Assembly: GCA_036676705.1 (NCBI GenBank)
Contig: JAKFCJ010000207.1
Location: 15-64,014 of the forward strand
Source of the DNA: Bacteroidota bacterium
Lineage (GTDB): Bacteria; Bacteroidota; Bacteroidia; UBA8524
Direction: 5' to 3'
DNA: 64,000 bases
Of the stretch, positions 1 to 64,000 are shown piece by piece (position 1 is the first letter of the stretch; each line of letters opens with the position of its first letter). Position numbers and translations under genes: made by a program. The notes beneath the pieces are model-generated. The model searched no databases and was not told the origin of the DNA. It saw only the letters and a list, made by a program, of their open reading frames with translations.

Positions 1-286
1 GGTAATGGAATTCAAAGGCTTCACCATGGGTAAAATAGACACCCTCCTTCCCATCCTCCAGAATACAATGATGGGCGGTATTCCCGGGCTCATGGAGAAA
101 AACCAGCTTTTTTTCGGATTGAAATACCAGGCTGTCGCGATGGTACTGATCGATCTGTATGATCACTTCTCCGCTTTGCAGGGCAAGTTCTTTTTTCCAG
201 GCGCGCGCCAGAAAAGCCTCTGCATCATCAATTTGAGCCATAAGCGTCAGACTGAACAGTACGAATACAGATGTCAGGTAAACTTT
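1..286 (-). CDS. Partial ORF missed by the track: secreted hypothetical protein with an N-terminal signal peptide (MKVYLTSVFVLFSLTLMAQ...). It runs off the window start
   Basis: Reverse-complement translation from the ATG at 286 is open to position 1. The N-terminus looks like a signal peptide. It sits 12 bp downstream of the 299..1810 gene on the same strand. Confidence 0.4.
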
Positions 287-298
287 CATTTTTGGCGC

Positions 299-1810
299 CT
301 AGTTGGTAATTTTTAGCAAAAGCAGATCCTGCCCAGGGAAATAGAGAGCCGTATCGTGGTAGAACGAGTCGGGAATGGCATTATACCCGTTATATCCGGC
401 GTATTCCCGCTTGTCTGTGTAGATATAATAATAATCAACTTTCGCCATACGAACACTATCCGCATCGCCCTGTATTAGTTCCACCCAGGGATAGTTGTTT
501 GTATTTTTCACATGCCTCATCGAGACGTTAATGATCCAGCTATGGTCGAGATAAAGCGTATCCTGCCTTTGTTGCCCTTCTTTGTTCAGGTAATCCATGA
601 CCTCCTCCGATCTCGCGTCGAAAGGCCAGGAATAGCTATAACTCAGGTTCGCCAAATGTACAAAGTTGACAAGGGCCGCCAGGCTCAGGATAGTCATGCC
701 AGACAAGGCAATTTTTCCATACGGCTTATCCACCGCCAATTCGCAGGCAGCAAGCACCATCCAGACCAGGGGCAGAAGAAATACCAGCGCGGTTCGCTCG
801 ACTAGAAATGGCGTTCTGAAAAGTTGGTTTTGGAGCAGGGATGAAAGGCAGAGCATGACAAAAAGCAACGCGAACATGAAGAAAGGTGTTCCTAAACTTT
901 GTTTGGGCGCCTTTTCCTTCCTCAGGTAAATGAGGCAGCTCAGGACCAGCTGAAGGGCGATGGTCAGCAGGACGAAATGGGCAATGCGATCCGGCGTTTC
1001 GAAACCCATAATTCCGAGAAATAAGGAAGTGAATGTATCATAGACCAGGCCGGTTTGGCCCCCATACCAGAGTTCATCGCCCAGTCTTAACTTGATGATG
1101 GGCTTAATGATAATGGCGAAAAGGATAAGCGTGGGAATTGCAAGGCCTGAGGTTAAGGTTGAGGTTGGGTGCCTGCCGTAACGCAGGGGAAGGAGGGAGG
1201 GTTTTATCCAGGCCAGGTAAACGAGAACGGGAAGGAGGGCCAGATAGAAATTAAGCCAGGTGAAATTGGCGAGGACCGCGAGGGCAGCAAAGGTTAAGGT
1301 TAAGGTTGCGTGCCCGCCGAAACGCATGTGAAGGCGGGAGGTTGAGTGCCCGCGGTATTGGTCCAGGTAATAGAGACTCGCTGTGGTGAATGCGAGGGCC
1401 ATTCCGTAACCCCGGGTGAGGCTGAAAAATTCGAGCAGAAAGGGATTGAAAAAGCAGAGCACAAAAGCCATGACCTGCAGGGAAGTTGAAGACAGCCTGC
1501 GCAGGAGCCGGATACTGAACCAGGCATAAAGTAAAAATGCCAGCACGTTTGGAAGCCGGTAGAGGAAGGGTTCTGACAAGGCGAACAAGGTTTTGTTCTG
1601 CTGAATCAGCCAGACAAAGAGTGAATTCAACAGATGGGAATTCGAGCCAAGGCCCTGGTAGGTGAAGATATCGGTAAATGTGCGGTCAGCAAGGGAATCA
1701 ATCGTCCAGAGTTCGTCGTAAGTGAGCGGAATGACCGTTGCCCGCAGGATGACATAAATGAAACAAAGAAGTGCGGCAAGCTGTGGCCAATAAGGGATCC
1801 ATTTCTTCAT
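299..1810 (-). CDS. Polytopic membrane glycosyltransferase, GT39/GT83-like (ArnT/PMT-type). An N-terminal loop carries a DE motif (PLTYDELW)
   Basis: 503 aa with more than 10 predicted TM helices. The DE motif is in the first periplasmic loop. The protein contains an internal nucleotide-level duplicated segment. Confidence 0.55.
   Translation of the reverse strand: MKKWIPYWPQLAALLCFIYVILRATVIPLTYDELWTIDSLADRTFTDIFTYQGLGSNSHLLNSLFVWLIQQNKTLFALSEPFLYRLPNVLAFLLYAWFSIRLLRRLSSTSLQVMAFVLCFFNPFLLEFFSLTRGYGMALAFTTASLYYLDQYRGHSTSRLHMRFGGHATLTLTFAALAVLANFTWLNFYLALLPVLVYLAWIKPSLLPLRYGRHPTSTLTSGLAIPTLILFAIIIKPIIKLRLGDELWYGGQTGLVYDTFTSLFLGIMGFETPDRIAHFVLLTIALQLVLSCLIYLRKEKAPKQSLGTPFFMFALLFVMLCLSSLLQNQLFRTPFLVERTALVFLLPLVWMVLAACELAVDKPYGKIALSGMTILSLAALVNFVHLANLSYSYSWPFDARSEEVMDYLNKEGQQRQDTLYLDHSWIINVSMRHVKNTNNYPWVELIQGDADSVRMAKVDYYYIYTDKREYAGYNGYNAIPDSFYHDTALYFPGQDLLLLKITN
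1151..1204. repeat. Intragenic copy A of the GGTTRA-hexamer plus GC-hairpin mini-element
   Basis: ggttaaggttgaggttgggtgcctgccgtaacgcaggggaaggagggagg is about 85 percent identical to copy B at 1291..1345. Its hexamer head is shared with the intergenic elements at 47914 and 62872. Confidence 0.5.
1291..1345. repeat. Intragenic copy B of the GGTTRA-hexamer plus GC-hairpin mini-element
   Basis: ggttaaggttaaggttgcgtgcccgccgaaacgcatgtgaaggcgggagg. It has a cccgcc/ggcggg stem. Confidence 0.5.
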
Positions 1811-1873
1811 CCGCCAACAAGTTCGTCAATTTTAGGGAAATAACAATCTGCGACTTATTCCTATCTTTCCGCC

Positions 1874-3727
1874 ATGAAACAGGCGAAATATAGCTTGGGG
1901 GTTTTGTTGCTTTCCATGGCTGTTATCTTCATTATCCGGGTATTGATCGCGGATAGCGCCAACTCACTCACCTGGGATGTATTTGGCTATTACCTCTACC
2001 TCCCCGCCTATTTTATTTATGATGATCCTACCCTCCAAAATATGGATTGGGTCAATCATATCATTGAAACCTACCATTCAACCGGCACCTTGTACCAGGC
2101 TGTTCAGGTTGAGTCGGGCAACTGGGTGATGCGTTACCCCGGCGGACCGGCACTTTTGAACTTACCGGCTTTTTTGCTGGCAGATAATCTTGCCGAACCC
2201 CTGGGTTATGTGCGCGACGGCTTCTCCAAACCCTACCAGTTTGCCTGGGTATTCGGGAGCATGCTTTATGCTTTTGTTGGCCTCATTTTTTCACGAAAAC
2301 TACTGCTGAAATTCTTTTCCGACCAATGGACAGCCGGGATACTGGTTCTTCTCGTCTTTGCCACCAATTACCTTGAGATAGCCACCTACGCCAATCCCCT
2401 TTCGCATAATTTTCTTTTTGCTTTATATGCCATCGCCCTTTATGCAATAAGCAGCTGGTCGGAGAAGATCCCCTTGGGCAGCGCATTAGGGGTTGGCGTG
2501 CTCATCGGACTGATCACCATGTGCCGGCCGAATGAAGGGCTTTTTATCCTGATACCCCTTCTCTGGAAATGTGCTCCATGGAGTTCGTCAGTACCCTATT
2601 CCACTTTTCTAAGAAACAATATCAAGGCTTTTCTCCTCGCAGCCCTGGGTTTGTTTCTGGGAGGATTGCCACAACTTCTTTACTGGAAATATGCAAGTGG
2701 AGAATGGCTCTTCTACTCTTACCAGGATAACGGCGTTGGCTTCGATCTTTTTGCTCCACATACCCGGGAATTCCTTTTCAGCTACCGTAAAGGCTGGTTT
2801 GTCTATACTCCGGTCATGCTTCTCGCAACCCTTGGTTTTATCCGGCTCTATCGGGTAAAAAGGAAGCTTTTTATTCCCTTTTTTGTCTTCTTCCTGCTCA
2901 ATCTCTATATCGTTTCTGCCTGGTCGGTTTGGTGGTATGGAGGAGGCAGCTATAGTTCCAGATCCATGGTTTCTGCTTATTTGATCATGGCTTTTCCCCT
3001 GGGTTATTTATTGATGTGGTTAAAAGAAAAAGGGAAGCTGATCTGGACCGTTACGCTGGCATTATTGGCTATTATGATCGTATTGAACCTCTTTCAATTC
3101 TGGCAGTTTAAAGCCAGGATCATAGATGGAGAGCGAATGACAGGGGCCTACTACTGGCGCATTTTCGGAAAAACATCCATACCTGAAGGTGCTGAAAAAT
3201 TCATGCTGGTTGAACGCCAGGCGGTGGCGCATGAGCAGATGCCCGGGGATACCAGTCATTTAACCCGGGATATACTTTTTGAAGAATGGCTGGGAACAAC
3301 ATCGAACCAGGAAAATCAGGTGAAACTCGACTGGCCGGATGGAAGCAGGGAAGCTGTTTGCCAGCTGGACGAAAGCCATCCTTATACCCGGGCTTTTGAG
3401 ATGGGGTATAAAGAAATCACCTCCAAAGAATACGCCTGGCTAAGGATAAACGCAGAAATTTACATCCCCGATTCGGTGAATGCAGAGCCGCCCATGCTGG
3501 TTACGCATTTTATGTACAAAGAGCGGCCATACAAATACACCACCACCGAATACCTGGGGCCTGCCCTTAAAAAAGGAGAGTGGCAACGTATCAGTATGGA
3601 CTACATGACCCCGGAGGTGAGGACTAAGGCGGATAAGGTAAAAATATTTCTTTGGTACCGGGGAAAAGACCCCATTTATGCGCGGAGTTTGGAGATTATC
3701 AAATACGAGCCTAAAACTGCTCCATAA
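1874..3727 (+). CDS. Polytopic membrane protein, probably a second GT39/ArnT-like glycosyltransferase. It is divergent from the 299..1810 gene
   Basis: 617 aa with a multi-TM N-terminal half and a soluble C-terminal domain, an architecture typical of PMT/ArnT-like enzymes. Confidence 0.45.
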   Translation: MKQAKYSLGVLLLSMAVIFIIRVLIADSANSLTWDVFGYYLYLPAYFIYDDPTLQNMDWVNHIIETYHSTGTLYQAVQVESGNWVMRYPGGPALLNLPAFLLADNLAEPLGYVRDGFSKPYQFAWVFGSMLYAFVGLIFSRKLLLKFFSDQWTAGILVLLVFATNYLEIATYANPLSHNFLFALYAIALYAISSWSEKIPLGSALGVGVLIGLITMCRPNEGLFILIPLLWKCAPWSSSVPYSTFLRNNIKAFLLAALGLFLGGLPQLLYWKYASGEWLFYSYQDNGVGFDLFAPHTREFLFSYRKGWFVYTPVMLLATLGFIRLYRVKRKLFIPFFVFFLLNLYIVSAWSVWWYGGGSYSSRSMVSAYLIMAFPLGYLLMWLKEKGKLIWTVTLALLAIMIVLNLFQFWQFKARIIDGERMTGAYYWRIFGKTSIPEGAEKFMLVERQAVAHEQMPGDTSHLTRDILFEEWLGTTSNQENQVKLDWPDGSREAVCQLDESHPYTRAFEMGYKEITSKEYAWLRINAEIYIPDSVNAEPPMLVTHFMYKERPYKYTTTEYLGPALKKGEWQRISMDYMTPEVRTKADKVKIFLWYRGKDPIYARSLEIIKYEPKTAP

Positions 3728-4121
3728 GATCCGCAACCTGTTTCACAACCGCAATATCGGCAGGCGCCCAATTCATGTGTGGCAGGTCATGGTGGCTTAG
3801 CCAACGAAATTCTTCATGTTCCTGGAGCCGGATCTCTCCTGCAGGCAATTCACAAACGATGGGAATGAGGCGGATGAGTTCCTTGTTATCCTGCCACCAT
3901 ACATGGGTGAGGGTCATAATGGGAATAACCTGGACAGAAAGCTCCTCTTCAATTTCCCGGATGATGGCATTTTTTTGGGTTTCTTCAAATTCCACCTTTC
4001 CTCCCGGAAACTCCCAATGCCCGGCCAAACGCTGCTTTTCCGAACGTTTAACTGCCAATACCTGACTGTTTTTCAGGATGATGGCACAAACAACGTTTAG
4101 ATATGGCTTCTCCATAATCAA
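3711..4121 (-). CDS. NUDIX hydrolase (MutT-like nucleoside triphosphate pyrophosphohydrolase)
   Basis: Nudix box GKVEFEETQKNAIIREIEEELSV (G-x5-E-x7-REuxEEL). Confidence 0.8.
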   Translation of the reverse strand: MIMEKPYLNVVCAIILKNSQVLAVKRSEKQRLAGHWEFPGGKVEFEETQKNAIIREIEEELSVQVIPIMTLTHVWWQDNKELIRLIPIVCELPAGEIRLQEHEEFRWLSHHDLPHMNWAPADIAVVKQVADLMEQF

Positions 4122-5377
4122 GAAAGTATGCGTAAACGAACATCGCCGATCCTGGCATGCTGCAAACTGAGAATGTGGAACTCAAAGCGGTCAATAGCCA
4201 GCGTTTCGCCTTTTTCAGGCAAACTTTCGTAACGGGCTATGATATACCCCCCCAGGGTTTCATACTCTCCTTCCGGGATGTTAAGTTCGTAAGTTTCATT
4301 CAAATAATCAACTTCCAAACGCGCAGAAAGCCGAAATTCTGTGTCACTGATCTTTTCTTCGGTCAGGTTTTCTATATCGTGCTCATCATCGATCTCTCCA
4401 AAGATCTCTTCAAGAATATCTTCGATGGTAACGATACCCGCCGTTCCTCCAAATTCATCAACAACCACCGCTAAACTTTTGCGGTTGGCTGTAAATTTTT
4501 TCAAAAGCTCATTGGCCGGCATGGATTCCGTTGCGATCACAATGGGGATCATACTGGCTTTGATACTTTCCGGTTTATGGAACAGATCAACCTGATGCAC
4601 GTACCCGATAATATTGTCAACCGAATCTTTATACACCAGCACCTTGGAATGGCCGCTTTCTATAAAGGTATCCCAAAGGTCTTCGATGGTATCATTAAGT
4701 TCAACGGCCACTACCTCATTCCTGGGCACCATACATTCGCGCACCTTTACCTGGTCGAAATCCAACGCGTTACGGAAAACTTCCGTATCCAATTCCGACT
4801 CTTCTTCCGTATCCATATTGATACTTTCGGAGATATAATGGTCGAGGTCGACCTTGGTAAAAAGCAGTTCCTTTTGTTCTTTGTCATTTCCGGTGAGGAG
4901 ACGAAGAAAATGTTCGGCCAGCCAGTTAACAGCCCAGACCAAAGGCCATAGCAGGTAATAAATAACCTGGAAAGGGAATATCATGGGCGGAAGCAGGGTA
5001 TCCGCATTGAGGTTAAAAATTACTTTAGGAAGAAACTCAGCCACGACCAGGATCAATAAGGTCGATAGCAGGGTTTGGATCATCAGGTTTAAAAACTCGT
5101 AGGATGCCCAGGGAGCCGTGTCAAACCAGTGAAACAAGACTCCTTCCATAAAAATACCATAAATAACAAGCGCCACATTATTGCCTACAAGCACGGTACT
5201 GATAAAACGAGAAGGTCGTTTTATGTAGTTGGAAAGGATCTTTCCCCATAAAACGCCTTGCTTATTTTTTAACTCGATACGTAGCTTGTTCGACGATAAA
5301 AAGGCGATCTCAATCCCTGAAAAAAAGGCAGAGAGAATAAGCATGAATAAGATAACAAGTCCCGAATGACTATCCAT
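4118..5377 (-). CDS. CNNM/CorC-HlyC family membrane protein with DUF21, two CBS domains and a CorC_HlyC domain. This is the Bacteroidota GldE-like protein
   Basis: 419 aa. It has an N-terminal 4-TM DUF21 domain, then CBS domains, and a C-terminal transporter-associated domain (LNIPEGEYETLGGYI). Confidence 0.8.
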   Translation of the reverse strand: MDSHSGLVILFMLILSAFFSGIEIAFLSSNKLRIELKNKQGVLWGKILSNYIKRPSRFISTVLVGNNVALVIYGIFMEGVLFHWFDTAPWASYEFLNLMIQTLLSTLLILVVAEFLPKVIFNLNADTLLPPMIFPFQVIYYLLWPLVWAVNWLAEHFLRLLTGNDKEQKELLFTKVDLDHYISESINMDTEEESELDTEVFRNALDFDQVKVRECMVPRNEVVAVELNDTIEDLWDTFIESGHSKVLVYKDSVDNIIGYVHQVDLFHKPESIKASMIPIVIATESMPANELLKKFTANRKSLAVVVDEFGGTAGIVTIEDILEEIFGEIDDEHDIENLTEEKISDTEFRLSARLEVDYLNETYELNIPEGEYETLGGYIIARYESLPEKGETLAIDRFEFHILSLQHARIGDVRLRILS

Positions 5378-5398
5378 GGAAGGGTGCAGTACTACAAA

Positions 5399-5611
5399 TT
5401 ACTGCCTTTTTTTTGGCTTTGTGGTTTTTAATGGGGATTTTCTTTTGAGAAAGATCCAGACCCCAAGAAGCAAGGTGAACAGGTAGAATACGTAAAATTT
5501 GGAACGTAAGGGTCCTTCGGCGATCAAAACCCAGGTACCCACCAAAAAGGAAAGTCCTGCAAGCACGATCCAGGCAATCCGATTAATCTTTTTCATTGAC
5601 ACTAATTTCAC
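5399..5611 (-). CDS. Small two-TM membrane protein, hypothetical
   Basis: 70 aa hydrophobic ORF wedged between the LptC-like and GldE-like genes on the same strand. Confidence 0.35.
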   Translation of the reverse strand: MKLVSMKKINRIAWIVLAGLSFLVGTWVLIAEGPLRSKFYVFYLFTLLLGVWIFLKRKSPLKTTKPKKRQ

Positions 5612-6143
5612 CTTTCACCTTAAATATCCGGTATTCCGTAAAGTTCTGATTTGACTCAAACCCTTCGCCGTAGATAATATTTTCAGGCGTTGTAATTTTA
5701 ACAAAAGCATCGGTATAAATTTTTCCGGTGTTCTGGTCCCAGATGAGTTTATCCGTATTCAGCTTTTCATTTTTGTAGTTGTAAAGCTGCACATCGTTCC
5801 TGAGTTCAACGATCTTTTTAAAGTCATAGGAGATGCCATAATTGGCTTTGAGCGAATTCTCAACCGTCCCCTGCGACCCGTAAAAATTTCCCTTCACGCC
5901 CCGGTCAAAGGTGGTAAATGTCTCTTTTCCCGGATGGCGGTCCAGTACGGGTGCTGTAATAATGGCCTTCAGCAAACCCGAATCGCTGAAACGCATTTCT
6001 ACGTTTTCGGCATGTTCGGTAAAAACCGAATCATTCAGGATCTTTTCTACCTTTTCTTTGTCTTTGCTGAGGTCGCAAGAGTTGAAAAAAAAGGCAAAAC
6101 AAAACCCGAAAAGTAAGGCGCTGTATCCTTTTTTAAGGGGCAT
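5583..6143 (-). CDS. Lipoprotein or periplasmic protein, possibly LptC/OstA-like. GldD is the alternative
   Basis: The internal start MPLKKGYSALLFGFCFAFFFNSC gives a lipobox. The predicted protein is about 190 aa and beta-rich. The gene sits upstream of the gldE-like gene rather than downstream. Confidence 0.4.
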   Translation of the reverse strand: MPLKKGYSALLFGFCFAFFFNSCDLSKDKEKVEKILNDSVFTEHAENVEMRFSDSGLLKAIITAPVLDRHPGKETFTTFDRGVKGNFYGSQGTVENSLKANYGISYDFKKIVELRNDVQLYNYKNEKLNTDKLIWDQNTGKIYTDAFVKITTPENIIYGEGFESNQNFTEYRIFKVKGEISVNEKD

Positions 6144-6175
6144 TACTTTTCGGGTTTGAACGGATATCATGCTAT

Positions 6176-7693
6176 TTAGTCGAGGTACCTGGCCGTAGTA
6201 CTGAGGTTCGGGTAACAACCTAGGGTATAGGTATTTCCTTCGTGAATGCTCCGGAAAAACCCATCTGCCTTTTTCGGGAAATAGCGGCTGTATGTGGCAA
6301 TACGCCGGTTAGCAGCTCCTGCTATACCTGAGTCCACATTTTTCGCTTTGATGTACTGATCCACAACGATCCAATAGATCGCTTTGGCATCGAATTCATC
6401 TGAGCATCCGCTTGCAGCCTGCAGGTAAGCATCCCCGATCAGAATATAGGCCTCTCCTTTATTCGGATTGATGGAAAGTGCTTTTTCAGCATAATTTTTT
6501 GCCTGCATATGGTTTCTGTTTGCCAGGGCAATTTTCGCCATGGTGATATAATCATTCACCTTGAGCACGTCATCGCTTTCGCTGTTAACCGCATTTTGAT
6601 AAACCTCCAGGGCTTTGCTGTAATTTTTTCTACCTCTGTAGGCAGAAGCCAGGTTTCTATATCCAACCGCATTCGGATTCAGTTTCAGGTAAGCTTCGGA
6701 AACCTTGAAATACAGGTCGGTATTGGTACATTTGGCATTATTGAGGAAGAGGAGGATCTTATCCATCAACTCAATATTGGTAGGATCTGCGTTAAATTTC
6801 GGAGTATAAATATTCGCCAAAGTCTCACAGTCAAGATAAGGCGCCGCCATTGTATTCAAATTCTCCTGGGCAACCGACCAGGCTTCTTTAACGGCATAAA
6901 CCACGGATCCTTCCGGTTCGGTGATCACCTTGTCAACGGTAATGTCAATACTGTCAATATTCGTGATCCTGTATTGGGGCGAATTATAATTCGGTCTTAA
7001 AGTAATGAGCATCCCCTCTTTAAGGGTTTCTGCTTTATCCGAGGTAAAGGTGTTTTCTACCAGTCCGGCAATGGTCAATTCTGTCGTGTACAATCCGAGT
7101 TTGGTTGTCGCTCCCGGGTGTTTCACATTGTAATCGACGATACGGGTAAGGTCCTCATAAGCCTTGAGGATATCATCCTTGGTCCGGAGTTTCTTTTTCT
7201 CCAGTGCGATCAGGGTCCTGAAATAAGGCACGATCAGGTTATTTTCTACAGCAACACTATCCAAACGCATGGATTCTTCGATCAGGGCAATTCCTGCTTC
7301 CGGATTTTTCTTATCCAGTTCCAACAGGGTGCTTCCCCATTTTCCTTTTACATACCCTTCTCTTCCGAAATATTCGATACGGCGTTTGTAAATAAGGACC
7401 ATGGTATCCAAAAGCTCGAGTTTACGCACCGAGTCTTTGGCCTGGCTGTATCTCCATTCGTAGATCTCAATTCCGTCTACATAAAATTGTTCTTTATGAC
7501 AGGGTGCATTGTGCCAGATATATAACCAGGGTTCGTAGGCCGATTCAAATTGTTTGAATTTGACGTCCTCATGCATCAGGGAATAATTACGAATGGTAAG
7601 GGCGCTATCTTTTCCGTTAGGATCGCAGCCGATTACCTGTGCCTGCGATTTCATGCTCAATAAAACAATACCAAAAAACAGCATTCTTTTCAT
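6176..7693 (-). CDS. Secreted TPR-repeat protein
   Basis: A signal peptide begins at the internal Met (MKRMLFFGIVLLSMKSQAQ). Multiple TPR-like helical repeats follow. Confidence 0.7.
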   Translation of the reverse strand: MKRMLFFGIVLLSMKSQAQVIGCDPNGKDSALTIRNYSLMHEDVKFKQFESAYEPWLYIWHNAPCHKEQFYVDGIEIYEWRYSQAKDSVRKLELLDTMVLIYKRRIEYFGREGYVKGKWGSTLLELDKKNPEAGIALIEESMRLDSVAVENNLIVPYFRTLIALEKKKLRTKDDILKAYEDLTRIVDYNVKHPGATTKLGLYTTELTIAGLVENTFTSDKAETLKEGMLITLRPNYNSPQYRITNIDSIDITVDKVITEPEGSVVYAVKEAWSVAQENLNTMAAPYLDCETLANIYTPKFNADPTNIELMDKILLFLNNAKCTNTDLYFKVSEAYLKLNPNAVGYRNLASAYRGRKNYSKALEVYQNAVNSESDDVLKVNDYITMAKIALANRNHMQAKNYAEKALSINPNKGEAYILIGDAYLQAASGCSDEFDAKAIYWIVVDQYIKAKNVDSGIAGAANRRIATYSRYFPKKADGFFRSIHEGNTYTLGCYPNLSTTARYLD

Positions 7694-7697
7694 GTTC

Positions 7698-9077
7698 TCA
7701 CTCAATTTTACGTTTGTTAAACCATTTGTCGTTGAGAGAAACTCCCACAACAAATCGCCAATAATTTTCTTTGATCAGGTTATTTGTTAATGTTCCTCGT
7801 TGAAGGTATTCAACCGAAATGTCGAGACTCGAAAAAATGTAGTCGTATTTAAACTCTTCATTTACGGTTCTTGTCCTCAATGGTAAGCCTATGCCAAAAC
7901 TGATGCCAAGATCGGTAATATCCGTTTCATTAAAGCGCATAAAGGTCTTGCCATAGCGTGCTCCTAAACGGTATTCTGCCTTTGCCAGATACGGGACTTT
8001 TTCATCATACACCTTTAATGAGGGCTTCCATGCAAAGCCAATTCCACCCTGCCAGGCATCCGTCAGGTTCTGGGTCTCAAAGGGGCTTCGGAACTCCGAC
8101 CAGCGTTGCATTCTGTAATCCAGGGCCAGGCGCCATTGATCATCTTTTCCGGAAAGCATATAACCAAACCCGAAAGAACTGGGCAGGGTCGTTTTCCCTT
8201 TTTGAGAGTCATCCAACAAAACGGTATCCAGCACATACTCGCGGTCTCCGGAGAGCACATAGGTTCTGGCAAAAAAGGTCCGGTCGTTATTGAGCTGGGT
8301 GGAAAGAGAATAGGTCAGGCCAAAGTGGTGTTTGATATAAGCGGAGTCTTTGCGAATGGTCTCTTTTCCGATCGCTGAATCATACCCCCGTTTTTCTTTT
8401 ACAACAAGCTGCCGGGTATAATACTGGGCTCCCGCTTCATACATAAAGCCACGAACAAAGTCGGTTGAACTTTCCCGGTAGTTTTGCTGCGCACTGGTAT
8501 TCGGATATTCGATGGACCGGGTAAGGGAGGTTTGTCCATGTAAAAAGGAGACGTTCGCTCCCACGGAAAAGTGGGTGCCGATGGTTTTGCCGGTACCCAA
8601 AAAGTAGCGGGTGATCCCTCCGTTTCCGCTCAACACATCACGGTAATTCCCCTGGGTACTGTCGTGTTCGAAAACGATGTTATACGACAGGCTGCTATAG
8701 GGAGTTGCCCCAAAAGCAAATCCCCAGTTTTTTTTCTTGTTCACCTGAAAACCGAGCGCGAAGTAGTTTAAAGCAGCACCGTTAGTAGCCAGCTTTTGAT
8801 CTCCCTGGGCGATGGTCCCAAAAAAACTGCGTGCCCCGAATTTAAAATTGGTCCGGGTAAGTGCACTATAGGATGCCGGATTGAGCAGGTACAGGTTCAT
8901 CGGACTGCGCATGGCGGTACCGGTTTGTCCCATCGCCTGCTGGTCGGCAAAACCCTGGAAAAAGGTTTGTCCCATTCCAAAACGGGAGTAGGGCGACTGG
9001 GTCAATATCTGTGCATGCAGGGTCGTTCCCAAAACGAACAAAACAGAAGTGAAAACGAGTAGTGAGGCTTTACGCAT
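7698..9077 (-). CDS. Outer-membrane beta-barrel protein, hypothetical
   Basis: Signal peptide MRKASLLVFTSVLFVLGTTLHAQ. The sequence has alternating aromatic/hydrophilic beta-strand character and a C-terminal aromatic residue pattern. Confidence 0.5.
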   Translation of the reverse strand: MRKASLLVFTSVLFVLGTTLHAQILTQSPYSRFGMGQTFFQGFADQQAMGQTGTAMRSPMNLYLLNPASYSALTRTNFKFGARSFFGTIAQGDQKLATNGAALNYFALGFQVNKKKNWGFAFGATPYSSLSYNIVFEHDSTQGNYRDVLSGNGGITRYFLGTGKTIGTHFSVGANVSFLHGQTSLTRSIEYPNTSAQQNYRESSTDFVRGFMYEAGAQYYTRQLVVKEKRGYDSAIGKETIRKDSAYIKHHFGLTYSLSTQLNNDRTFFARTYVLSGDREYVLDTVLLDDSQKGKTTLPSSFGFGYMLSGKDDQWRLALDYRMQRWSEFRSPFETQNLTDAWQGGIGFAWKPSLKVYDEKVPYLAKAEYRLGARYGKTFMRFNETDITDLGISFGIGLPLRTRTVNEEFKYDYIFSSLDISVEYLQRGTLTNNLIKENYWRFVVGVSLNDKWFNKRKIE

Positions 9078-9801
9078 TGAGCGATTGCTTATATTGACGA
9101 ATAGTGTTCAAACCGATCAGTACCAGATTTGGCGCTGCAAATATGCCCTTTTTAAGGTTCTTCTCAAAGAAGGAGGCATCTCCCCCGGTAATCAGGACTT
9201 TAAGCCCCGGAAATTTTTCTTCGTATTGGCGGATCTGGTGTTGCGTTTCCCCCAAAACACCTTGTTTTACACCCTGGAGCATGCTGGTTCGGGTACTGTC
9301 CCCGATAAACCCCTCCGGCTCTTCCCAACTGAGCAGGGGTAATTTTCCTGTGAAGGTATGCATGGCTTTTAATCGCATTTCTATTCCCGGACTAATACTT
9401 CCTCCAAAATAATTCCCTTTTTCATCCATAATATCAAACGTGATACAGGAGCCCGCGTCGATAACCAGGCAGGCCGAACCAGGGAACAAATACCGTGCGC
9501 CGCAAATAGCTGCAATACGGTCTTTACCCAGGGTAGACGGAGTAGTATACTGAATGGTTACAGGCAGGGTTGAATCCAGGTCCAGTATTTCATAATCAAA
9601 ACCCAGGTCTCCAGGTTCCGGAAGGGTTTGTACGCTCGACATAAACCAAGTGCCGGGTTTGTGGCGGGCATGTGTTTTTTGTATGGATGTCCATTCCCCA
9701 TAAAGCGAATTACCGCTTTCAACGAGTGTTTCCCCATCGAACACCGCCCATTTGACACGTGAATTTCCGATATCAATGATGCCGTTCATAATTCTACCCA
9801 C
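9070..9801 (-). CDS. coaX: Type III pantothenate kinase
   Basis: The N-terminus is IIDIGNSRVKWAVF and the protein is 243 aa. It overlaps birA by 16 bp. Confidence 0.85.
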   Translation of the reverse strand: MGRIMNGIIDIGNSRVKWAVFDGETLVESGNSLYGEWTSIQKTHARHKPGTWFMSSVQTLPEPGDLGFDYEILDLDSTLPVTIQYTTPSTLGKDRIAAICGARYLFPGSACLVIDAGSCITFDIMDEKGNYFGGSISPGIEMRLKAMHTFTGKLPLLSWEEPEGFIGDSTRTSMLQGVKQGVLGETQHQIRQYEEKFPGLKVLITGGDASFFEKNLKKGIFAAPNLVLIGLNTIRQYKQSLNA

Positions 9802-10562
9802 CTGAGTTCCTTAGCCGCAAAAATATGCTGTACTTCATTTTCTTCTACCCGGAGCCTTCCCCATTCATCTACTCCCATTACCTTACCCTTAAACAAACGC
9901 CCATTTTTTTCAAAGGTTGTGAGCATTCCGAAAAAGAGCAGGTTTTCGTGGTATTCTTTCGAAATGCGCCATTCCTCCTGAAGGGAAGCGAGCTGCCATT
10001 CGAGTTGCGCTGTGAGTATGGGATAAACCTCATCCGGAAAAATGTCTTTGCCGCTCAGCGTCGACAAAGATGCAGCTCTTGTCAGACTTCCAAAAGATTT
10101 TTGATTGACATTCAACCCGATACCGATCACTGTGGAGGTCAGGAATTGTCCCTGGATGCTGTTTTCAACCAAAATACCGGCAATTTTTTGGCGATCGATG
10201 AGAATATCATTCGGCCATTTAATTTTTGCATCCGGCAAATAGGTTTTAATGCATTGAAGTACAGCCAGCGAAACGGCCATGTTCAATAAAAACTGTTTTT
10301 CGACCGGAATTTGCAGTTCGAGCACCAGGCTCATATAAATATTTTCTCCTTCATTGCCCGACCAGGTATTTCCCATTTGCCCCCTGCCTTTTTCCTGGAA
10401 GTCGGCGCGAATGGCAGTTCCATGACCGATCTTGCCCGATTCGAACAAGAGACGGCAAAGGTCGTTACTGGAAGAAATACGCGGATAATGGAGCGTTTGA
10501 ATACGAAAGCTTCGGATATAGGTAAGGGAGTTGGTCAAAAAATTGCCGTAATTTGCACACAA
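9786..10562 (-). CDS. birA: Biotin--[acetyl-CoA-carboxylase] ligase, group I (no DNA-binding domain)
   Basis: GRGQMGNTWSGNEG motif (GRGRxGxxWxS). Confidence 0.8.
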   Translation of the reverse strand: MCANYGNFLTNSLTYIRSFRIQTLHYPRISSSNDLCRLLFESGKIGHGTAIRADFQEKGRGQMGNTWSGNEGENIYMSLVLELQIPVEKQFLLNMAVSLAVLQCIKTYLPDAKIKWPNDILIDRQKIAGILVENSIQGQFLTSTVIGIGLNVNQKSFGSLTRAASLSTLSGKDIFPDEVYPILTAQLEWQLASLQEEWRISKEYHENLLFFGMLTTFEKNGRLFKGKVMGVDEWGRLRVEENEVQHIFAAKELRWVEL

Positions 10563-10577
10563 AAATAAGGCTTCTTA

Positions 10578-10946
10578 GTGATGGCGAAAAAAAACAGTAT
10601 AGATTCGGGGCGATTTCTGGCCGATGTGATCGTAAAAGGGATGGAAGAAAAGAAGGCCAAAGACATTGTGGTGATGGATTTGCGTGAAGTAAAAGGCTCG
10701 GTTACCGATTTTTTCGTGATCTGCGAAGGTGAAAGCGACAAACAGGTCCAGGCCATAGCCCGCTCGGTTGAAGAGTTTGTCGACAAAGAAGTGCATGAAG
10801 ACCCCAGCCACCGCGAAGGTTTTGAAAACAGCGAGTGGATCCTGCTCGATTATTTTAATGTCGTAGTCCATATTTTTATTCCCGAAAAAAGGGAATTTTT
10901 TGCCCTCGAAGAGCTTTGGGGCGATGGAGAGATTACACGGTATTAG
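10578..10946 (+). CDS. rsfS: Ribosome silencing factor RsfS (Iojap)
   Basis: 122 aa with a DIVVMDLREVKGSVTDFFVICEGESDKQVQAI signature. Confidence 0.85.
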   Translation: MMAKKNSIDSGRFLADVIVKGMEEKKAKDIVVMDLREVKGSVTDFFVICEGESDKQVQAIARSVEEFVDKEVHEDPSHREGFENSEWILLDYFNVVVHIFIPEKREFFALEELWGDGEITRY

Positions 10947-10958
10947 CCAATAATAATT

Positions 10959-11585
10959 TTATTTCTTTCCTTTCAAAGGAAGTGTAAAACCCAGTCCGAA
11001 ATTTACAAAAGGCCCGTGGGTTATTTCTTCAAAACTGCGACGTCCCAGGCGATAATATCTCAAGTGAACAAGTCCATAGGCTGCGGAAAGATTCACAAAG
11101 CCATACTTAAAAAAGCGGTGCTGGTAGCCCAGACCAACTGTAGTGACAGGATATGGGAATCCCCAGTAATCCGTCGAGTACAAGATGATTTTTTCGGGTG
11201 CTAAAAAGGAAACGGAACTGACAAATTGGGCGTAAAACCCATCAAGTGGGCTGTATTTCCATTTTAGGTTTTTATTCCGTTTGTGACCCGGATACCAGCG
11301 TATTTCGGCCATCAGGTAGGGGATAAAAAAAGTGCTTTTTTTTGGAGTTGCATTCTCCATACCCCAGAAGTAGCGTATACCCGATGAAGCGTGTATGCGC
11401 ATTGCAAACCGTTTTCCCAGCTGCTGCTGGTAATTAATTCCGAGATTAACCAAATCAAATTCTAGTTGCCTGGCAGGCTTTTGTTTGGTCCATTCGGCAT
11501 CCTGGGCATGGCAGGCTGACGAAAAAATGAGGGAAGCCAGCAAAGCAAAGACGGAAAGGATAGTGCAATTATTTTTCGATTGCAT
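10959..11585 (-). CDS. Small outer-membrane beta-barrel protein, possibly a PagL-like lipid A deacylase
   Basis: Signal peptide plus a roughly 180 aa beta-rich body. The family assignment is tentative. Confidence 0.35.
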   Translation of the reverse strand: MQSKNNCTILSVFALLASLIFSSACHAQDAEWTKQKPARQLEFDLVNLGINYQQQLGKRFAMRIHASSGIRYFWGMENATPKKSTFFIPYLMAEIRWYPGHKRNKNLKWKYSPLDGFYAQFVSSVSFLAPEKIILYSTDYWGFPYPVTTVGLGYQHRFFKYGFVNLSAAYGLVHLRYYRLGRRSFEEITHGPFVNFGLGFTLPLKGKK

Positions 11586-11624
11586 AGAGGATTAACTTTT
11601 GGGAAGCCGGTTTATAATGCGCAA

Positions 11625-13091
11625 CTAGGTTGATTCGCGGGTATTGGCTTGACGCCCGATCCCTGTAATCCATAAGCCTAAACAGGTTATCAACCCATTC
11701 ACCAGCAAAATTTCATAGCTAAAGGTATAGTCAAACCAGTCCGGACTTTTAAACGCGATCCAGAAAGACAGCAGCGGTGCGATAATGCAGATAAACGGTG
11801 TAAGCACATCATTGACCTGCCGTTTAGAGAACATCCCAAAAGCGAATAAACCAAGCAAGGGCCCATAGGTGTAAGAGGCTACCTTAAAGATGGTTTTGAT
11901 CAGGCTTTCATCATGAAATTCCCGGGCAACGATCATCACGATCATGGTAAGTATAGAAAAGCCCACATGCACCTGTTTGCGTATGGATTCCTGTTTGCTG
12001 AGCTCCTTCTTTTCAATGCCTAAAATATCGATACAAAAAGCAGTAGTAAGTGCTGTTAATGCCGAATCGGCGCTGGAATAAGCTGCTGCTACCAGGCCTA
12101 AAACAAAAAACACCCCGACTATGGCCGGAAGGGTATCTCCGGTAGCAATAAATCCATAGAGGTCGTCTCCTTTAACGGGAATGGCCATGCCCATTTTGTC
12201 GGCATAGGCATAAAGCAATACCCCCAGGCTTAAAAAAAGGAGGTTCACAAACATGAGCACAACCGTGAAACTCACCATGTTCTTTTGTGCCTCGCCAATG
12301 TTTTTACAGGTCAGGTTTTTTTGCATCATGTCCTGGTCCAGGCCCGTCATAACCAAAGCGATCAGGGCGCCTGATAAAAACTGTTTATAGAAGAACTTTG
12401 CATTTCCGGCATCGTCGAAGAAAAAGGTCCTGGAATGTTCTGACTCACTTATATGCCGGATCATCTCTCCCAATCCCCAACCCATTTCATCACCGATCAG
12501 GTAGATCGTAGAACCCAATGCCAGCAACATAAAGGCAGTTTGCAGGGTGTCGGTCCATACAATGGTTTTCATTCCCGCCCGGAAGGTATACAGCCAAACC
12601 AGCAGAATACTGATGATAACAGTAAGCCAGAAGGGCAAGCCTAAACTGTCGAAAAGGATAAGCTGGAGTACATTGACGGTCAGGTACATCCGAAGGGCTG
12701 AACCCATAAGCCGGGATAACAGAAAAAAGGACGAACCCGTTTTATGGGAAACGGTTCCGAAACGCTGTGCCAGGTAGGTATAGATGGTCGTGAGGTTCAG
12801 CCGATAGTAGAGCGGCATCAATACAAAGGCGATCAACATGTAGCCCGGGATATACCCCAGCACCATCTGCATATAAGAAAACTGATCCCTGGCCACCATT
12901 CCCGGCACGGATATAAATGTTACCCCCGATAAGGAGGCGCCGATCATGCCAAAAGCGACAAGGCGCCATGAAGAACTTCGATTCGCCGTGAAATAGGCGT
13001 CATTATTGGCCCCTTTAGAGGTAATATGGGAAATAATAAAGAGCAGGCCAAAATATCCGGCCAGACAAATAAGAATGAGTGTTGTATCCAT
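11625..13091 (-). CDS. Sodium:solute symporter family transporter
   Basis: 488 aa with about 13 TM helices and SSF-like topology. Confidence 0.7.
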   Translation of the reverse strand: MDTTLILICLAGYFGLLFIISHITSKGANNDAYFTANRSSSWRLVAFGMIGASLSGVTFISVPGMVARDQFSYMQMVLGYIPGYMLIAFVLMPLYYRLNLTTIYTYLAQRFGTVSHKTGSSFFLLSRLMGSALRMYLTVNVLQLILFDSLGLPFWLTVIISILLVWLYTFRAGMKTIVWTDTLQTAFMLLALGSTIYLIGDEMGWGLGEMIRHISESEHSRTFFFDDAGNAKFFYKQFLSGALIALVMTGLDQDMMQKNLTCKNIGEAQKNMVSFTVVLMFVNLLFLSLGVLLYAYADKMGMAIPVKGDDLYGFIATGDTLPAIVGVFFVLGLVAAAYSSADSALTALTTAFCIDILGIEKKELSKQESIRKQVHVGFSILTMIVMIVAREFHDESLIKTIFKVASYTYGPLLGLFAFGMFSKRQVNDVLTPFICIIAPLLSFWIAFKSPDWFDYTFSYEILLVNGLITCLGLWITGIGRQANTREST

Positions 13092-13169
13092 TCATCATGC
13101 AAATAAGGCAAAAGCAAGCCAAGGCCAAAATCTGTTTGAGCAAAATCACGTTATCCCGCCCAGATTTCA

Positions 13170-13177
13170 TAGTTTTG
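13170..13177 (+). promoter_or_regulatory. Candidate Bacteroidota -7 box (TAGTTTTG, exact TAnnTTTG) upstream of pepA
   Basis: Exact consensus match 20 nt upstream of the pepA ATG. Confidence 0.3.
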
Positions 13178-13196
13178 AAAGCCCTAAAGCAAAAGC

Positions 13197-14642
13197 ATGT
13201 CAGTTAAAATTCATCATACAGATAAAGCACAGCCCGTTACTTCCGAAGCCCGGATGCATTTGGTAAGCAAAGACCACAAATGGGCAGACCTGGGCCTGGG
13301 AAAAGAAGAGATCGATTATGTCAAAGCACAGATCAAAAAAGAAAAAGGACTGATACAACTTGGCTCCCTCGATGTGGTGAATATGATCTGTGTGGATCTG
13401 GGTGAAAAAGATGCGGTAAAAAGAAGAGAGACCCTACGTAAGTCGGGTGCTACATTTTGTGGTGCGGTGAACGGAGCCGGTGCGAAAGCGGCCCGGATTA
13501 TCGATCATACCGATTCGGCCCATGACTGGTTCGATGCTGCCGAGGGACTTGCCCTGGCGAATTACCAGTTTCTAAAATACCGGAAGGATTCAGGCAAAGA
13601 ACAAAACAGCCTCGATACCCTGGCCATCCAGGCCAAACATGCCAGCGATGAGAAACTTCATCGTTTGAATTGCCTCGTTGCTTCCGTGTTTTGGGCCAGG
13701 GACCTGGTGAACGAACCGGTAAATACCCTCGATGCCATTCGTTTGGCCGATGAGGCGGAATTGCGCGGAAAACAGGCGGGTATCAAAGTGGAGGTATTGA
13801 ATAAATCCAAACTGGAGGCATTGAAATTCGGCGGGCTTCTCGCTGTAAACCTGGGAAGCCAGACGCCTCCTACCTTTACCATCATGGAATACAAACCCAA
13901 AAAGGCGGTCAATAAAAAACCGATCGTTCTGGTAGGAAAAGGAGTGGTGTATGATACCGGAGGACTAAGCCTTAAGCCAACCGCCGGCATGGATACCATG
14001 AAATGCGATATGGCCGGCGCGGCAGCCGTAATGGCAGCGATCTATGGTGCCGCAAGTATGGAATTACCGGTTCATGTCATAGCCCTGATCCCGGCAACGG
14101 ATAATCGTCCGGGTGAAATGGCTTATACCAACGGCGACGTGATTACCATGTACAATGGTATGACGGTAGAGGTATTAAATACCGATGCAGAAGGCCGCAT
14201 GATCCTGGCTGACGCACTGGCCTATGCGGGAAAATATGACCCGGAAGTGGTCCTTGACTTTGCAACCCTGACAGGGGCAGCCGCTGCAGCCATTGGTCAG
14301 TATGGCATTGTTTGTATGGGAACTGCCGATGAAAAGGCGAAAAAAGAATTGAAAGCGGCAGGTGATGAAGTGTACGAGCGCCTGGTAGAATTTCCCCTAT
14401 GGGAGGAATACAAGGAACTTCTAAAAAGCGATATCGCCGACCTCAAGAATATAGGCGGACCTGTTGGGGGTGCTATTACTGCGGGCAAGTTCCTGGAGCA
14501 GTTTGTAAGCTACCCCTGGATGCACTTTGATATTGCCGGACCGGCCTTTATAAAAAGCCCGGACAGTTACCGCGGTAAAAACGGTACCGGCTCGGCCGTG
14601 CGGTTTATATTGAATTATTTGGAAAACAGAGCGAAAAAATGA
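13197..14642 (+). CDS. pepA: Leucyl aminopeptidase (M17)
   Basis: NTDAEGRMILADAL signature, 481 aa. Confidence 0.9.
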   Translation: MSVKIHHTDKAQPVTSEARMHLVSKDHKWADLGLGKEEIDYVKAQIKKEKGLIQLGSLDVVNMICVDLGEKDAVKRRETLRKSGATFCGAVNGAGAKAARIIDHTDSAHDWFDAAEGLALANYQFLKYRKDSGKEQNSLDTLAIQAKHASDEKLHRLNCLVASVFWARDLVNEPVNTLDAIRLADEAELRGKQAGIKVEVLNKSKLEALKFGGLLAVNLGSQTPPTFTIMEYKPKKAVNKKPIVLVGKGVVYDTGGLSLKPTAGMDTMKCDMAGAAAVMAAIYGAASMELPVHVIALIPATDNRPGEMAYTNGDVITMYNGMTVEVLNTDAEGRMILADALAYAGKYDPEVVLDFATLTGAAAAAIGQYGIVCMGTADEKAKKELKAAGDEVYERLVEFPLWEEYKELLKSDIADLKNIGGPVGGAITAGKFLEQFVSYPWMHFDIAGPAFIKSPDSYRGKNGTGSAVRFILNYLENRAKK

Positions 14643-15709
14643 GCAAAGAATCGATACGGGTTGCCATCAGCATGGGCGATTTTAATGGTATTGGCGTTGA
14701 GGTGGTGTTAAAAGCCCTGAGCAACCCCAAAATTACAGAGATCTGTACGCCCTGTATTTACGGGTCATCCAAGGTCATCTCCTTCTATAAAAAGATGCTC
14801 AACCTAAACGAAATGCATCTGAATATCGTGAAGAGCGCCTCCCAGATCCATACCCGGAAATTAAACCTGATCGCCTGCTGGGAAGAAGAAACCCCGATAA
14901 ATCCCGGAACACCTTCGGTAGAGGCTGGGGCTTATGCGTTTAAGGCCCTGGAAGCAGCCGTTCGTGATGTGAAAAATGGGGAAATGGACGTTTTGGTGAC
15001 GGCCCCGCTCGATAAATCAACGGTGAACAAAAATGACCGCCCTTTTAACGGTCATACTGAATACCTGGCAGAAAGCGACGGGGCGGCCCGTCATATGATG
15101 CTGCTGGTATGTGATGAAATGCGTGTTGGTTTGGTAACGGGACATGTTCCTTTAAAGGAGGTCGCTTCGAAAATTAACAAGGAAGTGATCATGGATGCCA
15201 TTGCCATGTTACATGATACCCTGAAATCGGATTTTGGCCTTACCAAACCGCGTATTGCGGTATTGGGATTGAACCCCCATGCCGGAGACCAGGGCTTGTT
15301 GGGTGATGAGGAGACAAAATACATTTTGCCGGCTGTGAAAGACGCTATGGGTGCAGGAATTTACGCCTTTGGACCCTATCCGGCTGACGGATTTTTTGGC
15401 TCGGAGGAGTTCAAAAAATTTGATGCGGTATTGGCCATGTACCATGACCAGGGTTTGGTACCTTTTAAGCTCCTTGGGTTTGAAGATGGTGTAAATTATA
15501 CGGCAGGACTTTCCTTCGTACGTACCTCTCCTGACCATGGAACGGCGTACGCAATTGCGGGGCAGGGGATAGCCATAGAAGCCAGCCTGAGAAATGCCAT
15601 TTACCTGGCCATTGACCTCCACCGCAGAAGGAAGCAAATTGCCGAAAACAGTGAAAAACCTTTGCGTTTCAGTGCAATGCGCAGAGAGCGCTTCCGTATG
15701 GATTTTTAG
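14639..15709 (+). CDS. pdxA: 4-hydroxythreonine-4-phosphate dehydrogenase
   Basis: GLNPHAGDQGLLGDEE and HTEYLA motifs. It overlaps the pepA stop by 4 bp. Confidence 0.9.
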   Translation: MSKESIRVAISMGDFNGIGVEVVLKALSNPKITEICTPCIYGSSKVISFYKKMLNLNEMHLNIVKSASQIHTRKLNLIACWEEETPINPGTPSVEAGAYAFKALEAAVRDVKNGEMDVLVTAPLDKSTVNKNDRPFNGHTEYLAESDGAARHMMLLVCDEMRVGLVTGHVPLKEVASKINKEVIMDAIAMLHDTLKSDFGLTKPRIAVLGLNPHAGDQGLLGDEETKYILPAVKDAMGAGIYAFGPYPADGFFGSEEFKKFDAVLAMYHDQGLVPFKLLGFEDGVNYTAGLSFVRTSPDHGTAYAIAGQGIAIEASLRNAIYLAIDLHRRRKQIAENSEKPLRFSAMRRERFRMDF

Positions 15710-15817
15710 TTGGCGGAATCCCCGCTTAAATACCCTGAGATACCAAAAGGGGGTCAAATACCCCCGTTCACAAAAGAGTACTATTAATTCGTCAGACTAT
15801 CATGGTATTTTGTAGCT

Positions 15818-16624
15818 GTGTTGCAAATGAAGATGCAGAAGGAAAGTACCCAGCAATCCGCTCAGCTAAAGGTGCTGATCGTTGATGATTCAAGATTGAT
15901 ACGCAGTTTAATGCGTGTTGTTCTGGAGCAGAATTATGAAGTAATTGAGGCGGATAACGGAGCCACCGGGCTAACCAGGGCCCTCGAGGTTATTCCTGAT
16001 CTGATCATCACGGACCTCATTATGCCCGATCTCGATGGTTATGAAATGATTCAGGCCTTACGCAGGATAGAACGGGTCGCCCATATTCCGGTGATCATGC
16101 TCACTTCGGTTGATACAGAATACAATGAACTTGAAGGTTATCGGGTAGGTGTGGACGCCTATCTGCTTAAACCCTTTACCAAAGACCAACTTTTAGTACG
16201 GGTCGAAGGGCTTATCCGCAACAGGTTATTGGCATACAAAGCATCGGGCATCCACAGGCATAATGGTGAGTACGCCCAACGAGGAATTGATGTGGAGCTT
16301 TCGTTCGGAGACCGGCTTAACCGCCATGTTGAACGGGAACTCAGTAATACAGAGTTAAAAGTAAAACATCTGGCTGATGCCATGGCAATGAGCGTTTCTA
16401 CCTTCGAAAGAAGGGTAAAGGAGCATTTTAATACTTCGCCCAAATTGTTTATTCGTGATTACCGCCTGGATAATGCCATGCGTTTATTGAAAGCCAGGAA
16501 AAGCAATGTCAGCGGCGTAGCGCGTGAGTGTGGCTTTGATAATATTTCTTATTTTTCGCTTTGTTTTCGTGAAAAGTTCGGCTTCAGTCCGTCTGAGGTA
16601 CTGAATGTGCCGCTTAGCATGTAA
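15818..16624 (+). CDS. Orphan response regulator with a receiver domain fused to an AraC-type HTH output
   Basis: LIVDDSRLIRSL...ITDLIMPDLDGYE is the receiver. The C-terminal HTH_AraC is FIRDYRLDNAMRLL. Confidence 0.8.
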   Translation: MLQMKMQKESTQQSAQLKVLIVDDSRLIRSLMRVVLEQNYEVIEADNGATGLTRALEVIPDLIITDLIMPDLDGYEMIQALRRIERVAHIPVIMLTSVDTEYNELEGYRVGVDAYLLKPFTKDQLLVRVEGLIRNRLLAYKASGIHRHNGEYAQRGIDVELSFGDRLNRHVERELSNTELKVKHLADAMAMSVSTFERRVKEHFNTSPKLFIRDYRLDNAMRLLKARKSNVSGVARECGFDNISYFSLCFREKFGFSPSEVLNVPLSM

Positions 16625-16707
16625 TTCCTGCTTTTTTTTCAGGGATCGATTCGGGGCACACTAAATGCAGAACAGAAGGGCGACCTTTCAATAACGAGGT
16701 TGAAGGG

Positions 16708-17175
16708 TTGATGCTGTGGGATATTTTTCAAACTTTTTTATTGAGTATTTCCCCTCTCGGCGAAGGCAGAGTGGGAATTCCATTCGGGATGGTCAAAGGA
16801 TTGCATCCGCTGCTTGCCTATGGAATAGGTACAGGGGCTAATTTGCTTGTATTTCCCTTGTTTAATTACCTCCTCAATACCTTCGACAAGCGTTTGTGGA
16901 AATTTCGACTTTACAGGTCGAGGAGCGTCATGATGATCCGCAACGCACGGAACGGGGTAGGTGCAAAAATTCACAAGTATGGATATTGGGGATTGATGAT
17001 CTTCGTGATGATCCCCTTGCCCTTTACCGGGGCCTATATGGGGGTCGTTGCCGGACGGGTGCTGAATGTGGAAACCCGCAGCGCCTTGAAAGCGATAAGC
17101 ATCGGGGTGATCATTTCATCGACCCTCATCGCCATTGCTACCTATTTTAGCATGAGGGGGATCCAATTATTATAG
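16708..17175 (+). CDS. COG2426-type small membrane protein (putative small multidrug-export protein)
   Basis: 155 aa with 4 TM helices. Confidence 0.5.
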   Translation: MMLWDIFQTFLLSISPLGEGRVGIPFGMVKGLHPLLAYGIGTGANLLVFPLFNYLLNTFDKRLWKFRLYRSRSVMMIRNARNGVGAKIHKYGYWGLMIFVMIPLPFTGAYMGVVAGRVLNVETRSALKAISIGVIISSTLIAIATYFSMRGIQLL

Positions 17176-17210
17176 GGTATAAAAAGGCCGGATCCTATGA
17201 AATCCGGCCT
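17176..17210 (-). terminator. Rho-independent terminator for the minus-strand T9SS cargo gene
   Basis: A 9-bp stem aggccggat/atccggcct (17185..17210) is followed on the minus strand by TTTTTATAC. Confidence 0.5.
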
Positions 17211-17235
17211 TGTAAATCTGGAAAATTGCTTAGGA

Positions 17236-19853
17236 TCAGCGTATGGTTTTCAGATGTTGGCTTTCCGTTCCGGATCGGGCACTGACGATATAAACTCCAC
17301 GGGTATTGAACGGCAGAAGTTCTAAGCTTTGAATGCCGTTGCGGTCAATGGTCTGTTCGAAAAGCAGTTTACTACCAAGATCATAAACAGTAATTAACAC
17401 GGGCTCCCCCTCAAATCCGGCATCGATCTTTACCGATTCATGATCCTGAAAGAGACGGAATCCCGAGGTGGTGGCTACAGGCATAACTGCTGTTGCTCCG
17501 TTTTTATAAATATGGATAATGAAGCGGAAGTCGGAATTGGACGAATGGTTGAACAGGTAATCTCCGGCGTTGAAATTATGGCGTTTGCCGGTGAGCTTAT
17601 CTTCGAGTTCGATGGTCCAGGCCGGGTCCATTTCTGACAGGTCCAGCGTGAATCGGGCACTGCCTGTTTTACCGCTTTTAAAACTTACAGGAACGGAGTA
17701 TGAGGATTCACCGGTAGGCAATGCATTGATCGCAGCCCGGGTTTCTCCGATCAGCGTTGAAAGGGAGGGTGCACCATTCATTCCGTCGAGTTTGTAAGCA
17801 TCCCCGTCATTATCAAAACCGTAAGTGGCGTTGTCTTTCAGGTAGATCACGCATTGGTCCCGTTTGCCACCGGCATCAATCGTATTCAGCCGGATGAGGT
17901 CAAAAGGTTTTTTGAGCAGGGTAGCTACATTCGTCATGCTGGTGGTGCGGTCGGCGTCAGTGAGCGTTAAGGAAAGAGTTGCTTCGGATTTGACCCAGAA
18001 GCCCACATAAGGACTGATATTCAGAATAACCCCTGCGGTATCCGTGTTATTATAATTGACCACGTTAACACCGCTGCTGCTGTACACCTGGTACTGGTCG
18101 TCTACATAATTATAAACATGAACGGATTTGTAAGCAGGTGTAAAAGATCCGCTGGCCAAAAGTGTTGATATGCTTATATTACTTGGATAGGGGTTCGGAA
18201 CGAAGTTCCAGCCTGTCGCATCTGAGCCGGTATCGGCCGGATCCACATACGATTCGAGCGAAAAAACCTGGTTTCCGGTTTTGTTCGTCCCTGTTGCGCT
18301 AAAGGTTCCGGTAAAATCGTGGAGGCCATCGGCATTGTTGGCGTATACGAGATAAGCCCGAGAGGAGTTGTCGGTGGAGGTTGCCGCGGTCCAGCCGACA
18401 TTATTTCCTGATGTCCCATCCTGGGTAGCGTCCCAATAATATATGTTACGTTCAATAGCCACTCCATGGTTACTGAAATATTTATTGATACCGCTCAGGT
18501 CGCCAATTGTGGTATTGAGGGGAATTCCAATGGGTCTCCATCCCGGATTTATATTGCTTGAACCCATCATCATTGTGATATTCCCGGAGATCGTTCCGCT
18601 TCCCGGAGCAATCTGGCCGTATTGGGTCGGGCTGGATGACAGAAGTTTAAGGAAGCCTCCCGTAGTCAGGGTTCCGTCTGTCGGTGTAATCACACCGAGA
18701 ATTTTTACGGAGTCGCCAAAGGAGAGGGTCCCGCTCGTGGTTCTATTTATGGTAAGGTTGTTAAGTACATTGGTAGAATCGTTCGTGCTTTGGTCCAGAA
18801 TCAGCGTTCCGAATGCTCCGGATCCGCCAATGGTAATATTGGCACTTGAGTCTCCCCTCAGGGTCCCGTCCGTACTGCTTAGTGTGCCGTTTAGGGTCAA
18901 GGTATTGGCTCCGATAGCCAGGGCACCTTCAGTAAGAGTAAGTGTTCCGGTAATGGTTTTGGAGGCTCCGAGATTTACGGAAGGTGATCCTGATCCACTC
19001 AGGTTAACGATTACATTGGTTGGACCGTTGGTACCGGGCCATTCGTCGCCGGTGGGAGTGGAAAATGCGCTTGTGGTGTCATTATATTCCAGCGTGGCAC
19101 CATTTACATAATTGACTGTGCCGCTTAGGGTAGCCGTGCCTCTTTTCATCAATTTACCGGACCCATTGATCACAAGTACCCCGTTCAAGGTTTTCACGCC
19201 GGCTCCACCGATGGTATAGGTATCAAAGCTTCCTCCGGGGATGGTCTGGTTCCCGGTTCCGGTATAGTTAACCGTTGAGGTTCCGGTTTGGATGGTTGGT
19301 GTTCCAACAATGTTCCCTCCCAGCGAGAAAGTCCCCGCTCCATTAAAAAGAATTTCATTCTGGATATTGTTCGCGCCATTCAGGACGATATCGCCACTCA
19401 CTTCAAAAGTTCCCGTTGAAAAGGTGATCCGGTTTTGCCGGTTATTATTTCCCTGAACCGACATCACAATTCCCCCACAGCGCATGGTTCCTGTCCCAAT
19501 ATCCATAAGTTGGTAGCCGTTAGCGGTTACTTCAGAAAAGGTGATCAGGTTTGTTACGGTCAGGGAGTTAGTTCCTGAGATCGTCACGGTAAAATCCTTG
19601 TTTGACGTGGTATAAAAAACACTCCGACAGGAGTCATGGGCACTTATGGTACAACTTGTGGCAGCACTGCCAAATACGGTAAAAACGACACTGTCAAGTG
19701 TTCCGGGCACGCCATTCGGAGACCAGTTCGTGCTTGTCCCCCAATCGCCGATTGAACATTCCAGGTATAAGTTTGCTGAGCCTGTGTAAGTTGATTGGAA
19801 AAGAGAAGAATAAATAATGATAAAAGAAGGGAAAATGGGAATTGTTTTGTCAT
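17236..19853 (-). CDS. T9SS (type A C-terminal sorting domain) secreted beta-helix/adhesin-like repeat protein. Its reading frame is broken at a C5 tract (19738..19742). The signal peptide lies in frame 19853..19644 and the body in 19710..17236
   Basis: Signal peptide MTKQFPFSLLLSLFILLFSNQLTQAQ is in one frame. The T/G/S/N-rich body plus C-terminal CTD (GVYIVSARSGTESQHLKTIR) is in the adjacent frame. Both frames are open across 19700..19860. Confidence 0.55.
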
Positions 19854-20121
19854 GGCAATTGAGATAACTAGATAATTAAGGAAGGCCTGTATAGGCACCA
19901 GTATCCATTGCGATCCGGGTGCCGTTTAGGATGGAAGACCGTATATTTATCTGGATGGGGCAATTTCTTATTGGAAAGACCTTTCCTTGCCAGGGACATC
20001 GTCAGTAAATAGCAATTTTGATTCAGAGGCAATACCCATATTCCCAAAATTAGACTAACAGTCGTTAGTTGGGACAATTCTCGCCTTTCTAATAATAGTT
20101 TTCAAATTCAATTCTTTACCC

Positions 20122-20129
20122 TAACTTTG
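20122..20129 (+). promoter_or_regulatory. Candidate Bacteroidota -7 box (TAACTTTG) for the yceD-rpmF-plsX-fabH operon
   Basis: Exact TAnnTTTG about 20 nt upstream of the yceD ATG at 20150. Confidence 0.35.
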
Positions 20130-20149
20130 CGCCCTTGTTCAAAAAAGCC

Positions 20150-20683
20150 ATGACGAAGGCATTTGCGGAGGATGGGATTGAAATAGGAAAACTTACAGAC
20201 GGAGTTCATACCCTGAACTGGCGTTTGGATGCCTCTTTTTTCAAAGCTTTTGAGGGCAGCTTGATAGAGAATGGAAATTTTGAAGCTACCTTACGCCTGG
20301 AAAGGCTGGAAGGAGTTTTCAGGGCAAATCTCAGGTTGAAAGGATCCGTTCAGACACCCTGCGACAATTGCCTGGAAGAAATAGCCATTCCGCTAAAAAG
20401 TGAACTTGATTTTGTGATCAAACTGACGGGGGTACCTCAGGAAGACGATAGTGATAATGAAGTGTTCTATATCTTAGACAGCGATCCTCGCTTCTTTGTA
20501 TCGCAACATATTTATGACCTCGTTTACCTTGGATTACCTATCCGGAAAACCTGTGAAGATCCGGGTAATACCCCAAAGTGTAACCCGGAGGTTCTCAAAC
20601 GTTTGAACACAGACGAACAAATTAATGACGCTGAGGAAGGCAACGACCCGCGTTGGGACAAACTAAAAGACTTGTTTAATTAA
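20150..20683 (+). CDS. yceD: YceD/DUF177 family protein (large-subunit rRNA accumulation protein)
   Basis: Immediately upstream of rpmF. CxxC motifs are present (CDNC at about residue 80). Confidence 0.75.
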   Translation: MTKAFAEDGIEIGKLTDGVHTLNWRLDASFFKAFEGSLIENGNFEATLRLERLEGVFRANLRLKGSVQTPCDNCLEEIAIPLKSELDFVIKLTGVPQEDDSDNEVFYILDSDPRFFVSQHIYDLVYLGLPIRKTCEDPGNTPKCNPEVLKRLNTDEQINDAEEGNDPRWDKLKDLFN

Positions 20684-20689
20684 TAAAAA

Positions 20690-20875
20690 ATGGCACATCC
20701 TAAACGAAAAATCTCGAAAACGAGAAGAGACAAGAGACGGACGCACCACAAATTGGGTGAAAAAGCATTATTCGTTGATCCGAATACCGGCGATATTTCT
20801 CAATACCACAGGGTGAATCTTGAAACCGGCATGTACAAAGGGATCAAGGTAATGAAAGGCACCAACGAAGAATAA
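20690..20875 (+). CDS. rpmF: 50S ribosomal protein L32
   Basis: MAHPKRKISKTRRDKRRTHHKL. Confidence 0.9.
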   Translation: MAHPKRKISKTRRDKRRTHHKLGEKALFVDPNTGDISQYHRVNLETGMYKGIKVMKGTNEE

Positions 20876-20884
20876 ACCTACCGG

Positions 20885-21817
20885 ATGCGGTTAGGATTAG
20901 ATATCATGGGTGGGGATTTTGCCCCCCTGGAAGCACTGAGAGGTTCCGTAAATGCGCTAAAGCATATTAACGGGATCGATTTGGTGTTGTTTGGTGACAA
21001 ATCAATAGTTGAGCCTATTGCGAAAGCAGAGGGGATAGACCTGTCGGAATTTGAATTCGTTCATTGTCCGGAGGTTATTTCCATGGGTGAACACCCCACT
21101 AAAGCCCTGACTCAAAAAAAGGAGTCAAGCATTGCCGTGGGTTTTCAACAACTCAAGGAAAAGAAGATTGACGCCTTTATCAGCGCCGGCAATACCGGTG
21201 CGATGATGGTTGGTGCCATGTTTAGTGTAAAGGTGGTAGAGGGTGTATTTCGCCCGGCTATTTCATCCATATTACCCAAAAACACGGGAGGCATCGGGCT
21301 CCTGCTCGATGTAGGGGCGAATGCCGATTGCAAACCCGATGTGCTTTATCAATTTGCCATCCTGGGATCTTTGTATTGTAAACATGTTTACAAGATCGAT
21401 AATCCGCGTGTTGGCCTTTTGAATATTGGCGAAGAAAAAGAAAAAGGGAACCTGGTAACCCAGGCGGCCCATAATCTGATGGCTGAAACAACCGAATTTA
21501 ATTTCATCGGTAATGTGGAAGGCCGGGACCTGTTTATCGACAAGGTGGATGTCGTGGTATGCGATGGTTTTACGGGAAATATTGTTTTAAAAGCCTGTGA
21601 ATCCATGTATTACCTGCTTAAAAAGCGCGATATCAAAGATGAGTTTTTGGACATGTTCAACTACGAACCCCATGGCGGAAGTCCTATTTTAGGCATAAAC
21701 GCTCCGGTGATCATCGGTCATGGGATCTCTAAAGCAGTGAGTTTTGAAAACATGATCCGACTGGCCAAAGAAACGGTCGAATCAGGTTTAATTGATAAAA
21801 TTAAATCATCCTTCTAA
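20885..21817 (+). CDS. plsX: Phosphate acyltransferase PlsX
   Basis: MRLGLDIMGGDFAP N-terminus, 310 aa. Confidence 0.9.
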   Translation: MRLGLDIMGGDFAPLEALRGSVNALKHINGIDLVLFGDKSIVEPIAKAEGIDLSEFEFVHCPEVISMGEHPTKALTQKKESSIAVGFQQLKEKKIDAFISAGNTGAMMVGAMFSVKVVEGVFRPAISSILPKNTGGIGLLLDVGANADCKPDVLYQFAILGSLYCKHVYKIDNPRVGLLNIGEEKEKGNLVTQAAHNLMAETTEFNFIGNVEGRDLFIDKVDVVVCDGFTGNIVLKACESMYYLLKKRDIKDEFLDMFNYEPHGGSPILGINAPVIIGHGISKAVSFENMIRLAKETVESGLIDKIKSSF

Positions 21818-21836
21818 ATTGGCCGAAAACAATTCC

Positions 21837-22835
21837 ATGAATAAAATTCGCGCAGCCATTACCGCAGTGGGCGGGTATGTACCACCCGATGTACTTACCA
21901 ACGCAGATCTGGAAAAGATGGTTGATACCAGCGACGAGTGGATCATGTCGCGTACCGGTATTAAGGAGCGTCATATCCTCAAAGGAGAAGGCAAGGGCGT
22001 ATCTGAAATGATGTTCCATGCTGTTACCAACATGCTGGAAAAGAATAATATTGATCCGCTGGAAATCGATTTTATCCTCTGTTCCACGATCACCGGAGAC
22101 ATGATCTTCCCGGCCACGGCAAATATTCTCGGCGACCTTATCGGCGCAAAAAATGCCTGGGGCTTCGACCTGGGTGCCGCCTGTTCCGGTTTTTTGTATG
22201 GAATGGAAGTAGCCTCGAAAATGGTTGAATCCGGCAAATACAAAAAAGTTCTTCTGGTGGGTGCCGATAAAATGTCGTCTATTATCGACTATACCGACCG
22301 CAATACCTGCATCATTTTTGGTGATGGGGCAGGCTGTGTGCTGCTCGAACCGGATACCGAAGGGTATGGTGTCCAGGATTCCATCTTAAAAAGTGACGGG
22401 GCCGGCAGGCTCTACCTGCATCAAAAAGCAGGAGGATCGGCCAAACCACCAACCCATGAAACGGTTGAGGCCCGGGAACATTATGTGTACCAGGAAGGCA
22501 AAACGGTATTCAAATTTGCCGTGACCAACATGGCTGAAGTAACCCATGATGTACTTTCGAGAAACAACATGACAGGAAATGACGTGGACTGGCTTCTTGC
22601 TCACCAGGCTAACCTGCGTATCATTGATGCCACGGCTCAGCGTATCAACCTGGCTGAAGAAAAAGTATTGGTGAACATCAATCGCTATGGAAATACAACC
22701 AACGGAACGCTCCCTCTTTTGATGGCCGATTTTGAATCAAAATTTAAGAAGGGAGATAACCTCATCTTGTCTACCTTCGGAGGCGGTTTTACATGGGGAT
22801 CCATGTGGCTCCGCTGGGCATATGACCCAAAGTAA
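21837..22835 (+). CDS. fabH: 3-oxoacyl-ACP synthase III
   Basis: Active-site AACSGF plus the C-terminal ANLRI and GN motifs. The start is set to the Met just after the plsX stop. Confidence 0.9.
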   Translation: MNKIRAAITAVGGYVPPDVLTNADLEKMVDTSDEWIMSRTGIKERHILKGEGKGVSEMMFHAVTNMLEKNNIDPLEIDFILCSTITGDMIFPATANILGDLIGAKNAWGFDLGAACSGFLYGMEVASKMVESGKYKKVLLVGADKMSSIIDYTDRNTCIIFGDGAGCVLLEPDTEGYGVQDSILKSDGAGRLYLHQKAGGSAKPPTHETVEAREHYVYQEGKTVFKFAVTNMAEVTHDVLSRNNMTGNDVDWLLAHQANLRIIDATAQRINLAEEKVLVNINRYGNTTNGTLPLLMADFESKFKKGDNLILSTFGGGFTWGSMWLRWAYDPK

Positions 22836-22904
22836 ATCAGAATAGATTTTCCCAAAGAAATTTTACCTTTGATTTGAACCCTGTTTCCAAAACCTTGAAA
22901 AATT

Positions 22905-23375
22905 ATGGACTTAAAGGAAATACAAACATTGATCAAGTTCGTCTCCGAATCCGGTGTTGACGAAGTGGATATTGAAAAAAAGGATTTTAAAATATCCATC
23001 CGCAAGGCTGCACCTGTTGTTCAGGCTGCTCCTCAACAAATCGTTCATGCCAGCCTTCCTGCACCGGCTCCGGCAGCACATACGGTTGCCAAAGCACCTG
23101 AAGCACCGGCCCCTGCTCCTGTGGTTGCCGACAAACTGGTGACCATCAATTCGCCTATGATCGGTACATTCTACCGCTCTTCTTCACCGGATAAACCGGC
23201 GTTTGTGAACATCGGCGACGAGGTGAAAGCAGGTTCCGTTGTGTGCATCGTTGAAGCCATGAAACTGTTCAATGAGATCGAGTCTGAAATTTCAGGCAGG
23301 ATCGTGAAAATCCTGGTCGACAATGCCACCCCGGTTGAATACGACCAACCTCTGTTCCTGGTGGAACCCAACTAG
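22905..23375 (+). CDS. accB: Biotin carboxyl carrier protein of acetyl-CoA carboxylase
   Basis: [12 protein letters not shown] biotinyl-lysine motif and an Ala/Pro-rich linker. Confidence 0.9.
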
Positions 23376-23412
23376 TGGGCCTTCGGGCTTTTTCAGGACC
23401 TAATCGAGAACA

Positions 23413-24753
23413 ATGTTTAAGAAAATTTTAATTGCCAACCGTGGCGAGATAGCCCTGCGTATTATCCGTACCTGCAAAGAGATGGGTATCAAAACCGTGG
23501 CCGTTTACTCTACTGCGGATAAAGAAAGTTTGCACGTACGTTTTGCCGACGAAGCCGTTTGTATCGGCCCTCCTCCAAGCCCTTTGTCTTACCTGAGCAT
23601 GGCCAACATCATCGCTGCGGCAGAAATTACCAATGCGGATGCGATCCATCCGGGTTACGGCTTTTTATCGGAGAACGCCAAGTTCTCAAAAGTTTGCCGC
23701 GACCACGGTATCAAATTTATCGGAGCGTCACCGGAGATGATCAATTCCATGGGTGATAAATCCAATGCAAAGGATACCATGATCAAAGCGGGAGTTCCCT
23801 GTATTCCGGGCTCTGAGGGTCTTTTAAAGGATGCCAACGAAGGCAAACGGCTGGCTAAAGATATCGGTTATCCGGTTATCATCAAGGCTACAGCCGGTGG
23901 TGGTGGACGCGGGATGCGGATCATCTGGAAAGATGAAGAATTTGAAGGAGCCTGGGATTCTGCCCGTCAGGAAGCAGCAGCTGCCTTTGGGAACGATGGT
24001 ATTTATATGGAGAAATACATCGAAGACCCTCGTCATATTGAGATACAAATTGCCGGGGATCAATACGGTAAAGTCGTTCACCTGAGTGAACGTGATTGCT
24101 CCATACAACGCCGTCATCAAAAACTATTGGAAGAAGCTCCTTCACCTTTTGTTACCGACGAACTTCGTGAAAAAATGGGGAATGCCGCGGTTTCAGCGGG
24201 AGAATCTATCGGATACGAAGGCGTGGGTACCGTGGAGTTTCTGGTTGATAAACACCGGAACTTCTATTTTATGGAAATGAATACCCGTATCCAGGTAGAA
24301 CACCCGGTTACCGAAGAGATCATTTTCCATGACCTGGTCAAAGAACAAATATTGATTGCGGCAGGTGTACCCATTTCCGGAAAAAATTATTTCCCTCAGC
24401 GTCATGCGATGGAATGCCGGATCAATGCCGAAGATCCATACAAAAATTTTGCTCCAAGCCCGGGAAAAATTACCGTTCTCCACAAACCAGGCGGATTGGG
24501 CGTAAGGGTTGATTCCCATATTTATGCCGGGTATACCATCCCGCCGAATTACGACTCCATGATCGCCAAGCTCATCGTAGCCGCAGCAACCCGGGAAGAG
24601 TGTATTGTAAAAATGGAAAGGGCCCTGAGCGAATTTGTGATCGAAGGGGTAAAAACCACCATTCCCCTGCACCTCAAACTCATGGCTAATGCCGATTTCC
24701 GTGCCGGGAATTTTACCACGGCGTTTATGAATGATTTTGATATCAATGCGTAG
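23413..24753 (+). CDS. accC: Biotin carboxylase
   Basis: 446 aa with ATP-grasp motifs and a [27 protein letters not shown]-terminus. Confidence 0.95.
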
Positions 24754-24974
24754 CTGATGGTGAGAGGGTGAGACGGAGGATGGTGAGACTTTTGGGTTAG
24801 TCATTCTTTTAGTAACCGTCACTTCGAGCTTGTCGAGAAGGGACTGGGACGAAAGCTTTGGGTCTGCCTGGCTCTCGACTCGCCATGGGGCCTCTGCACG
24901 TCCGGTAAATACGTTTGGCGGCTCGAGCTGACTGATCATGTAGCTCTCAGAATCCAGAAACCCTTTATAAAAAA

Positions 24975-25010
24975 ATCCCCATTCTACCAGAGAACGGGGA
25001 TCCTTAAAAT
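24975..25010 (-). terminator. Weak hairpin plus T-run downstream of the 25023..25883 OMP gene
   Basis: ATCCCC/GGGGAT 6-bp stem with a 17-nt loop, followed by TTTTTTTA on the minus strand. Confidence 0.3.
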
Positions 25011-25022
25011 CATTCGAATGGC

Positions 25023-25883
25023 TTAGAACCTGCGTTTTTTCACACGCGGGTGGTTCCAGTAGCGGCGTTTGGTAAAGGTGGTGCTTATTCCAAGTGTGAT
25101 AGCCAGATTGCCGGAATTTTTAAGCGTAGGGTAGCTGATCAGGTCTTTGCCGTCTTTCTGGTAGTCGTTCCTCAAGGCCGACTTATTGATATTCATAAAA
25201 TTTAATGAATACCGGGCATCGAGATAAATAAAGGTCTTTTTACTCAATTTATATTTGAAGTTACCTCCTAATGCAAGACTGAAATCCAGTTTTTTCAGTC
25301 CACCCTGTGTGGCGTCTTTGTAAACCGTTTTTGTTTCAGATTCTGGTTCTGATTGTCCAGCAGGAGTGTAAGTCACCGTTTGGGAATAATTGGAGCGGGG
25401 TATGGCCAGAAAGTTAATTACAGGTCCCAGATAAAACTCAAAGAATAGCGGTTTGCCGGATCCTTCATTTGGATAGATGGGTTTTGGATTGGTTAGCTGC
25501 CAGCGAACTTTCATTAACAAAGGCAACTGTACATAGTGAAGGTCAAGGTTATTCACCGTTTTATAGGTAGTTGAACCGGCACCGAAAATATCGGCATAGC
25601 CTGAATCTAAATAGATTATACCGCCTTTATTTGTCCAGGCTAATTCCGGTTGGAAAAAGATATATCTGGAAAGGGGCAATTCGCAGGTTAGTCCGAAGGT
25701 TAAACGACGAATACTTTTTAAGGTTGGTTTCGGATCCATGGGGTCCGTATTGGTTTTCCATTCATCAAGCGTGAGTCCGGCGGTATTCATACCCCCGTAA
25801 ACACCGAAAAATGCCTGGGCATTTGCCTGGTAAGTGAAGAAGAGTCCCATCCCGAGGATGGCAAGTTTAAAGAGTGATTTCAT
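25023..25883 (-). CDS. Outer-membrane beta-barrel protein, hypothetical
   Basis: Signal peptide MKSLFKLAILGMGLFFTYQANAQ. The body is beta-rich and the C-terminal residue is aromatic. Confidence 0.5.
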   Translation of the reverse strand: MKSLFKLAILGMGLFFTYQANAQAFFGVYGGMNTAGLTLDEWKTNTDPMDPKPTLKSIRRLTFGLTCELPLSRYIFFQPELAWTNKGGIIYLDSGYADIFGAGSTTYKTVNNLDLHYVQLPLLMKVRWQLTNPKPIYPNEGSGKPLFFEFYLGPVINFLAIPRSNYSQTVTYTPAGQSEPESETKTVYKDATQGGLKKLDFSLALGGNFKYKLSKKTFIYLDARYSLNFMNINKSALRNDYQKDGKDLISYPTLKNSGNLAITLGISTTFTKRRYWNHPRVKKRRF

Positions 25884-25996
25884 CTGGCTCTTGTGAGTTT
25901 AGTAAAAACAAATCTAAAGGAATTTAGCGAAAACAATGAAACACACCGCATAATTCTCTACGAGTGAAAGGCTTTTGTGCAAAAAAGATAATTTAA

Positions 25997-26332
25997 TCAC
26001 TTCAATTTCGGATTATCCCTGTGCCGCGTCGAATCCCGGTTCGTCTTTTTTTCCATATTTTTTACAAAAGCCTGTTCCAGGTCCACTCCGGTCTGGTTCG
26101 CCAGACAGATGAGGATCCACAGCACATCGGCCATTTCATCGCTCAGGTCTACCTCCTCTTCCTTATCTTTAAAACTCTGGTCGCCATACTTTCTGGCCAT
26201 GAGACGGGCAAGTTCACCAACTTCCTCCATTAAGATGGCGGTATTGGTTAATTCGGAGAAATAACGGACGCCGAGGGTGTTGATCCAGGTATCGACTTGC
26301 TCCTGTGCATTTTTCAGGCTGATGCTTTCCAT
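25997..26332 (-). CDS. MazG-like nucleotide pyrophosphohydrolase (YpjD type)
   Basis: EEVGELARLMARKYG...DEMADVLWILICLANQTGVDLE. The start is set to the internal Met to avoid overlap with pyrF. Confidence 0.6.
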   Translation of the reverse strand: MESISLKNAQEQVDTWINTLGVRYFSELTNTAILMEEVGELARLMARKYGDQSFKDKEEEVDLSDEMADVLWILICLANQTGVDLEQAFVKNMEKKTNRDSTRHRDNPKLK

Positions 26333-26368
26333 GTCATTGTCTATTTTTGCCTTACAAATCACGGAATT

Positions 26369-27169
26369 TTGAACAGAACAAGCCTCATACAGCAAATTCA
26401 TAGCAAAAAAAGTTTTCTCTGCGTTGGTCTCGACAGCGATGTACGGAAAATGCCGGTGGGGATCAGCCAGGATACGGCCGGACTTGTTGAGTTTAACAAA
26501 CAGATCATTGAAGCCACGGCCGAATTTGCGGTGTGTTATAAGATCAATACCGCCTTTTATGAGTGTTTTGGCGCAGCGGGCTGGGAGGCAATGAAAGAAA
26601 CACTGGAGGCCATTCCGGAAAACATCCTCACCATTGCCGATGCAAAACGCGGGGATATTGGAAACACTTCGGCCATGTATGCGCAGGCATTTTTTGAAGC
26701 CCTGCCCTTCGACGCGATCACAATCAACCCCTATATGGGCAAAGATTCGGTGAGCCCCTTCCTGGAGTTTAAAGACAAATGGAGCATTTTACTGGCTCTG
26801 ACCTCCAACCCCGGATCCCAGGATTTCCAGACCCTGCCAACCGGTTCCGGACAGGTATTCGAAGAGGTGCTCCGGAAAAGTTCGACCTGGGGGGATGAAT
26901 CGAATATGATGTATGTGGTAGGGGCTACCCGGGCGGAAGAATTGTCACGTGTGCGTCAAATAATTCCTAAGCACTTCCTTTTGGTTCCCGGTGTGGGAGC
27001 CCAGGGAGGAAGCCTGGTTGATGTGGTCAGACATGGCGCCAATAAAGACATTGGGCTGCTTGTCAATGCCTCAAGGAGCATCATTTATGCCTCACCCGAA
27101 TCCGATTTTGCCGAAGCCGCCCGTTCCGAAGCCAAAAAAATGCAACAGCAGATGAGTATCTTCTGTTGA
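26369..27169 (+). CDS. pyrF: Orotidine 5'-phosphate decarboxylase, long type 2, with a probable TTG start
   Basis: The N-terminus (L/M)NRTSLIQQIHSKKSFLCVGLDSD matches type-2 PyrF. DAKRGDIGNT is also present. Confidence 0.8.
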   Translation: MNRTSLIQQIHSKKSFLCVGLDSDVRKMPVGISQDTAGLVEFNKQIIEATAEFAVCYKINTAFYECFGAAGWEAMKETLEAIPENILTIADAKRGDIGNTSAMYAQAFFEALPFDAITINPYMGKDSVSPFLEFKDKWSILLALTSNPGSQDFQTLPTGSGQVFEEVLRKSSTWGDESNMMYVVGATRAEELSRVRQIIPKHFLLVPGVGAQGGSLVDVVRHGANKDIGLLVNASRSIIYASPESDFAEAARSEAKKMQQQMSIFC

Positions 27170-28476
27170 TGAACGAAGAATTACTCAGCTACTACTGGAA
27201 ATTGCAGCGTTTTCGGAAGGAAAATCTCTGCACCAACGATGGAGAACCCGTACAGGTCATCTATCCCGGACTCCTTAACAAAGACGCCGGCCCCGATTTT
27301 TTACATGCCCGCGTTCGTATTGGTGATACCCTATGGGTGGGGAATGTTGAACTGCATAGCAAAAGTTCGGAATGGATCAAACACGGTCATCAGCACGATC
27401 CGGCCTATGCCAACGTAATCCTGCATGTTGTGTATGAATCGGACGAACTTCTGGATGTTCCGTTTCCTGAACTCGCCTTGCAGCATTTTATCGATCCTTT
27501 GAGTGCGGAGTTGATGGAAACCTGGCGGGCGAGTATGGATCCGATCCCTTGTCATGCCCTGCTTAAAGAAAATCCGGAAACACTCACCACCCTTTGGATG
27601 GATCGCCTTATGGTGGAGCGGCTGGAAGACAAATCCCAAAAAATCGAAAGCCTGTTGAGGGAAGTCAATACCAATTGGGAAGCGGCCTTTTTCCTATGGC
27701 TGGCCCATTATTTCGGATTGCGCGTGAACGTACTTCCCTTTGAAATGCTGGCCCGGAGCATACCCTGGAAGCTGGTGAAAAAATACCGGAACAAAAGGGA
27801 TGAACTGGAGGCGCTCTTCCAGGGTCAGGCCGGTTTGTTGCAAACAACGGTACGCGACGGGTTTCATCGATCCCTGATCGAAAGGCACAGGCTCCAGCGA
27901 AGTCTCCACCTAATTGAACCCTTGGATCCGTCGCAATGGAAGTTCCTGCGTATGCGGCCCGCTAATTTTCCATCCATTCGTATTTCCCAATTCGCTGACC
28001 TGTTCTTTCGTCATGAAAGCCCTCTGGATCGTTTTTTACAGGGCAACTACCTGGAAGAACTGGAAGGGTTACTCGCCACGGAAGCACATGAGTATTGGGG
28101 AACACACAGCCGCTTTGGACAAACGAACAAAGGACTCTCCCTGACATTGGGAAAGGACACCCGACAGTTATTGTTGGGTAACGCCGTCTTGCCCTTTCTT
28201 TTTTGTTATGCCGAAAACTGGTCGCTGGCCGATAAACGGGAATGGGTTTTGGATGCCTTCAATCGTTTAAAACCCGAGAATAACGGCCTCATTCGCCGCT
28301 GGAATTCCCTGGGTATTGAGGCCAACTCCTTAGCTGATTCACAATCATTGATCACCCTTTCCCGTGGTTATTGCGAAAAAAAACGCTGTTTATCCTGCGA
28401 AGTGGGGAATCAGTTGACCCGAAACCCCCACCCGAATAATACCAGCCCGGAAATAATTTTGCCTCTTGACAAGTAA
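27166..28476 (+). CDS. DUF2851 family protein
   Basis: 436 aa. The N-terminal pattern ...NDGEPVQVIYPGLLNKDAGPDF...GNVELHSKSSEWIKHGH is recalled as DUF2851. It is 4-bp overlapped with pyrF. Confidence 0.5.
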   Translation: MMNEELLSYYWKLQRFRKENLCTNDGEPVQVIYPGLLNKDAGPDFLHARVRIGDTLWVGNVELHSKSSEWIKHGHQHDPAYANVILHVVYESDELLDVPFPELALQHFIDPLSAELMETWRASMDPIPCHALLKENPETLTTLWMDRLMVERLEDKSQKIESLLREVNTNWEAAFFLWLAHYFGLRVNVLPFEMLARSIPWKLVKKYRNKRDELEALFQGQAGLLQTTVRDGFHRSLIERHRLQRSLHLIEPLDPSQWKFLRMRPANFPSIRISQFADLFFRHESPLDRFLQGNYLEELEGLLATEAHEYWGTHSRFGQTNKGLSLTLGKDTRQLLLGNAVLPFLFCYAENWSLADKREWVLDAFNRLKPENNGLIRRWNSLGIEANSLADSQSLITLSRGYCEKKRCLSCEVGNQLTRNPHPNNTSPEIILPLDK

Positions 28477-28500
28477 ACAGCGCTATACTAACTTCGTGGG

Positions 28501-28719
28501 ATGAACTCGATAAAATATGTGATGGAAAAGCGCTTATACGGTGTTTGTGCCTACATCGGAGATAAGATCGGAGTTTCTTCCGAGCGTATCCGCCTCTATT
28601 TTATTTATGCCTCCTGCCTCACGCTGGGCTCGCCCTTCCTGTTTTACCTGGTTGTGGCTTTTTGGATGAATATCCGCTCGTATATCAAGGAGAAGAGAAG
28701 TTCTGTCTGGGACCTGTAA
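28501..28719 (+). CDS. PspC-domain small membrane protein
   Basis: MEKRLYGVCAYIGDKIGVSSERIRLYFI followed by a TM helix. Confidence 0.65.
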   Translation: MNSIKYVMEKRLYGVCAYIGDKIGVSSERIRLYFIYASCLTLGSPFLFYLVVAFWMNIRSYIKEKRSSVWDL

Positions 28720-28727
28720 GGAAGTCG

Positions 28728-28800
28728 ACGGTCAACAGACTACAGTCAACAGAATTATTCCAGGTTACTAAAAGCGCAAAAAACTGTTGACCGTTGTCTG
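28728..28800. terminator. Inverted-repeat structure between convergent genes, a candidate bidirectional terminator
   Basis: cgacggtcaacag ... ctgttgaccgttg inverted pair, with four gtcaacag/ctgttgac copies. Confidence 0.35.
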
Positions 28801-28811
28801 TCGACCGTTGA

Positions 28812-30737
28812 CTACAAATCCTCCGTCACCCCTTCATACAACTCCTCTATTTCCATCGCGTATTTGGACTCAATGATCCTTCGTTTGGATTTGAGGGTTG
28901 GTGTGAGTTCCCCTTCTTCTACACTAAAGGGTTTTCTTTTGAGAACAAAGTTTTTAATGCGTTCAAATTTCGCCAGTTCGTTGGATAGTTTGCGAATGTC
29001 TTCGTTCATCCACAGGATCATTTCTTCATTGCGGATAAATGGGTCCGTTTCTTCAAAGAAGGCATCGTTTACCCCGAACTTTTCTTTGAGCTCCTCTTTG
29101 GCAGGCACAATGATGGCCGTAATAAATTCGCGCCGGTCGCCGATCAAAAAGAGCTGTTCGATCTTCGAACTTTTCATATAGATGTTCTCAACCGGTGTCG
29201 GATAGATATTTTTTCCATATGCATTCACCAACATGTTTTTGATGCGGTCAGTGATTTTCAGGTAACCGTGGTGGAATTTGCCCACGTCGCCGGTATGGAA
29301 CCAGCCGTCCTTATCGATCACGGCTGCGGTGTCTTCGGGTTTGTTCCAGTAGCCCATCATCACGGAAGGTCCTTTTACAACAATTTCGCCTTCTTCGCAG
29401 GTGAATTTCGGATCGAAGGTCTCCCGGGTTTGGATGGTATAAAATTCTCCATTGTCTTTGTTGATAATGCCAACCTGCAACTCAGGTACGATGGCTCCTA
29501 CCGTTCCGTAAACCTGTTTTTCTTCTAAATTGATAGAAATGAGGGGAGAAGTTTCAGTGAGTCCGTACCCTTCCAGTGCAGTAATACCCAGATTGCCAAA
29601 AAATTCACCGACATGCTGGGGAAGCGCTGCCCCACCGGAAACAAGAAGACGCATTTTTCCGCCCAAACGGGCTTTCACTTTTTTAAAGACCAGGATGGAG
29701 GCGAGTTTGTGTTGCGCCGCGAGAAGCGGACTGACCCATTTCCCATGTTCCTTCTTTACCCTTACTGTTTCCCCAATACCAACCGCCCAGTAGAATATTT
29801 TTTTGCTCAGGCCGCCTTTGGTCTCGGCGCTTTTGATCACCCGTTCTTTGACCCTTTCCAAAAGGCGGGGCACCGTGGTCATAACCGTAGGCTGAACTTC
29901 CGTCATGTTGGCGGAAAGGGATTCTATACTCTGGGCAAAGGCGATCTCGGCACCTACATAAATACCAAGATAGTAGGTTGCGAGGCGTTCATACACGTGG
30001 CAAAGCGGTAAAAAGGAGAGGTAACGGTCGTCTTTGCTGATGGAAGGCACGGTGGTTTTGGCCATCCATACATTGCTCATAAAATTTTCATGGCTCAGCA
30101 TTACACCTTTGGGAACACCTGTAGTACCCGAGGTATAAATAAGGGAAGCCAGGTCCTTGGGGCCTATCGACTGAAATAAGGCTTCGATTTCCTCCCTGTT
30201 TTTCGCATAAAGGTCTTTCCCCATGGCAAACAGGTCGACCAGAGAAACCAGGCGCGGGTCGTCCGATTTGGCATTGGCCTTCGGGAAGTTCAGGAATATG
30301 GCCTTTACATCGGGACAATTTTGGACAGCCTTCAGTACTTTTTTTAAGAGGAAAGGATTACCGACCAAAACACCTTTGGAACCTGAATCTTTGATGATGT
30401 ATTCAATTTCAGATTCGGGAAGGGTAGGATAAATGGAGGCGTTTACACAACCTATTTGGAGTAGTGCCTGATCGAAAATGAGAAATTCCGGACAGTTTTC
30501 AAGAATGATCGCCAGGCGGTCGCCTTTGGTAAAGCCATGTTCGACCAAATAGGCACTTACACTGTTTATCCGGTCAAGGATCTCCCCATAAGAAAAAGAG
30601 ACATAAGTCCCTTCGATTTTCTGCATCAAAAAGGTGTCCTGTGCTTTTTTCGTGTACTGAATCGTGTCACGAAGCATTTGGTGCAGGGAATTGGGTAGAT
30701 TCATGGCAGTCTGGTTAGAGGTTTGTGCAAAATACAA
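28812..30737 (-). CDS. Long-chain fatty acid--CoA ligase (AMP-binding family)
   Basis: TSGTTGVPKGVMLSHENF AMP-binding motif, 641 aa. Confidence 0.85.
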   Translation of the reverse strand: MYFAQTSNQTAMNLPNSLHQMLRDTIQYTKKAQDTFLMQKIEGTYVSFSYGEILDRINSVSAYLVEHGFTKGDRLAIILENCPEFLIFDQALLQIGCVNASIYPTLPESEIEYIIKDSGSKGVLVGNPFLLKKVLKAVQNCPDVKAIFLNFPKANAKSDDPRLVSLVDLFAMGKDLYAKNREEIEALFQSIGPKDLASLIYTSGTTGVPKGVMLSHENFMSNVWMAKTTVPSISKDDRYLSFLPLCHVYERLATYYLGIYVGAEIAFAQSIESLSANMTEVQPTVMTTVPRLLERVKERVIKSAETKGGLSKKIFYWAVGIGETVRVKKEHGKWVSPLLAAQHKLASILVFKKVKARLGGKMRLLVSGGAALPQHVGEFFGNLGITALEGYGLTETSPLISINLEEKQVYGTVGAIVPELQVGIINKDNGEFYTIQTRETFDPKFTCEEGEIVVKGPSVMMGYWNKPEDTAAVIDKDGWFHTGDVGKFHHGYLKITDRIKNMLVNAYGKNIYPTPVENIYMKSSKIEQLFLIGDRREFITAIIVPAKEELKEKFGVNDAFFEETDPFIRNEEMILWMNEDIRKLSNELAKFERIKNFVLKRKPFSVEEGELTPTLKSKRRIIESKYAMEIEELYEGVTEDL

Positions 30738-30770
30738 TGAATTGCCAATACATGGAACTGCTTTTCTGAT

Positions 30771-31421
30771 TTACTCCATGATGGTGCGAAAGGTCAGGTT
30801 AACCCGGGGACCCATCTTTCGCCTGGTTGGAGGCAAACGGTGTAACCAGTGCGTTTGGGTTGTTCCTTTCATGACAAGCAGGCTGCCATGTTCCAGTATG
30901 AGTGAAACGGTTTGTTTGGTGTTTTTGTGTTTCAAGGAAAATTTCCGTTCGGCTCCAAAACTGAGGGATGCAATTGCTCCGTCTTTTTTCAGGTCTTTCT
31001 CCCCATCGCTGTGCCAGGCCATTCCTTCTTCTCCGGAGTGGTAAAGGTTGAGCAGGCAGGAATTAAAGGTTTCGCCGCTTAGCTTTTCAACAAGCAGTTT
31101 TAATGCGAACAATTCGCGGGTCCAGGGAAGTGCCCGCTTGGTTCGGTTCGAATAGGTATATTCAAACGGTTTTTCGGCATACCAGGCTACCTTCCTTTGG
31201 GTGAGGATGTGTTTGCCGAAGAGGTAGGCTTCGTCATTTTTCCAGGCTATGGTCGTCATTAAAATTTCCAGGTACTGATCGGCCTCCACCTTGCCGAATA
31301 CCTTGCCGTAATAATAGACGCTTCCCTCCAGGGGAAGAAGGTTATGCTTTTTATCCGGCTGCGTGCTGAACAGGTCCATCAGATTATCATTCGGGGTTGA
31401 TCTTTGCTGCTTCCCAACCAA
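30771..31421 (-). CDS. alkB: Alpha-ketoglutarate/Fe(II)-dependent dioxygenase AlkB (DNA and RNA alkylation repair)
   Basis: WHSDGE (HxD) and a downstream His, with a 2OG-FeII oxygenase fold pattern. Confidence 0.8.
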   Translation of the reverse strand: MVGKQQRSTPNDNLMDLFSTQPDKKHNLLPLEGSVYYYGKVFGKVEADQYLEILMTTIAWKNDEAYLFGKHILTQRKVAWYAEKPFEYTYSNRTKRALPWTRELFALKLLVEKLSGETFNSCLLNLYHSGEEGMAWHSDGEKDLKKDGAIASLSFGAERKFSLKHKNTKQTVSLILEHGSLLVMKGTTQTHWLHRLPPTRRKMGPRVNLTFRTIME

Positions 31422-32235
31422 TGATAGCCGCTTTTCGGGTATTGCCCCACATATAGCCCCCGAGTGCCCCCGAGGCCTGAATGACCCGGTGACAGGGAAT
31501 CAAAAAGGCGACCGGATTCCTTCCAATGGCCGTCCCAACTGCCCTTGAAGCCTTTGGACTCCCTATTTTTTCAGCGATCCCGGCATAACTGCTTAAACGT
31601 CCCATTGGGATGCTCAGCAGGGTTTCCCAAACTTTCAGCTGAAATTCGCTTCCCCGGAGATGCAGTTTTAGCTGATCGAGATTACTCCAATCTCCTTTAA
31701 AAACAGATAAGGCCTTTTGATGGATACCGGTGGGCTGATGCTCAAAGGTGGCATTCGGAAATCGGCGTTTCAGTTCCGTGACCGCTAAGTCTGCCTCCTC
31801 CGCAAAGACCATGTGGCAGAGACCTTTTTCCGTTGAGGCCACCAGGATCGGCCCAAAGGGACTTTCCCCAAAACTGAAGTGAATGTGCAGGTTTTTTCCT
31901 CCATGTTTGTACTCGGCCGGCGTCATGCCTTCTATAGAGATAAAGAGATCATGTAAACGGCTGGTTCCCGATAACCCTGTTTCCAATGCAGCGTCAAACA
32001 GGCGCATTTGTCCGTTGTTTTCGAGCAGGGTTTTGGCGTATTGCAGGCTGATATAATGGAGGAATTTTTTCGGACTTGTTCCGGCCCATTCCGTAAACAG
32101 ACGCTGAAAACGGGAAGGACTCAGGTGTACCCGCTCCGCGATCGTTTCCAGACCGGGTTGTTCCCGGAAGTGGTGATGGATAAAGCGGATCGCCTCGCTG
32201 ATGCGGGAATAGTTAAGGGTGTCCTGGTTTTGCAT
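31387..32235 (-). CDS. ada: Ada-like fusion of an AraC-type HTH regulator to O6-methylguanine-DNA methyltransferase
   Basis: C-terminal PCHRVI active site. The N-terminal AraC HTH carries no Cys4 zinc site. It overlaps alkB by 35 bp. Confidence 0.8.
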   Translation of the reverse strand: MQNQDTLNYSRISEAIRFIHHHFREQPGLETIAERVHLSPSRFQRLFTEWAGTSPKKFLHYISLQYAKTLLENNGQMRLFDAALETGLSGTSRLHDLFISIEGMTPAEYKHGGKNLHIHFSFGESPFGPILVASTEKGLCHMVFAEEADLAVTELKRRFPNATFEHQPTGIHQKALSVFKGDWSNLDQLKLHLRGSEFQLKVWETLLSIPMGRLSSYAGIAEKIGSPKASRAVGTAIGRNPVAFLIPCHRVIQASGALGGYMWGNTRKAAIIGWEAAKINPE

Positions 32236-32361
32236 GGGCTGTATCTTCGCTTACAAATATCGGCAGAAGGCGGTTCCCTAAAAATCCGGATCGTGCTAAA
32301 TTAGGGAATTTCGCGACTTGCCCGTACATTTGGTGAAGAACCCCGATAGTAAGCGAATACG

Positions 32362-33150
32362 ATGAATAAACTTGCAGCCCTGATCGATTTTACTCCCACC
32401 TGTGAGGTGGCCCTTTCTTATTTGAATATGTTGACAATAACGCTCGGGACAGAAGCAGTTTTGGTGAATATTGAAGAAAACCAGGAAAAAAAAGAGCTTA
32501 TCGAAGCCAGGCTGGAGCTGTATGCAAAAAAGATACGTAAAGGTTCACTGGCATGCGCTACCCATGTTGAGATCGGCGATTTTGATTCCATCATAGATAC
32601 CACATTACAGCTACTCAATGCCGAACTCGTCATTACCGGAACCCATGGCGTTAAAGGCTTAAAACAAACCCTTTTCGGCGCCCATATTCTTAAACTGGCC
32701 CAGAATATTTCTATACCCTTGCTGGTGGTCCAGGACGAAAGCAAAGTGAACCCGAACGGGATCGAGAAAATTCTCTTTTCCATGGGTCCGCATGAAAATT
32801 TTGAAGGAACGATCGACTTTATTGCCAGCCTGGCCAAAGACCTGAATAGTACGGTGGTGATCTATACCATCATCAAATCGGCACAGGATCTTTCCGATGA
32901 ACTGGTGCACAATAACAACTACGCAAAAAGGGTATTCGAGGCCGTTGGAGTTCCTTTCGAGCATGTGGTGGAGGAGAGCCAGGATTTTTCTCTTGGATTT
33001 AGTCGCCAAACCATCCATTATATGGAAAAAAACCCTTTCGACATGGTGGTGATGCCTGCCGATGCTTCTGAAATGTACCGGGCTTTCAGTAAGACGGACA
33101 AAGAAAACCTTGTCCTGAATACTCTGGCTGTTCCGGTGCTTTGTGTTTAG
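32362..33150 (+). CDS. Universal stress protein with tandem UspA domains
   Basis: Two USP-like halves, with VITGTHG...IPLLVV in the first. Confidence 0.65.
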   Translation: MNKLAALIDFTPTCEVALSYLNMLTITLGTEAVLVNIEENQEKKELIEARLELYAKKIRKGSLACATHVEIGDFDSIIDTTLQLLNAELVITGTHGVKGLKQTLFGAHILKLAQNISIPLLVVQDESKVNPNGIEKILFSMGPHENFEGTIDFIASLAKDLNSTVVIYTIIKSAQDLSDELVHNNNYAKRVFEAVGVPFEHVVEESQDFSLGFSRQTIHYMEKNPFDMVVMPADASEMYRAFSKTDKENLVLNTLAVPVLCV

Positions 33151-33294
33151 CGTTTACTTACCAAGGTTAGAGTCGCTCAGTCAAATCGTTTCCATACCAG
33201 ATTTTCGTGTTCTTTTTTGCTTGTCCAAAAAAGAACCAAAAAAGGATACCCCGCCGCACCTTTCGCGGAATAGGAACTCAAAAATAATCGACCG

Positions 33295-33957
33295 CTACCA
33301 GGCTTGTTTTAAAAAGTCATTGACCTTTTTTCCAACGAGGTAGTACTCCATTATTTTTTCGGGAAGTTCTTCGGAAACGATATCGGCCGGTTTCAACTCA
33401 GCTGAAAAATAAAACTGCTTGTTGGCGATCAGGGGTTCTTTTGCATGGGCTTCCTGAAAGGCCGGAGGGATACGTTTGTGCTGTTCACCTTGAATGGTAC
33501 CGAATTTTTCTTTGAAATCTTTATCGGAATAAAGTGCCGAAAATTCTTTGAGGTGGGTGGCAATATGCGTTCTGAGTTTTTCGAGCTTGTCATTTTCGAT
33601 CATATAAGCCCCTCCATAAATGGCGAGTCCCTCAGGAGAAAGTTGAAAATAGAGGCCGGGGTACGATTTATCCTTTTTTCCGGTTTTTGATATGATGGCC
33701 GCCACATGGGTATTGTAAGGAGTTTTGTCTTTGGAAAAGCGGATGTCCTTGTTGATGCGCATGATGGCGTCTGAAGCTTTGATCTTCACTTCGGGCTCGT
33801 GCTGCTGGATGCGGTGTATCATGTCCTCCACAAACTCGGCAAAGGGTTTTTTCACTTCCTTTTCGTAGGTTTTGCGGTTGGCGTTGAACCAGTCGGTCGT
33901 GTTATTTTTTGCGAGATCTTTAAAAAAACTCAGGAAGGCGGGGCTAAAATGGGGCAT
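33295..33957 (-). CDS. DUF2461/TIGR02453 family protein
   Basis: N-terminal FLSFFKDLAKNNTTDWFNANRKTYE pattern. Confidence 0.55.
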   Translation of the reverse strand: MPHFSPAFLSFFKDLAKNNTTDWFNANRKTYEKEVKKPFAEFVEDMIHRIQQHEPEVKIKASDAIMRINKDIRFSKDKTPYNTHVAAIISKTGKKDKSYPGLYFQLSPEGLAIYGGAYMIENDKLEKLRTHIATHLKEFSALYSDKDFKEKFGTIQGEQHKRIPPAFQEAHAKEPLIANKQFYFSAELKPADIVSEELPEKIMEYYLVGKKVNDFLKQAW

Positions 33958-34097
33958 AATGGACGGTTCTTTTTCGATGAAAAGGTAGGAATTTTATAGA
34001 TAGAGAGGAGGGGCGTTGGTCGAAATGCGAAAAAACCGGGATTAAAGCATGAGTTGTCCGTAGTCATTTAATAACTAAATTGAATTAGCATAGGCGA

Positions 34098-34811
34098 ATG
34101 ACTCACCATATCCACCTTAAAAAACTCCTCCTATTCAGTCTTGCTTTCGGGCTATTCACTATAGTAGGAACTATTAGCCACGAATATGGCCATATAGCCG
34201 CAGCCAGAATGTGCGGCTATGAAACGGTACTGCATTATGGAAGCATGCACAGGAAACAATCCGCTTTGGATAAGGAAATTGTTGCTATTTATGATCAGAA
34301 CAAAACGGCAATAGAAAACGGAACGGACTTCAAAGAAAAAACCTACTACGAAGACAGAATTAAGAAACGAAACCGTCATGGCCTGCTAATTAGAATGGGG
34401 GGTCCTTTACAAACGATGTTAACCGGACTGATTGGATTGTCCCTACTCTTTTGGCGGCGAAAAATGATCAGAGAAGCGGGATTAAAATTCCTAGACTGGT
34501 TGGCTGTTTTTTTAGCCTTGTTTTGGCTTAGGGAAGTTTTTAACCCTGTAACAGCAGCAGCGAAAGTCCTCCTATTTCCGGGGCGTCATGGTTTTGGAGG
34601 AGATGAATTTGTAATATCTCGCGTGTTGGGTATACCGGAATGGACTTTTCCAATCCTTTTCGGAGCAATCGGCCTCGCGATTTGCTCCTTCGTCGTTTTT
34701 CGTGTAATACCAATTAACCTGCACCTTACCTTTATATTGAGCGGCCTGGTTGGTGGTATTAGCGGGTTTTATTTATGGATGAATGTACTCGGGCCGCAGT
34801 TATTACCTTGA
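34098..34811 (+). CDS. Membrane protein with an HExxH motif (HEYGH), a putative zinc metalloprotease
   Basis: 237 aa and multi-TM. HEYGH sits near the first TM. Confidence 0.4.
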   Translation: MTHHIHLKKLLLFSLAFGLFTIVGTISHEYGHIAAARMCGYETVLHYGSMHRKQSALDKEIVAIYDQNKTAIENGTDFKEKTYYEDRIKKRNRHGLLIRMGGPLQTMLTGLIGLSLLFWRRKMIREAGLKFLDWLAVFLALFWLREVFNPVTAAAKVLLFPGRHGFGGDEFVISRVLGIPEWTFPILFGAIGLAICSFVVFRVIPINLHLTFILSGLVGGISGFYLWMNVLGPQLLP

Positions 34812-34828
34812 CCAAAATTTGAAAGCCT

Positions 34829-35188
34829 ATGGCCACTACAAAACAAAACACCATTCCCCCCGACAAACTCGAGGCCTATAAAAAGCTTATTGCCACTAAA
34901 CCGGAGATCGAATTAAAAGGCGCCTCGATGCCCTATACCTCCGTAAACGGACATATGTTTTCGTTTTTGGATAAGGATGGAAACCTTGGACTCAGGCTGT
35001 CTGCTCCGGAAAGAAATGGCTTTATCGAACAGTACAAAACACGCCTTTGTGAGGCACATGGCACTATCCTGAAGGAATATGTTTTTGTGCCTGAAGATCT
35101 GTTTAAGAAGACGAATGAACTCAAAACCTGGTTTGAAAAGAGCTTCGTTTATGTAGGCGGTTTAAAACCGAAACCGACAAAAAAATAA
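34829..35188 (+). CDS. Hypothetical protein
   Basis: 119 aa ORF with good coding character. No family recognised. Confidence 0.4.
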   Translation: MATTKQNTIPPDKLEAYKKLIATKPEIELKGASMPYTSVNGHMFSFLDKDGNLGLRLSAPERNGFIEQYKTRLCEAHGTILKEYVFVPEDLFKKTNELKTWFEKSFVYVGGLKPKPTKK

Positions 35189-35216
35189 CAAAACGGGTTT
35201 CAAAATTTGTTCCTGT

Positions 35217-35783
35217 CTATTCACAAACCCCACATTCCCCGTCGCCGGCCTTTTTCATCCGGGCATCCAACACATTGCCGCGTTTGTCGAGTTCGATGAC
35301 ACAGCAGTTCACGAACATTTTTTTCAAACGTTCCCGGCCTCTTTGTACCCGTGAACGAAGGGAAGGATAGGCCATATTGTATTTCAGGGCGAGTTCCTTT
35401 TGCCGGATATTTTTGAGTTCACTGTCGATGATGATATCCCGGTATTCTTCGGGGAGTTTTTCGATAAAACTTTCCAGACAGGTTTCCAGTCCTTTGGTGG
35501 CATCCGGGTCGTTTTCATGTGCGATATCCTCAGAATGGGTATCAGTATAACCCAGGTTTTGTTTGCCGGAGCTTTTGCGGTAATAGTCGATAACGGCATT
35601 CCGGGCGATGGTAAAGATCCAGTTCTGGATTTTCTCCTGGTTGCTGATGGAATCCTTTTTCAGGGAAATTTTGATAAAAACCTCCTGCAGGATATCTTCT
35701 GCATCTTCCTTTTTCCCAACCTTGCTCAGGATATAACGCTGTAGAGAATCGTGAAACTGCTGGTGAATATTAGTTATTTCCAT
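35217..35783 (-). CDS. ECF-type RNA polymerase sigma-70 factor with a C-terminal Cys-rich extension
   Basis: Region 2 is ILQEVFIKI...ARNAVIDYYRK and region 4 is ELALKYNMAYPSLRSRVQRGRERL. The tail NCCVIELDKRGNVLDARMKKAGDGECGVCE has four Cys. Confidence 0.8.
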   Translation of the reverse strand: MEITNIHQQFHDSLQRYILSKVGKKEDAEDILQEVFIKISLKKDSISNQEKIQNWIFTIARNAVIDYYRKSSGKQNLGYTDTHSEDIAHENDPDATKGLETCLESFIEKLPEEYRDIIIDSELKNIRQKELALKYNMAYPSLRSRVQRGRERLKKMFVNCCVIELDKRGNVLDARMKKAGDGECGVCE

Positions 35784-36921
35784 ACCTTAAAACGGGACGA
35801 TTGATGGATCGATAATAAAAAAGCAAAGCCAGGGCCAAAACAAAGGTAGCAATTAGAAAGAAGGACTGTAACGCATCTGAACCCGGCAAAAATCCCCCTG
35901 TCAGTGCCCCAAATGCTGCTCCCAGATCACGCCAGGTAACGTTGACAGCCAGTTCATGGAGCCGGCTTTTGGTATCACCGCTTAAAGTTCCGGGAGCCAG
36001 TGCAGAACTGACACTATTCGCGAGGAAGCAGCCCATGATCCCTGCGGAAACAAAACCCGATCCGATCAATAAAAGCGAAAGGATGCCCAGCATCATGGCC
36101 CATATAAATACCCTGTTCAGTCCCATTTTATCTGCCAAATACCCGCCGGCAGGAGAAATAACAAGGATGGATATCCTGCGAAAAGCGAGATAAAAAGCGA
36201 TGAGGGTCAAGGCTTTGGAAGGGGTTAAAAATTCGGCTATAAAGAGTTTTCCTAGTACCACCACAAGCATTCCTTCTATAAAAAATGCGGAAAGAAAAAC
36301 GATAAAATTAAATGAGCCCGGGACAATCGAAAACGCCGGTTTGGCAACTGAAAAACTATGCGAAAGTGGCTTTAAACCACGGGCAAACAAAAGGGAAATG
36401 GCGGAAATAGCCCCCAGCCAGAGGAAAGCAGTTTGCGGCTTTCCATCCATCCATAAAACAGGACCAAAGACCAGCGCAATTAAGGGTCCGACTTCCTGTA
36501 AACCTTTGCTGATACCGAGACTGATCCCTTTTTGCCGGTTTTCGAGCGAATAAGTCAGGCTGCCCAAACGTAGAATGGTATAGGAAAATGCCCAGAGCAA
36601 ACGGGCGATGATCCATAAAATGAGATGGGCCGAGACACCATACAACAAGGTGGAAATTACTGCGGTAGCTGAAGCAAAGAGGGTCATTTTGTGGAAGCCA
36701 AAACGGTTGAAAAGCGGCAAAATCCAGCGGTTAGCCGCGATACGAATAAACCGGTTTATAGACAGCAGAAAACCCACCCAGAGCTCTGGCACATGCAGGG
36801 AAGCAAACTGGATGGGCAATACCGCATAGAGGTAAGTATCGCCCATCAAAGCGAAACTCAGGGTCAAAGAGGAAAACAGGGTGGATCTCAAGCCAGGATA
36901 CTTAAGCACAACAGGCTGCAC
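35770..36921 (-). CDS. MFS transporter
   Basis: 383 aa with 12 TM helices. It overlaps the sigma gene by 14 bp. Confidence 0.7.
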   Translation of the reverse strand: MQPVVLKYPGLRSTLFSSLTLSFALMGDTYLYAVLPIQFASLHVPELWVGFLLSINRFIRIAANRWILPLFNRFGFHKMTLFASATAVISTLLYGVSAHLILWIIARLLWAFSYTILRLGSLTYSLENRQKGISLGISKGLQEVGPLIALVFGPVLWMDGKPQTAFLWLGAISAISLLFARGLKPLSHSFSVAKPAFSIVPGSFNFIVFLSAFFIEGMLVVVLGKLFIAEFLTPSKALTLIAFYLAFRRISILVISPAGGYLADKMGLNRVFIWAMMLGILSLLLIGSGFVSAGIMGCFLANSVSSALAPGTLSGDTKSRLHELAVNVTWRDLGAAFGALTGGFLPGSDALQSFFLIATFVLALALLFYYRSINRPVLRYGNN

Positions 36922-38221
36922 CCTCTTCAGTCACCCCAACTCCGCAAACGCCCGTTTGTGGCAGGTCGAGTTCAACTTTGGCCGCCGATTCAAAATCCCC
37001 GGCCAGGGCGGCGGTGATGGAGCGCACCTGTTCATACCCGGTGGCCATCAAAAAGGTAGGTGCCCTCCCGTAACTTTTCATCCCGACTACATAGAAGTCT
37101 TTTTCCTTTTGACGGAGTTCTCTTTCGCCATGCGGTCGAACCGTGCCACAACTATGGATATTGGGATCGATCAGGTCGGCAATGGCAGGGACACTTTCTA
37201 CAGTGGAGTCGAATTCTACGCGAACTTCACGTAAAAAGGACATATCCGGCCGGGTGCCGGTATTGCTGATGATCTCATCAATTCCTTCCAGGGCTTTAAG
37301 CTCGCCAAATTGATCCCCGATAATGGTAAGACGGCCATTTTCTTCAACAAGTTCCTGAATTTGAAAGGGGGTATAAACATTCAGCTTGTCCTCATTCACG
37401 AGCCGTTCGATTCTTATTCCCAATGTTCCTCTTGCAGGCAGGGCATCGTCAGCCTGTCCGCCATAGGTTTCCTGAACCCGTTTTTTTCTCAATACCCAAT
37501 GGATGCGGGTTTGCGGGAAATCAGCCAAAAGTTTTTCGAGTTCGAGTAGGCTGTTAATAGCGGAGTGCCCGCCACCCACCACCAGCACATCCTTGTTGGC
37601 GTAACGTTGTTGATGGATACCGGAGACATCGGGAATACCATAAAAAATACGGTCACTATTTTCTATTTCTCCAAAAGCAAACATACCTCCGGAGCCAATG
37701 GGATTGCTGTTTTGCCAGGTTCCTGATGCATCGATCACCGCCCGTGCTTCGAAGAATTTATTTTCACCATTTTGATCAACTTGCAACACAAAAGGCTGTT
37801 TTTCTCTATTTGCCGACTTCATCTTATCCATCCCTTTTCTTCCAACAGCAAGCACTTTGCTGGAAAAATAAATGGGAGAATAGGTAGCCAGCTGCTCGGA
37901 AAGTGGCTGGAGATAAGAGTCGATCATCTCTTGTCCGCTTGGCAGGGCCTCTTCATCGGGTTTGGTCCACGCAGTTGATTCCAGGATCACCTCGGCGGCT
38001 TTGTCGATATTATAACGCCAGGGAGAAAAGACCCGTACATGGCTCCAGGTTTTCATATTGGCAGCTACCCGGGATCCGGATTCAAAAAGTAAAAAAGGAA
38101 TGCCGCGCAGGGTTAAATGGGCTGCTGCAGCAAGGCCAACGGGGCCGCCACCAATAATGGCAACGGGTAATGAGGAATTTTCCATAAAATGCGATCTTGA
38201 ATGCATGTGTTGTTTATGCAT
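36902..38221 (-). CDS. FAD/NAD(P)-binding oxidoreductase (flavin monooxygenase / pyridine nucleotide-disulfide-like)
   Basis: Two Rossmann motifs, AIIGGGPVGLAAAAHL and LVVGGGHSAINSL. There are C-terminal Cys pairs. It overlaps the MFS gene by 20 bp. Confidence 0.6.
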   Translation of the reverse strand: MHKQHMHSRSHFMENSSLPVAIIGGGPVGLAAAAHLTLRGIPFLLFESGSRVAANMKTWSHVRVFSPWRYNIDKAAEVILESTAWTKPDEEALPSGQEMIDSYLQPLSEQLATYSPIYFSSKVLAVGRKGMDKMKSANREKQPFVLQVDQNGENKFFEARAVIDASGTWQNSNPIGSGGMFAFGEIENSDRIFYGIPDVSGIHQQRYANKDVLVVGGGHSAINSLLELEKLLADFPQTRIHWVLRKKRVQETYGGQADDALPARGTLGIRIERLVNEDKLNVYTPFQIQELVEENGRLTIIGDQFGELKALEGIDEIISNTGTRPDMSFLREVRVEFDSTVESVPAIADLIDPNIHSCGTVRPHGERELRQKEKDFYVVGMKSYGRAPTFLMATGYEQVRSITAALAGDFESAAKVELDLPQTGVCGVGVTEEGAACCA

Positions 38222-38257
38222 GGAAAGACGACGACATGGAAAAATGATGCAATTGAT

Positions 38258-38683
38258 TTAAAAACGTTTCTGCTCGAGTTTTTCGATCAGGCGGATGAGG
38301 TCGCCCGGAAACGGAACCTTTATGTTTTCGTTAAAATCAAACATCACCATCACATCCCGGGCTTCAGCAGCAACTTCACCCTGCTCATTGAGAATTTGAT
38401 GACAGATGCTGAAACTCGTGTTTTTAATGTAATCTACTCTGGATTGAATGGTTATCTGGCCGGGGTAAAATAGGGGCTTTTTAAAATCGCAGTGACAGGA
38501 TGCCAGCATAGGTCCGATATTCGTTTCCCTGTGTGACCGGGTCAGTCCGATCTGGTCCCAATAATTCACCCGGGCAGCCTGGATGTATTTAAAGAAGGAG
38601 ACATTATTGACATGCCCGAAATAGTCGAGTTCGCTCCAGTCGATGCGCAGCGGAAGTTTTACAGGAAAAAATGTATCGGCCAT
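38258..38683 (-). CDS. Hotdog-fold acyl-CoA thioesterase (4HBT/YbgC-like)
   Basis: 141 aa with FGHVNNVSFFKYIQAAR. Confidence 0.7.
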   Translation of the reverse strand: MADTFFPVKLPLRIDWSELDYFGHVNNVSFFKYIQAARVNYWDQIGLTRSHRETNIGPMLASCHCDFKKPLFYPGQITIQSRVDYIKNTSFSICHQILNEQGEVAAEARDVMVMFDFNENIKVPFPGDLIRLIEKLEQKRF

Positions 38684-38794
38684 AATTCGTTGCTAATCAA
38701 AGATCATAAAAAAACCGACCCCGGCTCATTTGCAAGATACAGTGCAAACTTACCGGGGCCGATTCAAATATAAGGAGGAGGCTTGTAAATCGGG

Positions 38795-39745
38795 TTAAGG
38801 CAGACCGTTTATGACGGCATCCAGATTTGCTGAGGTTGTTGCAGTCATTGAAACCGGATAGGTAATGCCTACTGCCGGCGTGATGTCGGCTATTCCATAA
38901 TATAATTGTCCTTCTACTACCGAGATCACCACCAAATTCATCGGCACATCAGCCAGGTGGGTTTCAGAGATCAGGTTACCGGTGATGCTACCCCAGCCCT
39001 GGGTTCCTACAGGCCAAACGGTATTTTGGTTTTTAAAAACAGCAAAAGCGGTAGTATTGGTGCCATCAAGTCCGGCGACTCCGGTTAGGTTAAAGGCACA
39101 ATTGAAATAGTTTACTTGCATAAAGGCGTCAATATTGCCCCAACGCATGGAGTCGAGGGTAATGTCGTATGTGTTGTCAGCGCTGTTGAAAGAGAAAGCT
39201 CCTCCAATTGCCCCGCCACCGCCCGCAGCGGAATCTTGCCGTCTCCAGTTTACATCTTTAGGGTCTTCCGCATTGTCACCCCAGAAAAGTTCCATGTTTT
39301 GGTCCTCAGCCTGGGCGGGAATAACGACATCAAGCATAACTCCGTTATCCAGGTGGAGTTCGGAACCATCTTTTGAGGCGGAGAGAAAAAATTCACCTCC
39401 CGAATTCAACATCAGGTTACCACTAACCGGAAAAATACCGGAGAAGATGATATCACTGGTGCTAAAGACCTCTTTAAAGCGAAGGGTAACTGTTCCGCTT
39501 ACGGCTTGTCCGTTTTGATCAACAAAGGCATTGGCAGGTATCGTGAGCTTGGAGCCCTTGGTTGTGGTGAAGGTGCCTCCTGTTTCGGCTGTGACCAAAA
39601 AGGTTGTGGCCTTGGGTGCCCGTGTATCGAAAAAAGATTGAACGGAGGTAAAGGTTTCCGGGCTGTTCGGCTGATCCGGGTCTTCCTGGCAGGAACTGAT
39701 CGCCAAAACGACAAACAGGGCGGCAATGAATCGTGTAGTTTTCAT
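38795..39745 (-). CDS. Lipoprotein, hypothetical
   Basis: MKTTRFIAALFVVLAISSC lipobox. Confidence 0.5.
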   Translation of the reverse strand: MKTTRFIAALFVVLAISSCQEDPDQPNSPETFTSVQSFFDTRAPKATTFLVTAETGGTFTTTKGSKLTIPANAFVDQNGQAVSGTVTLRFKEVFSTSDIIFSGIFPVSGNLMLNSGGEFFLSASKDGSELHLDNGVMLDVVIPAQAEDQNMELFWGDNAEDPKDVNWRRQDSAAGGGGAIGGAFSFNSADNTYDITLDSMRWGNIDAFMQVNYFNCAFNLTGVAGLDGTNTTAFAVFKNQNTVWPVGTQGWGSITGNLISETHLADVPMNLVVISVVEGQLYYGIADITPAVGITYPVSMTATTSANLDAVINGLP

Positions 39746-39884
39746 AACTCTGGATAATTAAGTGGGTAATTAATTTTAAGTTATGAAGAACGAAGAGTTG
39801 GAAAAGTTGCTTTAGGTACCGGCATAAAAAAACCCTAAAGAAGGCTGCGCCTCTTTAGGGTTTTAGAAAAGGTTGTATTAAGAA

Positions 39885-40142
39885 CTATTTTTTGATGATG
39901 ACCTCAGTCTCGTCTTCGTTGACTTTGATCTCCGTTTCCGTTTCACCGTCTTTGGTTTTCACTTCTCCACCATCGGTACCTACTCTGATCTCAGTTGAGT
40001 TTTCAGGAGTAGCTTCAGGATTAGCTGCCGGAGTTTCTGTAGCGGCAGGAGTAGTTGTAGATTTATCTTCTACTTTCGTTTCGCTACAGGAAGCCAACAT
40101 GAATGTGAATGCTGCTCCAAATAATAAGGTACTTATTTTCAT
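39885..40142 (-). CDS. Small T/E/A-rich low-complexity lipoprotein
   Basis: MKISTLLFGAAFTFMLASC lipobox, 85 aa. Confidence 0.4.
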   Translation of the reverse strand: MKISTLLFGAAFTFMLASCSETKVEDKSTTTPAATETPAANPEATPENSTEIRVGTDGGEVKTKDGETETEIKVNEDETEVIIKK

Positions 40143-40309
40143 CTGATAATTTATTTAATACCCGAAGGTAGGCAATTCTGTTCGCTTAGAGGCGAGAGTG
40201 TGAAGAATGTAAGTCTTGCCCATTATTATGTAAGCCACCCACCCGGGCAATAGCACAACTTTGTACTACGAAGTTCTGGCAATACCTGCCTGAATGAATC
40301 GATGAAACT

Positions 40310-40897
40310 ATGAAATCATTTTTTTTAGGAATTTTTGCCGCAGTTCTTTTTGCCGGCACAGTAAACGCCCAACATGTTAATTTTGGCATCAAGGGTGGAT
40401 TGAATGCTTATACATTCAACGACGCGAATAAAACAAATTATGGAGCAAGGATCGGGTTTCATGCCGGGGCATTGGCCCATATCCATTTGGCTGACCAGTT
40501 TGGTTTACAACCTGAAGTTGTTTTTTCTACCCAGGGGGCCAAATACGACGGAACGAGCAACTCTACGAATTTTAGCCTGAATTATGTGAACGTACCGGTA
40601 TTGTTCCAGTACATGTTTAAAATGGGATTTCGTATCCAGGCGGGTCCACAGCTGGGGGTTTTGCTTAGCGCCAAATCCGAAACCGGCGGGATCAAATCCG
40701 ACATCAAAAACAATTTTAAACCCATCGATTTTGGGGTTACAGTCGGAGCCAGCTACGTGCATGTGCCGAGTGGTTTTGGAGTTGATGCCCGTGTCAACCT
40801 GGGATTGACCCAGATCAGTGACATCAGTACCAGTCCGAATACCTGGAACCAGGGTCTTCAGGTAGGCGTGTTTTACCTGTTCGGTCATAAATCTTAA
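40310..40897 (+). CDS. Small outer-membrane beta-barrel protein (porin family, OMP_b-brl type)
   Basis: Signal peptide MKSFFLGIFAAVLFAGTVNAQ, 195 aa, ending ...VGVFYLFGHKS. Confidence 0.6.
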   Translation: MKSFFLGIFAAVLFAGTVNAQHVNFGIKGGLNAYTFNDANKTNYGARIGFHAGALAHIHLADQFGLQPEVVFSTQGAKYDGTSNSTNFSLNYVNVPVLFQYMFKMGFRIQAGPQLGVLLSAKSETGGIKSDIKNNFKPIDFGVTVGASYVHVPSGFGVDARVNLGLTQISDISTSPNTWNQGLQVGVFYLFGHKS

Positions 40898-40911
40898 AGA
40901 GTAATGTATGT

Positions 40912-41877
40912 TTAACCGGCATGTGTGATAAGCACATTGCCGGTTTTAAACCCCTTTTCAACGTAGCGGTATGCCTCAACAATGTTTTCGAGGGAGAAGC
41001 TACGGTCGATAAGGGGTTTAAATCGTTTTGTCTCCACCAATTCCTTCAAAAAAAGCACATCTTCCCGGGAGATCGTCGGGATTGGAAAAAGCAGTTTTTT
41101 TCCTCCAAAAAGGGGAGTGACCAGGGCTAAAAAAGGGTTTTGGGACATATAGCCCAATTCGGTAGACATGTAGATCCCTTTACGTTTGAGCAGGGGTTTA
41201 CATTTTGAAAATGAGCTCTTTCCGACCGCATCAAAGACGATATCAAATTCTTTTTGTAGTTGGGTAAAGTCTTCCCGGGTATAATCAATGACGATGTCGG
41301 CACCCAGCCTTTTTATTTGATCTAAATGTTGGGTTGCGCATACTGCTGTGACCTCCGCACCGAAGTATTTGGCAAGCTGCACGGCAGCAGAACCTATAGC
41401 CCCTGTCGCCCCGTTTATCAGGATTTTTTGTCCGGCCCGGAGTTTGGCTGCTCTCAGGTCGCATAAGGCATAGTGCGCTCCTTCTGTGATCGGAGCCGCT
41501 TCTTCATAAGATAGGCCCTCAGGGAGCAGTGCCATCGGACCAGTGTCATCCATAAGCAGATATTCACCATGGCCCCCGAAGTTCACATCGTTGTATCCGA
41601 AGACCCGCTCACCTGATCGAAAGTTCTTCACCTTGTTTCCAACGGCAATGACCTCCCCGGCAAACTCACAGCCCAGGATGTGCACACGGGGTCGCAGCAT
41701 ACCGCTCCAGAAGCGAACAATAAAATAGTTCGCGCTCCGGAATCCACAGTCGGTACGGTTTACAGTCGACGCATGTACCTTGATCAGAACCTCGCTTTCT
41801 TTCGGGACCGGTTGATCGACTTCCAGAATTTTAACGATCTCGGGAGGTCCGTATTGGGTATAGACGGCAGCTTTCAT
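40912..41877 (-). CDS. Medium-chain dehydrogenase/reductase (NADPH:quinone oxidoreductase-like)
   Basis: MKAAVYTQYGPPEIVK N-terminus and a GATGAIGSAAVQLAK Rossmann motif. Confidence 0.8.
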   Translation of the reverse strand: MKAAVYTQYGPPEIVKILEVDQPVPKESEVLIKVHASTVNRTDCGFRSANYFIVRFWSGMLRPRVHILGCEFAGEVIAVGNKVKNFRSGERVFGYNDVNFGGHGEYLLMDDTGPMALLPEGLSYEEAAPITEGAHYALCDLRAAKLRAGQKILINGATGAIGSAAVQLAKYFGAEVTAVCATQHLDQIKRLGADIVIDYTREDFTQLQKEFDIVFDAVGKSSFSKCKPLLKRKGIYMSTELGYMSQNPFLALVTPLFGGKKLLFPIPTISREDVLFLKELVETKRFKPLIDRSFSLENIVEAYRYVEKGFKTGNVLITHAG

Positions 41878-41981
41878 AATTGGCAATAATGGGATGTTGC
41901 TAATTAACAACAAGTCAACTACCCATTTACCCGGGCTTCGACGAGTGTTCACTTATGGATGGCCGAAAACCGGGAAGGTAC

Positions 41982-42875
41982 CTATAGCGTGTAATAACGC
42001 GGATTCGAGGACAAGGGCGAAGGAGAAGAAAGGAGCGGATAGCCGGTAATCGCTATACTCGGATTGGGATTAGGAGACAGATCAGCTACCTGAACAGTAC
42101 CAATTGCTGCTACCGGATTAGTGGCCGGTCCCGGGTCGATGGTTGCGACATAATTCGGTATTCCGGCGTTGATCGTAAATTTATTTCTTAGGCCACTATT
42201 AGCAGTATTTAAACAGGCCATCAGCCAATAAGGAAATCCGGATTGGTCAGTTAAGCTCTTAAACACCAGTAATATCGGCGTCCCCTGTGTACCTCCATTC
42301 CTTGAATTTACAGGCAAATTGATAATGGGTGGTCTTCTGGTGTTCGGGTCACCCTGCAGAGCAGTAGAACTTCCTGAGCAGGTAACGGCCACGTTCATGA
42401 TCGGACCCATAGTAGAATTATAACCGGCTGTGGTCGTAAAAAGAGGCAGCTTGTAACTCACTACTGTTGCGCCGTCATCCGGAACTGGCCATCCATTATC
42501 GTAGTCTTCATAGGAATAATTCAACTGATAGGCGTTAGCACCACAGGCCTGCCAACAAGCAGGATCAAAGGGACCGGCCGGACTTGGTGTATCCGCAATG
42601 CAGGTATAAAAACCTATGTTTTCAGGTCCTGGATTATACACCACCTGGGCATTTACAGCGAGATATTGAAGACCAGGATTGTAATTATACTGTCCGGTAT
42701 TAGTAATGGCTGTAATGCCTGTAAAAGTAAATTGAACTTCTTCCTGAAATTCATATGCTGACGGGAAGTCTATCAAACAAAAATAGTATGGGTAGGAAGA
42801 CCCTCCGACATTGTTAAATGTAATGGATGCGCCACGGATATTGAAGTTCCATGGGTTTGTAGTTGGATCACTCAT
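41982..42875 (-). CDS. Hypothetical N/G/T/P-rich protein with no recognisable signal peptide or domain
   Basis: 297 aa ORF lying between the cyclase and the MDR gene on the same strand. Confidence 0.4.
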   Translation of the reverse strand: MSDPTTNPWNFNIRGASITFNNVGGSSYPYYFCLIDFPSAYEFQEEVQFTFTGITAITNTGQYNYNPGLQYLAVNAQVVYNPGPENIGFYTCIADTPSPAGPFDPACWQACGANAYQLNYSYEDYDNGWPVPDDGATVVSYKLPLFTTTAGYNSTMGPIMNVAVTCSGSSTALQGDPNTRRPPIINLPVNSRNGGTQGTPILLVFKSLTDQSGFPYWLMACLNTANSGLRNKFTINAGIPNYVATIDPGPATNPVAAIGTVQVADLSPNPNPSIAITGYPLLSSPSPLSSNPRYYTL

Positions 42876-42948
42876 AGGATACAGGGTTAAAAGATGTTTT
42901 CTTTAACGAAACTAACTGAAAATAGGATACTTCCAAGAAAATGATCTT

Positions 42949-43491
42949 TCAAATAGCGTCAATGGAACTATCAATAAAGTACATTTCAATAAACTTATTG
43001 TGTTTAATTTCCACTTGTCCTCGGGAAGTACAAATAAAATTATTTTTTATCCTTGCGTAGGTTGCTGCACTTATATTCACTTTTCCTGCTTCGCCACTAT
43101 GTTCAATTCGGCTTGCTGTATTTACGGTTTCTCCCCAGATATCATAGGCAAACTTCTTTGCCCCTACAATTCCTGCCACTACAGGACCGGTATGTATGCC
43201 CAGGCGCATTTCTACAGGGACTTTTCCCTCTTTTATACGTTGGCACTTATGTTCCCTCATAAACTCCTGAATTTCAATCCCTGCACACACGATATCCCGG
43301 GCATGGGAGGTATTGGTAGTGGGTAGTCCCCCGGCGCACAAATAGCTATCCCCAATGGTTTTTATTTTTTCAAGTTTGTATTTGCTTATGATCGTATCGA
43401 AAGCCTTGAAACAGGTGTCCAGAAGCTCGACCAATTCCCGGGGATTGTGTTTTTCGGTAACTCCCGTGAAGTCAACAATATCTGTAAACAT
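42949..43491 (-). CDS. Class III adenylate/guanylate cyclase catalytic domain. This is the 3' half of a gene interrupted by an in-frame TAG
   Basis: FTDIVDFTGVTEK and KIKTIGDSYLCAGGLP cyclase motifs. It is in the same frame as the 43513..44946 ORF. Confidence 0.75.
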   Translation of the reverse strand: MFTDIVDFTGVTEKHNPRELVELLDTCFKAFDTIISKYKLEKIKTIGDSYLCAGGLPTTNTSHARDIVCAGIEIQEFMREHKCQRIKEGKVPVEMRLGIHTGPVVAGIVGAKKFAYDIWGETVNTASRIEHSGEAGKVNISAATYARIKNNFICTSRGQVEIKHNKFIEMYFIDSSIDAI

Positions 43492-43512
43492 GATCGTTAC
43501 TTCATCAAAAAA

Positions 43513-44946
43513 CTAGGCATCGGCGCTTCCTTTTTGTTTCAGTTCATTGGCCACTTCACGTGGCAGAATATTCAAGAGGAGTGATTCTGAAATTTGACGT
43601 TGTTTTTTCGTTCGGAGCAAACCAATAAAGATAGCTATGACCAGGGATAAGAGGAGCAGGGAGCTGAGAATGAGAATATTTCTCTGGGCCGATTTTGTCT
43701 TGTTTTGCGCATCAAGCAGCACAATTTGTTGCTCTTTTTTCTCTGTTTCGTAGCGGGTTTGCATTTCCGCAATTTGCTTCACTTTTTCAGTGTTTATTAT
43801 GGAATCACTCAGTTGGGAGTACAACTGTTGAAATGCATAGGCCTCGATAAAATTCCTTTTGTTTGCATGCGCTTCTGCAAGAAGATGGTAACTCCGTGCG
43901 AGCCGAACAATGTCATTGGACAGCCTGGCATAGGAGATGGCACTATCGAGGTGGATAATGGCACTATCGAGGTCGGCTTTGTTGCTGTCAACTTTGTAGA
44001 GTTCCAAATGAATACTCCCAATATTATAATAACCCAATGCAACATTACCCAGCATATTGAGTTTTAAACAAGCCTGAAGGGCAAGATTATAATTGTCTTT
44101 AGCAATGCGAAAATGTTTTAATAACTCGTGACACAATGCAATATTGGTCAGATTCTGTGCTATTGTATAATTATCCCCCGATTTTTTGGAGGCACTATCG
44201 ACTTTTAAAAAATAGCTCAATCCTGTTTGGTAGTCATGCAATTTTATACAGTAATGTCCTAATCCATCCCAGGCTGAGATCATATTTTCTGTATATTTAT
44301 GCCTTTCTGAAATGGCTGCGGCGAGCGAGTAATTTTGAAATGCCAGTTTTGGATCGCCATAATCAAGATAAAGATTACCCAACTGGACATAATTTTGTGC
44401 CAAAGCGAAGGAGTCATGGGTATGCTGATTCCACTTCATCGCAGCGAAAACCGCCGCAAAGGCTGAATCTTTCATTCCCAGATCGATATAAATATAACTC
44501 AGGTACAAGCATGCAACACCCGCCCCATGCGAATTTCCGTTTGCACTATATGTTTGAAGGGCATTGCTAATGAGAAGGCGTGACGTATCTACTTTTCCAT
44601 TAGCATATAAAATGGAACCAATGAATAGTTGAGCATTAGCAATGCCATTTTCATAATGGATTTCCTTTGAAAGGGTATAAGCTTCTGTGGCGAAGCGTAA
44701 GGAGGCATCCTGATCGGTTCGCTGAAATTCTTTCGATCTTTCAAGCAACGCATTTATCCGCGTCGTATCGGCAGCAAGGGCGGCTAAAGACCCCAAGACG
44801 AAGAGAAGTACCATGCTGAAAATCTTTTTCATCCGGATTGAAACCAGAACATGCAGCATAAATAAGGCTTCCTTTTGAATGGATCGGGTGCAGGCCATAA
44901 AAGACAAAAAGCGGGAACAGATCAAACTTAGGCTTTTTTCGGCCAA
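43513..44946 (-). CDS. Signal peptide, TPR repeats, a TM helix and the start of a cyclase domain (..NILPREVANELKQKGSADA). This is the 5' half of the interrupted TPR-cyclase gene
   Basis: Multiple TPR repeats and a C-terminal TM helix (ILILSSLLLLSLVIAIFIGLL). The ORF ends at TAG 43513..43515, exactly 7 codons before the cyclase ATG and in the same frame. Confidence 0.7.
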   Translation of the reverse strand: MAEKSLSLICSRFLSFMACTRSIQKEALFMLHVLVSIRMKKIFSMVLLFVLGSLAALAADTTRINALLERSKEFQRTDQDASLRFATEAYTLSKEIHYENGIANAQLFIGSILYANGKVDTSRLLISNALQTYSANGNSHGAGVACLYLSYIYIDLGMKDSAFAAVFAAMKWNQHTHDSFALAQNYVQLGNLYLDYGDPKLAFQNYSLAAAISERHKYTENMISAWDGLGHYCIKLHDYQTGLSYFLKVDSASKKSGDNYTIAQNLTNIALCHELLKHFRIAKDNYNLALQACLKLNMLGNVALGYYNIGSIHLELYKVDSNKADLDSAIIHLDSAISYARLSNDIVRLARSYHLLAEAHANKRNFIEAYAFQQLYSQLSDSIINTEKVKQIAEMQTRYETEKKEQQIVLLDAQNKTKSAQRNILILSSLLLLSLVIAIFIGLLRTKKQRQISESLLLNILPREVANELKQKGSADA

Positions 44947-45566
44947 AAGTCTTTTACGCTTTTTGTCATTGGAAGATTGCCGCCAAATTTTGGGTCGGCG
45001 ATCGGCTCAAGGGCTTGTAGCCCGAGAGGAATATGTCCAGACCACACTTCATTTTCCTGGTTTTCATCTCCGGCCGGGCCACCGCTGCGGATCTTTGCCG
45101 AAGCACGTTCAGTTTTAAAGGCTACCACCATGGTTGCTTTTAATTCACTTTCTGAACCTACAGGTACTTCTTCCCAGCGACCCGGAATGATATTATCGGT
45201 GATGATCTTTAGTGCTTCCAGCCGTTCTCCTTCCTTTTCAACCAGGCTGGCCTTTCCGAACAAAACAACCGAACGGTAATTGGCCGAAGTGTCGAACAAG
45301 GTACGGGCCAGGACCACGCCGTCGAGATGGGTTACACTGATACAAATGGTTTTTTGCTGTATGATCTGGTTCAGCATAAAATTTTTCGCCGAGCCGTGGA
45401 GGTAAAGAATATCCCCTTTTCTTCCGTATGCCGTAGGGATGATCATGGGAACATCTTCATGCATAAAGGCCACATGGCATAAAAAACCAACATCGAGGAT
45501 AGCGTAAATGCTATCCTCGTTGTTGGCAGCCCGGTTGGCACCCCGGGTAATTTTATTGAATTTCAA
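44928..45566 (-). CDS. Pyridoxamine 5'-phosphate oxidase-like FMN-binding protein
   Basis: 212 aa with split-barrel pattern AILDVGFLCHVAFMHEDVPMIIPTAYGRKGDILYLHGS. Confidence 0.55.
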   Translation of the reverse strand: MKFNKITRGANRAANNEDSIYAILDVGFLCHVAFMHEDVPMIIPTAYGRKGDILYLHGSAKNFMLNQIIQQKTICISVTHLDGVVLARTLFDTSANYRSVVLFGKASLVEKEGERLEALKIITDNIIPGRWEEVPVGSESELKATMVVAFKTERASAKIRSGGPAGDENQENEVWSGHIPLGLQALEPIADPKFGGNLPMTKSVKDFWPKKA

Positions 45567-45569
45567 GTA

Positions 45570-45875
45570 TTAAGCTTCTGCGGGTACTTCCTTCGGGTTT
45601 GGCCCGTATTCATTCTCACCGGGCTTGCTGTCGGTTACCAAAAGGACCAACAACCAGATCGCCCCAACAATAGGAATTAATGCAACCAATAACATCCAAC
45701 CGCTTTTTCCGACGTCGTGTAAACGTCTTACCGCAGCTGCCAAACCCGGGATCAGTACAACAAGCCCGTAGATCATATAAAGCGGTCCGTAACCAAATTC
45801 TCCAAAGGCTATTCCCAGCACATTGTCGAGGACCATGGCGACAATCGAAAAAATGATATTGAACAAAATGAACAT
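45570..45875 (-). CDS. DUF805 family inner-membrane protein
   Basis: RRLHDVGKSGWMLL motif, 101 aa with 3 TM helices. Confidence 0.6.
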   Translation of the reverse strand: MFILFNIIFSIVAMVLDNVLGIAFGEFGYGPLYMIYGLVVLIPGLAAAVRRLHDVGKSGWMLLVALIPIVGAIWLLVLLVTDSKPGENEYGPNPKEVPAEA

Positions 45876-46046
45876 CCAATACTCCTGTCACCGGGCTCTA
45901 CCGTTGAAGTCAGTGTACTGTCTCATTACTTTTAAATACCAATTCATAATTTTTTGTTTTCTTTAGGTTCTCCTACTCGTTTGGCTTTTCGGTTCCGCCT
46001 CGTTTTTTCTTCAACGAAGGTTCAATTTATATTTTTCTTTTGATTT

Positions 46047-47270
46047 TTATTCAGATGCCACACGACGGAACTCGACAGTAATCGCTTTTTTCTCGCCGGG
46101 TGGGGTGAAAACGATGTTAAGTGAATTTTTTGTGTCGTAAGAATCGTCATAATAATAATAGTCCCACCAGTATTGGGCTACTTCTTCCTTTTTATTCCAG
46201 CTGAGCACCAGGGTTTGGGATCTTTCCTTCAAGGTCCAGGTGCCTTTGGTTTTTTTCCTGCCTTTGTTGTAATAAACGGTACCATCCGGGTAAAAGATCA
46301 GGTAGGTTCCTGACTCCAGACTAACAAATTCTCCGTTGTCTACTGTGGCGTATGCCTGCCAGGAGTCGCAGAGCATTTCTGACTGCGTTTTTTCTGGGGA
46401 ATATTCAACTGTCTCATAATCATCCGGCAGCGAATCAACCACCATCTGGTCCGTCATTTCTTCCTCATACATGGGTGGTGCTTCGGCCACTGCTTCTGTC
46501 ATGTATTCGTCATCTTCATCGAAGTTGGCAAAGGGTGATCTGTACAGGGTAAAAGTGGTATCCCATGTCCCCGCTAGTCCCTTCAGGCGAACGGTTGAAG
46601 CAAGGTAACCTTCTATGGAAAAGTGATACAGTTTTTGCCGACCCTGCAATTGAATTTCCATTTTTTTGGCATCAAGCGACCAGGTACCTGTATCCAGGGT
46701 TCCAAAATTACAGATCATGGTACCATCATCCGACAAACGCATATGTGTAGTACCGGCAAGATGTAACCGATCTCCATTTCTGTCGAAGCCGGAAACATAC
46801 ATATACTCTTCCAGCAGATAATTGCCGGGAAAATGAGCCTGAAGGCTGTCGGCCAGGGAATAGCCTGCTTTGGAAAGGTGAAACTTTCCTCCATCCGAAT
46901 TCGCGATTTTAGGAAATTCGAAGCCCAAAACGAGGGCGTTTTCTTTTGCCTCGAGTATTCGTACATAAAGAAGGAAGACTCCCGAAAAATTGAGGTAAGT
47001 TCCTTTGCTGCCCTTGCTCAGATCATAATTCACCAGCACGATCTGATCGTCGAGGAGGATCAACGCACGCGAATTATCCAAAAAGGTGATATTCAGGGTA
47101 CCAAGCTCTTTACGGAGTTTATCGGTTGTGGGATTTGAAGCACCTAAACCACTAATGCTGTCTACCTTCCAGGTTTGTTTTGCCAGATTGACAGGTGGGG
47201 TAGTTTTGTTTTGAGCGCTCGCCGGTAGGGATAAAAATAAGGCGAGCAGGGTAATAAGAGCAGGTTTCAT
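46047..47270 (-). CDS. Secreted hypothetical protein
   Basis: The signal peptide MKPALITLLALFLSLPASAQ starts at an internal Met. Confidence 0.45.
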   Translation of the reverse strand: MKPALITLLALFLSLPASAQNKTTPPVNLAKQTWKVDSISGLGASNPTTDKLRKELGTLNITFLDNSRALILLDDQIVLVNYDLSKGSKGTYLNFSGVFLLYVRILEAKENALVLGFEFPKIANSDGGKFHLSKAGYSLADSLQAHFPGNYLLEEYMYVSGFDRNGDRLHLAGTTHMRLSDDGTMICNFGTLDTGTWSLDAKKMEIQLQGRQKLYHFSIEGYLASTVRLKGLAGTWDTTFTLYRSPFANFDEDDEYMTEAVAEAPPMYEEEMTDQMVVDSLPDDYETVEYSPEKTQSEMLCDSWQAYATVDNGEFVSLESGTYLIFYPDGTVYYNKGRKKTKGTWTLKERSQTLVLSWNKKEEVAQYWWDYYYYDDSYDTKNSLNIVFTPPGEKKAITVEFRRVASE

Positions 47271-47316
47271 ACGCAATAATGAGGGGTTCAAAAAATTCGA
47301 ACCGAATGTACGAAGT

Positions 47317-47919
47317 TTGAGCATGAATTTGGATTTTTTTAAAAAGGATAAGGTATTTTATGATGCGATAAAACACATAACATTACCTGACTACACTCCT
47401 TCTGATAACTATTTTCATTACCTGCTGAGGGCCATCGCGTTCCAACAACTTTCCGGCAAAGCCGGAGCCACCATTCATGGCCGTTTTCTACAGCTTTTTC
47501 CCGATCAGAATCCGGAACCGGGTTTTTTACTTGAACTGGAACATGACGCATTGCGCGGCGCAGGACTATCAGGACAAAAAGCTGCCTACATGAAAAATAT
47601 AGCCGATTTCTGGCTGAAAGAAAGCCTGACAAATGCAAAGATCGATCGCCTTGGCGATGAGGATATCCTGGATTATCTTACCCAGATCAAGGGCGTAGGC
47701 AAATGGACGGTTGAGATTTTCCTTATGTTCGGCATGGGCAGGCCTGATCTGTTTCCGCTCGACGATCTGGGTTTGCAGCAGGGTGTTGCCGGTATTTATG
47801 GCTTGAATCACCTGCCCTTAAAAGAACTCAAAAAGGAAATGGTTCGTATATCGGATGGATGGAGGCCACATCGGACCAAAGCGGCGCTTTATGTTTGGAG
47901 ATGGAAAGATGGAGGTTAA
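47317..47919 (+). CDS. HhH-GPD DNA glycosylase (AlkA-like DNA-3-methyladenine glycosylase II)
   Basis: GVGKWTVEIFLMFGMGRPDLFPLDDLGL (HhH-GPD with a catalytic Asp). Confidence 0.75.
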   Translation: MSMNLDFFKKDKVFYDAIKHITLPDYTPSDNYFHYLLRAIAFQQLSGKAGATIHGRFLQLFPDQNPEPGFLLELEHDALRGAGLSGQKAAYMKNIADFWLKESLTNAKIDRLGDEDILDYLTQIKGVGKWTVEIFLMFGMGRPDLFPLDDLGLQQGVAGIYGLNHLPLKELKKEMVRISDGWRPHRTKAALYVWRWKDGG

Positions 47920-47981
47920 GGTTAAGGTTGAGGTTGAGGTTGAGGTTGAGGTTGAGTGTCGGGGCAGAAAATCTTCTGCCC
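47914..47981. repeat. (GGTTAA)2(GGTTGA)5 hexamer array plus the GGGCAGAA/TTCTGCCC hairpin. It acts as a bidirectional terminator element between convergent genes
   Basis: Seven perfect tandem hexamers. The first one contains the alkA-like stop codon. An 8-bp stem hairpin lies at 47962..47981. Confidence 0.7.
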
Positions 47982-47995
47982 TTGATGCGGGGGAG

Positions 47996-48901
47996 TTATA
48001 AATTCAGTAAAGTGTAGTACACCCCGTCGATCACCTTACCCATTCTGTATATATCAAGGGTTTCCAGGGTATCTGTTTTTCTGTGATAATTTTTATTTCG
48101 ATAGAAGGAAGTATCAGTGAGCATGAGGGCACTAAAACCGAATTTCCAATAGTTCCTATGGTCGGAATAGTCGATCCCGGGAACGAGTTTGGGAGCGGTG
48201 AATTTTTTTGTTCTTACTGATTTTGTGGAGACATAACGTCTTGAAAATTTACGCGCAAATTTTCCGGATCCGAATTTTTTTACCAGGGTAATGTAATTTC
48301 CTTTTTTGCCATAAAACCATGAAAGCAGGCCTATTGGATAGGCTTGTGAACCCGGCTCGTCCTTAAAGCAGGCGATCATCTCCAGAGAGACCATTCCATA
48401 TACAGGAATCTCAGCATCAGCAAGGGACTTTGCATGGACATAGCTGCCCATATTTTCGGTCCTGAAATAAGGGGGTTCTTCAAGGGTATATGCCACAAGA
48501 TCGATACGATGGTTCAATGCCTTTCCTTTTAACAGCCTTGCCAGCTCCAACAAACCCACAACTCCACTGGCATTATCGTCAGCTCCTTCCTGATTGCCGC
48601 AAACATCGTAATGGGCACCAACGATGATCCTTTTCATGTGTTCAGTTCCGAATGAACAGATCACATTTTTGTAGACGAATCCGTTGACCGTATATTCCTG
48701 AAAAAAAACACTGTCGGTATATAGGAGGAAAACAGCTCTTATATAATCGGCTGTTTTGTTGAGCTGAGTGATGTTTTGATAGGTTCGCGGAGTATCCGTT
48801 TTTGTAATGGCAACCAGGTGAGTCCGGATAATGGCAGTGTCGGAACCTGTGCCAAAAACCAATAAAGGAGCAAGAAGCAGAATTAAAAGAAGGGCCCTCA
48901 T
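47996..48901 (-). CDS. M28 family zinc aminopeptidase, secreted
   Basis: HYDVCGNQEGADDNASGVVGLLELAR with a signal peptide. Confidence 0.8.
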   Translation of the reverse strand: MRALLLILLLAPLLVFGTGSDTAIIRTHLVAITKTDTPRTYQNITQLNKTADYIRAVFLLYTDSVFFQEYTVNGFVYKNVICSFGTEHMKRIIVGAHYDVCGNQEGADDNASGVVGLLELARLLKGKALNHRIDLVAYTLEEPPYFRTENMGSYVHAKSLADAEIPVYGMVSLEMIACFKDEPGSQAYPIGLLSWFYGKKGNYITLVKKFGSGKFARKFSRRYVSTKSVRTKKFTAPKLVPGIDYSDHRNYWKFGFSALMLTDTSFYRNKNYHRKTDTLETLDIYRMGKVIDGVYYTLLNL

Positions 48902-48910
48902 TTTCAGGGC

Positions 48911-49336
48911 CTAATTTTCTGTATACTTCTTAAAATTATCGAGGATGGCCTGCCAACCGCTGCGTTGCATGTCGATAGAATTTTCATTTTCTGCATCGAA
49001 GGTACTGATCACTTTGGTTTGATCTCCGTCTTTGATAAAGGTGGTTTCAACCGTGCGGCCATCGCTCATGGTGTAGGCGATCTTTTCATGGAGGATCACC
49101 TGGTCGTAAACGCCTTCAAAATCGAACCCGAAGCTCCCGTCTTTGGCTTCCATACGCGAAAGGAATTTACCACCCACACGCAGGTCATTTTCTGCATGCG
49201 GGGTATGCCAATCGTCGGAGGCTGTATTCCATTTGATAATATGTTCGGGCGAGGTCCAGTATTTCCATACTTTTTCTATTGGAGCATTTACGGTGTTCCG
49301 AATAGTTACCTTGGTGAATGGGTTGGCTGAATTCAT
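48911..49336 (-). CDS. SRPBCC (AHSA1/START-like) domain protein
   Basis: 141 aa with VNAPIEKVWKYWTSPEHIIKW. Confidence 0.65.
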   Translation of the reverse strand: MNSANPFTKVTIRNTVNAPIEKVWKYWTSPEHIIKWNTASDDWHTPHAENDLRVGGKFLSRMEAKDGSFGFDFEGVYDQVILHEKIAYTMSDGRTVETTFIKDGDQTKVISTFDAENENSIDMQRSGWQAILDNFKKYTEN

Positions 49337-49515
49337 GGTTTTATTTGTTCGTTATTATTTTGAAGTACAACCAAATTAAAGCATTCTAACGAGTTTTGAA
49401 AATTTCCATCCCAAGGCAAAGTGGGAAGGATGTAATTTTTTCTGCGAATTGTATAAATATTCCCTTTGCCTCTCTTCCTAGGTTTGTAAGTATTCTGAAT
49501 CAGGGAATGAGAATA

Positions 49516-50379
49516 ATGGAAACCAGGGAAAAAGGCTACGATCTTGTCGTCAGGGCAAATAATTTTGATCTCTCCTATAATGATATTGGAGAAGGGAATA
49601 TCCCGATCATTTTTTTGCACGGCTTTCCGTTCGACAAATCCATGTGGCAGATACAGATCGATTTTCTGCGCGCAACCCAGCGCTTAATTGCCTGTGATAT
49701 TAGGGGTTTTGGAAAATCTTACGACGAAAGCTCAACTTTAAGCATGGATTTGTTTGGCGATGACCTGATCGCTTTTATGGATGCCTTATACATTGATAGC
49801 GCGATCATCTGCGGGATGTCGATGGGTGGTTTCATCGCCTTTAATGCACAGAAAAGATTTCCGGATCGTTTTGAAGCGATGATCCTGTGTGATACCCAGT
49901 GTATTGCCGACACGGAGGAAATGAAGGAAAAGCGTTTCGAGACCATGGATGAAATTGCCCTTTATGGTCCCGCGGCCTTTAACGAAAGATTTATAAAAAA
50001 GGCACTGCATAAAGAATCTTTCTTTACCAGAAGGAGCATGGTTGCAAATTTAAGAGGCCTTGTCTTTGCCAATTCTGACCGGATAATCATCCAGGGATTA
50101 TTAGCCCTGGCCGGACGTTCGGAAACCTGCTCGACCCTGCACGACATTCAGGTACCGACCCTGATCATTTGCGGAAGGGAAGATGAGGTAACTCCCCTGC
50201 AGGAATCGGAGTTTATGCATGAAAATATTAAAGGGTCCTTACTCCGGATCATTGATGATGCCGGACATGTATCGAACCTCGAAGAACCCTGGGAATTCAA
50301 CAAAATTTTACTTGAATTTTTAGGAACTTTAAAACAGGAGCACCCTGAAAATATTAGCGGGTATCAGTGGAGTTTTTAG
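49516..50379 (+). CDS. Alpha/beta hydrolase
   Basis: HGFPFDKSMW and GMSMGG (GxSxG). The start is set to METREKG. Confidence 0.75.
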   Translation: METREKGYDLVVRANNFDLSYNDIGEGNIPIIFLHGFPFDKSMWQIQIDFLRATQRLIACDIRGFGKSYDESSTLSMDLFGDDLIAFMDALYIDSAIICGMSMGGFIAFNAQKRFPDRFEAMILCDTQCIADTEEMKEKRFETMDEIALYGPAAFNERFIKKALHKESFFTRRSMVANLRGLVFANSDRIIIQGLLALAGRSETCSTLHDIQVPTLIICGREDEVTPLQESEFMHENIKGSLLRIIDDAGHVSNLEEPWEFNKILLEFLGTLKQEHPENISGYQWSF

Positions 50380-50403
50380 GTGGGACTGTGGGAAGAGCAA
50401 TCT

Positions 50404-51300
50404 CTATTTTTTCTTTTGCTCCTTAAAAATTCCTTCCAGTGTTTTTTTGTATTCGGTGTATTTGTACAGGTTGTTCTCTTTTAAAATGGAACCGAACAAA
50501 AGGTCATTCTTTTCCTTTTCTGAACCATTTTCCTTGTTGAGGCAGATCAAATGGAAAATAAGTGTTTCATAATACTTGTTCAGGTAATAGCTCTTATAGC
50601 TTTGAATCCCTTTCGATTTATCAATAACCATTTCAAAATCAGCAAAGTAAAAGTCGCTATAGTGATAATAGGGACTGCCATTGATTTTCGGAAATTTTTT
50701 AATGAGCGTATAGGCCATTTCCGTGTTCGGCGGCTTAGGGATATTCATATACCCCCAAATATTGGTTCCACACAAGCTAATCGCACGAAGGACCAGAATT
50801 CCCTTTTCTGTGTCGTCTTTCAGGTTGTAGTCTTTTAATTTTAAATCGACCCTGGCCATATTGAAAGGTTTATTTTTGTTTCCAACCGCGGTAAATAACA
50901 TACCATAGTAATTATTAACCAATTCGTAAGTCTGGATTTGGTTGGATAGTAAACTGTCGATCAATTTAGTGTTGCTGATCTGGTTCTCTTCCCGAAGATT
51001 TTCGCTGATAGCCCGGATAATAAAGAGCTGTTTTAAAATGGTATCGTTTGGACGGGCAAGATAGGTTTGGTCCAGAAGTTTATTCTTCGTTGTGATTGTC
51101 TGGGAGATAAATTCAGTTGCTGTTTCCATGCCTTTAGGAACATCATCTTCCAGTTCTTTGATCACTTCCTTGCCTGGCTCCTTGCCAAACATATAATCCT
51201 TGTAACTTTTACCAAGTTCGATCAACTTTTCATATTCGGTGCTTTGTCCGAAGCTGTGCATGGATAAACAAAGTGCAACAAGGGTAAATCTTATTTTCAT
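50404..51300 (-). CDS. Secreted K/N/Y-rich hypothetical protein in an AT-rich segment
   Basis: The signal peptide MKIRFTLVALCLSMHSFGQ starts at an internal Met. GC is markedly lower than in the flanking DNA. Confidence 0.45.
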   Translation of the reverse strand: MKIRFTLVALCLSMHSFGQSTEYEKLIELGKSYKDYMFGKEPGKEVIKELEDDVPKGMETATEFISQTITTKNKLLDQTYLARPNDTILKQLFIIRAISENLREENQISNTKLIDSLLSNQIQTYELVNNYYGMLFTAVGNKNKPFNMARVDLKLKDYNLKDDTEKGILVLRAISLCGTNIWGYMNIPKPPNTEMAYTLIKKFPKINGSPYYHYSDFYFADFEMVIDKSKGIQSYKSYYLNKYYETLIFHLICLNKENGSEKEKNDLLFGSILKENNLYKYTEYKKTLEGIFKEQKKK

Positions 51301-51610
51301 ATTCGGGAGGTGTTTTCTATTCATGAGAACCACTGATAGGGGTTCAATATAGGTGAGCGAGGGTGAAATTTCCAATTTTTGGGTTGGTTAGGTTGTTATT
51401 TTTCAAACAACCGAATGGCATATCATAATGAATGGAAGGGATCCAATAGTCTCCTATCGATTTGACCGGTAGCTTTTGCGGATATGATGAGAACTGAAAT
51501 GGTACCGGCAACTACCTCGAAGAAACGGAGCGATAAAGACGAGGGTAATTTCATGGTTGATCGTTAATACCGAAACCTTGAATTAGTCAACACAGATAAT
51601 GGGTTTTTTT

Positions 51611-52023
51611 GATCCGACTCAAACATTCTTTTTTGCGGGTAGGTGTCCCACCGACCCGCACTCAAGCGGGAGAAGGGACTGCAGGAATTTCCTTCTCATT
51701 CGAGGAAAAGAAATGTGAAAGTTTTTAGTGGTTCCGGACGAAATTGTTGATCCGACCGTCAAGTTGATCCGCAGAGTAGAAGCGATTCGGTGGGACACCG
51801 AACCGCTAAAGGTTTTTTTTGATCCGACTCAAACCGGCCTTTTGCGGGTAGGTGTCCCACCGACCCGCACTCACCAGCGGGAGAAGCGACTGTAGGAATT
51901 TCCTTCTCATTCCAGTAAAAGAAATGTGAAAGTGTTTAGTGGTTCCGGACGAAATTGTTGATCCGACCGTCAAGTTGATCCGCAGAGTAGAAGCGATTCG
52001 GTGGGACACCGAACCGCTAATGG
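51611..52023. repeat. Two tandem copies of a ~205 bp structured repeat, each bounded by ~25 bp inverted repeats (gcgggtaggtgtcccaccgacccgc ... gcgattcggtgggacaccgaaccgc)
   Basis: Units 51611..51812 and 51821..52023 are more than 90 percent identical. Each has internal hairpins such as gagaag...cttctc. Confidence 0.8.
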
Positions 52024-52102
52024 ATTTTGATTTACGAAGTGATATTTTGACATTCTCACGACATAGTTGGCTGAAAAATGACCGTGAACTAACATTCCAA
52101 TC

Positions 52103-52609
52103 GTGAACTTAGTGTTTATGATTGAAACCAAATTTTTCACGGCCGTTGTAGAAAAAAGGAAGCCAATATTTGATGTGGATGGAGCGGATTTTATTAAAGT
52201 AATTGAAGGCTCTCTTGGCTATTTTTCAGCTAAAGCGCAATTTCAACTACATGCCTATGCTATAATGCCGAACCATGTTCATTTTTTGTATAGTGAGCCG
52301 AAGGACGGTGATTTATTTAGAGTTCCATTCATAAGGTTTACTGCGCATGAAATATTGAGATTAAACATTGGCCGGCCAATGAACAAAAGAGTTGATTTTG
52401 TAGTAAATAAGTCGGATAGAGTCGAGCAAGTTTGGCGTAGAAAATCAAAGACCATTCTGGTCAAAGATGAAAGGGTATATTTTGCCGTTCTCAACTATAT
52501 CCGGAAAAACACAGAGTCTGTTTTTTGGAAAGAAAGTATTAATCGACTAGCATTGGAACCCAGAGTACCATGCGTATCACGCGATTGGAAAAGTAATTTA
52601 CCAAACTAA
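52103..52609 (+). CDS. IS200/IS605-family HuH-Y1 transposase, RAYT-like (REP-associated tyrosine transposase)
   Basis: HuH motif MPNHVHFL and a downstream Tyr in NYIRKN at about +75 aa. 168 aa. It is flanked on both sides by the structured repeats. Confidence 0.6.
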   Translation: MNLVFMIETKFFTAVVEKRKPIFDVDGADFIKVIEGSLGYFSAKAQFQLHAYAIMPNHVHFLYSEPKDGDLFRVPFIRFTAHEILRLNIGRPMNKRVDFVVNKSDRVEQVWRRKSKTILVKDERVYFAVLNYIRKNTESVFWKESINRLALEPRVPCVSRDWKSNLPN

Positions 52610-52905
52610 GATCCCTTTTTTGCGGGTAGGTGTCCCACCGACCCGCACTCACCACCGGGAGAAGCGATTGCAGGAATTTCCTTCTCATTCGAGTAAAAGA
52701 AATGTGAAAGTGTTTAGTGATTCCGTACAAAATTGTTCATCCGACCGTCAAGTTGTTCCGGAGCGTAGAAGCAATTCGGTGGGATACCGAACCGCTAATT
52801 ATTTTTTTGATCTGACTCAAACATTCTTTTTTGCGGGTAGGTGTCCCACCGACCCGCACTCACCCGGGGGAGAAGCGATTACAGGAATTCCATTCTATAT
52901 CCAAG
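52610..52905. repeat. A further 1.5 copies of the same ~200 bp structured repeat, immediately downstream of the transposase
   Basis: Unit 52610..52800 is 5'-truncated. The partial unit 52809..52905 restarts with gatctgactcaaacattc. Confidence 0.8.
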
Positions 52906-52960
52906 ATTTTGAGATTATCCTGGTCTAAGTCTGGGGCACGTCAACCGTAGATAGGGTCGC

Positions 52961-54076
52961 TTACAGCGACAATTGAAAATAAGCAATAAATCCCAGCGGT
53001 ATAACAAAACTTAAAATCCAGATCAAAATAATGAGTATCCTTCTTCCCGTGCCCAGGTCATTGATCGATTTTTTTTGGAGGATGGCTTTTACCTGTTCGA
53101 TCAACTTTTGCTCATTTTTATCGGGACGATAAACCCCCGGGGTAATAAATCGCCTGTAGTATTTGACGTGGTTGCCGATCTCTTCCCGAATAAGCCAATA
53201 TTCCTTATCACTTAATTCAGCGAAAGACTTGTCAGTATCTATAGCCTTCAACTTAAGCGCATCAGTTGTTCTTTTCACGTATTCCAGATTACCGAGTTGC
53301 ATGAAGAGAAAGAAGGGAATGATTAAGAGTACGTACGACTCGGTGCTGATGGAATAATAGCTCATTACAGCGATTGATATCCCGATGAATACCTTGTTTA
53401 TCAAGGTATTGTTTTCGAAAAACAGCACGTTAATGATACGACCTCCGTCAAGAGGCAAAAGGGGTAACAGGTTAAACAGATTCAGAAAAATAAAAATATC
53501 GGCAGTCTTCAACAGGAACTCACTGTCCAGTTGAATAGCGAAATAATAGAAGACCAGTCCGATGATTACCCCGGGGAGTGGTCCCGCGAACAGGATGATC
53601 GCACTTTGTTTTTGAGAAATGGTTTCTTTGGTTCCCGATGCGAATGCACCCACCAAAGGCACAAAAAATATCCCAAGATCCGAATACTTGTATGCCCGCA
53701 TGGCCAGGAAGTGCCCGAGTTCGTGAATGAGAAGCACCCCCGCCAGCACCAGGATATACTCAAGTTCCCATTTGAAAACGAGATAAAAGGTCAGGATAAA
53801 AAACCCCATACTCAGCAAGGAACGGTTGATCGATTGTTCCTTTATTTTTTCTTCCGGTTTAGGGGGAAAAGTGATCGGCTCCATCACAGCAGGTTCATTT
53901 TCTACGCTTGCTCTTCTTACAATAGCGGGTAATTTAGAGCGGTCGCCTGTAAAATCTTCACAGTCTTCTTCGAAGAGGGCTACATCCCCGGTCAGGTTGC
54001 AGATAATTCCTTTATCCCGGCTAAACCCCCTGTTTTCGCAGTTCTGACAAAATTCCAGCTGATATTTTCTATCCAT
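52961..54076 (-). CDS. Site-2 protease (peptidase M50) with an N-terminal cytoplasmic Cys-rich zinc-ribbon-like segment
   Basis: LLIHELGHFLAMRA (HExxH within a TM helix) and LPLLPLDGGRI (LDG motif). N-terminal CQNCENRG...C...C. Confidence 0.75.
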   Translation of the reverse strand: MDRKYQLEFCQNCENRGFSRDKGIICNLTGDVALFEEDCEDFTGDRSKLPAIVRRASVENEPAVMEPITFPPKPEEKIKEQSINRSLLSMGFFILTFYLVFKWELEYILVLAGVLLIHELGHFLAMRAYKYSDLGIFFVPLVGAFASGTKETISQKQSAIILFAGPLPGVIIGLVFYYFAIQLDSEFLLKTADIFIFLNLFNLLPLLPLDGGRIINVLFFENNTLINKVFIGISIAVMSYYSISTESYVLLIIPFFLFMQLGNLEYVKRTTDALKLKAIDTDKSFAELSDKEYWLIREEIGNHVKYYRRFITPGVYRPDKNEQKLIEQVKAILQKKSINDLGTGRRILIILIWILSFVIPLGFIAYFQLSL

Positions 54077-54148
54077 GATAAAATTTAGTGGTTCAATATA
54101 TCCCTTTGAACTTCACTTTTCCATCACTTTCTACATTTCCTTCGGACA

Positions 54149-54583
54149 TTAAGCGCCCGATTTCTTGTCCTGGACAAGCGAAACCGTCAACTCCTGAGAA
54201 CCTTCCTTCCATATACGATTACCCAATTCGCTCAATTTCTGTTTGTCGCTATCTATCACCCTGGCAAAAATATTACATGCATCCAGACCCTTTCCTTCAC
54301 CATAGTAAATACCAAAACAGTTTGCTGTTTTTGTCCGGGAAGGTTTCGACGGGCCAAAGACAACTTCACCCGGTTCTGTGAACACAGAAGCGTTTTCCTG
54401 GATGATATCAAGTGGAGGAACATTGTCGATCCATATTTCCTGCCCGGAAAGCCGCGCATGATAAAAGGTACGGGTAAAGGGCAAAATACCGGCAAAAGCT
54501 TTTGATGTTACAGGTGCTGCATCCTCATATAATTCAAACAGAATTTCCTCCTTGTCACGTGTTGTGATCTTAAATTTTCTCAT
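54149..54583 (-). CDS. Cyclophilin-like (DUF3830-type) small protein
   Basis: 144 aa. The pattern ...AAPVTSKAFAGILPF...SGQEIW...FGIYYGEG is recalled as cyclophilin-like. Tentative. Confidence 0.35.
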   Translation of the reverse strand: MRKFKITTRDKEEILFELYEDAAPVTSKAFAGILPFTRTFYHARLSGQEIWIDNVPPLDIIQENASVFTEPGEVVFGPSKPSRTKTANCFGIYYGEGKGLDACNIFARVIDSDKQKLSELGNRIWKEGSQELTVSLVQDKKSGA

Positions 54584-54681
54584 AAAACGCCAAAATACTT
54601 ATTTTCCTAATCTGTCGTGGCGGCGTGGATCGATATTAGACGAAGAAGCAAAAATTCCCCAATAACCCTTTACTTTGAAAC

Positions 54682-56004
54682 ATGGACGTGTGGATGTATT
54701 TGCTGATCGGGTTGGCTGCCGGAGGAATGGCCGGGTATTTTTTTGCCATAGCCCGAAAACTTAAGGAAGGCGAATCCCTTCAATCCATACAAATTGAAAA
54801 AGCACGGGTCGAACAAAACCTGCAGGCTGCCGAAAACAGAAGAGCGGAGTTGGAACGCCGGCTTCTGGAACTCGAATCCTTTAACCAAACACTGTTGCAT
54901 GAAAACGCAGTGTTGAAAACCGAAGGACTCGGATTGCAGCAACGCATGGCCGAACAAAAAGAGGAGCTGGAAAAACTGAACGAACGTATGTCGCTGCAAT
55001 TCAAGAATCTGGCGAACGAGATCCTCGAAGAAAAAAGCAAAAAATTCACCGACCAGAACAAGATCAATATCGGGGAACTGCTTAACCCGCTCAAAGAGAA
55101 AATCGGCGAGTTTGAAAAGAAGGTAGACGAAAGCAACAAGGAAAATGTACGCATGAACAGTTCCCTTGGTGAACAACTCAAGAACCTGAAAGAACTCAAT
55201 CAACAAATTACCAAAGAAGCGGAGAACCTCACCCGGGCGCTGAAAGGCGATACCAAAACACAGGGAAACTGGGGGGAATTTATCCTTGAAAAAATTCTCG
55301 AACGAAGCGGACTGGTCAAAGGACAAGAATTTATCGTTCAGGAAAGTACCACTATGGAAGGCGGCCGGTTGCGACCCGATGTGGTCATCAAACTGCCCGA
55401 TAACAAGAATATTGTCGTTGACTCCAAGGTGTCACTGACAGCCTATGAACAGGCCATGAATGCAGGGGATGATGTTGAACGGGCCATGCATATGAAAATG
55501 CACGTTCAATCCATCAAAAATCATATCCGGCAACTCTCTTCCAAAGATTATCAGAAACTTTACGGTGTAGAAGGATTGGATTTTGTGCTTCTTTTCATTC
55601 CCATCGAACCGGCTTTCAGCTCAGCCCTGCAGGCAGAATCCGACCTCTTCAACCAGGCTTATGAAAAGCAGATCGTGTTGGTAAGTCCGAGTACGTTGCT
55701 GGCTACCCTGCGTACCGTGGCAAATATCTGGCGTTACGAATACCAGAACCGAAACGTGCTCGAAATAGCGCGTCAGGCCGGGGATATGTACGATAAGTTC
55801 GTCAATTTTTCGGAAGACCTGATCAAGTTGGGTGTTCAGATGGATACCTCAAAAAAGACCTATTCCGACGCCATGAACAAGCTCGTTGATGGGTCCGGAA
55901 ACCTGATCCGCCGCGCAGAAAAACTCAAGGAGTTGGGGGCTAAGACGTCGAAGCAGATGAATGATAAATTGTTGGACAGGAGTGAGAGTGGAAGTGAAAA
56001 GTGA
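54682..56004 (+). CDS. rmuC: DNA recombination protein RmuC
   Basis: N-terminal TM helix, long coiled coil, and the C-terminal RmuC domain LVSPSTLLATLRTVANIWRYEYQNRN. Confidence 0.85.
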   Translation: MDVWMYLLIGLAAGGMAGYFFAIARKLKEGESLQSIQIEKARVEQNLQAAENRRAELERRLLELESFNQTLLHENAVLKTEGLGLQQRMAEQKEELEKLNERMSLQFKNLANEILEEKSKKFTDQNKINIGELLNPLKEKIGEFEKKVDESNKENVRMNSSLGEQLKNLKELNQQITKEAENLTRALKGDTKTQGNWGEFILEKILERSGLVKGQEFIVQESTTMEGGRLRPDVVIKLPDNKNIVVDSKVSLTAYEQAMNAGDDVERAMHMKMHVQSIKNHIRQLSSKDYQKLYGVEGLDFVLLFIPIEPAFSSALQAESDLFNQAYEKQIVLVSPSTLLATLRTVANIWRYEYQNRNVLEIARQAGDMYDKFVNFSEDLIKLGVQMDTSKKTYSDAMNKLVDGSGNLIRRAEKLKELGAKTSKQMNDKLLDRSESGSEK

Positions 56005-56063
56005 AAAGTGAAAGGCAGCTATTGCTTAAAGCCTGCAGCCTATAGCCTATAGCCTATAGCCAT
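55994..56063. repeat. Tandem heptamers (GTGAAAA)x3 then (AGCCTAT)x3, spanning the rmuC stop codon
   Basis: Direct inspection. The rmuC TGA stop lies inside the second GTGAAAA. Confidence 0.6.
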
Positions 56064-56085
56064 TATTTATTACCTTCGCAGTTCC

Positions 56086-57249
56086 ATGGATAAATACGCC
56101 AAAAGAGGAGTATCCTCCCAAAAAGAAGATGTACATAAAGCCATCAGCAAGCTCGACAAAGGCTTGTTCCCAAATGCTTTTTGCAAGGTGATCCCGGATT
56201 ATCTGGGTGGCGATCCGGATTGGTGTAACGTGATGCACGCCGATGGGGCCGGAACCAAATCCTCGCTGGCCTATCTGTATTGGAAAGAAACCGGCGATCT
56301 GTCGGTATGGAAAGGCATAGCCCAGGATGCCATCGTTATGAATACCGACGACCTGCTTTGTGTAGGGATCACCGAAAACATGTTGCTTTCTTCTACCATC
56401 GGAAGAAATAAAAACCGCATACCGGGAGAAGTGATCGCAGCCATCATCGAAGGCACCGAAGAATTCCTCCAAACCATGCGCGATATGGGGATCGACATGG
56501 TCCTTACCGGCGGAGAAACGGCGGATGTTGGTGACCTCGTTCGAACCATCATTGTAGACTCCACAGTAACGGCCCGGGTTCAGCGAAATTCCATCATCGA
56601 AGCGAAAATTCGTCCGGGGCAAGTGATCGTGGGCTTTGCTTCTTACGGGAAGGCAAGTTATGAGAAGGAATACAATGGGGGCATGGGTAGCAACGGACTT
56701 ACTTCTGCCCGGCACGATGTTTTTTCAAAACAGTATGCATCCTCTTATCCCGAAAGTTTTGACCCGGCTTTGGATGCCGAAGTCGTCTATACGGGTTCGC
56801 TTAAACTTACTGATTCATGGAAAGAGGCTCCACTCAATGCAGGGAAATTGGTGCTTTCTCCAACAAGGACCTATCTGCCATTGGCTCGTGAAATTTTAAA
56901 GGAGATCCCGCAAAATGAGATTGGTGCCATTATCCATTGCAGCGGAGGAGCTCAAACAAAAGTGAAACATTTTATGGATGAGCCGGTAAAGGTGATCAAA
57001 AACAACATGTTTCCACTACCTCCTTTGTTTGATATGATCCATACCCAATCGCATACCGATTGGAAAGAAATGTATCAGGTATTTAATATGGGTCATCGTT
57101 TAGAGATCTATACCGGGGAAAAACATGCTTTATCCCTGATACACATGGCTGCGGCATTCGGGATTGATGCCCGAATTGTGGGTCAGGTAGAAGCAGCACC
57201 TGGCAGAGTCGTTCACATTTCGTCCCCTTATGGGGTTTTTGAGTACTAG
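56086..57249 (+). CDS. PurM-like (AIR synthase-related) superfamily protein
   Basis: 387 aa with MHADGAGTKS N-domain motif. The family-level call is tentative. Confidence 0.5.
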   Translation: MDKYAKRGVSSQKEDVHKAISKLDKGLFPNAFCKVIPDYLGGDPDWCNVMHADGAGTKSSLAYLYWKETGDLSVWKGIAQDAIVMNTDDLLCVGITENMLLSSTIGRNKNRIPGEVIAAIIEGTEEFLQTMRDMGIDMVLTGGETADVGDLVRTIIVDSTVTARVQRNSIIEAKIRPGQVIVGFASYGKASYEKEYNGGMGSNGLTSARHDVFSKQYASSYPESFDPALDAEVVYTGSLKLTDSWKEAPLNAGKLVLSPTRTYLPLAREILKEIPQNEIGAIIHCSGGAQTKVKHFMDEPVKVIKNNMFPLPPLFDMIHTQSHTDWKEMYQVFNMGHRLEIYTGEKHALSLIHMAAAFGIDARIVGQVEAAPGRVVHISSPYGVFEY

Positions 57250-57323
57250 AAAGCAAGCAACATTTTAGATCAGGATGACGTTAAAATTCTAAAATACCTA
57301 ATTATATCCAATATTTATTTACG

Positions 57324-58517
57324 ATGTTTGTAGGAATGCGTTACGTGTTTCCTGTTATTATTTTGTTTTGTTTACCGCTCAGAGGGATTTCTCAAAATAT
57401 CCGTTTGGAGCTGGCTGACCCCTGTTTTAGCAGTGTTGGCACGGGCAAAGACCTGGAAAGCAGCGACCTGATCACCCAAAATGGAGATATACTCGAATGG
57501 ACCGGTTCCGAATGGGAAGGTGCAAACTGGAAGGCGGGAGTGGACCTGATACCGGAGATGCCTCCATTTTGCAACCGACCCGTTAAAGCAGCCTGGCTGG
57601 GAAGCGGATTATATTGGAACCTTAATGGAGAAGGGGTTGCCTTTCGCCTGAATCAAACACTGATAACGGGTAAGAAATATGTGATCTATTTTAGTTATGC
57701 CAGCCATGGCAATTCTTCCGACGGGAGTTTTTCTCCCTATGTGGCAACTAGTCTGGAAGGTAAGGATCTTGGTTTCCCTGTAGGGCGCCTTAATCCGGCA
57801 GGTAACAGCTGGCGCCAGGATTCTATCGTATTTACTGCCGACTTCAAACAGGCCGGCGACGAATGGATCATTCTCCATACCCGCACGGATGTGAGCTCAG
57901 GGATCATCCAGGCACAGTGTCCACAGGAGAATTTTTCAATTATTGCCGATAAAAGTTTTTGTGCCGGCGAAGAAGTGAAACTCAGCGCGAACTTTTCACT
58001 TTTAAATTATAATTGGAATGATGGAAGTGACGAAAAAGAGTTGAAGATCACCGAAGACGGGATCTATTGGCTGGAGTCCAACTCGCCTTGCGGGGTACAT
58101 CGCGATACGATCGATGTTAAGTTCCAGGATTGCGGCATTGGTGTAGGAGTTGGCGGCAGTGGAGGAGGAAAGAAAAAAGGCGGAGGTATCAACTGGTCGT
58201 TGAATTTTCAATTTTGCTGGTTTGGAAGTTGCGACGATGATGATGTACCAACCGGACCACCGAGTCCGCCGATAAAAGTATACAACGTATTAACCATTGA
58301 CAACGACGGACTCAATGAGATCTTTTATGTCGATAATGTAGAAAATGGCCGATGGAAATTGCGCGTCTATAACCGCCACGGCCAGCTTATGTTCGAAGAC
58401 CTTGAATATAAAAACGACTGGACACCTACCGAACTCGTGGCTGGCGTGTATTATGTCATCCTCAAGGACCGGAATTCGGCCTACAAGTATACCGGTACCC
58501 TGACCATAATCCGATAA
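57324..58517 (+). CDS. Secreted protein with a T9SS type B C-terminal sorting domain (gliding-motility-associated CTD)
   Basis: C-terminus LTIDNDGLNEIFYVDNVENGRWKLRVYNRHGQLMFEDLEYKNDWTPTELVAGVYYVILKDRN...GTLTIIR, with an N-terminal signal peptide. Confidence 0.65.
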   Translation: MFVGMRYVFPVIILFCLPLRGISQNIRLELADPCFSSVGTGKDLESSDLITQNGDILEWTGSEWEGANWKAGVDLIPEMPPFCNRPVKAAWLGSGLYWNLNGEGVAFRLNQTLITGKKYVIYFSYASHGNSSDGSFSPYVATSLEGKDLGFPVGRLNPAGNSWRQDSIVFTADFKQAGDEWIILHTRTDVSSGIIQAQCPQENFSIIADKSFCAGEEVKLSANFSLLNYNWNDGSDEKELKITEDGIYWLESNSPCGVHRDTIDVKFQDCGIGVGVGGSGGGKKKGGGINWSLNFQFCWFGSCDDDDVPTGPPSPPIKVYNVLTIDNDGLNEIFYVDNVENGRWKLRVYNRHGQLMFEDLEYKNDWTPTELVAGVYYVILKDRNSAYKYTGTLTIIR

Positions 58518-58541
58518 GCTGCACTTCTGTATATTCGTGGC

Positions 58542-61500
58542 ATGCGTTTTCTGTTAACTGGTTTAATTTCAGCCATGGTGCTGAATCTAACTGCCCAAAA
58601 ATGGGATGTAAACAATCCTCCCGGGGAATTTAAAAATGTGTCATTCACCGTTACCGAAGGCACCTGGATGAATCTGGATATGAGTCCGGATGGAAGTACC
58701 ATCGTCTTCGATATGCTTGGCGATATCTACTCAGTCCCGGCAAAGGGCGGAGATGCCAAACTCCTTCGTGGTGGCCTTGCTTTTGAAGTTCAGCCGAGAT
58801 TTAGTCCCGATGGAAGTAAAATTCTGTTCACCAGCGACGCAGGTGGAGGCGACAATATCTGGTACATGAAAGCCGATGGTTCCGATGCTAAACAAATTAC
58901 CATGGAAAAATTTCGTCTGCTCAATAATGCAGTCTGGGCACCCGGAGGAGAATATATCGTTGCGCGAAAGCACTTCACCTCAGGCCGCTCACTTGGCGCA
59001 GGAGAGATGTGGATGTACCATATTTCCGGGGGCGAAGGAGTTCAACTCACGAAAAGAAAAAATGACCAACAGGATGTGAACGAACCCTGTTTTGATCCTG
59101 AAGGGCGTTACGTCTATTTTTCGGAAGATGTATACCCGGGAGGGTATTTTCAATACAATAAAGACCCGAACAGCCAGATTTATGTGATCAAACGGTATGA
59201 CCTGCATAATGGTGAGATAGAAACCATTATATCCGGAGGCGGTGGTGCTGTGCGTCCGCAAGCTTCTCCCGACGGGAAATACATCTCTTTTGTACGCCGC
59301 GTTAGGGAGAAAAGTGTCTTGTTCCTTCATGATATAGAAAGCGGGATACAATGGCCTTTGTATGATTCCCTGAGTAAAGACCAACAGGAAGCCTGGGCCA
59401 TATTTGGGGTCTATACCGGATATAGCTGGACACCCGATTCCAAAGAAATTGTGATCTGGTCGCATGGTAAAATTTTACGTATAGATGTGGCTTCGCAAAA
59501 GGTCAGTGAAATACCCTTTAGTGCCACGGTTAATCAGCGTATTCGTGAGGCATTGCGCTTTCCGCAGGAAGTCGCTCCGGAGGAATTTATCTCAAAAATG
59601 ATCCGTCATGCGGTGACTTCGCCCGACGGAAAAACCCTGGTATTCAGTGCAGCAGGCTATCTATACAAAAAGGAATTACCCAACGGGGTGCCGGAAAGGT
59701 TAAGCAAACAAACCGAATATTTTGAATTTGAACCCTCCTTTGCACCTGACGGAAAATCGCTGTTGTTTGTTTCCTGGTCGGATAAAGAAAGTGGAGGGCT
59801 CCATAGCATTTTATTGAATGGAGGTTCAGCCAGAAAACTGAGCAAAACAAAGGGGATCTTCAGAAATCCATCCTATTCTGCAGACGGAAAACACGTGCTC
59901 TACTGGAAGGAAAGGGGCAATGACCATCAGGGATTTGCCTGGACAGAAGATGCCGGTATTTATAGGATGAATACGGATGGAAGTGACATAAATAAAGTAG
60001 GCGACGAAGTGGCTGCTCCATTTTTCTCGAATGACGGAGCCTGGATCTATTATGAAAGAGGCAACGGGCTTTACAAAATGACCCTGCAGGGATATGAGGT
60101 GCAGCAGGTGATCAAGTCGACCTATGCGCAGGATTATTGCCTGAGTCCGGATAATAAGTGGGTAGCCTTTACCGACTTGCATAAAGTTTATGTGGCTGCT
60201 TTTCCGGGTACCGGTAAATCTCTTGATCTTGGAGCGGGCAGTACAAGTTTACCGGTGGCTCAATTTGCAAAAGATGCGGGAATTAGTCTGCATTGGAGCA
60301 AAGACAGTAAAACACTCCACTGGACACTGGGAGATGAATATTTTAGCAAGGCCCTGAATGAACGTTTTCTCTATTTACCGGAAGCCAAAGATTCATTGGA
60401 AAATCTTCCTCTTCATGGACAGGCGATCGGATTAAGGTTAAAGACGGATATACCTCTGGCTACCTATGTCCTCGATGCTGCCAGGATCATTACCGTAGAC
60501 CGGGGAAACCGGGTGATCGAAAAAGGGTATATCGTGGTAAAGGAAAATAAAATAGCTGAAATAGGGGAAGGTTCCTATGATCCGGATGCAGCCCGGAACA
60601 AAGGGATCAAAGATGTTCGCGACTGTGCGGGCAAAACCATTATGCCCGGACTCGTTGATGTGCATGCCCATTTATGGACGTTCCGGGAGGGAATACACCC
60701 GCAGAACTACTGGCCTTATGTGGCTAACCTGGCTTATGGAGTCACCACGACCCACGACCCAAGTTCTAATTCTGAGATGGTATTCACTCAAAGTGAAATG
60801 GTCAAAACCGGAAGTATGCTTGGGCCACGGATATATTCTACCGGCACTATCCTTTATGGAGCCGATGGAGGTTTTAAAGCCGTGGTCAATAATTATGATG
60901 ATGCCCGTTCGGCGGTACATCGTACCAAAGCTTTTGGAGCCTTTTCAGTGAAAAGTTACAATCAGCCACGAAGAGAACAGAGGCAGCAGGTCATAACGGC
61001 TTCTGACAGCCTGGGAGTGATGGTGTACCCGGAAGGTGGTTCATTCTTTTATCATAATATGAGCATGATCCTTGACGGACATAGCGGGATCGAGCACAAT
61101 ATCCCCGTAGCTCCATTATATGATGATGTTATTAAGTTGTGGGCCGCTTCAAACACAGGCTATACACCAACCCTGATCGTTTGTTATGGAGCAGCCAGCG
61201 GAGAAAATTACTGGTACCAGCACAGCAACGTCTGGGAAAAAAGTCATTTGTTGGCATTTACCCCCAGAAGTGTGGTTGACTCCCGTTCTCGTCATCGCAC
61301 CATGATACCGGAAAGGGAATATGCCAATGGCCATATCCTGGTGAGTCAGTCGTGCAAGAAACTGCTGGATGCCGGTGTCAAGGTAAATATGGGTTCACAT
61401 GGTCAACTGGAAGGATTGGGGGCACATTGGGAACTATGGATGCTGGCCCAGGGAGGAATGACACCCCTGGAGGTAATTCGTTGCGGGACCATGAACGGTG

Positions 61501-61784
61501 CCGAATATATCGGCATGGGGGATCAGCTCGGTTCCATTGAAGAGGGAAAACTGGCAGATATGATCGTTTTGGATGAAAATCCGATCGAGGATATTTACAA
61601 TACGGAATCTATCCATTACGTAATAATGAATGGGAGGATGTATGAAGCCGATAAAATGAGTGAATACGGGAAGGACAATGCCCCCCATTTCTGGTTTGAA
61701 AATGAAAAATATGGTGAACAATACCCATGGCATGAAAACGGGAACCTGTTAATGCAACCTAAGTGTGAATGCGGTCGTCATTAA
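58542..61784 (+). CDS. Large secreted fusion of TolB-like PD40 beta-propellers (N-terminal) to a metal-dependent amidohydrolase (C-terminal)
   Basis: Repeated SPDG(S/K) PD40 motifs, and MPGLVDVHAHL amidohydrolase metal-binding motif. 1080 aa. Confidence 0.75.
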   Translation: MRFLLTGLISAMVLNLTAQKWDVNNPPGEFKNVSFTVTEGTWMNLDMSPDGSTIVFDMLGDIYSVPAKGGDAKLLRGGLAFEVQPRFSPDGSKILFTSDAGGGDNIWYMKADGSDAKQITMEKFRLLNNAVWAPGGEYIVARKHFTSGRSLGAGEMWMYHISGGEGVQLTKRKNDQQDVNEPCFDPEGRYVYFSEDVYPGGYFQYNKDPNSQIYVIKRYDLHNGEIETIISGGGGAVRPQASPDGKYISFVRRVREKSVLFLHDIESGIQWPLYDSLSKDQQEAWAIFGVYTGYSWTPDSKEIVIWSHGKILRIDVASQKVSEIPFSATVNQRIREALRFPQEVAPEEFISKMIRHAVTSPDGKTLVFSAAGYLYKKELPNGVPERLSKQTEYFEFEPSFAPDGKSLLFVSWSDKESGGLHSILLNGGSARKLSKTKGIFRNPSYSADGKHVLYWKERGNDHQGFAWTEDAGIYRMNTDGSDINKVGDEVAAPFFSNDGAWIYYERGNGLYKMTLQGYEVQQVIKSTYAQDYCLSPDNKWVAFTDLHKVYVAAFPGTGKSLDLGAGSTSLPVAQFAKDAGISLHWSKDSKTLHWTLGDEYFSKALNERFLYLPEAKDSLENLPLHGQAIGLRLKTDIPLATYVLDAARIITVDRGNRVIEKGYIVVKENKIAEIGEGSYDPDAARNKGIKDVRDCAGKTIMPGLVDVHAHLWTFREGIHPQNYWPYVANLAYGVTTTHDPSSNSEMVFTQSEMVKTGSMLGPRIYSTGTILYGADGGFKAVVNNYDDARSAVHRTKAFGAFSVKSYNQPRREQRQQVITASDSLGVMVYPEGGSFFYHNMSMILDGHSGIEHNIPVAPLYDDVIKLWAASNTGYTPTLIVCYGAASGENYWYQHSNVWEKSHLLAFTPRSVVDSRSRHRTMIPEREYANGHILVSQSCKKLLDAGVKVNMGSHGQLEGLGAHWELWMLAQGGMTPLEVIRCGTMNGAEYIGMGDQLGSIEEGKLADMIVLDENPIEDIYNTESIHYVIMNGRMYEADKMSEYGKDNAPHFWFENEKYGEQYPWHENGNLLMQPKCECGRH

Positions 61785-61956
61785 TACGTCAGCTAAAAGG
61801 TTGATTTACAGTAAAAAGTAAAAAATTTATAATTTTTTTACGTTCCGGGCAACATTTGGCAAAATAAGTGCATCATCTTTGTACCGGAGTTAACCACTCT
61901 GTTCGTTCTTTTTAAAATCTCTTCATAGAGTTTTGGTTTGGTTTGGTTTTACAAAG

Positions 61957-61981
61957 GCGCTCTTCGGAGCGCTTTTTTTTT
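61957..61981 (+). terminator. Rho-independent terminator
   Basis: GCGCTC-ttcg-GAGCGC stem followed by T9. Confidence 0.6.
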
Positions 61982-61993
61982 ATCTTGCGCCCT

Positions 61994-62869
61994 ATGCGAT
62001 CTGGCCTGTTTATACTAATTGTAAGTACCCTTATTTCTTGTTCCACGCCTAAAGTCATGAACCAATCGGGTCGGGTAACACCAAAGGGAACAGTTGTCGG
62101 GGGAATTACCTATATGGCCAATGTTTCGCAGGAAAGCTCTGTACGGATGAGCGATGTCTTAAAAAATCAGATCAAAAATTTTAGCAGCGGCGATACCGTT
62201 CAATACGACCAGTTCCTTAGTGATGCCAATGCGGCCATTGTGGCATATGCCGTCGACCCGATCGCTTTTGGTCCACAGTTTTATTTGAGAGTAGGGGTTT
62301 GGGATCGCCTGGAATTGGGGTACACCCGCGCAAAGGGAACCAACATGTTCAGTGCACAAGGTCAGTTCATGGGATTTGAAAAGGAAAGAATTGAGGAGAG
62401 TAAAAAGCGCTGGTTTGGAAGTGGCGGCGTACAATACTCCTGGAATTCATACAACCTCCCCAATTTTTTCGGCAAAATGCAAGACAGATTTGGTTTTGAA
62501 TACAAACGCCGTGATTTTCTGCTTCCTTTTACTTTTTCCTATTCACTTGGTCCGAACGAAACCTATGGGGCGATAGGATTTGGTGCTGTTGTCGGCTTTC
62601 ATCGTATCGACTATTCCTTCCTTCCCGACAGGATCGTCAACGACAAAGGTGTTGTGCTAAAGCCTGGGAATCACACCAATAAATTCAGTTCCATAGGATT
62701 TTTTGTGAATGTGAAGGCAGGTTATAAGTTTGTCTATATCATTCCTTCCATTGCCGTCTATTACCAGCAGTATGGAACCTATCCGTTACTGGACCGGTCT
62801 TCCTTGTTTTTGGAGGGTTTCACCTTCGTTCCGGGGATCAGCTTGCAATTGAATACGATGCGGAAATAG
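61994..62869 (+). CDS. Lipoprotein, hypothetical (beta-rich)
   Basis: The internal start MRSGLFILIVSTLISC gives a lipobox. The upstream Met would overlap the terminator. Confidence 0.45.
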   Translation: MRSGLFILIVSTLISCSTPKVMNQSGRVTPKGTVVGGITYMANVSQESSVRMSDVLKNQIKNFSSGDTVQYDQFLSDANAAIVAYAVDPIAFGPQFYLRVGVWDRLELGYTRAKGTNMFSAQGQFMGFEKERIEESKKRWFGSGGVQYSWNSYNLPNFFGKMQDRFGFEYKRRDFLLPFTFSYSLGPNETYGAIGFGAVVGFHRIDYSFLPDRIVNDKGVVLKPGNHTNKFSSIGFFVNVKAGYKFVYIIPSIAVYYQQYGTYPLLDRSSLFLEGFTFVPGISLQLNTMRK

Positions 62870-62871
62870 GT

Positions 62872-62934
62872 GGTGTAGGTTGTAGGTTGTAGGGGCAGAA
62901 GATTTTCTGCCCCTACAACCTACAACCTACAACC
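62872..62934. repeat. About 30-bp perfect palindrome built from (GGTTGTA)x3 plus GGGGCAGAA/TTCTGCCCC. It is a bidirectional terminator overlapping the uvrB stop
   Basis: tggtgtaggttgtaggttgtaggggcagaa gatt ttctgcccctacaacctacaacctacaacc. The uvrB TAG lies inside the right arm. Confidence 0.75.
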
Positions 62935-64000
62935 CTGTTTCGCCGGCCAACTTCTCCTTCAAGCCCATCAACTCATCCCGCAGCCGGGCGGCGCTCATAA
63001 AATCCAACTCTTTGGCGGATTTTAACATGGCTTTTTCCGTTTCGCTGATCGCCTTTTTCAGTTTGTCACCGGTCAGGTATTTCATGATCGGGTCGGCTGC
63101 GACAGAATTTGTTTCCTCGGGCTCGACGTATATTTTCGCGATCGCTCCTTTATAGTCGACAACAGAGGTTTGTTTCATAATGGCTTCTCTCGACTTGAAA
63201 ACCGTTGTCGGGGTGATGCCATGTTCGGTATTGTAGGCGATTTGTTTTTCGCGACGGCGGTTGTTCTCTTCAATGGTTTTGGCCATGCTGTCGGTCATCC
63301 GGTCGGCATACATGATCACTTTACCACGCTGGTTCCTGGCAGCCCGGCCTATGGTTTGCGTGAGCGAACGGGCACTGCGTAAGAAGCCTTCTTTGTCGGC
63401 ATCCATAATGGCAACAAAGGAAACTTCAGGCAAATCAAGTCCTTCCCGCAGCAGGTTAACCCCAACCAAAACATCAAATTCGCCCAAACGCAAGCCGCGT
63501 AAAATTTCAACACGTTCGAGGGTTTTTACTTCGGAGTGGATGTATTGGCAACGAATCCCGAGGCGCGACATGTATTTGGTCAGTTCTTCGGCCATTCTTT
63601 TGGTGAGGGTTGTTACAAGGATACGGTCGCCCATTTTGATGCGGTCGTCGATCTCTTCCAAAAGATCATCGACCTGGTTCAGCGAGGGACGAACCTCAAT
63701 GACCGGATCAAGCAGGCCCGTGGGGCGAATGATCTGCTCCACCACCACGCCATCTGACTCTGCCACTTCAAAATCAGCGGGAGTAGCTGAAACATAAATA
63801 ACCTGTTTGATGATGGAATAAAACTCATCAAAGGTTAAAGGGCGGTTATCCATTGCCGCAGGAAGCCGGAATCCATAATCGACCAGATTGATCTTGCGCG
63901 AACGGTCTCCTCCATACATGGCCCTTACCTGAGGGATGGAAACATGGCTTTCATCCACCACCAGTAAAAAATCATCCGGAAAATAATCCATCAAACAAAA
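62927..64000 (-). CDS. uvrB: Excinuclease ABC subunit B, C-terminal part. The gene continues past the window end
   Basis: Helicase C-terminal motifs TIGRAARN and UVR domain [15 protein letters not shown]. Confidence 0.9.

Follow-up and report, generated by a model that had tools for sequence, protein, structure and literature searches.

A repeat array around a single gene

The window analysed here, a stretch of 64,000 nucleotides from a Bacteroidota bacterium (GCA_036676705.1), contains a 1.3-kb mosaic of coding and non-coding sequence between a 323-aa gene on the minus strand (50404-51375) and the gene of an M50-type peptidase (52961-54076, minus). The sole long ORF inside this mosaic is intact, lies on the plus strand and runs from 52103 (GTG) or 52118 (ATG) to 52609. 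The initial annotation of the region had described an ORF of 168 aa with an HUH motif and a downstream tyrosine. Both motifs are present (MPNHVHFL and NYIRKN), but the ATG at 52118 is the likely start, giving 163 aa, because three close homologues open with M(I)ETKF. Units of ~211 nt surround the ORF, about two upstream and 1.5 downstream, as had been counted from the sequence: TRF reports a period of 211 at 51597-52028 (2.1 copies, 92% matches), and a repeat search agrees, placing 189-nt copies of 85-92% identity at 51629, 51840 and 52618 and part of a fourth at 52802-~52900. Two 25-mers recur in these units exactly where they had been placed, GCGGGTAGGTGTCCCACCGACCCGC at 51635, 51844, 52622 and 52833, and GCGATTCGGTGGGACACCGAACCGC at 51782 and 51993, with a variant of the latter carrying two substitutions at 52771. 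All six occurrences of the core GGTG-KSM-CACC in the 64-kb window fall at this locus, against 0.11 expected by chance, and by this count the remaining ~62 kb contains no REP copy. The suggestion that the locus lies in an AT-rich pocket is weak, as its GC content of 0.37-0.47 is not distinctive beside the surrounding 0.42-0.49 and a low value is confined to the ORF (0.376).

Table 1. Positions of the array, its gene and the segment to its left, counted from the first nucleotide of the window.
Feature	Position	Strand	Remarks
41-nt segment	51552..51592	.	88% shared with the sequence directly left of a solo REPIN in MAG UBA8524 (L005 5608-5648)
Linker copy A, TAATGGG-T7-GATCCGACTCAAAC...TTTTTT	51597..51634	+	array start, exactly at would-be REP-R end
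REP-L1 hairpin, GCGGGTAGGTG-TCC-CACCGACCCGC	51635..51659	+	-10.2 kcal/mol, z -4.9
Right arm of REPIN A and left arm of REPIN B	51660..51781	+	junction near 51700-51715; two TTGATCCG motifs; GTAGAA directly 5' of REP-R
REP-R1 hairpin, GCGATTCGGTG-GGA-CACCGAACCGC	51782..51806	+	-8.6 kcal/mol
Linker B, between REP-R1 and REP-L2	51807..51843	+	part of the REPIN core
REP-L2 hairpin	51844..51868	+	
Right arm of REPIN B and left arm of the RAYT-bearing unit	51869..51992	+	junction near 51905-51920
REP-R2 hairpin	51993..52017	+	directly upstream of the RAYT gene
RAYT 5' region	52018..52117	+	linker-like start (TAATGGATTTTGAT...), then TTGACA...AAAATGACCGTGA
Gene for the predicted RAYT-type Y1 HUH transposase	52118..52609	+	163 aa; H53/H55 at 52274-52282, conserved W106, Y127 at 52496-52498
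REP-L3 hairpin	52622..52646	+	12 nt past the RAYT stop codon
Right arm of the RAYT-bearing unit and left arm of REPIN C	52647..52770	+	
REP-R3 hairpin, variant GCAATTCGGTGGGATACCGAACCGC	52771..52795	+	2 substitutions
Linker C	52796..52832	+	94% identical to linker A across a wider 70-nt repeat (linker and start of REP-L)
REP-L4 hairpin	52833..52857	+	
Right arm of REPIN C	52858..52905	+	similarity fades at ~52897-52905, the array end

The 25-mers had been taken for terminal inverted repeats bounding a unit. Each is instead a REP hairpin of its own, an imperfect palindrome with an 11-bp stem, one mismatch and a 3-nt GGA/TCC loop (single energies in Table 1), and REP-R and REP-L are mutually inverted on either side of a linker of ~37 nt. 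REP-R1, linker B and REP-L2 (51764-51886) fold together as one long hairpin of -35.5 kcal/mol (z -8.2). Across 19 distinct REP copies, drawn from five loci and one distant family, 86.6% of the cells are paired, compared with 29-47% in slid-register controls, and the pair 5-22 is G-C in 11 copies and U-A in 7. The 3-nt loop varies among GGA, TCC and TCT. The 5' flank of REP-R reads GTAGAA in the window and at locus L006 (see below), and TTAGAA, CTAGAA or GCAGAA elsewhere, while REP-L on the reverse strand is flanked by GAGT or GGGT, so a conserved 5' GT[AG]G tag is absent from the hairpin foot. A TIR-bounded MITE of a DDE transposon was considered and rejected, since the inverted 25-mers lie within the unit, each folds on itself, and conserved arms reach 45-70 nt outside REP-R/linker/REP-L. 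Extended pairing of these arms beyond the REPs was not conserved between genomes when four related loci (L001, L003, L005 and L006) were compared by inspection.

The natural unit is REP-R/~37-nt linker/REP-L, a REPIN, which is half a unit out of phase with the one originally proposed. This phase follows from solo copies at two loci, L005 and L006, each of which is one such doublet; from a related array, L003, which opens with an arm and REP-R and closes with REP-L and an arm; and from the alignment of the L005 copy to 51717-51883 of the window (80% identity, both REP cores identical). The solo doublets, which occur free of a transposase gene, also fold (z -4.1 and -5.8, respectively). Read in this phase, the window contains, head to tail, a truncated REPIN (linker A and REP-L1), REPIN B, a REP-R2/RAYT/REP-L3 unit and REPIN C. 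As the array opens at linker A, its first REPIN is without a left arm and REP-R. REP-R2 and REP-L3 flank the gene just as two REPs flank a linker, and the linker-like start after REP-R2 and linker-like end (...CTTTTTT) before REP-L3 indicate that the gene replaces the middle of the linker. With RAYT in the place of a linker, the gene-bearing unit looks like the source from which the REPIN arose by internal deletion, in the manner of a MITE.

The stretch TTGACA...AAAATGACCGTGA upstream of the gene recurs at L003 and at a further related locus, L004, and is presumed to be the RAYT promoter or leader, although the sigma-70 scan did not call it. Sigma-70 promoter and terminator scans gave nothing above chance, whether at the REPs or in front of the gene, and the intrinsic-terminator scan called no REP. 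The idea that the units encode a structured RNA found no support, as an Rfam scan of 51000-53500 at E<=10 returned only noise (for example, mir-2071 at 24.7 bits against a gathering score of 100). No flanking direct duplication of a target site was seen at the array ends. The 41-nt segment to the left of the array may, judging from its similarity to the border of a solo copy, belong to the outer portion of the element or mark an insertion site that is conserved.

A divergent predicted enzyme of the RAYT type

In the 163-aa numbering the HUH motif is H53-V-H55 and the catalytic tyrosine is Y127, with N131 at position +4. In an alignment of the window protein with 22 relatives, M50, H53, H55 and W106 are invariant and P51, N52, R101, Y127 and I128 nearly so. 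The window protein thus combines an HUH motif with a single catalytic tyrosine in a YI..N(P) helix and an asparagine at +4, and it is the asparagine that marks TnpA_REP proteins, the corresponding residue in IS200 being glutamine (Y...Q) (PMC6006769). Among profiles, the best-matching family is NCBIfam REP_Tyr_transpos (NF047646; 43.6 bits, E 2.6e-11, cut-off 80), which is matched by all 23 aligned sequences and is the best-supported family for them. Pfam Y1_Tnp (PF01797) is matched with an E of 1e-3 and 19.6 bits, under its gathering score of 23, so that the profile check suggested beforehand identified the family with both scores below the curated thresholds. NCBIfam transpos_IS200 (NF033573) reaches only 13.6 bits (cut-off 55).

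Comparisons of structure point in the same direction. A profile built from the alignment has as its best PDB match 4ER8, E. coli TnpA_REP bound to a REP hairpin (E 2.9e-7), the match spanning both the HUH strand and the YI..NP helix (YIYINP in 4ER8). The AlphaFold2 model (pLDDT 90.4) has the Y1 transposase fold; 4ER8 is ranked first by Foldseek (rmsd 3.2 A) and ranks 2-30 are all IS200/IS605 TnpA, with a probability of 1.00 throughout. The motifs and the predicted fold support placing this Y1 HUH enzyme with RAYT/TnpA_REP and not with IS200 proper, so that of the original designation as an IS200/RAYT-like transposase it is the second half that appears to hold. The enzyme is divergent enough for standard profiles to miss. 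Ratios of dN/dS of 0.16 (window against the 96%-identical homologue at L004) and 0.09 (between L001 and L003, two more distant homologues) indicate that the gene is maintained by purifying selection. A phmmer search of 1.84 billion cluster representatives matched three at E<=1e-30, eight at <=1e-10 and 120 at <=1e-3, and these few matches imply a RAYT clade that is small and isolated. An exact-sequence look-up of the window protein gave no record.

The wider family is much larger. A profile search recovered 4164 proteins at E<=1e-10, largely Bacteroidota proteins named 'RayT/transposase', from Mucilaginibacter, Pontibacter, Rufibacter, Chitinophagaceae and Cytophagales, which are 23-34% identical to the window protein. 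On both sides of the M. jinjuensis RayT gene lie doublets of GTTGTTGGTG-ACAA-CACCAACAAC and CATTGTTGGTG-TTGT-CACCAACAAT, 42 nt apart; similar hairpins accompany the R. glacialis gene, and on three metagenomic contigs a distant RayT is flanked by arrays of GGTCGGTG-(A)GGA-CACCGACC. An apical GGTG-N3-4-CACC is found in the doublets or arrays beside the Mucilaginibacter, Rufibacter and metagenomic genes (L008, L038, L127 and L129). It thus appears, from these sequences, that the apical GGTG...CACC is conserved across RayT proteins of ~25-30% identity while the lower stem is variable.

Quentin et al. (2018) defined a subclass 2.6, equivalent to group 5 of Bertels et al. (2017) and drawn mostly from Bacteroidetes, with a protein signature of NH[LIV]H, WQ, YIH[QN]NP and a C-terminal Ser motif (PMC6006769). 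The REPs of this subclass are described as 'atypical secondary structures' without GT[AG]G and with copies elsewhere in the genome, and include hairpins with 3-nt loops and one structure of 122 nt (PMC6006769 Table S1); the 16-mers flanking group 5 genes have about 31 genome-wide occurrences (Bertels et al., PMC5581495). In view of these Bacteroidetes RAYTs with non-GTAG hairpins, the proposal that the window represents an atypical RAYT/MITE association was overstated. The window hairpins are of the same type, with a short stem, a loop of 3-4 nt and no GTAG. The protein keeps NHVH but departs from the signature in having WR for WQ and YIRKN for YIHxNP, and the C-terminal SSA tail (Y.(W/Y)SSA.FY) is absent both from it and from its five nearest clusters. 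By its sequence it is placed as a divergent offshoot of the Bacteroidota RayT family and not as a strict member of subclass 2.6.

Related loci and solo copies of the repeats

The hairpins beside the window gene also flank each of its three close homologues, P0001 (96% identity), P0002 (73%) and P0003 (71%). The arms and spacers vary in length and sequence, with about 120, 87 and 64 nt from one REP-L to the next REP-R. The gene lies between inverted REP hairpins in the window, L003 and L004, the arrangement known as a REPtron. At L001 the gene-proximal REP-R and REP-L are each precisely missing and the next REPs are present. L004, where the RAYT gene is 95% identical at the nucleotide level and the M50 neighbour is shared, has one degenerate REP-L downstream, compared with 1.5 units in the window.

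The solo REP-R/linker/REP-L doublets, L005 and L006, are intergenic, lack a RAYT gene and lie on two further contigs of MAG UBA8524. They came from a scan with the strict 25-mer in one genome per species, in which UBA8524 was the sole genome found, with at least two extra loci. The repeat is thus not unique to the window, as it recurs both beside homologous genes and at gene-free loci of this related genome. Together with the profile and fold evidence, this means that neither finding named in the initial annotation as telling against it, an ORF unlike Y1/HUH transposases or a repeat confined to one locus, was obtained. With no REP elsewhere in the 64 kb and, by the strict pattern, only two extra loci in UBA8524, the number of REP copies appears low, a high-copy population being a hallmark of classical REP-RAYT systems. 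A metagenome scan with the 17-mer KTCGGTGGGACACCKAM proved too permissive: it gave at least 120 loci, and among the matches listed were other hairpin families and, by chance, three distant RayT loci, none having the ~200-nt unit. A protein-database search with the REPIN pseudo-translation, looking for spurious ORF calls in other copies, gave no candidates. That L005 might be an orthologous REPIN site was rejected, as the correspondence holds only for the ~41 nt beside the repeat and for wider synteny, not for the adjacent genes; a protein-level comparison of its neighbours with the window neighbour genes found no homology.

Positions of the array differ between genomes. L001 and L003 share the gene block DEAD helicase-YbjN-149 aa-202 aa-cmk. 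The RAYT array of L001 is found upstream of the helicase, that of L003 between cmk and the 202-aa gene. The latter position is occupied in L001 by an empty intergenic region of 65 nt. The window array occupies a third genomic site. Each homologue is found on one contig per assembly, and searches of plasmids (by distant blastn) and of viral contigs for the locus gave no match. Several array boundaries coincide exactly with the REP-R foot, namely the left edge in the window (...CAGA|TAATGGG) and, in L001, the point where the array ends on the right and the one upstream of the gene (...TTAG|). Site-specific nicking at the feet of hairpins would be expected to leave such boundaries.

A probable REPtron in Bacteroidota

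A single RAYT gene amid REP hairpins that are themselves arranged as REPINs constitutes a REPtron, and it is very probable that the locus is one and that its enzyme has a mobilising role. Systems of this kind have been described before, in E. coli, Pseudomonas and other Bacteroidota, and the mechanism is not new. The RAYT presumably mobilises the hairpin-doublet repeats that surround it. By analogy with E. coli TnpA_REP and with the TnpA of IS608 and ISDra2, the enzyme would bind a REP hairpin on single-stranded DNA, such as the lagging-strand template, and nick at its foot through Y127 with formation of a 5'-phosphotyrosine link, the HUH pair holding the metal. REPIN-length single strands could then be excised and re-joined by the enzyme. 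Local reinsertion beside existing copies, or recombination between copies, might produce the head-to-tail array around the gene. Head-to-tail arrays could, however, also form by recombination or slippage without transposition, which weighs against the REPtron reading.

The closest structural and profile match is E. coli TnpA_REP, with which the protein shares the Y1 HUH fold and the asparagine four residues past the catalytic tyrosine. As in the E. coli REPtron and BIMEs, REP hairpins whose stems contain a mismatch or bulge stand inverted on the two sides of a single gene, and there are tandem REP pairs. Sequence identity is nevertheless only ~15% and the hairpin sequences are unrelated. A strict GTAG tag is lacking; what is conserved on the 5' side is (T)AGAA, which reads GTAGAA in the window by chance. 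In contrast to the ~35-nt REPs and short spacers of E. coli the window has a unit of ~200 nt with conserved arms, and the copy number appears low. Subclass 2.6/group 5, exemplified by the M. jinjuensis and R. glacialis RayT proteins, resembles the window protein in phylum, NH[LIV]H, the conserved W and an enlarged distance from HUH to Tyr (74 aa). The hairpins correspond in their non-GTAG type, loops of 3-4 nt and apical GGTG...CACC in flanking doublets, and also in having copies elsewhere in the genome (PMC6006769 for the subclass; here at least two extra loci in the related MAG UBA8524). Against this stand an identity of 23-34%, the YIRKN, WR and missing C-terminal tail of the window protein, and its tiny clade. 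The M. jinjuensis and R. glacialis genes moreover lie between two complete doublets, whereas the window gene lies inside a REPIN with long conserved arms.

REP/REPIN-RAYT systems have been best studied in Gammaproteobacteria, and those of Pseudomonas fluorescens were reportedly described by Bertels and Rainey in 2011. There, as in the window, two inverted REPs and a spacer form a long hairpin, which in Pseudomonas is the replicating unit, a single RAYT is flanked by REPINs, and REPIN clusters are present. Its RAYT belongs instead to group 3/subclass 2.5, in another phylum, and REPINs number in the hundreds of copies, compared with a handful documented for the window family. The TnpA proteins of IS200/IS605 (IS608, ISDra2) have the same fold and, by analogy, presumably the same hairpin-guided chemistry on single strands. 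The features of class 1 TnpA are nonetheless missing, as the locus has no Y...Q, no match to the IS200 profile, no asymmetric LE/RE hairpins and no tnpB, and it appears not to be multi-copy.

Some of the evidence could be read differently. REP-R/RAYT/REP-L might be an autonomous, selfish, low-copy IS200-like insertion sequence, neither domesticated nor vertically inherited, with the ~200-nt repeats as a few MITE-like deletion derivatives. The position of the gene in the place of a linker between two REPs is consistent with this, as are the presence of the block at three sites in three genomes, with the L001 site empty and that of L003 filled, and the apparently low number of REP copies. Yet no assembly has a homologue on more than one contig, the plasmid and viral-contig searches gave no match, the residue at +4 of the tyrosine is the asparagine of TnpA_REP and not the glutamine of IS200 (PMC6006769), the IS200 profile score is very low, and the ends are mutually inverted REPs in place of asymmetric hairpins, so that we consider this account improbable. 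The RAYT could also be irrelevant to the array now, which would then be a local tandem duplication by replication slippage or unequal recombination between palindromes, its hairpins kept for the host, for example in ending or stabilising the M50 transcript. REPs do act on mRNA stability and termination (PMC3733652), the array is at the 3' end of the M50 gene, and its units are head to tail, in a single orientation and in register. The same doublets at unlinked loci and in other genomes, the failure of the terminator scan to call any REP, and purifying selection on the RAYT make this explanation highly improbable, and the boundaries at REP-R feet (the window left edge and two in L001), with the precise hairpin loss in L001, fit site-specific nicking better than slippage.

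An evolutionary interpretation, which is unlikely, may also be offered, namely that this clade of compact RAYTs (157-163 aa, with YIRKN and without a C-terminal tail) stands early or midway on a path from an autonomous element of the IS200 kind to a REPIN-RAYT system that has been domesticated. The grounds are that the gene is still inside a doublet, that the REPIN would be its internal-deletion derivative, that the arms are long with a thrice-repeated TTGATCCG, that copy number is low and that the whole block still relocates between genomes. If this were true, the locus would be a natural snapshot of the origin of a REPIN from a Y1 transposon.

To our knowledge, Bacteroidota RAYT systems have been described at survey level only. 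The best description of the locus is a REPtron with REPINs of ~200 nt, belonging to a compact and rare clade of Bacteroidota RAYTs. It offers a clean, well-delimited example from this phylum, in which the enzyme is intact, the hairpins are defined, and there are solo derivatives as well as empty and filled sites. For annotation, it accounts for the repeat array and the unannotated 'hypothetical protein' in such MAGs. The GGTG...CACC shared by hairpins of such divergent RayT genes would provide a testable recognition determinant for the family.

A variable island around the REPIN

Alignment of the window with the UBA8524 contig DQHT01000140 (L005, a locus with a solo REPIN and no RAYT) revealed synteny on both flanks at 81-88% nucleotide identity. 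Between these flanks the window holds 4.3 kb and L005 2.6 kb, with unrelated genes, and the sole sequence common to both intervening stretches is the REPIN together with 41 nt on its left. Judged by this comparison, the interval is a variable island containing a REPIN.

The stretch separating the 323-aa gene from the repeat array carries two small minus-strand ORFs, 55 aa and 43 aa long. The shorter one is signal-peptide-like in appearance and its start directly adjoins the 41-nt shared segment. These candidate ORFs may be real genes or the remnants of a disrupted one. Short G/T-rich tandem runs (GGTTAAGGTTGAGGTTG..., GGGTTTCGGGTTTCGGGTTCTGG, GGTTATGGGTTATGGGTTCTGG) are also present between genes in both the window and the related MAG, and bear no relation to the REPs.

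Coordinates of the features discussed
Feature	Sequence	Position
Syntenic flanks	window	47291-50393, 54652-55619
Interval between flanks	window	50393-54652
Interval between flanks	L005	4382-7032
41-nt shared segment	window	51552-51592
Small ORFs (minus strand)	window	51344-51554
G/T-rich tandem runs	window	1134-1167, 47897-47948
G/T-rich tandem runs	L006	5780-5815, 6140-6170
REP-R copies with insertion	L001	9700-9790, 10560-10650
Ends of insert, found again	L006	5720-5790
Absent gene-proximal REPs	L001	9900-9930, 10475-10510
REP-L-position copies compared	L003	3914-3938 and 5050-5074 vs 4107-4131 and 4860-4884
TTGWTCCG in array (plus strand)	window	51609-51982, 52753

Variation among the REP hairpins

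At the homologous RAYT locus of UBA8524 (L001), both REP-R copies adjoining the gene carry an insertion of about 63 nt, placed exactly in the hairpin loop, so that the interrupted repeat reads GCGATTCGGTGG, then CCCGCC...GGCGGGCGCA, then GGACACCGAATCGC. The insert forms a hairpin of its own, and its ends (GCGCCCGCCGAAGC...) are found again shortly upstream of the solo REPIN of L006. These inserts look like a second family of small palindromic elements, nesting inside or beside REPs. At the same locus the REP-R directly upstream of the RAYT gene and the REP-L directly downstream are both absent; the losses are precise, the hairpin alone being gone and the arm sequence on either side kept. One possible cause is excision that removed exactly the hairpin; another is that the RAYT gene became immobilised.

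In L003, another homologous RAYT locus, the REP-L-position copies compared have a near-perfect palindromic stem in common while the loop varies, being either GGA or TCC/TCT. Since the loop is flipped among these copies, its sequence is an unreliable marker of orientation.

The core GTCGGTG-GGA-CACCGAC was seen in several unrelated repeat contexts among the metagenome matches listed (L007-L126), for instance ctcgggctgcgcccgagg-core-cccacaac (L027, L068, L082, L085, L093, L103) and gtc-core-aacgg (L021, L024, L033, L120), and also in one coding-looking context (L013, L026, L029, L040, L043, L048, L109). Among these listed matches, a link to a RayT gene was seen for the ttccg-core-cagggag family only.

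A recurrent octamer

TTGWTCCG occurs seven times inside the window array, each full unit having three copies (two in the left arm, one in the linker), and 14 times in the whole window against 6 expected. In L001, L003, L005 and L006, TAGAA-REP-R is preceded at a distance of about 10 nt by equivalent TTG(A/T)TCCG motifs. The octamer could be a candidate site for targeting or cleavage, or one to which a protein binds.

Follow-up and report, generated by a model that had tools for sequence, protein, structure and literature searches.

The DNA analyzed here is a 64,000-nucleotide stretch of a Bacteroidota genome (the window), toward one end of which uvrB, transcribed from the minus strand, converges with an open reading frame (ORF) of 291 amino acids on the plus strand. 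The stops of the two genes are separated by a gap of 57 nt, and a repeat search indicated that the gap is occupied by a perfect palindrome, 58 nt in all, the two 27-nt arms of which are 100% complementary and enclose a 4-nt loop, GATT (Table 1). A stem of roughly 30 bp had been described for this site in the original prediction; the stem is indeed perfect and uninterrupted, but its length is 27 bp. Read from the outside in, the palindrome is laid out as GTAGGTT GTAGGTT GTAGGGGCAGAA-loop-TTCTGCCCCTAC AACCTAC AACCTAC. Tandem Repeats Finder reported a period of 7 nt for both arms, with 2.9 copies at 62874-62893 and 3.3 copies at 62912-62934, both 100% matched, which bears out the heptamer make-up that had been claimed for the arms. 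There are about three 7-nt units per arm, and the two heptamer arrays are exact mirror images with equal copy numbers. Pairing outside the 27-bp arms, between GAAATAGG and CCTGTTTC, is imperfect. The uvrB stop codon lies inside the palindrome, as had been noted, the TAG being the complement of three bases within the right arm. The perfect right arm spans this stop and two bases of a Leu codon, and the interval to 62934 adds the remainder of the Leu codon and two bases of a Gly codon. The earlier reading of the right arm as encoding the last three uvrB codons and the TAG was thus correct for the stop but should be reduced from three codons to two.

Table 1. Coordinates of the palindrome, its parts and the second hairpin copy in the window
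Feature	Position	Strand	Remark
Hexamer array (GGTTAA)x2 (GGTTGA)x5	47912..47956	+	just 5' of the second hairpin
Second hairpin copy GGGGCAGAA-AATC-TTCTGCCCt	47961..47982	+	no GTAG foot, one stem-base mismatch
Outer imperfect partner GAAATAGG	62863..62870	+	pairs with 62934-62941
Stop TAG of the convergent 291-aa ORF	62867..62869	+	4 nt ahead of the left arm
Left arm of the 27-bp palindrome	62874..62900	+	GTAGGTT at 62875-62881 and 62882-62888, then core GTAGGGG
REP core	62889..62916		GTAG foot, 8-bp stem GGGCAGAA/TTCTGCCC, loop GATT, complementary foot CTAC ("double foot")
Loop GATT	62901..62904		AATC on the minus strand, same as the loop at 47970-47973
Right arm of the 27-bp palindrome	62905..62931	+	core CTAC, then AACCTAC x2; CT and CA dinucleotides in each unit
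uvrB stop TAG	62927..62929	-	from the outermost right-arm heptamer
Outer imperfect partner CCTGTTTC	62934..62941	+	within uvrB codons for E-T-G

When the palindrome region was folded as RNA, the predicted minimum free energy was -65.1 kcal/mol on the plus strand and -61.0 kcal/mol on the minus strand, with z scores of -11.6 and -12.5, respectively, and none of 200 shuffled sequences folded equally well. Folded as DNA, the palindrome reached -35.5 kcal/mol. The prediction of a very stable stem was therefore upheld for both strands. The runner-up among perfect hairpins in the whole 64-kb window had a stem of only 11 bp, and we conclude that the 27-bp palindrome did not arise by chance.

At the center of the palindrome is a 28-nt core, GTAG-GGGCAGAA-GATT-TTCTGCCC-CTAC, which is the sole perfect hairpin in the window that is tagged with GT[AG]G. 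REP elements are characterized by a G+C-rich hairpin that has the tetranucleotide GTAG at its foot (PMC3733652). The TnpA_REP/RAYT transposases of subclass 2.4, which are found in Cyanobacteria and Bacteroidetes, share the signature NH[IFV]H / WQ / YIxNNP; the REPs of this subclass have three G-C pairs at the base of the stem, some of their families carry a "double foot" of the form GT[AG]G ... C[TC]AC, and REPs are inserted in frame within the tnpA_REP gene (Quentin et al. 2018, PMC6006769). In the window, a 5' GTAG at 62889-62892 and a 3' CTAC at 62913-62916 make up a double foot of this form, and the stem base pairs GGGG with CCCC (62892-62895 and 62910-62913). The core, at 28 nt, falls within the ~20 to 40 nt typical for REPs, whereas the full perfect palindrome is longer. 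Where a REP separates convergent ORFs, its distance to each 3' end is below 20 bp, and GTAG termini "often provide" a TAG stop; repair genes, uvrA and uvrB among them, have been reported to carry REPs within or next to them (Di Nocera et al. 2013, PMC3733652). The palindrome is likewise extragenic between convergent 3' ends, 4 nt from one stop and including the other. The core thus carries the defining foot, stem base and complementary foot of a subclass 2.4-type REP. It is not a REP doublet (REPIN), an example of which occurs at a Muribaculaceae locus (L106), but a single hairpin with a 4-nt loop. Nor is the palindrome a MITE, which would be 70 to 300 bp long with terminal inverted repeats and a target-site duplication; it measures 58 nt and there is no direct repeat at its borders. 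No ORF with the WQ..Y.EH..R motif of RAYTs was found in the 64-kb window, and an Rfam covariance-model search of the whole window gave no match at the gathering score.

The hairpin family was scanned in one genome per species with the pattern GGGGCAGAANNNNTTCTGCCC, which presupposes the core. Hairpins of this pattern were found at 119 loci or more, in Bacteroidota, Proteobacteria, Cyanobacteria, Ignavibacteria, Chloroflexota, Muiribacteriota and others. A random 17-mer would also return some tens of matches in an equal volume of DNA, and the informative part is the bases that the pattern leaves unspecified. Among the matches listed, the flank outside the pattern was GTAG in 114 of 268 half-sites, with G, T and A each at ~60 to 68% at positions -4 to -2, and perfect arms were mostly 8 to 13 bp. 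Longer perfect arms, of 28, 26, 21 and 19 bp, occurred in L073, L047, L022 and L012, respectively, and thus a long perfect palindrome centered on this REP is not unique to the window. The hairpin is part of RAYT-like ORFs in two members of the family, L034 (Chitinophagaceae) and L114 (Ferruginibacter), where it is read in frame as VGAENFLPL. The two ORFs contain the motifs NHVH, VWQRNY(H/Y)EHIIRNE and YI(I/V)NNP and match the NCBIfam model "REP-associated tyrosine transposase" with E values of 1e-15 to 1e-16, a score below the curated cut-off. The TAG of the foot served as the end of a long ORF in 9 of 115 family cases, no more than in other frames.

Other arrangements of the hairpin were observed within the family. 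In L073 (1444-1503) and L047 (5622-5677), the REP is centered in palindromes with 28- and 26-bp arms that consist of unique, nonrepeat flanks, which suggests either that the REP entered preexisting palindromes at their center or that the palindrome grew outward. At three loci, L107 (6587-6760), L083 (5413-5510) and L102 (5915-6030, from uncultured Bacteroidetes Loclat_bin-03441), the REP and a constant spacer are arranged head to tail with periods of 53, 49 and 47 nt, respectively. The regularity of these arrays is CRISPR-like, yet the "spacers" are identical.

A second copy of the hairpin is present in the window. A 21-nt sequence that includes the loop, GGGGCAGAAAATCTTCTGCCC, is identical at 47961-47981 on the plus strand and 62893-62913 on the minus strand, in agreement with the earlier observation that the palindrome shares its core with an element at 47962. 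With up to three mismatches allowed, the 22-mer was found at just two loci in the 64-kb window versus 0 expected, and the 9-mer GGGGCAGAA was not overrepresented there (15 matches versus 18.7 expected). The first TAA of the hexamer array that precedes the second hairpin is the stop of an HhH-GPD glycosylase gene, and in a relative, L131, the same place holds a (GTAGGTAA)n array and no hairpin. Units of the GGTTGAG type also flank the REP at Muribaculaceae and Porphyromonadaceae loci (L005, L008, L059, L106 and L110).

Elsewhere in the window, GGTTAA/GGTTGA hexamers together with a GTGCC(Y)GCC motif occur at 1140-1170 and 1285-1360, in frame within ORF 299..1810 on the minus strand, which encodes a 503-aa membrane protein. 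The in-frame segments code for ...RYGRHPTSTLTS... and ...STSRLHMRFGGHATLTLT.... The 8-aa sequence GRHPTSTL was missing from all six homologues, including one that was 76% identical by search (78% in the alignment), and a 14- to 16-aa segment was shared only with that homologue. Judged from these sequences, the segments seem to stem from a small repeat that was inserted in frame in a lineage-specific manner. Four copies of a different repeat, 190 to 211 nt in length, lie at 51604-52871 as two tandem pairs that flank ORF 52118..52609; each copy contains GCGGGTAGGTGTCCCACCGACCCGCAC, and the repeats matched no Rfam family above noise.

The uvrB junction was compared with that of relatives reached via homologues of the 291-aa ORF. 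The same order of amidohydrolase, 291- to 294-aa ORF and convergent uvrB was found in eight independent assemblies, in which the amidohydrolase was 88 to 93% identical to that of the window; in the nearest five relatives, the C-terminal 350 residues of UvrB were 96 to 98% identical. A word-indexed search with a UvrB fragment had returned identities of 78% or less, yet UvrB of 96 to 98% identity was present in the same collections when approached via the neighboring ORF, and thus a negative outcome of the word-indexed search is no proof that close relatives are absent. The junctions differed among the relatives. In three of them (L122, L127 and L129), the stop codons overlap by 4 nt and there is no element, and in L126 the gap is 10 nt. 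L123 carries a different double-foot REP, GTTGGCAG-GTAGGGGTTGAA-aatg-TTCAACCCCTAC-CTGCCAAC, with 20-bp perfect arms, a variant that is also found inside the L034 transposase gene. The 34-nt gap of L125 contains a decayed copy of the GGGCAGAA REP in which AGGGCAGAAAATTTTCT is intact, and the junctions of L120 and L121 contain an unrelated insert of at least 119 to 149 nt. GTAG hairpins were sparse in the 16- to 21-kb stretches of the relatives. Another repeat, GGGT(T/C)ACCCCTTCGGGGT(G/T)G..., is located at the uvrB junction of L120 (4960-5138) and L121 (4960-5000), and a unit of ~45 nt (TGGGTTACCCCTTCGGGGTGGTTTGATCCGTAGCGATGTTAAC) is present twice in L120.

The end of uvrB also differed. UvrB of the window ends in ...LAGETGL*, versus ...LAGEKGRN*, ...LAGEKAG*, ...MEKEKTTG* and ...LAKEKNS* in the relatives, and alignment of the DNA indicated that uvrB of the window is homologous to its counterparts through a GGG (Gly) codon, after which heptamer sequence follows. 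The last uvrB codons and the stop have been replaced by sequence of the element. On the other side of the junction, the 291-aa ORF ends in ...RK* with a TAG stop both in the window and in L120, and this stop therefore predates the palindrome. The window, L120, L121 and L122 are about equidistant, and the turnover at the junction reflects either several insertions or one insertion followed by precise excision in L122. The uvrB junction is a hot spot that has been repeatedly hit or turned over.

These comparisons contradict a role of the element as a conserved feature of uvrB: relatives with UvrB C-termini that are 96 to 98% identical, and with neighboring proteins of 91 to 93% identity, lack it or have the site otherwise occupied, and the UvrB tail differs. 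The original prediction had itself named this outcome as one that would count against it, and the lack of the element in relatives combined with the difference in UvrB tails points to a lineage-specific insertion at a repeatedly hit site. Presence/absence turnover at orthologous sites, as seen among the relatives of the window, is moreover a mark of mobility. We conclude that the palindrome is probably a GTAG-tagged double-foot REP of the TnpA_REP/RAYT subclass 2.4 type, inserted in this lineage only, at the junction of uvrB and the 291-aa gene. The insertion is recent. Because the REP copy was inserted in this lineage only, the palindrome is a selfish repeat of an ordinary kind, though unusual in form, and not a conserved uvrB control element.

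One way in which the palindrome could have come to lie exactly between two convergent stops is if it had evolved in place, for uvrB and its convergent neighbor, as a bidirectional intrinsic terminator or a protector of mRNA 3' ends. The hairpin is very stable as RNA on both strands, and E. coli REPs have been credited with mRNA stabilization and transcription attenuation in works that stand among the references listed in PMC8266576. The stem, however, is followed by no run of T on either strand, the 3' flanks being ACCCTGTTTCGCC (plus) and CCACCTATTTCCGC (minus), and the palindrome was not listed by a consensus terminator scan of the window; it is therefore not a canonical intrinsic terminator. 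What stands of the earlier proposal of a terminator or stabilizer is the stability of the stem and its position at the 3' ends of two convergent genes. The element is also absent from the three relatives whose genes overlap by 4 nt, unrelated sequences take its place in others, and its center is a cross-phylum repeat with a GTAG foot. Moreover, a perfect RNA duplex of 27 bp is long enough to be an RNase III substrate, and cleavage of so likely a target would destabilize the mRNA instead of protecting it. Evolution in place as a terminator or protector is thus unlikely.

An effect on transcript ends is nevertheless plausible by analogy with REPs, since the stem is located at the 3' ends of two convergent genes. 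Both mRNAs would either terminate in the very strong hairpin or continue through it, and terminating ribosomes would have to melt much of the stem; as a by-product, the hairpin could alter 3'-end stability or termination. Liang, Rudd and Deutscher reportedly found in 2015 that E. coli REPs within ~15 nt of a stop codon lower expression via ribosome stalling. With ribosome stalling at the stop on the one hand and a duplex of a size suited to RNase III on the other, the effect on uvrB mRNA could take either sign. Any terminator or mRNA effect would, on the present analysis, be a secondary consequence of the insertion, with nothing pointing to selection for such a role.

The REP in the window is distinguished by its outer arms, in which a foot-containing 7-nt unit is present in two additional copies on each side. 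The unit, GTAGGTT, begins with the foot and continues in register into the core GTAGGGG. The sole unusual part of the element is this reiteration of the feet as a tandem repeat of a foot-containing unit. Reiterated foot units also lie beside the same REP in L106 (Muribaculaceae), where three copies of GTAGGGGTT run into GTAGGGGCAGAA; in L160, where five copies of GTAGCAT accompany the same hairpin; and in L156, where GTAGTTA arrays flank the same REP on both sides. A scan of metagenomes for GTAG..GTAG..GTAGGGGCAGAA returned 58 matches that were mostly not hairpins, with true analogues only in L160 and L156 and a partial one in L135, and an exact search of metagenome contigs for GGTTGTAGGTTGTAGGGGCAGAA gave no match. 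Reiterated GTAG feet are not a trait of the family as a whole, as a second GTAG 5 to 10 nt upstream of the foot was present in 4 of 113 cases, which is background. A general link between this REP and short tandem repeats was also considered and rejected: the raw count was 26 of 134 versus a background of 3.6%, and with an intergenic-only control the comparison was 16% versus 11.7% (p = 0.15).

Alternatively, the arms could be an independent heptamer microsatellite of a kind common after stops in this genome, with the REP having landed in the middle of the array and the repeats being unrelated to the foot. Such a microsatellite would resemble the STRRs, heptanucleotide repeats of heterocystous cyanobacteria reportedly described by Mazel et al. 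in 1990. Arrays with a period of 6 to 8 nt touch stops where there is no REP, at 24759-24789, 28723-28810 (inverted heptamers) and 55981-56061; the same REP lies within a direct (GTAGTTA)n array in L156; and, as stated above, tandem repeats near this REP are not significantly enriched over the intergenic background. An independent origin of the arms would leave unexplained, however, that GTAGGTT starts at the foot and is in register with the core, as are the repeated units of L106 and L160, and that the arrays mirror each other exactly and have the same number of copies. The empty site of L122, moreover, contains no heptamers. We consider it rather improbable that the arms are a microsatellite independent of the REP. 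Still less credible is an origin of the palindrome in misassembly, as a fold-back or a chimeric join close to where a metagenome-assembled contig ends (64,067 nt, with the palindrome ~1.1 kb from the end), since just 27 nt per side are inverted, two different genes follow beyond them in the order and orientation of the eight independent assemblies, and UvrB is 98% identical to that of L122 up to the last residues.

The window contains nine arrays with a period of 6 to 8 nt, seven of which touch a stop or lie within 6 nt of one; the other two, at 1148 and 1290, are in frame. About four imperfect copies of GGTGAGAC octamers are found at 24759-24789, 6 nt past the stop of a biotin carboxylase gene. 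Two inverted heptamer arrays of the GTCAAC(R) type, with imperfect 29-nt arms and a 31-nt spacer, lie between convergent genes at 28722-28814, and the stop of an AMP-binding enzyme gene (CTA at 28812-28814) adjoins the right arm. Their unit AGTCAAC (28723-28752) is a rotation of CAACAGT, which we take to be the unit of cyanobacterial STRR3. At 55981-56061, (AAGTGAA)n heptamers encode the C-terminal residues of RmuC and the TGA stop of its gene, and (CTATAGC)x3 follows; in L130 (3990-4050) and L131 (4000-4060) the first rmuC array is kept with different copy numbers, and in place of the second there is (CCTGCAC)x2 or no array. Each period-7 array of the window has a stop on the strand of the upstream gene. 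Arrays of this kind did not behave as three-frame stop devices, as 108 nontriplet arrays in the fetched loci contained 80 stops versus 75 expected.

For a REP with reiterated feet, several steps of origin can be proposed. The element would have spread as single-stranded DNA by means of a Y1 HUH transposase. We know of no biochemistry for TnpA_REP of subclass 2.4; in other subclasses, TnpA_REP is guided by GTAG and cleaves single-stranded DNA close to the hairpin, at C|T or C|A (PMC8266576). One arm of the palindrome has GTAG in every unit, and the other has both CT and CA in every unit. The 7-nt unit (3 nt plus the foot) may have been duplicated by slippage between G runs (GG-TTGTA-GG) or was possibly gained by cleavage and rejoining between reiterated CT sites. 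Hairpin-templated (quasi-palindrome) template switching could then have transferred a change from one arm to the other. This would have made the 27-bp arms perfect and written over the last codons of uvrB. Quasi-palindrome correction is an established mutational mechanism.

A bolder reading, which we regard as doubtful, is that the transposase, and not plain slippage, left the reiterated feet as its footprint, with TnpA_REP cleavage and strand transfer between units adding or removing whole units. The transposase could do so because each 7-nt unit has the GTAG guide on one arm and the C|T of CTAC on the other. If this were true, RAYT activity would generate the hypervariable 6- to 9-nt arrays that occur by stops in this clade and in Muribaculaceae elements (L106 and L160), the cyanobacterial STRRs would perhaps have the same RAYT origin, and the arrays would mark the cleavage site of subclass 2.4 enzymes. 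As the guide tetranucleotide and the candidate cleavage dinucleotide are repeated in register, the question of the cut site could be addressed with short oligonucleotides.

The more probable interpretation as a lineage-specific REP bears on annotation: the hairpin is best entered as an inserted REP instead of a regulatory element of uvrB, and the final two residues of UvrB, together with the stop codon, as derived from the element. In addition, a single orthologous junction is, among species-level relatives, variously empty, occupied by either of two different intact REPs, or filled with a decayed REP or other inserts, which amounts to a natural series for subclass 2.4. That REPs lie between convergent genes and supply TAG stops is already known; what is unusual here is that reiterated feet give a 27-bp perfect palindrome.

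The palindrome resembles several known systems to different extents. Like the STRRs, it has tandem 7-nt intergenic units just downstream of genes, arrays that are sometimes inverted; unlike the STRRs, it belongs to a host of another phylum, has another unit sequence and contains just three copies. The heptamer unit presumably differs from those of STRR1 to STRR3, and no link between STRRs and a REP foot is known to us. The phage lambda sib retroregulator is an RNase III site 3' of int, and the palindrome likewise places, 3' of a gene, a long and perfectly paired RNA stem at which RNase III cleavage could open the mRNA to 3' exonucleases; there is no relation in sequence, and the likeness is an analogy of possible action. 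Like the E. coli REP/BIME elements, the palindrome is a stable extragenic hairpin right after a stop, here overlapping it, such that a terminating ribosome must unwind it. The E. coli elements, however, are imperfect, bulged, ~35 nt long and of subclass 2.2, whereas the perfect 27-bp duplex may attract RNase III.

Rickettsia palindromic elements and intragenic REPs (PMC3733652) find a counterpart in the in-frame repeat-plus-hairpin segments at 1140-1360 of the window, which are missing from homologues; the window segments are much shorter and have a hairpin of their own instead of the GGGGCAGAA core. The closest likeness is to known GTAG double-foot or long REPs (PMC6006769, PMC3733652), with which the palindrome shares 5' GTAG and 3' CTAC feet, a G-C stem base, a short loop, a position between convergent ORFs near both stops, a foot TAG used as a stop, and presence or absence among relatives. 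The identical hairpin, moreover, lies in frame within subclass 2.4-type transposase genes of other Bacteroidota. The palindrome differs from these REPs in that the foot-containing 7-nt unit is present twice more per side, which gives a stem of 27 bp instead of ~12 bp, and in that the uvrB stop is supplied by the outer repeat and not by the stem-adjacent foot.
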